A stretch of 24,000 nt of DNA from Dysgonamonadaceae bacterium. Lineage in GTDB: Bacteria > Bacteroidota > Bacteroidia > Bacteroidales > Dysgonomonadaceae. Shown one piece after another: positions 1 to 24,000 of this stretch. The translations under genes were made by a program, and so were the position numbers. The number at the start of each line of letters is the position of its first letter. The first letter of the stretch is position 1. Location: NCBI GenBank assembly GCA_032068765.1, contig DAMBHY010000003.1, positions 91,319-115,318 on the forward strand. Reading direction: 5' to 3'. A model generated the notes under the pieces. It was not told the DNA's origin. It did not search any database and saw only the letters and a program-made list of their open reading frames with translations.

Positions 1-343
1 CCAGTTTATCGAAGGTTTTCAATAATTCAGGGTCAACTTCATCCATGCTCTTCTTCTCTTTCTTAGCACGAGGGTCGGCATAATAAATAATATCCTGAAA
101 ATCGATTGGCGGAATATTTAAATGTGCCCAATCAGGCATTGGCATTGAAAGCCAATATCTGTAGGCCTTAAGTCTGTATTCAAGAAGCCATTCCGGCTCG
201 TTTTTTTTGGCTGAAATCAGTCGAATTACGTCTTCATTCAACCCTTTGGGTATAGTTTCTGTTTCAATATCTGTGGTAAAACCAAATTTGTAATCCCCTT
301 CGGTGATTTCATTCAAAATTTGGTCTTGGTCAAGTTCCTGCAT
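1..343 (-). CDS. sufB: Fe-S cluster assembly protein SufB, N-terminal part (gene runs off the left window edge)
   Basis: Hand translation of the reverse strand from ATG (complement of 341-343) gives MQELDQDQILNEITEGDYKFGFTTDIETETIPKGLNEDVIRLISAKKNEPEWLLEYRLKAYRYWLSMPMPDWAHL..., the characteristic SufB N-terminus. It stays open to position 1. It is absent from the ORF track because it is truncated. Confidence 0.85.
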   Translation of the reverse strand, partial: MQELDQDQILNEITEGDYKFGFTTDIETETIPKGLNEDVIRLISAKKNEPEWLLEYRLKAYRYWLSMPMPDWAHLNIPPIDFQDIIYYADPRAKKEKKSMDEVDPELLKTFDKL

Positions 344-422
344 ATATTTTGTTGTTTTGTTAAGAATAATAATACTTCCCAAACAATACACCTAAACGTT
401 TTGTTTAGTGGCTTGATAAATA

Positions 423-1289
423 TTATTTTGTTTTAAATAATTGCTCAACAATACTATTAGGTTTTAGTATTGCTTTAAGTTCAGAATAAGGAATAAAAAC
501 ATCAATATGTCCCATTGCATAGCAAGCGATTTCATAATTATTGTATGTATAATGTAACCCTATTTTATCAATCCAAAAATTATTATTTGGAACAATCTCT
601 CCTGCTGAAACCAAAAAGCCATTGGCCATCAGGGAATCCGGAGAAGTAATATTGTAATTCTTCATTATTTGCCTTACAATAATGTCAGAAAGACTTTTTT
701 TATACTCGGGAACGAATAAATCCTCTTCTGTTATTTGTTTGAAGTTTGTTAAGTCTATGTTATAAAATTCTATGCTGTATGAACCATGTGCACCGCCCGT
801 ATAATCACTGTATTCAATAGCATAGCTGAGAGATGCATTGTTTTGAAAAAGAATTTTATTTGACTTTGAAAGAGAATTCCAATACCAATGAGGTTTTTCT
901 CTGTATGGGTATTCTTTTAAATAATCTGAGGCTGATTCTCTATATAAGTCAGCATAATTCTCAACATACTTTTTTAGTGCAACCTGTGGTAGTAAAGTGT
1001 TGGTGTCATTGAAAAAGGTTGTGACAAATATCTTTTGTAACTTCTTTAAATCATTTTCAGTTTTAAATCTGTTTGGATATACAAATTTGATGTCCACCTG
1101 AGAATAAGGTATTGTTGTATCATTTTTCTCCACAAGATAAACTTTGTCTGAGAACTTTAGACTATCAAATTGCAATTTGACCTCTGAAGGAGGCAATATA
1201 GCCGCTTTTTGCTTTTGATTATTACATGAAAACAATGTCATTAATGCAATAATAGCACCAATACTTAATTTAGCTATGTTGAAATTCAT
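423..1289 (-). CDS. Lipoprotein, DUF3298/DUF4163-like (YTGGAHG motif)
   Basis: 288 aa. N-terminal signal peptide with lipobox LFSC. The YTGGAHGSY motif is, from memory, typical of DUF3298-family proteins. Starts 4 nt downstream of the pheS stop, so probably co-transcribed. Confidence 0.75.
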   Translation of the reverse strand: MNFNIAKLSIGAIIALMTLFSCNNQKQKAAILPPSEVKLQFDSLKFSDKVYLVEKNDTTIPYSQVDIKFVYPNRFKTENDLKKLQKIFVTTFFNDTNTLLPQVALKKYVENYADLYRESASDYLKEYPYREKPHWYWNSLSKSNKILFQNNASLSYAIEYSDYTGGAHGSYSIEFYNIDLTNFKQITEEDLFVPEYKKSLSDIIVRQIMKNYNITSPDSLMANGFLVSAGEIVPNNNFWIDKIGLHYTYNNYEIACYAMGHIDVFIPYSELKAILKPNSIVEQLFKTK

Positions 1290-1293
1290 AATT

Positions 1294-2313
1294 TTAATAT
1301 GCTGAGTGAAATTGTTTTAGAAACGACATATCATTTTCCGAGAACAGACGTAAATCTTTTACCTGATATTTTAAGTTAGTAATACGTTCGATTCCCATTC
1401 CCAAGGCATATCCTGAGTATGTTTTGCTGTCGATTCCGCAATTATCTAACACATTAGGGTCAACCATTCCGCATCCTAAGATTTCAACCCAGCCGGTATG
1501 TTTACAGAAAGGACAACCTTTGCCACCACAGATGTTACACGAAATATCCATTTCCGCACTTGGTTCGGTAAATGGAAAATAAGAGGGGCGCAATCTTATT
1601 TTTGTGTCTGAACCGAACATTTCCTTTGCAAAAAACAACAAAGCCTGTTTTAAATCTGCGAAAGAAACGTTTTTGTCAACGTAGAGAGCTTCAACCTGAT
1701 GGAAAAAGCAGTGAGCACGATAAGATATTGCTTCGTTGCGGTAAACGCGTCCTGGGCAAATAATGCGGATGGGAGGTTGAGAATTTTCCATTACACGTGT
1801 TTGTACTGACGATGTATGGGTGCGCAGAATAATATCGGGATGGCTTTCGACGAAAAATGTATCCTGCATATCACGTGCAGGATGGTCTTCAGCAAAGTTT
1901 AGTGATGAAAATACATGCCAGTCATCTTCAATCTCCGGGCCTTCTGCGATGGAAAACCCTAGTCTTTTGAAAATATCCAGGATTTCTTCACGTACCAAAG
2001 AAAGAGGATGGCGGTTACCAAGTTCGATAGGATATGCTGTGCGTGACAAATCTATCTGATTGTCAGTGCTGTTATTATTCTCAAATTGGTCTTTAAGAGA
2101 CTGTATTTTGTCCTGTGTTTTTTGTTTTAATTCATTTAGCAGCATTCCAACTTCACGCTTTTCGGCAGCAGGTACGTTTCTGAAATCGTCCATCAAAGCG
2201 GATATTAATCCTTTTTTACTTAAATATTTGATTCTTAAAGCGTCAATTTGTTCTACGTTGGAAGCGGTTAGTGCTTCAACCTCTAAAGTTAAGTTTTTTA
2301 TTTTCTCAATCAT
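1294..2313 (-). CDS. pheS: Phenylalanine--tRNA ligase alpha subunit
   Basis: 339 aa, full-length class II aaRS PheS pattern (HPARDMQDTFF, RTHTSSVQ, FPFTEPSAEMD, GMGIERI). Confidence 0.97.
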   Translation of the reverse strand: MIEKIKNLTLEVEALTASNVEQIDALRIKYLSKKGLISALMDDFRNVPAAEKREVGMLLNELKQKTQDKIQSLKDQFENNNSTDNQIDLSRTAYPIELGNRHPLSLVREEILDIFKRLGFSIAEGPEIEDDWHVFSSLNFAEDHPARDMQDTFFVESHPDIILRTHTSSVQTRVMENSQPPIRIICPGRVYRNEAISYRAHCFFHQVEALYVDKNVSFADLKQALLFFAKEMFGSDTKIRLRPSYFPFTEPSAEMDISCNICGGKGCPFCKHTGWVEILGCGMVDPNVLDNCGIDSKTYSGYALGMGIERITNLKYQVKDLRLFSENDMSFLKQFHSAY

Positions 2314-2357
2314 ATTTTGGGAATAAAATAGATATAACGTTTCGATAATTAAGGATG

Positions 2358-2365
2358 CAAAGTTA
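2358..2365 (-). promoter_or_regulatory. Bacteroidota -7 promoter box (TAacTTTG on the minus strand) for pheS
   Basis: Plus strand reads CAAAGTTA, the reverse complement of TAnnTTTG. It lies 45 nt upstream of the pheS ATG and just downstream of the fba terminator. Confidence 0.5.
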
Positions 2366-2397
2366 ACTTTTTCTTGTTGTAAATTTAAGGATATGAT

Positions 2398-2433
2398 ACA
2401 AAAAAATCCCCAATCAGAGGATGATTGAGGATT
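2398..2433 (-). terminator. Rho-independent terminator of fba
   Basis: 12-bp stem, AATCCCCAATCA (2405-2416) with TGATTGAGGATT (2422-2433), one mismatch, 5-nt loop. On the minus strand it is followed by a U-run (plus-strand A-run 2400-2406). Confidence 0.7.
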
Positions 2434-2455
2434 ATAAATATTTTAATATGAATTC

Positions 2456-3448
2456 TTATGCTTTGCCTGCGCTTCCCAAAACACTTTCTGTTTTGTGCAT
2501 GTAAAGTTTTTTCAATTCTTCGCGAGCAGGTCCCAAATATTTTCGTGGGTCAAATTCTTCGGGATGTTCAGCGAATACTTTTCTCACTGCTGCTGTCATA
2601 GCTAAACGACCGTCAGAATCAATATTGATTTTACATACTGCTGATGCAGCAGCTTTGCGTAATTGTTCTTCAGGAATACCTACAGAATCTTTCAATTTTC
2701 CACCATTGTTGTTGATGATTTCAACATATTCTTCAGGAACAGAAGAAGAACCGTGTAACACGATAGGGAATCCTGGAATTCTGCGTTCAATTTCTTCTAA
2801 GATATCGAATCTCAATGGAGGTGGAATTAATTTTCCTTCTTCATTACGTGTACATTGCTCTGCTGTAAATTTATATGCTCCGTGAGAAGTGCCTATTGAG
2901 ATAGCTAACGAATCAACACCTGTACGTTGAACGAAATCAACTACCTGATCTGGTTCTGTATATGTGTGGTGTTCTGCTTGTACATCATCTTCAATACCTG
3001 CCAAAACGCCCAATTCACCTTCTACAGTTACATCATATTGATGTGCATAATCAACAACTTGTTTTGTCAATGCTACATTTTCTTCGTAAGGAAGATGTGA
3101 ACCGTCAATCATCACGGATGAAAATCCATATTCGATACAGTTTTTGCAAAGTTCAAAACTGTCACCGTGATCAAGGTGAAGAACAATAGGAATTGCGTAA
3201 CCAAGTTCTTTAGCATATTCTACAGCTCCTTGAGCCATATAGCGCAACAATGTTTGGTTTGCGTACTTGCGCGCACCGCTTGAAACCTGTAAGATAACAG
3301 GAGATTTTGTAGCAACACAAGCAGAAATAATCGCCTGCAATTGCTCCATATTGTTGAAATTGAATGCGGGGATTGCATAACCACCATCAACTGCTTTTTT
3401 GAAAAGTTCTTTAGAGTTTACCAACCCTAGTTCTTTGTAACTTACCAT
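2456..3448 (-). CDS. fba: Class II fructose-1,6-bisphosphate aldolase
   Basis: 330 aa. Motifs AIPAFNFNN, PVILQVS, LHLDHG, GELG and SIGTSHGAYKF are typical of class II FBA. Confidence 0.95.
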   Translation of the reverse strand: MVSYKELGLVNSKELFKKAVDGGYAIPAFNFNNMEQLQAIISACVATKSPVILQVSSGARKYANQTLLRYMAQGAVEYAKELGYAIPIVLHLDHGDSFELCKNCIEYGFSSVMIDGSHLPYEENVALTKQVVDYAHQYDVTVEGELGVLAGIEDDVQAEHHTYTEPDQVVDFVQRTGVDSLAISIGTSHGAYKFTAEQCTRNEEGKLIPPPLRFDILEEIERRIPGFPIVLHGSSSVPEEYVEIINNNGGKLKDSVGIPEEQLRKAAASAVCKINIDSDGRLAMTAAVRKVFAEHPEEFDPRKYLGPAREELKKLYMHKTESVLGSAGKA

Positions 3449-3497
3449 GATGTAAAAATTTTATATTTATAACCTTAAAAAAATCTATATTTGAGTA

Positions 3498-3514
3498 CAA
3501 ATATAACAAATATA
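3498..3514 (-). promoter_or_regulatory. Two tandem -7 boxes (TAtaTTTG x2 on the minus strand) upstream of fba
   Basis: Plus strand has CAAATATA at 3498-3505 and again at 3507-3514, 50-66 nt upstream of the fba ATG. Confidence 0.5.
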
Positions 3515-3637
3515 GTGCTATTAAGATTATTTATTCATTCAATTTTAATTTAATCTATATAAACAGCACATTTTTGAAATTTTGTGGAGATTATTTTAAA
3601 TTTTTGCAACATTTATTTAAATATAAAATTAAAAGTT

Positions 3638-3645
3638 TATATTTG
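3638..3645 (+). promoter_or_regulatory. -7 promoter box TAtaTTTG for the DUF3467-DUF4492-cydAB unit
   Basis: Exact TAnnTTTG match; its last base lies 23 nt upstream of the 3669 ATG, in a very AT-rich divergent intergenic region. Confidence 0.55.
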
Positions 3646-3668
3646 CATAACTAAAAGTCATTAATTAA

Positions 3669-3983
3669 ATGGAAAATCCCACAGATAACGATTTTCAGAT
3701 TCAGATAGAACTCAACGAAGAAGTTGCACAAGGAACCTATTCAAATCTTGCAATAATATCGCATTCCAATTCGGAATTTGTATTGGATTTTGTGCGCGTA
3801 GTTCCGGGAGTTCCTAAAGCACAGGTGAAATCACGCATCATTCTTACACCCGAACATGCAAAAAGATTATTATTTGCATTGAAAGACAATGTGGATAAGT
3901 TCGAATCGATAAACGGCGAAGTGCGTTTGCAAAACAATCAGAACGCATTTTTTCCTCCGTTAGGCGGTATGGGTGAAGCTTAG
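3669..3983 (+). CDS. DUF3467 domain-containing protein
   Basis: 104 aa. The core QIELNEEVAQGTYSNLAIISHSNSEFVLDFVRVVPGVPKAQVKSRIILTPEHAKRLL matches my recollection of the DUF3467 family. Confidence 0.8.
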   Translation: MENPTDNDFQIQIELNEEVAQGTYSNLAIISHSNSEFVLDFVRVVPGVPKAQVKSRIILTPEHAKRLLFALKDNVDKFESINGEVRLQNNQNAFFPPLGGMGEA

Positions 3984-3990
3984 TTTCTTT

Positions 3991-4218
3991 ATGGAAGGAG
4001 AATCAAAACGATATAATTGGTTTACAATGTTTTGGGAAGGTTTCAAAAACATGAGTACCTTAGGCAAGACATTATGGACACTGGTTATTATCAAACTCAT
4101 CATAATGTTTATCATTCTAAGACCCTTTTTCTTTCCGAATTATATAAAGTCAAATTTCGATACTAAAGAAAAAAGAGAGAATTATTTACGAAACGAACTC
4201 ATAGATAGATCAAAATAA
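3991..4218 (+). CDS. Small membrane protein, DUF4492-like, upstream of cydA
   Basis: The track ORF starts at GTG 3973 and overlaps the preceding gene, so I prefer ATG 3991 (75 aa). One hydrophobic helix (TLWTLVIIKLIIMFIIL). Sits immediately 5' of cydA, as in other Bacteroidota. Confidence 0.7.
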   Translation: MEGESKRYNWFTMFWEGFKNMSTLGKTLWTLVIIKLIIMFIILRPFFFPNYIKSNFDTKEKRENYLRNELIDRSK

Positions 4219-4258
4219 ATTATTTTAAAAATTACACAGAAATAATTAATCAATATTT

Positions 4259-5821
4259 ATGGAATTATTAAATACATCGTTAGTAGAGTGGTCGAGAGCG
4301 CAATTTGCACTTACGGCGGCTTATCACTGGATTTTCGTGCCGCTGACGCTTGGATTGGGTGTTATCATGTCGATAATGGAAACAATCTATGTAAGGACAG
4401 GAGATCCAAAGTGGAAAACAATTGCTAAATTTTGGCAGACAATATTTGGTATAAATTTCGCAATTGGTATTGCAACAGGTATTATTTTGGAGTTCCAGTT
4501 TGGAACTAACTGGTCTAATTACAGCTGGTTTGTAGGGGATATTTTCGGAGCACCTTTAGCCATTGAGGGTATTCTCGCATTCTTTCTGGAAGCGACTTTC
4601 ATTTCTATCATGTTTTTTGGATGGAATCGTGTAAGTAAAAAAATGCACTTGGCATCTACATGGTTGACAATGTTGGGAGCAACTCTTTCCGCTTATTGGA
4701 TATTAGTGGCAAACGCATGGATGCAATATCCTGTGGGTATGGAATTCAATCCTGAAACTGTTCGTAATGAAATGGTTGATTTTTGGGCAGTAGCAGGGTC
4801 TCCAGTCGCAATCAATAAATTTTTCCATACTGTTTTCTCGTCATGGGGATTAGGAGCCGCGTTTGTTGTAGGCATATCTTCATGGTATCTATTGAAAAAA
4901 AGAGATGTTGATTTTGCTAAAAAGTCAATTGGAATTGCTTCTATCTTCGGATTTATTTCATTTCTTCTGATAGCTGTTACAGGCGATGGTTCAGGTTATC
5001 ATGTGGCTCAAAAACAACCAATGAAACTTGCCGCAATGGAAGGATTGTACAAAGGATATAATGGTGTAGGTATTGTAGCATTAGGAGCTTTAAATCCTTC
5101 CAAGTTGGCTTACGATGATGAAGTGAATCCTTATTTATTCAAGATTGAAATACCAAAAGCTTTATCAATGCTTGGATATCGCGACATGAACGCATTTGTG
5201 CCAGGTATTGTAGATATAAACAAGGGCGGATACTTATTACCTGATGGTACTAAGGCTTTGTCATTTGAAGAAAAGAAAGCAAAAGGACAAAAAGCAGTAG
5301 AAGCTTTATCGAAGTTCAAAAAAGCTAAAAATGAGAAAAAAGATACTGATGCGGCAAATTATGAAGCAGAATTGAAAGACAATTATAAATATTTTGGTTA
5401 TGCTTATTTGAATTCACCTGCGGATAATATTCCTAATGTGCCTTTGACATTCTATTCATTCCACATCATGGTGATGATTGGTGGATACTTCTTGTTATTC
5501 TTCCCAATCGTCTGGTATTTGAATAAAAAGAACAAGTTACAAGATAATAAGCTAGTTCTGTATTTGGGATTGGCAGGAATTCTCTTTGCATATCTTGCGA
5601 GCCAGTTGGGATGGGTAGTTGCTGAAGTGGGACGCCAACCATGGACAATTCAGGACGTACTACCTGTTCAGGCTGCTGTGTCTGGAGTTTCGACAGGAAA
5701 TGTAATTACAACATTCGTTTTGTTCGCCATATTATTTACTGCTCTTTTGATTGCTGAAGTTAAGATTATGACCACTCAAATTAAGAAAGGTCCAGGAAAT
5801 CTTAATAATGAACAATATTAA
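4259..5821 (+). CDS. cydA: Cytochrome bd ubiquinol oxidase subunit I
   Basis: 520 aa polytopic membrane protein with a CydA-typical N-terminus (SRAQFALTAAYHWIFVPLTLG), a long lysine-rich Q-loop and GWVVAEVGRQPW near the C-terminus. Confidence 0.97.
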   Translation: MELLNTSLVEWSRAQFALTAAYHWIFVPLTLGLGVIMSIMETIYVRTGDPKWKTIAKFWQTIFGINFAIGIATGIILEFQFGTNWSNYSWFVGDIFGAPLAIEGILAFFLEATFISIMFFGWNRVSKKMHLASTWLTMLGATLSAYWILVANAWMQYPVGMEFNPETVRNEMVDFWAVAGSPVAINKFFHTVFSSWGLGAAFVVGISSWYLLKKRDVDFAKKSIGIASIFGFISFLLIAVTGDGSGYHVAQKQPMKLAAMEGLYKGYNGVGIVALGALNPSKLAYDDEVNPYLFKIEIPKALSMLGYRDMNAFVPGIVDINKGGYLLPDGTKALSFEEKKAKGQKAVEALSKFKKAKNEKKDTDAANYEAELKDNYKYFGYAYLNSPADNIPNVPLTFYSFHIMVMIGGYFLLFFPIVWYLNKKNKLQDNKLVLYLGLAGILFAYLASQLGWVVAEVGRQPWTIQDVLPVQAAVSGVSTGNVITTFVLFAILFTALLIAEVKIMTTQIKKGPGNLNNEQY

Positions 5822-5854
5822 TACAGGTGAAAAACTAAAGAAAAAATTGAGATT

Positions 5855-7012
5855 ATGATGACATATTCATTTTTACAACATTACTGGTGGTTTATCGTAT
5901 CACTGTTGGCAGGATTGCTTGTATTTCTTATGTTTGTACAAGGTGGTCAATCCATGATCAGACAGTTAGGAAAAACAGAAGACCAAAGAAAACTTTTGAT
6001 AAATACGATTGGCAGTAAATGGGAATTCACCTTTACTACGCTCGTAACTTTTGGTGGCGCGTTCTTTGCATCATTTCCGTTGTTTTACTCAACAAGTTTC
6101 GGTGGTGCTTACTGGGTGTGGATGCTTCTCTTGTTTGTTTTCATCATTCAGGCAGTATCTTACGAGTATCAATCTAAACCCGGAAACGTTTTCGGAAAAG
6201 AAACTTACAGAACATTTTTGTTCATTAACGGAACTATTGCTCCGTTCGTAATTGGTGTGGCGGTAGCTACTTTCTTCACAGGTTCACTGTTCAGTGTAGG
6301 AAAAGAAAATATAATCGGGTTGAGTGGAACTGGCAATGCTATAAGTCGCTGGGAACATCCTCTTTATGGTTTGGAAGCATTGTTTAATGTGAGAAATCTG
6401 TTGCTCGGATTTGCAGTTTTGTTTCTTGCACGTACGTTAGCAAGTCTATATTTCGTAAATAGATTGAATGACGCCGCTTTAGAATCAAACGCTAAAAAAG
6501 CTTCTTTAAGAAATGGAATTATATTCGTAGTATTTTTCCTTGCTTTCTTAATATGGACTTTGTTTGCAGATGGATTTGCTGTAAATCCTGAAACACAACA
6601 AGTATATCTAGAGAAGATGAAATATCTAAATAATTTCATCGAAATGCCGATTATATTGATTTTCTTCCTTTTAGGAGTAGTAGCAGTATTATACGGAATA
6701 ATAAAAACATATATGAGTGCCAAATTCAAAAATGGTATTTGGTTTGCAGGAACAGGAACAGTTATCACCGTTACCATGCTGTTGTTAGTAGCTGGGTATA
6801 ACAACACAGCATATTATCCATCAGTATTTGGCGATATGAGCAGTTCCTTAACCATCCAAAATTCATCATCTAGTGAATTTACATTGATGGCTATGACCTT
6901 TGTTTCTATTCTAATTCCTTTTGTTTTCGCTTACATATTCTATGCTTGGCGTTCTTTGGAGAAAAAGAGAATGAGTGTGGAAGATATCAAATCCGAACCT
7001 CATAGTTATTAA
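5855..7012 (+). CDS. cydB: Cytochrome bd ubiquinol oxidase subunit II
   Basis: 385 aa polytopic membrane protein directly after cydA. CydB-like N-terminus (LQHYWWFIVSLLAGLLVFLMFVQGGQ). Confidence 0.95.
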   Translation: MMTYSFLQHYWWFIVSLLAGLLVFLMFVQGGQSMIRQLGKTEDQRKLLINTIGSKWEFTFTTLVTFGGAFFASFPLFYSTSFGGAYWVWMLLLFVFIIQAVSYEYQSKPGNVFGKETYRTFLFINGTIAPFVIGVAVATFFTGSLFSVGKENIIGLSGTGNAISRWEHPLYGLEALFNVRNLLLGFAVLFLARTLASLYFVNRLNDAALESNAKKASLRNGIIFVVFFLAFLIWTLFADGFAVNPETQQVYLEKMKYLNNFIEMPIILIFFLLGVVAVLYGIIKTYMSAKFKNGIWFAGTGTVITVTMLLLVAGYNNTAYYPSVFGDMSSSLTIQNSSSSEFTLMAMTFVSILIPFVFAYIFYAWRSLEKKRMSVEDIKSEPHSY

Positions 7013-7034
7013 TCGGCTGTAAGAATATATACAT

Positions 7035-7068
7035 AAAGACCCGTCAGTCATTGATGGGTCTTTCTATT
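7035..7068 (+). terminator. Probable intrinsic terminator of the cyd operon
   Basis: AAAGACCC (7035-7042) pairs with GGGTCTTT (7056-7063) around a 13-nt loop and is followed by CTATT. The U-tract is partly inside the stem. Confidence 0.6.
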
Positions 7069-7131
7069 AAATCTAAGTGTTATTTATTATTTAAAATTCA
7101 CTTTTCTTAAAGAACTAAACCTTAAATAATG

Positions 7132-7139
7132 TATATTTG
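7132..7139 (+). promoter_or_regulatory. -7 promoter box TAtaTTTG
   Basis: Exact TAnnTTTG match; its last base lies 24 nt upstream of ATG 7164. Confidence 0.55.
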
Positions 7140-7163
7140 CATTTGAATTATGGAACACCATAT

Positions 7164-8039
7164 ATGAAAAAGTACTTTCCAACATATTTATTTTTATTGA
7201 TTATTCTTGTTACAGGTTATTCATGTGACAACAAAAATAGTAAATTCAAGAAAGACAACCAATTATCGTTTTCTACACTTGAGGAGAATAAATCTATCAA
7301 ACTTGATTCAACGATTGCGCCGGGAAGTTACACTTTGAATATCAATTTTCTATATCCCAACACAGATAATAAAGAACTGAAGAAATTATTTGTAAAAAGT
7401 TTCTTTGGTGAAACTTATCAAGAACTGGAACCTGAACAAGCAGTCAAGAAATACATGGAAGATAGTTTCTCTGCCTATAAAGAAGATTCGAGCGAACTTT
7501 TCCAAATGCAGGAAGAATCCAGTGAGATGGAAGACAGCATTATCGGTATGGAATCGCACGACGAAGATGCTGAAATGGTAACGAATTTTGTTGAATCTAT
7601 TTCTAATAGTATCGTTTATAATGAATATCAGGTGGTTTCATACAAAGTCACGCAACGATATATGAAGGACAAACGCCGTGGAAGTGAGTCTATTAGAAAT
7701 TTTGTTGTAGACTTAACTACCAATTCTTTAATATCTTTTGAAGATATTTTCAGAGATGGAGCAGAGGACGAACTTCACCAATTGTTCATCAATAATCTTT
7801 TTAAACAAAACAATGTAAATTCCATTGAAGAACTGGAAGAATACGGATATTTTGGATTAGACGAATTGTATCCCAATGACAATCTTTTGGTTGACAATAA
7901 AGGTATTACTTTCTTATATAATCGTGGCGAATATTCCGCTATGCCTATCAAACCGATAGAAATATTTCTCCCTTACAAAGACATTTCATCTTTGCTGAAA
8001 CCAAATACGGTGATTGCTTATATTGCTTCCAAATCTTAA
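7164..8039 (+). CDS. Lipoprotein, diverged paralog of the 423-1289 DUF3298-like protein (lacks GGAHG)
   Basis: The track ORF starts at TTG 7137. ATG 7164 gives MKKYFPTYLFLLIILVTGYSC, a signal peptide with a lipobox. It aligns by eye with the 423-1289 product (INFLYPN..KELKKLFVKSFF vs IKFVYPN..LKKLQKIFVTTFF; IEIFLPYKDISSLLKPNTVI vs IDVFIPYSELKAILKPNSIV). Confidence 0.7.
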   Translation: MKKYFPTYLFLLIILVTGYSCDNKNSKFKKDNQLSFSTLEENKSIKLDSTIAPGSYTLNINFLYPNTDNKELKKLFVKSFFGETYQELEPEQAVKKYMEDSFSAYKEDSSELFQMQEESSEMEDSIIGMESHDEDAEMVTNFVESISNSIVYNEYQVVSYKVTQRYMKDKRRGSESIRNFVVDLTTNSLISFEDIFRDGAEDELHQLFINNLFKQNNVNSIEELEEYGYFGLDELYPNDNLLVDNKGITFLYNRGEYSAMPIKPIEIFLPYKDISSLLKPNTVIAYIASKS

Positions 8040-8040
8040 T

Positions 8041-8664
8041 ATGGATATAATCACACGCTATTTTCCACATCTTACAGAAGACCAAAAGAGCAAATTTGCC
8101 GCATTGGATGAATTGTATCGCGATTGGAATTCAAAAATCAACGTTATTTCCCGCAAGGATATAGATAATTTATACACACACCACGTACTGCATTCTTTGG
8201 CTATCGCAAGATATACGGCTTTTAAAAATGGTACAAATATCATGGATGTGGGTACAGGTGGTGGATTTCCGGGAGTTCCTCTGGCAATAATGATGCCCAA
8301 TGTACATTTTTTGATGATTGATAGTATCGGCAAAAAACTAAATGTAGCGAGAGAAATTTCAAAAGCAATAGGGTTGCAAAATGTGGAATTCAATCATGCA
8401 CGCGTAGAGGACGAAAAGCGATTGTTTGACTTTGTTGTGAGCCGAGCGGTAATGCCTTTGCAGGATTTGGTGAAAGTTACTCAGAAAAACATCGTCAAAC
8501 AACAAAACAACGCTTTGCCTAACGGCATCATCTGCCTGAAAGGCGGCGACTTGACGGAAGAAACCAAACCATTCAAAAAGTATGTAGAAATAATGCCATT
8601 AACCGATTTCTTCGAAGAAGAATTTTTTGAAACCAAAAAGTTGGTGTATTTACCCATGAGTTAA
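8041..8664 (+). CDS. rsmG: 16S rRNA (guanine527-N7)-methyltransferase RsmG (GidB)
   Basis: Trimmed to ATG 8041 (207 aa; the track start at 8014 overlaps the upstream gene). SAM-binding DVGTGGGFPGVPLAI and overall RsmG layout. Confidence 0.93.
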   Translation: MDIITRYFPHLTEDQKSKFAALDELYRDWNSKINVISRKDIDNLYTHHVLHSLAIARYTAFKNGTNIMDVGTGGGFPGVPLAIMMPNVHFLMIDSIGKKLNVAREISKAIGLQNVEFNHARVEDEKRLFDFVVSRAVMPLQDLVKVTQKNIVKQQNNALPNGIICLKGGDLTEETKPFKKYVEIMPLTDFFEEEFFETKKLVYLPMS

Positions 8665-8709
8665 CATTTAATTTTCTGGCAAATAGTAACTAAATACAAA
8701 AGAAAGTCT

Positions 8710-8717
8710 TATTTTTG
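8710..8717 (+). promoter_or_regulatory. -7 promoter box TAttTTTG
   Basis: Exact TAnnTTTG match; its last base lies 43 nt upstream of ATG 8761. Confidence 0.5.
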
Positions 8718-8760
8718 TGGTTATAAAACTTTCAATTTTATAGTATTTCATACTTACTTT

Positions 8761-9399
8761 ATGAAAATAAAAAAATTTGAATTTAATCCGTTAGGTGTAA
8801 ATACGTATGTTCTTTCCGCGGAAAATAATGAGTGTGTGATTATTGATCCATCATGCCTTTTTCATGACGAAAAGATAGAACTACTCAATTATATATATGA
8901 CAATGATTTAATCGTAAAACATCTTTTAAATACCCATTGTCATTTTGACCATATTTTTGGAAATCCGGTGGTTGCATCCACTTTTCATGTTGCGCCAGAA
9001 GCGCACAAAGAAGATGAAAACCTGATTAAGACTTTTGACGACCAGCTCAAAATGTTCGGAATGCCAGCTTCAACAGAAAAACAGCCTATGATTGGCAATT
9101 ATCTGAACGAAAATGATGTCATCAGTTTTGGAAACGAAAAGTTAATCGTTCTTCATGTCCCAGGACATTCAGCAGGAAGCGTAGTTTTCTATCATAAAGA
9201 AAGCGAAACGCTGTTTGTAGGTGATGTTTTGTTTCACGGAGGTATCGGGCGCACCGACTTGCCGGGCGGAAACTTCGAAACATTGATTAACGGAATTAAG
9301 ACAAAACTGCTTACGATGCCGAACGAAACGGTGGTTTATTCTGGACACGGGATAAGCACCACCATCGGTCTGGAAAAGAAAAATAATCCGTATTTATAA
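8761..9399 (+). CDS. MBL-fold metallo-hydrolase (glyoxalase II-like)
   Basis: 212 aa. HCHFDH (HxHxDH) zinc motif, PGHSAGS, GDVLF..GIGRTD and a C-terminal GHG. Confidence 0.9.
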   Translation: MKIKKFEFNPLGVNTYVLSAENNECVIIDPSCLFHDEKIELLNYIYDNDLIVKHLLNTHCHFDHIFGNPVVASTFHVAPEAHKEDENLIKTFDDQLKMFGMPASTEKQPMIGNYLNENDVISFGNEKLIVLHVPGHSAGSVVFYHKESETLFVGDVLFHGGIGRTDLPGGNFETLINGIKTKLLTMPNETVVYSGHGISTTIGLEKKNNPYL

Positions 9400-9452
9400 G
9401 GAATAACGAATAATTAAATAAATAGAACAACCAATAAAATCTTTTTCATATT

Positions 9453-12326
9453 ATGGAAATGGAAAAATTTCAAACACGTCACATCGGTGTAAATGACGCG
9501 GATATAAACAAAATGCTGGAAGTAATCGGCGTAGATAGTTTGGATAAACTTATCGATCAAACCATTCCTTCCGATATACGCTTACAAAAACCTTTGAGCC
9601 TGCCAAAAGCACTTTCAGAACATGAATATGCTGAAGAAATTGCTCAAATAGCGCGCAAAAACAAAATTTATACTTCGTATATAGGTATGGGATGGTACGA
9701 CACCATTACTCCCGCAGCTATCTACCGTAATGTATTCGAAAATCCAGTATGGTACACATCATACACTCCTTATCAGGCAGAAATTTCACAAGGTCGTCTA
9801 GAAGCTTTGTTGAACTTTCAGACAGTAGTAAGCGAACTGACTGCTTTGCCTTTGGCAAACTGTTCATTGCTTGACGAAGCTACCGCCGCTGCTGAAGCTT
9901 CATCAATGATGTACGGATTGCGCTCACGTGACAAAGCAAAAAGCAATTCCGATACATTGTTCGTTGACGAAAATGTTTTTGAAAGCACACTGGCTGTTTT
10001 GCGCACACGCATGGGACATGTAGGAATTGACATTGAAGTGGGTAATTTCAATGACTTCAATTTCGGAGAAAAATATTTCGGGGCTATCCTACAGTATCCA
10101 AACTCAAACGGAAATGTAGAAAACTATCGTGATTTTGTAGAAAAAGCACATGCTGCTGAAATCAAAGTAGCTGTTGCTACAGATTTATTGGCATTGGTAA
10201 TGTTGACACCTCCAGGAGAATGGGGCGCAGATATTGCGTTCGGTTCAAGCCAAAGATTCGGTATACCTATGTTCTACGGCGGTCCTTCTGCTGCTTTCTT
10301 CTCTACAAGAGATGAATATAAGAGAAACATCCCGGGACGTATTATCGGTATCTCAAAAGATGCTTACGGAAAAGAAGCGTTGCGTATGGCATTGCAGACT
10401 CGCGAACAACATATCAAACGCGAAAAAGCGACTTCCAACATCTGTACCGCACAGGCGTTGCTTGCTACCATGACTTCTTTTTATGCGGTGTATCACGGAC
10501 CTGAAGGTTTGAAAAATATCGCTAAACGCGTTCATTCTATCACTTCTCTGGTAGCTGACGAATTGGAAGCTTTGGGCTACAAAGTATTAAATACTACTTA
10601 TTTCGATACTTTAAAAATAGAATTGCCTGAAAACGTTTCTCAAGAAGATATCTACGATATTGCAGATTCTCGCAATATTAACCTGAGATATTTTGGAAGT
10701 GGTGAAGTGGGTATAAGTATCGATGAAACTACCAACGCTTATCGCGTTCACGAATTGTTGGCCGTATTTGCTATGGCGGTAGGCAGTTCGAAAGTATTTA
10801 TGATTGATGATATGCCTGACAAGGTTACTCTTTCAAACGAGCAACTTCGTACTTCAGATTTCCTTCAGCATCCTGTATTCAACAGTTATCACACAGAAAC
10901 TGAATTGATGCGCTATATCAAACGTCTCGAAAGAAAAGATATTTCGTTGGCTCATTCCATGATTTCATTGGGTTCTTGTACAATGAAATTGAATGCCGCT
11001 TCCGAACTTATTCCTTTGGGAATGCCCGAATTGCAAAATATTCACCCATATGCTCCTGCAAACCAAACAGAAGGTTATGCCGAAATGATTGAAGAGTTAA
11101 GCTGCATGCTGGCAGAAATCACAGGTTTTGCAGGCGTTACATTGCAACCAAACTCTGGTGCTGCAGGTGAATATACCGGACTGGTAACTATCGCAAGCTA
11201 TTTAGAAAGCATCGGACAGGGACATCGTAAAATTGTATTGATTCCTGCTTCAGCTCACGGAACAAACCCAGCAAGTGCTATTCAGGCAGGCTACAAAACT
11301 GTAACTGTTGCCAGCGACGAAAGAGGTAACGTAGATATGAACGACTTCCGCGCTAAAGTGGAACAATATAAAAACGACCTCGCTGCTTATATGATTACAT
11401 ATCCTTCTACTCACGGCATTTTCGAAGTTGAAATCAAGGAAATGTGCCGATTGATTCATGAAGCAGGCGGTCAAGTATATATGGACGGTGCAAATATGAA
11501 CGCTCAAGTTGGTTTGACCAATCCAGGAACTATCGGTGCCGACGTTTGCCACTTGAATCTTCACAAAACATTTGCTATACCTCATGGTGGTGGCGGTCCT
11601 GGTGTTGGTCCTATCTGCGTTGCAGAACATTTGGTTCCATTCCTTCCTTCACACCCAGTTATGTTCCCTAATGATAAAAACAATACTGTTTCTGCTGCTC
11701 CTTACGGAAGTGCGGGTGTATTGGAAATCACTTACGCTTACATCAAAATGATGGGTGAAGAAGGTCTTACAATGGCTACCAAAGCTGCTATTCTTAACGC
11801 TAACTATCTTGCTGAAAGATTAAAAGATACTTACGGCGTGTTATATCGAGGAGCACAGGGTAGAGTAGGACACGAGTTGATTATGGAATGCCGCAACATC
11901 AAAGATGCTTCAGGCATCAGCGAAACGGATATTGCAAAACGTCTGATGGACTACGGTTATCACGCACCTACACTTTCATTCCCCGTACACGGAACATTGA
12001 TGGTGGAGCCTACAGAAAGTGAAAGTCTTGCAGAACTCGACCAGTTTGTAGATACAATGAACGAGATTTACAAAGAAGCACAGGAAGTGGCTGAAGGTAA
12101 ATATACCCTTGAAGACAACGTGTTGGTAAATGCTCCACACCCTGAATACGAAGCCGTAGCTGATGAGTGGAATCATGCTTATCCTCGCAGCAAAGCTGTT
12201 TATCCACTTGAATTTGTAAAAAACAACAAGTTCTGGGTGAATGTAGCGCGTGTGGACAATGCTTATGGCGACAGAAATCTAGTAGCTTGTCTGTGTGACA
12301 TCCCTGCCGGAGAACAACAAAACTAG
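9453..12326 (+). CDS. gcvP: Glycine dehydrogenase (aminomethyl-transferring), single-chain P-protein
   Basis: 957 aa. YTPYQAEISQGRLEALLNFQ, the PLP-lysine region NLHKTFAIPHGGGGPG, and full-length single-polypeptide architecture. Confidence 0.97.
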   Translation: MEMEKFQTRHIGVNDADINKMLEVIGVDSLDKLIDQTIPSDIRLQKPLSLPKALSEHEYAEEIAQIARKNKIYTSYIGMGWYDTITPAAIYRNVFENPVWYTSYTPYQAEISQGRLEALLNFQTVVSELTALPLANCSLLDEATAAAEASSMMYGLRSRDKAKSNSDTLFVDENVFESTLAVLRTRMGHVGIDIEVGNFNDFNFGEKYFGAILQYPNSNGNVENYRDFVEKAHAAEIKVAVATDLLALVMLTPPGEWGADIAFGSSQRFGIPMFYGGPSAAFFSTRDEYKRNIPGRIIGISKDAYGKEALRMALQTREQHIKREKATSNICTAQALLATMTSFYAVYHGPEGLKNIAKRVHSITSLVADELEALGYKVLNTTYFDTLKIELPENVSQEDIYDIADSRNINLRYFGSGEVGISIDETTNAYRVHELLAVFAMAVGSSKVFMIDDMPDKVTLSNEQLRTSDFLQHPVFNSYHTETELMRYIKRLERKDISLAHSMISLGSCTMKLNAASELIPLGMPELQNIHPYAPANQTEGYAEMIEELSCMLAEITGFAGVTLQPNSGAAGEYTGLVTIASYLESIGQGHRKIVLIPASAHGTNPASAIQAGYKTVTVASDERGNVDMNDFRAKVEQYKNDLAAYMITYPSTHGIFEVEIKEMCRLIHEAGGQVYMDGANMNAQVGLTNPGTIGADVCHLNLHKTFAIPHGGGGPGVGPICVAEHLVPFLPSHPVMFPNDKNNTVSAAPYGSAGVLEITYAYIKMMGEEGLTMATKAAILNANYLAERLKDTYGVLYRGAQGRVGHELIMECRNIKDASGISETDIAKRLMDYGYHAPTLSFPVHGTLMVEPTESESLAELDQFVDTMNEIYKEAQEVAEGKYTLEDNVLVNAPHPEYEAVADEWNHAYPRSKAVYPLEFVKNNKFWVNVARVDNAYGDRNLVACLCDIPAGEQQN

Positions 12327-12354
12327 CACACAATCAGATTTATATATTAAGCTC

Positions 12355-12390
12355 AAAAAGCCGATAGAATTTATTTCGTCGGCTTTTTTT
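12355..12390 (+). terminator. Rho-independent terminator of gcvP
   Basis: AAAAAGCCGA (12355-12364) pairs with TCGGCTTTTT (12379-12388) and is followed by further Ts. Starts 29 nt after the gcvP stop. Confidence 0.8.
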
Positions 12391-12504
12391 ATTGTATGAT
12401 TTTGTGCAATATTTTTATTTACCAAGCGGTAAAATTTGTACGATAGCGGGGTTTAGAGCAATAAATAAAGGATGAAGGTATATAATTTCTTGTAGTCTCA
12501 ATTG

Positions 12505-12687
12505 TCCGCCCAGCGGAAAGCACCTCTTATATACATTTTGCAGCCGTCCGCTCAGCGGAAAATGGTTTTTGTATATATTTCTTGTAGTCCGCTCAGCGGA
12601 AAATCAACTTTATGTAGTGTGGGGCATTATCCGCCCGGCGGAAAGTGATTTACACGTTATTGACAGCTCATTCCGCAGGGCGGAAAA
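12505..12687. repeat. Array of five phased palindromes TCCGC-N3-GCGGA-AAR with 41-42 bp periodicity
   Basis: The TCCGC arms start at 12505, 12547, 12588, 12630 and 12672, giving spacings of 42, 41, 42 and 42 bp. Each is followed 3 nt later by GCGGA and then AAG or AAA. The intervening AT-rich segments are diverged versions of one another (for example GTATATAATTTCTTGTAGTC at 12478 vs GTATATATTTCTTGTAGTC at 12571). Confidence 0.85.
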
Positions 12688-12909
12688 GTGTTTGCATCGC
12701 TTGCAGGATTTCGACCTATGGTTTGAAAATATTTATTTGAATATAAAAACAGTGAATAAATCTGCTTTATAAAACATTTTCGTAGTTTGCTAGAAAAGGA
12801 TTAGTTTTAGATCGAACACGTTTGTAGTTTTTAAGAAAGTGATGGCGAAGGTTTTAAACTTTCTAATAATAAAAGCGTTGTTATCTACATTACAAAAAAC
12901 ATAGACATA

Positions 12910-13032
12910 ATGAGCAAGACAGCGTGTAAAGATAAAGATTTGATTGAGAAAAAAAATCCCAAATATATCTGCAAAAGGTGCGGATCTACCGTGAAAAAAG
13001 AAAAGCACGTGTGCAAACCAAAGAAATTTTAA
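12910..13032 (+). CDS. Candidate 40-aa basic Cys-rich small protein (CxxC...HxC)
   Basis: Hand translation gives MSKTACKDKDLIEKKNPKYICKRCGSTVKKEKHVCKPKKF*. ATG start with an A-rich upstream context, 14 Lys/Arg, Cys at 6, 21, 24 and 35, His at 33. A hairpin follows 14 nt downstream. No canonical TAnnTTTG lies within 220 bp upstream, which lowers confidence. Confidence 0.35.
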   Translation: MSKTACKDKDLIEKKNPKYICKRCGSTVKKEKHVCKPKKF

Positions 13033-13045
13033 AGCGTGCAAGTAG

Positions 13046-13059
13046 TGGGCTTATGCCCA
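13046..13059. terminator. Short hairpin between convergent genes (weak terminator candidate)
   Basis: TGGGC (13046-13050) pairs with GCCCA (13055-13059) around a 4-nt loop. On the plus strand it is followed by GAAATTTTTAC. The stem is only 5 bp. Confidence 0.3.
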
Positions 13060-13080
13060 GAAATTTTTACTTTTAACTTT

Positions 13081-14271
13081 TTACTTTACAATAGCTCCAG
13101 CTACTATGTTGGCAACATCGATGCGCAGATACTTGATATTCCCCTTGTCCTTTGGGTGCACACGATTGGTGAGAATAATTACGCCCGTGTCAGTATCGGG
13201 GTCGATGACCACAGAAGTGCCCGTATACCCGGTGTGCATATAGGTGTTTTTGCCAAAATAAGAGCCTTTGATATTGGAATAAACGGAAGATATATCCCAA
13301 CCGAGCGCACGTCCGAAGAATTGCAGATTCATAGGGATGGAGCGCATCATTTTCACTGTTTCGGGTTTTAGGATGTCCTGATTATTCCACGAACCTCCAT
13401 TTTGCAAAGCCGCAACAAGTATGGCGATATCACCTGCGTTGGAAAATAGTCCCGCATTACCGGATATTCCACCATTCAACAGGCGAGCAAGTGGATCTTG
13501 CACCACACCTTTTAATAAACCATATTCTTCCGTTTTTTCCGTAGGTGCGATGTTTTTGAGCATTGCGCCGCTCGGCACAAAGTCGGTATTCTTCATTCCT
13601 AGAACATCGTAGATATTTTCTTTCGCGAAGTCACGCAGGTCTTTGTGTGTGATGTTTTGGATTACGTTTTGCAGTGTGATAAAATTGAGGCAGCTGTATT
13701 CAAAATCCGTTTCGGGAGGAAATTGACGATTTACGTTTGAGATGTACCTCATAAATCCCTGAGGATTGGGCGAACCCAGCGTCATTGTAAGCCTTTCGTA
13801 AGGAGCGTAAGCGGGAAGTCCCGAGGTGTGCGTCAGCAGATTGATGATTTTGATGGGTTTGATACGCCCTGTGCGGTATGTCCAGTCCTTAAATTCGGGG
13901 ATGTATTTGTTAACAGGTGCATATAAATCTAGTTCGCCACGTTCCACCAGAATCATTGCCGAAATTGCGGTAGCCAAAGGTTTTGTAAGAGAAGCCAAAT
14001 CGAAAATCGTATTTTCTGTCATCGGTTCTCTAAAGGGCACAAGCGAACGGTAGCCGTAGGCTTTCATATAAGCTATTTTTCCGTGCCGTACCACTGCAAA
14101 TACCGCACCGGGAATTGTGCCGTTGCGCACATATCGGTAGATGACATCGTCGGCTTTTTCGAGTTTTAGGGCGTCCATTCCCACCTCTTCGGGTTTAACG
14201 CGTTGAAGCGGCTGGCTAAATAATTGTCCTGAAAAGACTATAAGAGATATAATTGTGAGTATTTTTTTCAT
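13081..14271 (-). CDS. Secreted serine hydrolase, beta-lactamase/PBP4*-related family
   Basis: 396 aa. Signal peptide MKKILTIISLIVFSGQLFSQ, SxxK motif SLTKP, HTG (KTG-equivalent) in YMHTGYTGTS. Overall class-C-like esterase/peptidase layout. Confidence 0.9.
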   Translation of the reverse strand: MKKILTIISLIVFSGQLFSQPLQRVKPEEVGMDALKLEKADDVIYRYVRNGTIPGAVFAVVRHGKIAYMKAYGYRSLVPFREPMTENTIFDLASLTKPLATAISAMILVERGELDLYAPVNKYIPEFKDWTYRTGRIKPIKIINLLTHTSGLPAYAPYERLTMTLGSPNPQGFMRYISNVNRQFPPETDFEYSCLNFITLQNVIQNITHKDLRDFAKENIYDVLGMKNTDFVPSGAMLKNIAPTEKTEEYGLLKGVVQDPLARLLNGGISGNAGLFSNAGDIAILVAALQNGGSWNNQDILKPETVKMMRSIPMNLQFFGRALGWDISSVYSNIKGSYFGKNTYMHTGYTGTSVVIDPDTDTGVIILTNRVHPKDKGNIKYLRIDVANIVAGAIVK

Positions 14272-14290
14272 AACAATAGTGTGACAGAAA

Positions 14291-14298
14291 CAAAGATA
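14291..14298 (-). promoter_or_regulatory. -7 promoter box (TAtcTTTG on the minus strand) for the serine hydrolase gene
   Basis: Plus strand reads CAAAGATA, 20 nt upstream of the ATG at 14271. Confidence 0.45.
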
Positions 14299-14407
14299 AG
14301 AAGTTTACGCCTAAAAAAATTATGGGATTGTTTAACATATCCTAAATATAATGTGTATAGCATTTGTATTAAGAATTTATATAGTTTCGCGTGATGATTC
14401 TTGGCAA

Positions 14408-14415
14408 TATTTTTG
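14408..14415 (+). promoter_or_regulatory. -7 promoter box TAttTTTG for the ftsX-led gene cluster
   Basis: Exact TAnnTTTG match; its last base lies 74 nt upstream of ATG 14490. Confidence 0.5.
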
Positions 14416-14489
14416 TTACTTTGTAAACAATTAAATAAATAGGCGGATTGTGCCGTTTTAGTTAATAGATAAAAGAATACTTTTTCAGC

Positions 14490-15368
14490 ATGGCTTCTAA
14501 AGATACACCGAACCCAATGCGTTTTTTTAACGCCAAACTTACTTCCACCATCAGCGTAACGCTCGTTTTGGTACTGCTCGGAATGACAGCACTACTTTTC
14601 TTTCTCGGAAAAGGATTTTCTAAAAACATAAAAGAGAGCATGACTTTCAATGTGATGCTCAGTCAAGAAATCACCGACAGCCAGATTGTAAATATCCGCA
14701 AAAAGATTGACGCAATGCCATTCGTGAAATCCTCAAAGTTTATCAGCAAGGAAGAAGCAAAGCAGCAGTTGATTAAAGATCTGGGTGAAGACCCCGAAGA
14801 ACTGCTTGGATACAATCCAGCGCAAGATTTCATCGAAATCAATCTGAAAGCGCAGTATGCGAACCGTGAAAGTCTACCAGCTATCGAAAAAGCTATTTCG
14901 CACGAAAATAATGTTCAAGACTTACTCTATCAGCAGGACTCTATAGACCTTATCAACAATAATTTATCAAAGATATCTACAATATTGCTAGTTGTTTCGG
15001 GCATACTGCTGTTTATCACTTTCGCGCTTATACGCAACACTATTCGTTTGAGCATTTATGCAAGAAGATTCATTATTCACACGATGAAACTCGTGGGTGC
15101 GACTGGTGGTTTCATCCGACGTCCTTTCATCTGGCGCAATATAGGAATGGGATTGATTGCTGGTTTGCTCGCAAACGCCATTCTTGCAGGAGTGTTGTAT
15201 TATTTCAACACGGAGTATACCAATCTCAATACAGTGTTGAGCGTTCAGGATTTGATTATTGTTGCCGCTACCGTGATGATTCTGGGTATTATAATTACGA
15301 TGGTAGCAACTTACTTCTCTGTGAACCGCTACCTGCGTATGAAGGTCGAAAATCTGTATTACATTTAA
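14490..15368 (+). CDS. ftsX: Cell division protein FtsX-like permease
   Basis: 292 aa. N-terminal TM helix, periplasmic FtsX ECD-like segment, then three C-terminal TM helices (MKLVGATGGFIRRPF motif). Confidence 0.9.
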   Translation: MASKDTPNPMRFFNAKLTSTISVTLVLVLLGMTALLFFLGKGFSKNIKESMTFNVMLSQEITDSQIVNIRKKIDAMPFVKSSKFISKEEAKQQLIKDLGEDPEELLGYNPAQDFIEINLKAQYANRESLPAIEKAISHENNVQDLLYQQDSIDLINNNLSKISTILLVVSGILLFITFALIRNTIRLSIYARRFIIHTMKLVGATGGFIRRPFIWRNIGMGLIAGLLANAILAGVLYYFNTEYTNLNTVLSVQDLIIVAATVMILGIIITMVATYFSVNRYLRMKVENLYYI

Positions 15369-15401
15369 TTTATTCGTTTTTTACAATATTATTATAAATA
15401 T

Positions 15402-15650
15402 ATGTCTGACAAAAGATTTGCACTGCAAAAGATAAATCTTATTATTTGCGGTATTGCCGTACTTATTATTATAATTGGTTTTGTGTTGATGGCGGCAGGT
15501 CCTGGCACAACGTTTGAAGGTGGTTTTAATCCAGATATTTTTAGTGCGCGACGTATTAAGGTGGCACCAGTTGTGTGTTTGATAGGTTTCTTTTTGATGA
15601 TTGTGGGAATTCTTTATCCTGCAAAAGACAAGAAAAATATTGAGAAGTAA
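15402..15650 (+). CDS. DUF3098 domain-containing small membrane protein
   Basis: 82 aa with two TM helices and an FSARRIKVAP motif. Sits in the conserved Bacteroidota position between ftsX and uppP. Confidence 0.8.
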   Translation: MSDKRFALQKINLIICGIAVLIIIIGFVLMAAGPGTTFEGGFNPDIFSARRIKVAPVVCLIGFFLMIVGILYPAKDKKNIEK

Positions 15651-15671
15651 TTTACAAGCTTACAAGATTAG

Positions 15672-16535
15672 ATGAATATACTTCAAGCAATTATTATTGC
15701 CATTGTTGAAGGATTGACGGAATTTCTGCCAGTTTCTTCAACGGGACACATGATTATTACCCAGGCACTTTTAGGGATGGAATCCACTGAATTTCTGAAC
15801 ACTTATACCATTGTCATTCAGTTTGGTGCCATTCTTTCTGTGGTTGTACTATATTGGAAACGATTTTTTCATATAAATGATGTCAGACAACTACCTAATT
15901 ACGAAAGTAAAAACGGTTTTCAGAAGTTTCTCTACAAGTTTGATTTTTATTACAAACTCGTTATTGCGTGTATTCCCGGTTTTGTTTTTGGTATGTTGTT
16001 TAATGATGCTATTGATGCCGCGTTAGGAAGTGTTACCATTGTAGCGTGGATGCTTGTTATTGGCGGTATTCTGATGCTCTTCGTTGATAAATGGTTTGGA
16101 AAAGTTTCACGAAATCAAGAAATCACTACGAAGCGTGCATTAATAATCGGGTTGAGCCAATGTGTCGCGATGTTTTTACCAGGTTTTTCCCGTTCTATGG
16201 CAACGATAGTCGGCGGTATGGCAACGAAACTCAGTCGTAAGAACGCTGCGGAATTTTCCTTTTTCCTTGCAGTACCTACTATGTTTGGCGCGTCGCTAAT
16301 TACAATTCTCAAGACTATCAAGCATCAGGGAACAGAAGTATTTTTGCAAGGTAATAATCTGATGATGCTGATTTTGGGAAATGTGGTAGCATTTATCGTT
16401 GCGTTAATAGCCATCAAATTTTTTATTGATTATCTCACGAAATACGGTTTTAAAGTTTTCGGTTATTATAGAATATTAGTTGGTGGAATTCTTATTCTTC
16501 TCATTCTTTCGGGAGCAAGTTTAAGTATGGTATAA
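15672..16535 (+). CDS. uppP: Undecaprenyl-diphosphate phosphatase
   Basis: 287 aa. EGLTEFLPVSSTGH and PGFSRS motifs of BacA/UppP. Confidence 0.95.
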   Translation: MNILQAIIIAIVEGLTEFLPVSSTGHMIITQALLGMESTEFLNTYTIVIQFGAILSVVVLYWKRFFHINDVRQLPNYESKNGFQKFLYKFDFYYKLVIACIPGFVFGMLFNDAIDAALGSVTIVAWMLVIGGILMLFVDKWFGKVSRNQEITTKRALIIGLSQCVAMFLPGFSRSMATIVGGMATKLSRKNAAEFSFFLAVPTMFGASLITILKTIKHQGTEVFLQGNNLMMLILGNVVAFIVALIAIKFFIDYLTKYGFKVFGYYRILVGGILILLILSGASLSMV

Positions 16536-16536
16536 T

Positions 16537-17253
16537 ATGGATTTTGTAGAAGGGGAAATAATTTACGTAGACAAACCTCTGCACTGGACTTCCTTCAAGG
16601 TGGTGAAGATTGTGCGCGCGAAGATATGTCAGAAGTTGGGAATTAAGAAACTAAAGGTCGGTCATGCAGGAACTTTAGATCCTTTGGCAACTGGAGTAAT
16701 GACCATCTGCACAGGCAAAATGACCAAACAGATTGATAAGCTTCAAGCAGAAACTAAAGAATATATCGCAACCATCCGCTTAGGATCTACCACACCTTCC
16801 TTTGATTTGGAAACGGAAGTGGATGCCGAATATCCTACCGAACATATCACGAAAGAAATGGTGGAAGATATTTTGAAAAAATTTATCGGAACGATAGAAC
16901 AGATACCTCCCGACTTTTCTGCATGCAAGATTGACGGAAGACGTGCGTATGATTTGGCTCGTAATAATTTGGAAGTGAACTTAAAGCCCAAGACACTCGT
17001 TATTGATGCGGTAGAACTGCTATCTTTCAATATGCCTGAAATAAAGATTCGGGTTGTCTGCAGCAAAGGGACATACATTCGTGCACTTGCTCGAGATATT
17101 GGTCGGGCATTAAACTCAGGCGGACATCTTACAGGACTTATCCGCAGCAGAGTAGGGGACATTGTCCAGGGAGATTGTCTTCAGATGGATGAGATAGACA
17201 AATTTCTTGACCAACATATTCAGCCCCAAACAGTAACAGAAAATAATAAATAA
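16537..17253 (+). CDS. truB: tRNA pseudouridine(55) synthase
   Basis: 238 aa. Catalytic [12 protein letters not shown] motif and [10 protein letters not shown]. Confidence 0.95.
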
Positions 17254-17260
17254 ACAAGAT

Positions 17261-18313
17261 ATGAAACTCTCACAATTTAAATTCAATTTGCCTGATGAGC
17301 TGATAGCAAAATATCCGGCAAAGCATCGTGACGAAAGTCGTTTGATGGTTGTTCACCGCAAAACTGGCGAAATCGAACATGTAGTTTTTAAAGATATTCT
17401 CAATTATTTCGAAGAGAAAGATTTTTTCGTATTCAACAATACAAAGGTTTTTCCTGCACGTCTGTTTGGTAATAAAGAAAAGACAGGAGCGCAAATAGAG
17501 GTGTTCTTATTGAGAGAATTGAATGCTAGCCAGCATTTGTGGGACGTTTTGGTTAATCCCGCACGTAAGATTCGCATCGGCAACAAACTCTATTTCGGAG
17601 AAAACGAAGAATTGGTAGCTGAAGTTATCGATAACACTACTTCGAGAGGAAGAACACTCCGTTTCTTGTATGACGAACCGTACGAGGATTTCAAGAAGTT
17701 GCTTTTCTCCATTGGAGAAACACCACTTCCTGAATACATTGACCGCGAAGCGGAAGATGACGACGAATCTCGTTATCAGACAATTATCGCTGAAGAAGAA
17801 GGAGCAGTAGTGGCTCCAGCGGCAGGTTTTCACTTTAGTCGCGAGCTAATGAAACGTATGGAAATTAAAGGCATTGATACAGGATATCTTACTTTACACA
17901 ACGGTTTAGGTTCTTATCGTGAAATAGATGTAGAAGACTTAACCAAGCACAAAATGGATTCCGAACAGATGATAATTAAACCAGAGTTGTGCGATGCTGT
18001 AAATACCGCAAAAGACAACGGTCATAAAATTTGTGCGATTGGAACTACTGTATTGAGGGCCATGGAAACAACTGTAAGTACAGATGGTCATTTGAAACCT
18101 AAAGACGGATGGACAAACAAATTTATTTTCCCTCCGCATGATTTCAAATTAACAGATGCCTTGGTTACAAACTTCCATTTACCATTATCTACTTTGTTGA
18201 TGATGACTACTGCATTTGGCGGCTATGACTTGGTGATGGACGCCTATGAAGTAGCAATCAAAGAAGGATATAAATTTGGCGCATATGGCGATGCCATGTT
18301 AATTATTGACTAA
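17261..18313 (+). CDS. queA: S-adenosylmethionine:tRNA ribosyltransferase-isomerase
   Basis: 350 aa. [21 protein letters not shown]-terminus, [28 protein letters not shown] and FHLP.STLLMM. Confidence 0.96.
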
Positions 18314-18324
18314 AAAACTAGCTT

Positions 18325-18735
18325 ATGCATGTATATTTTTTTGGTTTAGGCTCTAATCTTGGGGACAAAGAAGAAAATATCAAAAATGCATATCATCTTA
18401 TTGAAGAGAGGATTGGCAATATTGTTTCCAGATCCTCTCTTTATTATTCAGAACCTGTAGATTTTGAATCAGACAATGATTTTGTGAACAGTGTTTGTAA
18501 AGTGGAAACAGAAATTTCCGACCCTTTTTGTGTACTTAAAATCACACAACAAATCGAAAAACAACTAGGAAGAACAACAAAATCTCACAATAAAATCCAT
18601 TCCGATAGGACCATTGATATTGATATTCTTCTTGCCGACGACCTGAAAATTGATACACCAACCCTTACCATACCACATCCCAAAATAAACGAAAGGGAAT
18701 TTGTTAAAATTCCACTTAATGAAATCTCTTCGTAA
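18325..18735 (+). CDS. folK: 2-amino-4-hydroxy-6-hydroxymethyldihydropteridine diphosphokinase (HPPK)
   Basis: 136 aa. GLGSNLGD N-terminus, RTIDIDIL and IPHPKINEREFV, typical of FolK. Somewhat short for the family. Confidence 0.9.
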   Translation: MHVYFFGLGSNLGDKEENIKNAYHLIEERIGNIVSRSSLYYSEPVDFESDNDFVNSVCKVETEISDPFCVLKITQQIEKQLGRTTKSHNKIHSDRTIDIDILLADDLKIDTPTLTIPHPKINEREFVKIPLNEISS

Positions 18736-18785
18736 ATAATCCTAACAAGGTTTTTACAACAAAATACAGCACAATATTGTTAACT

Positions 18786-19655
18786 ATGCAACAAACTTTA
18801 TATATGCTGTCATTAAATAAAAAATACGATTACTTCCTCGGTTATGCTTTAGGAGGAGGCGGTGCAAAAGGCTTTGCTCATATCGGTGCATTGCAGTATC
18901 TTAATGAAACAGGACTAAAGCCTGAAGTTATTTGCGGTACAAGTGCAGGTTCGCTTGCGGGAGTATTGTATGCAGACGGCTATCATCCTCAGGAGATTTT
19001 CGAATTATTTAAAAGCCGTGAAGTTAAAGACTTCCTCCAATTTAAAATGATGCGGAACGGATTTTTCAGAATGGATGGTCTCCATAAGTTTCTCAAAAAC
19101 AACCTCAGGGCAAAATCATTCGAAACATTACAAATGCCTTTTATTGCAGTAGTAACGGATTGGGAAAGGGCTAAAACTGTATATTTTTCACAAGGCAATA
19201 ATTTGGTAGATAGTGTGGTTGCATCATGCAGCGTGCCAATTATGTTTGAACCGGTAGTTATTGACGGTACAACTTATGTTGATGGAGGATTGTTTAAAAA
19301 TTTCCCTGTTTCAGTAATTCGTCAGCAGTGCAAATATGTTATAGGTGTAAATGTAACTTCTATCATTCCTGCGGCGGAAGACAATAGCATTCGTGAAATA
19401 AGTCAACGTACTTTTAATATGATGTCGAATGCGAATACATTGATTGACCGCAAACTGTGCGACATCTTGATTGAAACAAAAAACAAACATCCCTTTGCTA
19501 TCAAAAACTTTTCAAAAATCAATATTATATCCGAAGAAGGCTATTCTGCTGCTCTAGAAATAATGGAAGATGAATCTTCTAAGAAAATTTTGAAAAGATG
19601 CCTGAGATATAATGAGCTTAATAATAAAGTGAAACAAATCATCAATAATAAATGA
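18786..19655 (+). CDS. Patatin-like phospholipase family protein
   Basis: Trimmed from TTG 18777 to ATG 18786. Has the GGGAKG oxyanion motif, the GTSAG nucleophile elbow and the DGG catalytic Asp motif. Confidence 0.88.
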   Translation: MQQTLYMLSLNKKYDYFLGYALGGGGAKGFAHIGALQYLNETGLKPEVICGTSAGSLAGVLYADGYHPQEIFELFKSREVKDFLQFKMMRNGFFRMDGLHKFLKNNLRAKSFETLQMPFIAVVTDWERAKTVYFSQGNNLVDSVVASCSVPIMFEPVVIDGTTYVDGGLFKNFPVSVIRQQCKYVIGVNVTSIIPAAEDNSIREISQRTFNMMSNANTLIDRKLCDILIETKNKHPFAIKNFSKINIISEEGYSAALEIMEDESSKKILKRCLRYNELNNKVKQIINNK

Positions 19656-21343
19656 AAGAAGACAAAGTTGTAATATATCAGATATTTACCAGACTATTTG
19701 GAAATACCAATTCTACAAATAAATATAACGGTTCTATTGAAGAAAATGGGAGTGGTAAATTCAATGACATAACTGACAAAGTATTATCACAACTAAAAGA
19801 TAGCGGGTACACACATATATGGTATATTGGCTGTCTTGCACATGCCAGTGCAACTTCTTACGAAAAATATGGAATTCCTAAAGATTTTCCTGAAATTGTG
19901 AAAGGTAAAGCCGGTTCGCCCTATGCAATTCGAGATTATTACGATGTTGACCCAGATTTAGCAGTGAATGTAGAAAACAGAATGTTGGAATTTGAACAAC
20001 TTATTGAACGTACACACAAATCTGGCATGAAAGTTATTATTGATTTTGTTCCTAACCATTTAGCAAGAAACTATAAATCAATCAATAAGCCCAAAGGTGT
20101 AGTTGATTTTGGTGAAAATGATAATAAAGAAGTTAGTTTTGACCCACAAAATAATTTTTATTACTTACCGAATACGTCCCTCAATTTAGAAGCGCTATCT
20201 GCCACAAACAATATTTCATATCAGGAATCTCCTACAAAAGCCACTGGAAATGACAGTTTTACCAATACACCTTCGGAGTACGACTGGTACGAAACTGTCA
20301 AATTGAATTATGGGGTGGATTATGAAAACAATAAAACATATTTTGAACCTATTCCTAATACTTGGTTCAAGATGAAAGATATTTTGAACTATTGGGCAGA
20401 TAAGAGTGTGGACGGTTTTCGTTGTGATATGGCGGAAATGGTTCCGTTGGAATTCTGGCAGTGGGTAATTCCTCAAATTAAAGCAAAATCACCCGAAATT
20501 ATTTTCTTCGCTGAAACGTATAATCCCGACCGATATCGTAATTTTTTGGCTAACAATAGTTTTGATTATTTATATGATAAAGTTGGCTTATACGATATTC
20601 TTCGTGATGTGGCGAGTGGACTCCGTCCATCATCAGATATAAGTTTTGCGCTAAACAAAGTTGGAGATATTCAACCAAAACTTATAAATTTCATAGAAAA
20701 TCATGATGAGCAGAGAGTTGCATCAGATTTTTTCCTCAAAAACGGGCATAATGCTAAAGCTGCAATGATCATCACCTCATGCATAAATAGAAATCCAATT
20801 ATGGTCTACTTCGGTCAGGAATTGGGAGAGAGAGGCATGGATGAAGAAGGATTTAGTGGCAAAAACGGACGAACAACCATCTTTGATTACTGGGCAGTAG
20901 ATTCAGTTAGAAGATGGAATAACAACGGAAAATGGAATGATGAACTGCTGGACAAAGCTGAAAAAGCATTGAAAAGTTTCTACAAAAAACTTATTAAACT
21001 TTTACATTCTGAAAAAGCATTGAACGAAGGAATGTTCTACGATTTGATGCCTTTCAACTACGAAAATAAAAACTTCAATTCGCAACGACAATTTGCATTC
21101 TTAAGAGGTAGTGAAAAAGAATTGATACTCGTTGTAACGAATTTTTCCGACAATGATGAAGATATAACTATACTTTTTCCTCATGACGCATTTGAATTTT
21201 ACCAGATTGATAATAGTGAAAACTGTACATTAACACCACTTTTGAATAAAAATTTGTCCTCTATTAAAAGCAATTATCAAACACCTTTCAAAACAAAAAT
21301 TCCCGCACATTCGGGAGAGATTTATAAATTTTCTTTTAATTAA
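19652..21343 (+). CDS. Cytoplasmic alpha-amylase family (GH13) glycoside hydrolase
   Basis: 563 aa with no signal peptide. GH13 conserved regions VIIDFVPNH, DGFRCDMAEM, FFAETY and FIENHDEQR. The ATG overlaps the patatin stop (ATGA at 19652-19655). Confidence 0.9.
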   Translation: MKEDKVVIYQIFTRLFGNTNSTNKYNGSIEENGSGKFNDITDKVLSQLKDSGYTHIWYIGCLAHASATSYEKYGIPKDFPEIVKGKAGSPYAIRDYYDVDPDLAVNVENRMLEFEQLIERTHKSGMKVIIDFVPNHLARNYKSINKPKGVVDFGENDNKEVSFDPQNNFYYLPNTSLNLEALSATNNISYQESPTKATGNDSFTNTPSEYDWYETVKLNYGVDYENNKTYFEPIPNTWFKMKDILNYWADKSVDGFRCDMAEMVPLEFWQWVIPQIKAKSPEIIFFAETYNPDRYRNFLANNSFDYLYDKVGLYDILRDVASGLRPSSDISFALNKVGDIQPKLINFIENHDEQRVASDFFLKNGHNAKAAMIITSCINRNPIMVYFGQELGERGMDEEGFSGKNGRTTIFDYWAVDSVRRWNNNGKWNDELLDKAEKALKSFYKKLIKLLHSEKALNEGMFYDLMPFNYENKNFNSQRQFAFLRGSEKELILVVTNFSDNDEDITILFPHDAFEFYQIDNSENCTLTPLLNKNLSSIKSNYQTPFKTKIPAHSGEIYKFSFN

Positions 21344-21367
21344 AAGTTTTCCTTAGTAAGTTTTTTG

Positions 21368-21375
21368 TACTTTTG
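21368..21375 (+). promoter_or_regulatory. -7 promoter box TActTTTG for prs
   Basis: Exact TAnnTTTG match; its last base lies 64 nt upstream of ATG 21440. Confidence 0.55.
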
Positions 21376-21439
21376 CACTACCGATAGCTTGACAAAAAAG
21401 TTATAGAATTATTTAATGCTGATCAACAAATTAAATAAA

Positions 21440-22375
21440 ATGCAAGAGAGAAATTATAAAGTTTTTTCTGGTACAAAATCCCGTTATTTTGCAGAAAAAG
21501 TATGTAACAGCTTAGGCTGTCCATTAGGAAAGATGAATATAGAACATTTTGCTGATGGTGAATTTGCAGTTTCTTATGAAGAATCAATCCGTGGCGAACA
21601 TGTTTTCTTGATTCAATCAACATTTCCAAATTCTGACAATTTGATGGAATTGTTATTGATGATTGATGCAGCCAAAAGAGCTTCCGCCAAATCAATCATT
21701 GCCGTAATTCCATATTTTGGATGGGCACGACAAGACCGCAAAGACAAATCACGTGTGAGCATTGGCGCAAAATTGATTGCCGATTTATTAGGTACTGCAG
21801 GCATTAACCGCCTTATTACAATGGACTTACACGCTGACCAGATACAAGGATTTTTCAATGTACCTGTAGACCACTTATATGCTTCTGGTGTATTTATTGA
21901 TTATGTGAAAAGTTTAAATCTTGAAAACTTAGTAATAGCAACTCCTGACGTGGGAGGTACAAAAAGAGCAAGTGCTTATGCAAAATTCCTCGGTTGTCCA
22001 ATGGTTATTTGCTATAAACTCCGCAAGAAAGCCAATGAAATCTCTGAAATGGAAGTGATTGGTGAAGTTAGTGGAATGGACGTGCTTCTTATTGACGACA
22101 TTGTAGATACTGCGGGAACCATCACTAAAGCTGCTAACCTCATGCAGGAAAAAGGTGCAAAATCAGTACGTGCGATTGCTAGTCATGCTGTAATGTCAAA
22201 TCCGGCTTCACAAAGAGTTGACGAGTCAAATCTTACAGAAATGATTTTTACAGATAGTATTCCTTACTCTCAACGTTGTGAAAAAGTAAAAATATTGTCT
22301 GTAGCAGATATGTTTGCAGAATCTATTAGACGCGTTTGTAACAACGAATCTATCAGTTCATTATACGTTGTATAA
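21440..22375 (+). CDS. prs: Ribose-phosphate pyrophosphokinase
   Basis: Trimmed to ATG 21440 (311 aa). Motifs FADGE, YFGWARQDRK, DLHADQIQGFF and the PRPP loop DDIVDTAGT. Confidence 0.95.
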   Translation: MQERNYKVFSGTKSRYFAEKVCNSLGCPLGKMNIEHFADGEFAVSYEESIRGEHVFLIQSTFPNSDNLMELLLMIDAAKRASAKSIIAVIPYFGWARQDRKDKSRVSIGAKLIADLLGTAGINRLITMDLHADQIQGFFNVPVDHLYASGVFIDYVKSLNLENLVIATPDVGGTKRASAYAKFLGCPMVICYKLRKKANEISEMEVIGEVSGMDVLLIDDIVDTAGTITKAANLMQEKGAKSVRAIASHAVMSNPASQRVDESNLTEMIFTDSIPYSQRCEKVKILSVADMFAESIRRVCNNESISSLYVV

Positions 22376-22400
22376 CTAAAAGATTTACGAATAGAACCTG

Positions 22401-22428
22401 AAACGCCGAAAGAATTCGGCGTTTTTTT
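22401..22428 (+). terminator. Rho-independent terminator of prs
   Basis: AACGCCGAA (22402-22410) pairs with TTCGGCGTT (22415-22423) around a 4-nt loop and is followed by a T-run. Confidence 0.85.
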
Positions 22429-22463
22429 ATTTTGCATAAACTTTTTTGTTATGTTATAAGTTA

Positions 22464-22471
22464 TATATTTG
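22464..22471 (+). promoter_or_regulatory. -7 promoter box TAtaTTTG for the DUF4332 gene
   Basis: Exact TAnnTTTG match; its last base lies 49 nt upstream of ATG 22521. Confidence 0.55.
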
Positions 22472-22520
22472 AATTATTTACAATTTGGTAAATCTTTTTT
22501 ATTACTAAAAATTTATTTAT

Positions 22521-22928
22521 ATGTCTTACAATATTGAAGAAATTGAAGGAATCGGTACAGCTTATGCTGCAAAATTGCGTAACTCAGATGTTAATACCAT
22601 AGAAAGTCTTTTGGTAAAGGGGAGTACAAAATCAGGTAGAAGTTCATTGGCAAAAGATACTGGTATTGATGAATCATTAATTTTGAAATGGGTGAATCAC
22701 GCTGATTTAATGCGTATAAAAGGAATAGGACCGGAATTTTCCGAATTATTGGAAGCTGCAGGGGTAGATACTGTAAAAGAATTTCGTACTCGTAAAGCAG
22801 AAAATCTTCACTCTAGAATGGTTGAAGTAAACGATGCTAAAAAGTTAGTAAGAAGAATCCCATCTGTAGAGCAACTAAGCCAAATGATAGAAATGGCAAA
22901 AAATATTGACGCGAAAGTAACTTATTAA
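22521..22928 (+). CDS. DUF4332 domain-containing protein (tandem helix-hairpin-helix-like)
   Basis: 135 aa. IEGIGTAYAAKL and IKGIGPEFSELLEAAGV HhH-like motifs, as I recall for DUF4332. Monocistronic, with its own promoter and terminator. Confidence 0.75.
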   Translation: MSYNIEEIEGIGTAYAAKLRNSDVNTIESLLVKGSTKSGRSSLAKDTGIDESLILKWVNHADLMRIKGIGPEFSELLEAAGVDTVKEFRTRKAENLHSRMVEVNDAKKLVRRIPSVEQLSQMIEMAKNIDAKVTY

Positions 22929-22952
22929 GCCCGCTTTTATTGGAGATATTTT

Positions 22953-22987
22953 AACGCCTACATTAGGGTTACACTAATGCAGGCGTT
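22953..22987. terminator. Long hairpin between convergent genes (likely bidirectional terminator element)
   Basis: AACGCCTACATTAG (22953-22966) pairs with CTAATGCAGGCGTT (22974-22987): a 14-bp stem with one mismatch and a 7-nt loop. There is no strong U-tract on either strand. Confidence 0.5.
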
Positions 22988-22996
22988 GATATTATA

Positions 22997-23016
22997 CTAA
23001 TGCATACATTAGTTTT
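22997..23016 (+). terminator. Second small hairpin plus T-run
   Basis: CTAATG (22997-23002) pairs with CATTAG (23007-23012) around a 4-nt loop and is followed by TTTT. Confidence 0.4.
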
Positions 23017-23019
23017 ATC

Positions 23020-23514
23020 TTAAATTTGAGAATATTCTTTTTTGATATATTCCAACAATCCTTGGCAACCATCTTCTAGTAAATCAAGTACCAATTCAAA
23101 TCCTGAATCGCCGGTGTAATATGGGTCAGGAATATGATCGTAGGGATACTTTTTCAGAAATTCACGCATGCGGTGGATTTTATTTACGTGCTCCTGAGTA
23201 ACTGCGAGCGATTTGACATTGGTGTAATTGGAATCGTCCATCACTACAATTAAATCATATTTGTCAAAATCTTCTGTAATAAATTGCTGCGCGCGGGTGC
23301 AAAAGTTATAATTCCTCTTTGCGCCATGCATACGCATACGTTTATCGGGCAAATCTCCCACATGCCAGCTTCCTGTTCCAGCAGAATCTAAGACTATTTT
23401 GCCGTCTAACCCTTCTTTTTCAACTAGAGATTTCATAATGCCTTCGGCTGCTGGAGAACGACAAATATTCCCGAGACAAACGAACATTATTCTGATGGGG
23501 TTTCCTTCTTTCAT
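23020..23514 (-). CDS. Low-molecular-weight protein-tyrosine phosphatase
   Basis: 164 aa. P-loop CLGNICRS (CX5R-S) near the N-terminus and the DPYY general-acid region. Confidence 0.92.
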   Translation of the reverse strand: MKEGNPIRIMFVCLGNICRSPAAEGIMKSLVEKEGLDGKIVLDSAGTGSWHVGDLPDKRMRMHGAKRNYNFCTRAQQFITEDFDKYDLIVVMDDSNYTNVKSLAVTQEHVNKIHRMREFLKKYPYDHIPDPYYTGDSGFELVLDLLEDGCQGLLEYIKKEYSQI

Positions 23515-24000
23515 AAGTTATAATTAAAATATGCAAAATAATATTTTTCTACTTTCTTAGCTAATAATTCAATGTTAAACATGTCAGAAGCGGTGGAAAT
23601 ATCCTCGATGCGATTATCGCTGTAAAGTATGTCAATGCTTTCATCATCCAAAGTGTACATATTTGTTTCCACTTTATCTGTAGAAATCAAATACTCCGCT
23701 TCATTCTCCGACAAGTGGTACATCTTGCGAAACAAATCAATATATTCCTGATAGGTATCTTTTGTTGGCAGTGAAGTGGATAGTTTAATTTTGAAGAGAT
23801 GTCTGTGAATAAGCCCTCTGCTCAACATCGAAAATACTTTGTCTGGATGTACACACCATATTTTTAATGAAGTCCAAATGTCGTTGTCATCAAGATTTAT
23901 AAAATGATTTACTGCTTCCTCATTTTTAAAGTGTGATATTTGAATATCATTTTTAAGAAAATAGGTTAGGGAAGGAGGGGAGAATAAATTGTCACCATTC
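23511..24000 (-). CDS. Hypothetical protein, C-terminal ~160 aa (gene runs off the right window edge)
   Basis: The track lists only the last 105 aa, from an internal ATG at 23828. Hand translation shows the same frame stays open to position 24000 (...NGDNLFSPPSLTYFLKNDIQISHFKNEEAVNHFINLDDNDIWTSLKIWCVHPDKVFSMLSRG...). Its stop overlaps the phosphatase start (ATGA at 23511-23514). I recognise no family. Confidence 0.7.
   Translation of the reverse strand, partial: NGDNLFSPPSLTYFLKNDIQISHFKNEEAVNHFINLDDNDIWTSLKIWCVHPDKVFSMLSRGLIHRHLFKIKLSTSLPTKDTYQEYIDLFRKMYHLSENEAEYLISTDKVETNMYTLDDESIDILYSDNRIEDISTASDMFNIELLAKKVEKYYFAYFNYNL

Follow-up and report, generated by a model that had tools for sequence, protein, structure and literature searches.

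Genomic Setting of the Array

The array lies in an intergenic gap of an uncultured member of the Dysgonomonadaceae, whose best named gcvP relatives are Seramator, Petrimonas and Proteiniphilum (78–80% identity). The window, that is, the whole stretch of DNA analysed, is 24,000 nt long, and in it the array stands between gcvP and a small open reading frame (ORF), beyond which a convergent beta-lactamase-family gene (bla) follows. No gene is called in the gap in the full-length contigs, and the middle unit of 41 bp breaks any 14-codon reading frame through the array. The terminator of gcvP lies ahead of the array and does not belong to it; the array starts about 110 nt further on. The features are as follows:

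9453–12326: gcvP, confirmed by Pfam
12355–12394, + strand: intrinsic terminator of gcvP (AAAAAGCCGA ... TCGGCTTTTTTT), with a hairpin at 12355–12388 (10/10 complementary) and then a T-run
12479–12706, + strand: whole cluster of five 41–42-bp units, head-to-tail
12491–12495, + strand: TGTAG motif, 9 nt 5′ of unit 1
12505–12520, + strand: core of unit 1, TCCGC-CCA-GCGGA + AAG; the loop is CCT in haplotype L163
12547–12562, + strand: core of unit 2, TCCGC-TCA-GCGGA + AAA
12588–12603, + strand: core of unit 3, TCCGC-TCA-GCGGA + AAA; the sole copy with GTAG abutting the 5′ foot (12584–12587)
12630–12645, + strand: core of unit 4, TCCGC-CCG-GCGGA + AAG
12672–12687, + strand: core of unit 5, (T)TCCGC-AGG-GCGGA(A) + AAA, with a 6-bp stem; the loop is CCT on the opposite strand
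12539, 12583, 12613, 12661 and 12702, + strand: equivalent tags (TGCAG, TGTAG, TGTAG, TGACAG and TGCAG, respectively), at variable offset
12714–12780, unstranded: AT-rich tract 3′ of the array, with neither a palindrome nor a TAnnTTTG box
12910–13032, + strand: small ORF of 40 aa, basic, with 4 Cys and its own terminator; the neighbour of the array

In the 43 kb formed by the window and 10 kb at each end, the genes are housekeeping ones (e.g., cydAB, rsmG, ftsX, uppP, truB, queA, gyrA, secA and sufB), with a type I restriction subunit at the far end. No par, rep, cas, recombinase or Y1-transposase gene is found among the genes called there with Pfam, and no further TCCGC-N3-GCGGA (at most one mismatch, noncoding) occurs in the 43 kb of the same contig. 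The initial annotation of this DNA had reported an AT-rich tract after the array, which is present, and had seen no adjacent par, rep, cas or RAYT gene, which holds across the 43 kb.

Structure of the Repeat Units

The core of the array is TCCGC-N3-GCGGA-AAR, which occurs five times, with starts at 12505, 12547, 12588, 12630 and 12672 and spacings of 42, 41, 42 and 42 bp. From copy 1 to copy 5, the loop triplets are CCA, TCA, TCA, CCG and AGG, and the tails 3′ of the palindromes are AAG, AAA, AAA, AAG and AAA, of which AA is invariant. The five palindromes had been described before with these positions, spacings, loops and AAG/AAA tails, and all of this was confirmed in the sequence. A degenerate sixth unit, which had been suspected at 12425–12434, is without statistical support, and decayed extra units downstream of the array, when tested for, were not significant.

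When TCCGCNNNGCGGAA was searched with at most one mismatch, 11 strand-matches were obtained in the 24-kb window, ten of which are the five sites and one of which (17742) is coding. The expected number is 0.21, and none of 100 shuffles gets to 11. The core pattern for scanning, again with at most one mismatch, is TCCGCNNNGCGGAAR. The array is real and non-random, and a constraint probably acts on it. Tandem Repeats Finder did not report the array, because its linkers are too diverged.

The MAFFT alignment of the five units contains 13 invariant columns, which are linker T12, the ten arm positions and the two A after the palindrome. The conserved element is asymmetric, with AA fixed on the 3′ side and no conservation 5′ of the palindrome, and all five units are arranged head-to-tail with every tail on the same side. 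The stem is 5 bp (6 bp in unit 5) and the loop 3 nt in all five units, and each core alone folds into the same hairpin, with −6.4 to −7.3 kcal/mol as RNA and −4.6 to −5.8 kcal/mol as DNA.

The linkers between the cores are 25–26 nt long, and their mutual similarity is not above that of shuffles (z = 1.3, p = 0.10). Each linker contains one TG(T/C)AG or TGACAG, located 0–12 nt 5′ of the next palindrome. Since the chance of this motif, estimated from base composition, is only about 0.04 per linker, the tag is regarded as a real second element, the position of which floats. GTAG is adjacent to the stem in one of the five copies (copy 3), and TGTAG, TGCAG or TGACAG lies 3–12 nt off in the other copies. 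The GTAG and GCAG sites had been placed correctly before, and ACAG 5′ of copy 5 can be added to them.

It was also observed that the linkers seem to carry compensating indels, yet the spacing stays at 41–42 bp.

Variation within the Species

Six independent long assemblies of the locus were compared, namely two JGI metagenomes, two ENA assemblies, one Logan contig and the NCBI MAG GCA_031975855.1. Exactly five copies with the same spacing are present in all six, which comprise at least three haplotypes. Among these haplotypes, seven substitutions are found in the array (12479–12690), six of them in linkers and one in the loop of unit 1 (12512 A>T), while the 65 nt of arms and tails are free of them (P about 0.08 under uniformity). 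The SNP rate is 1–3% in the gap versus 0.3–1.5% in the flanking genes, so the gap evolves at least as fast as they do. The haplotypes form mosaics that switch between 12624 and 12758. It had been proposed earlier that the palindrome is under selection and that the array is not a recent duplication, and this is supported by the identical arms and tails, the randomised linkers and the seven SNPs that avoid both arms and tails.

Several short Logan contigs start or end inside the array, at 12564, 12625 and 12678. The break at 12625 is due to the SNP at 12624; those at 12564 and 12678 are most likely further strain variants, or Illumina errors or difficulty near GGC and inverted repeats. For these breaks, recombination at a specific site, the loop, was also considered and was dropped, given the SNP at 12624 and, as the most likely cause of the others, strain variants or sequencing difficulty.

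The same assemblies bear on a neutral origin, in which the array would be a minisatellite produced by replication slippage, with no recognising protein and with GC-rich cores that merely look conserved. Such an origin is improbable, although the array is intergenic, lineage-specific and at a rearrangement junction, and comparable arrays elsewhere differ in their number of copies. Identity is retained at sixty positions (12 per copy) among linkers that are indistinguishable from shuffled sequence; in a genome of 35–40% GC, neutral mutation would be expected to erode the GC-rich cores first; and both copies and cores are invariant over at least three haplotypes against 1–3% SNPs in the surrounding gap. 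Decayed palindromes or a varying copy number in near-identical strains had been named in the initial annotation as the signs of a neutral minisatellite, and what the six assemblies contain is intact cores in five copies.

Relatives and Synteny

In relatives whose gcvP is 82–84% identical, the upstream synteny cydAB-DUF3298-rsmG-MBL-gcvP is kept, and 3′ of gcvP there is a gap of about 80 nt with a terminator, followed by unrelated genes. No palindromes are found after gcvP in these relatives, nor is there any (at most one mismatch, noncoding) in about 50 kb from the contigs of five relatives. On the other side, contigs with an approximately 70% identical beta-lactamase-family protein keep the order ftsX-bla-small ORF, and in the 150 nt that they cover 5′ of the small ORF there is no palindrome; in a Petrimonas MAG the small ORF is located in a wholly different context with an upstream gap of 90 nt. 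Since the array is absent from the nearest relatives and unrelated genes follow gcvP there, the array is specific to this lineage, and its position coincides exactly with a synteny breakpoint. Moreover, gcvP and the small ORF both occur in relatives that lack the array, which is thus no obligatory partner of either. The comparison of the gap downstream of gcvP across related genomes had been suggested beforehand as a check, and its outcome is this absence from the nearest relatives.

These relatives also weigh on the possibility that the array is a transcribed structured RNA, that is, five hairpins each with AAR, which would serve either as a leader for the small ORF or as a decoy offering several sites to an RNA-binding protein. 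Each unit does fold alone into the same hairpin of −6.4 to −7.3 kcal/mol, the one-sided tail fits a strand-specific reading, and the fold of the 251-nt region is better than those of shuffles (z = −2.7 on the + strand and −3.5 on the − strand). However, such z-scores are expected of any mutually complementary repeat set: every unit can pair with every other, so the folding of the whole region as RNA is uninformative, and invariant arms leave no room for covariation. Rfam gives no match even at E up to 10, a TAnnTTTG promoter is missing upstream, gcvP terminates before the array, and the small ORF is conserved in relatives that lack the array. A structured RNA is therefore judged quite improbable. 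The narrower proposal of the initial annotation, an RNA leader of the small ORF, is weakened by the retention of this ORF without the array, by the lack of an Rfam match and by the lack of covariation, but it stays among the rivals.

As for known RNA and promoter signals, no Rfam family reaches its gathering score in the window, the best match overlapping the array having 18.2 bits against a threshold of 100, and the Bacteroidetes promoter (−7) box TAnnTTTG is not found in the array. Intrinsic terminators were rejected as well, since there is no adjacent U-tract, the tails being A-rich on the + strand and the hairpins being preceded by U on the − strand. A loose terminator scan flags copy 2 only, with a T-run starting 6 nt downstream. 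The earlier view that the hairpins are not terminators was right.

Occurrence of the Same Core in Other Genomes

The scan of GTDB species representatives for two cores 34–49 bp apart gave at least 119 loci, and the scan of metagenomes for three cores gave 22 loci. The locus of the window itself is not among the GTDB matches listed, and the source contig is apparently outside the metagenome collection searched. Since the matches were preselected by the search pattern, they are no evidence of enrichment. Among the matches listed, there is a Tepidisphaerales genome where at least seven loci carry inverted pairs of the form GTAGGTTCCGC-N3-GCGGAAC ... GTTCCGC-N3-GCGGAACCTAC, in which the TTCCGC-N3-GCGGAA core is preceded by GTAG. 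An Acidobacteriota MAG and several unclassified high-GC metagenome contigs contain direct arrays of 41–43 bp, in which GTAG is followed by a longer palindrome centred on TCCGC-N3-GCGGA. In Bacteroidota, an array of 5 × 41 bp is present in a Chitinophagaceae MAG, and Tannerella sp. oral taxon 808 (Bacteroidales) has 6 × 41 bp of TCCGC-GGC-GCGGAAAG at one locus and two copies at another. The copy number in this Tannerella varies, with two copies versus at least four at the orthologous metagenome locus. Viral contigs with a dimer of the pattern number only two, and they are unrelated.

The Bacteroidota arrays with this core adjoin unrelated housekeeping genes, and an association with a particular gene was rejected on this ground. 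The periods of the other arrays with this core are spread evenly across the permitted 39–44 bp; therefore, 42 bp is not a shared rule, and the idea of a universal 42-bp period was given up. The linkers resemble the Tannerella unit only marginally (z = 2.4 with the tail and 1.4 without it), so homology is not claimed; any homology of the linkers to the Tannerella unit or to the Chitinophagaceae unit is marginal or absent.

The regular spacing might nevertheless mean that the array is a set of phased sites on duplex DNA, where a dimeric protein would hold the two 5-bp arms across a non-contacted 3-bp spacer, and five sites four turns apart on one face would be bound cooperatively, with a regulatory role (for the small ORF or bla) or a structural, centromere-like one. 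The arms are identical in sequence and not just complementary, with free loops; the spacing is kept at 41–42 bp despite differing linkers with seeming compensating indels; the copy number is stable across haplotypes; and there are no nearby copies, so that the array looks locus-specific. On balance this is held to be unlikely: the site lacks two-fold symmetry, because the AA tail occurs on one side only and has no counterpart in the 5′ flank; the 43 kb contain no regulator, par or rep gene; the array is absent from relatives retaining both neighbouring gene blocks; there is no promoter box in or beside it and no plasmid or phage similarity; and with periods of 39–44 bp elsewhere, four turns are not shared. 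The cooperative array of the sopC or iteron kind, which was the first suggestion of the initial annotation, loses ground through the missing par and rep genes, the missing plasmid and phage similarity, the one-sided tail and the fact that 42 bp is not special, but it remains a rival. It is also doubtful, to a like degree, that the array is a locus-specific device and not a selfish repeat, namely a helically phased landing pad for a sequence-specific protein of the lineage that would bind duplex or transcript, one candidate being the adjacent conserved 40-aa basic Cys-rich protein.

Replication origins were examined too. An oriC was rejected, since DnaA-like boxes are scattered (one in the gap) and form no cluster, and there is no GC-skew switch at the array, the cumulative GC skew rising almost uninterrupted across the window. 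A plasmid or phage origin was rejected for lack of similarity to 72,556 plasmids or 50,697 phages.

REP-Like Reading of the Array

The reading tentatively preferred here, with less than even confidence, is that the array is a low-copy, head-to-tail REP-like cluster, which was tandemly amplified at the rearrangement junction and is recognised as a folded single strand. REPs are selfish palindromes widespread among bacteria. First of all, the arms are identical while the loops are free, both among copies and among strains, which points to sequence-specific recognition and not to a purely structural need. Secondly, the one-sided AA together with the directional tag fits a stem-loop read on one strand, which is the way RAYT/TnpA_REP enzymes recognise REPs, better than the two-fold symmetric duplex site that a dimeric regulator would be expected to have.

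Published REPs have stems of 5–13 bp and, in many families, loops of 2–3 nt, many of which are TY or CMA; in the GTAG-1/2 families the untagged end carries a 3-bp tail; and REP clusters are frequent, a Thauera family with a 5-bp stem being mostly clustered, although head-to-tail is a rare configuration (PMC3733652). The units of the array are likewise short extragenic stem-loops, whose 5-bp stem is at the lower limit of the published range, and AAR takes the place of the conserved tail at the untagged end in all five copies. The unpaired GTAG (GYAG/GTRG) at the foot of the stem is a different matter, since it is adjacent in copy 3 only. GTAG families were not reported for Bacteroidetes in the REP survey (Di Nocera et al. 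2013, PMC3733652), and the Bacteroidetes have their own TnpA_REP subclass, with atypical weak hairpins without canonical GTAG (PMC6006769).

The history that would follow from a REP-like origin can be proposed as below. The ancestral unit would have been about 42 bp, TTGTAG-TCCGC-N3-GCGGA-AAR, as may still be seen intact in copy 3, and it would have been tandemly amplified at the rearrangement junction just 3′ of the gcvP terminator. The linkers would then have drifted to near randomness, TG(Y)AG being a drifting remnant of GTAG, while the hairpin and tail are proposed to have stayed identical because they are the recognised part. The form recognised would be the folded single strand, either as ssDNA at the replication fork or as RNA. 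The recognising protein would be specific for both sequence and structure, most plausibly a Y1 HUH enzyme of the RAYT/TnpA_REP type, and any effect on the neighbouring genes would be incidental.

Several points stand against a REP-like cluster. Perfect cores within randomised linkers suggest long-term selection at the locus, which is not predicted by a purely selfish element, and the constant spacing of 41–42 bp despite apparent linker indels would be in keeping with a phasing constraint. All six assemblies have five copies, a constancy that the Tannerella arrays do not share. In addition, as no further copy exists in the 43 kb or in about 50 kb of relatives, a dense REP family is unlikely. 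Since GTAG abuts only one copy, the units are head-to-tail, no RAYT or further copy lies in the 43 kb, the count is fixed and the cores are perfect and phased, the rivals set out above remain. Among the three readings of the initial annotation, the REP/BIME-like one fits best, owing to the asymmetric tail, the GTAG-like tag, the presence of the core in GTAG-tagged REP-like families of other phyla, the unrelated genes beside similar Bacteroidota arrays and the breakpoint, and the array is a putative member of such a family.

The array can be accommodated within a known kind of element, though its form is slightly unusual and its phylum under-described, and nothing ties the array to a new mechanism. 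If it is REP-like, it would be a Bacteroidales example of a minimal REP-type element (5-bp stem, one-sided tail, phased and head-to-tail). Since the cognate elements of Bacteroidetes-type RAYTs are poorly described, it would then be useful as a concrete sequence for those enzymes. Caution is needed in that perfect cores in randomised linkers resemble a purpose-built binding array. Should the genome contain no second array of this sort, the locus would offer a small and tractable example of selection that keeps five identical sites in phase.

Comparison with Known Systems

With the REPs of the GTAG superfamily, the array shares a short extragenic GC-rich stem-loop, loops of the YCA/CMA type, a 3-nt tail on the untagged side, a tag and clustering; it differs from them in its floating tag, its fixed head-to-tail period and its random linkers between perfect cores. 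In the BIMEs of E. coli, the orientation of the REPs alternates and the linker motifs are conserved. The array resembles them as a cluster of REP-type palindromes that is intergenic and downstream of a gene, whereas its units are all in one orientation and its linkers are mutually unrelated, that is, neither the alternation nor the conserved linkers of a BIME are present.

The sopC of the F plasmid and the plasmid iterons are similar to the array in their tandem units of about 42–43 bp, each with a short inverted repeat, and in their helical phasing. Unlike these, the array is chromosomal and lies among housekeeping genes, its units are not near-identical and its site is asymmetric; it has no adjacent par or rep gene and no similarity to plasmids or phages.

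CRISPR arrays are also similar in their identical short palindromic repeats, regular dissimilar spacers (25–26 nt here) and AT-rich flank. The repeat length of CRISPR is 24–48 bp (PMC3733652). A CRISPR was rejected for the array because its conserved repeat is 16–17 nt, its spacers share TG(Y)AG and no cas gene is present in the 43 kb.

Both BrickBuilt and the Tannerella arrays are, like the array, intergenic tandem repeats in Bacteroidales. The BrickBuilt minisatellite-MITE of P. gingivalis consists of 23-nt units without spacers and has inverted-repeat ends (PMC4596501). The array differs in having no significant flanking inverted repeats and in having diverged linkers, and a MITE of the BrickBuilt type was rejected, as the best flank-to-flank inverted match is no better than that of shuffles (p = 0.33). 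By eye, the Tannerella oral taxon 808 units share about 95% identity, and they are found at several loci in varying copy number, which sets them apart from the array of the window, whereas in their 41-bp period, their TCCGC-N3-GCGGA core and their AAAG tail the Tannerella arrays (L112, L006 and L133) are like it.

Synteny and haplotypes at the gcvP end

The synteny between the window and its nearest relatives (L174, L175 and L176, in which gcvP is 82–84% identical) stops directly past the gcvP terminator, the end of gcvP being located at 12326/12327. The block composed of the array, the small ORF, the beta-lactamase-family gene (bla) and ftsX is connected to gcvP only in the lineage of the window.

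Within this lineage, comparison with three same-species sequences (L163, L164 and L168) showed that the haplotypes are mosaic across 12425–12814: the left-hand SNPs are common to L164 and L163, while the right-hand SNPs are common to L168 and L163. This sharing implies that recombination among the haplotypes took place between 12624 and 12758, at the end of the array.

It was also observed that the ends and starts of short-read Logan contigs coincide at 12564, 12625 and 12678 inside the array in several samples (L001, L003, L004, L005, L157, L167 and L169). The break at 12625 coincides with the SNP at 12624, and that at 12678 lies within the loop of palindrome 5, the last unit of the array. 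The breaks at 12564 and 12678 are probably due to additional strain variants or to difficulty in sequencing through the GC hairpins.

The small ORF and other repeats of the window

Downstream of the array lies the following feature:

12910–13032, + strand: small ORF of 40 aa, very basic, with four Cys and one His, sequence MSKTACKDKDLIEKKNPKYICKRCGSTVKKEKHVCKPKKF

No Pfam match was obtained for this ORF. Its conservation is 88% in a Petrimonas MAG (P0001), where it stands in a different context, and two more distant relatives keep it adjoining the beta-lactamase-family gene. Its product may be a small zinc-ribbon-like protein.

Two further repeats were seen in the window. Two 29-nt segments (12773–12801 and 12815–12843), 42 nt apart and 72% identical, both contain GTAG. 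They do not share the phase of the main array, and the pair is not significant when taken alone. An AT-rich tandem repeat at 22952–23018 (23-bp unit, 2.9 copies, 63% matches) is placed in the gap that separates two convergent ORFs, 22521–22928 (+) and 23020–23514 (−).

Hairpin repeats in other Bacteroidota

Tannerella sp. oral taxon 808 contains a 41-bp repeat family, TCCGCGGCGCGGAAAGCATCAAAAATCCATTTTGGGTCAGA, at no fewer than two loci, and an orthologous locus has 2 copies versus at least 4 in a metagenome:

L112, 7445–7705: 41-bp repeat family
L006, 5881–5935: 41-bp repeat family
L133, 1859–1986: 41-bp repeat family

In the Prevotella MAGs L061, L109, L113 and L123, intergenic repeats TTCCGCAnTGCGGAAyrTAyr have a 21-bp period, with degenerate copies in alternation.

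Units of TCCGCGTAGCGGA-TATAGTATTGTAG occur at L019 7124–7237 (− strand), L093 about 480–545 and L105 2101–2190; L019 contains three copies of a 26-nt repeat with ~23–26 nt of unrelated sequence between them, and a longer conserved multi-hairpin segment is common to L093 and L105. Possible readings of these loci are a mini CRISPR-like array and the end of an element.

In a Bacteroides-like element (L062 3446–6730; L131 314–3639; also L035 and L139), TTTTTCCGCCGGGCGGAAAAA hairpin clusters flank a 409-aa Cys-motif protein (CPICGKPDWC), followed in L131 by DnaX- and DnaE-like genes; this element resembles the replication module of a phage or mobile element, its hairpins being similar to bidirectional terminators.
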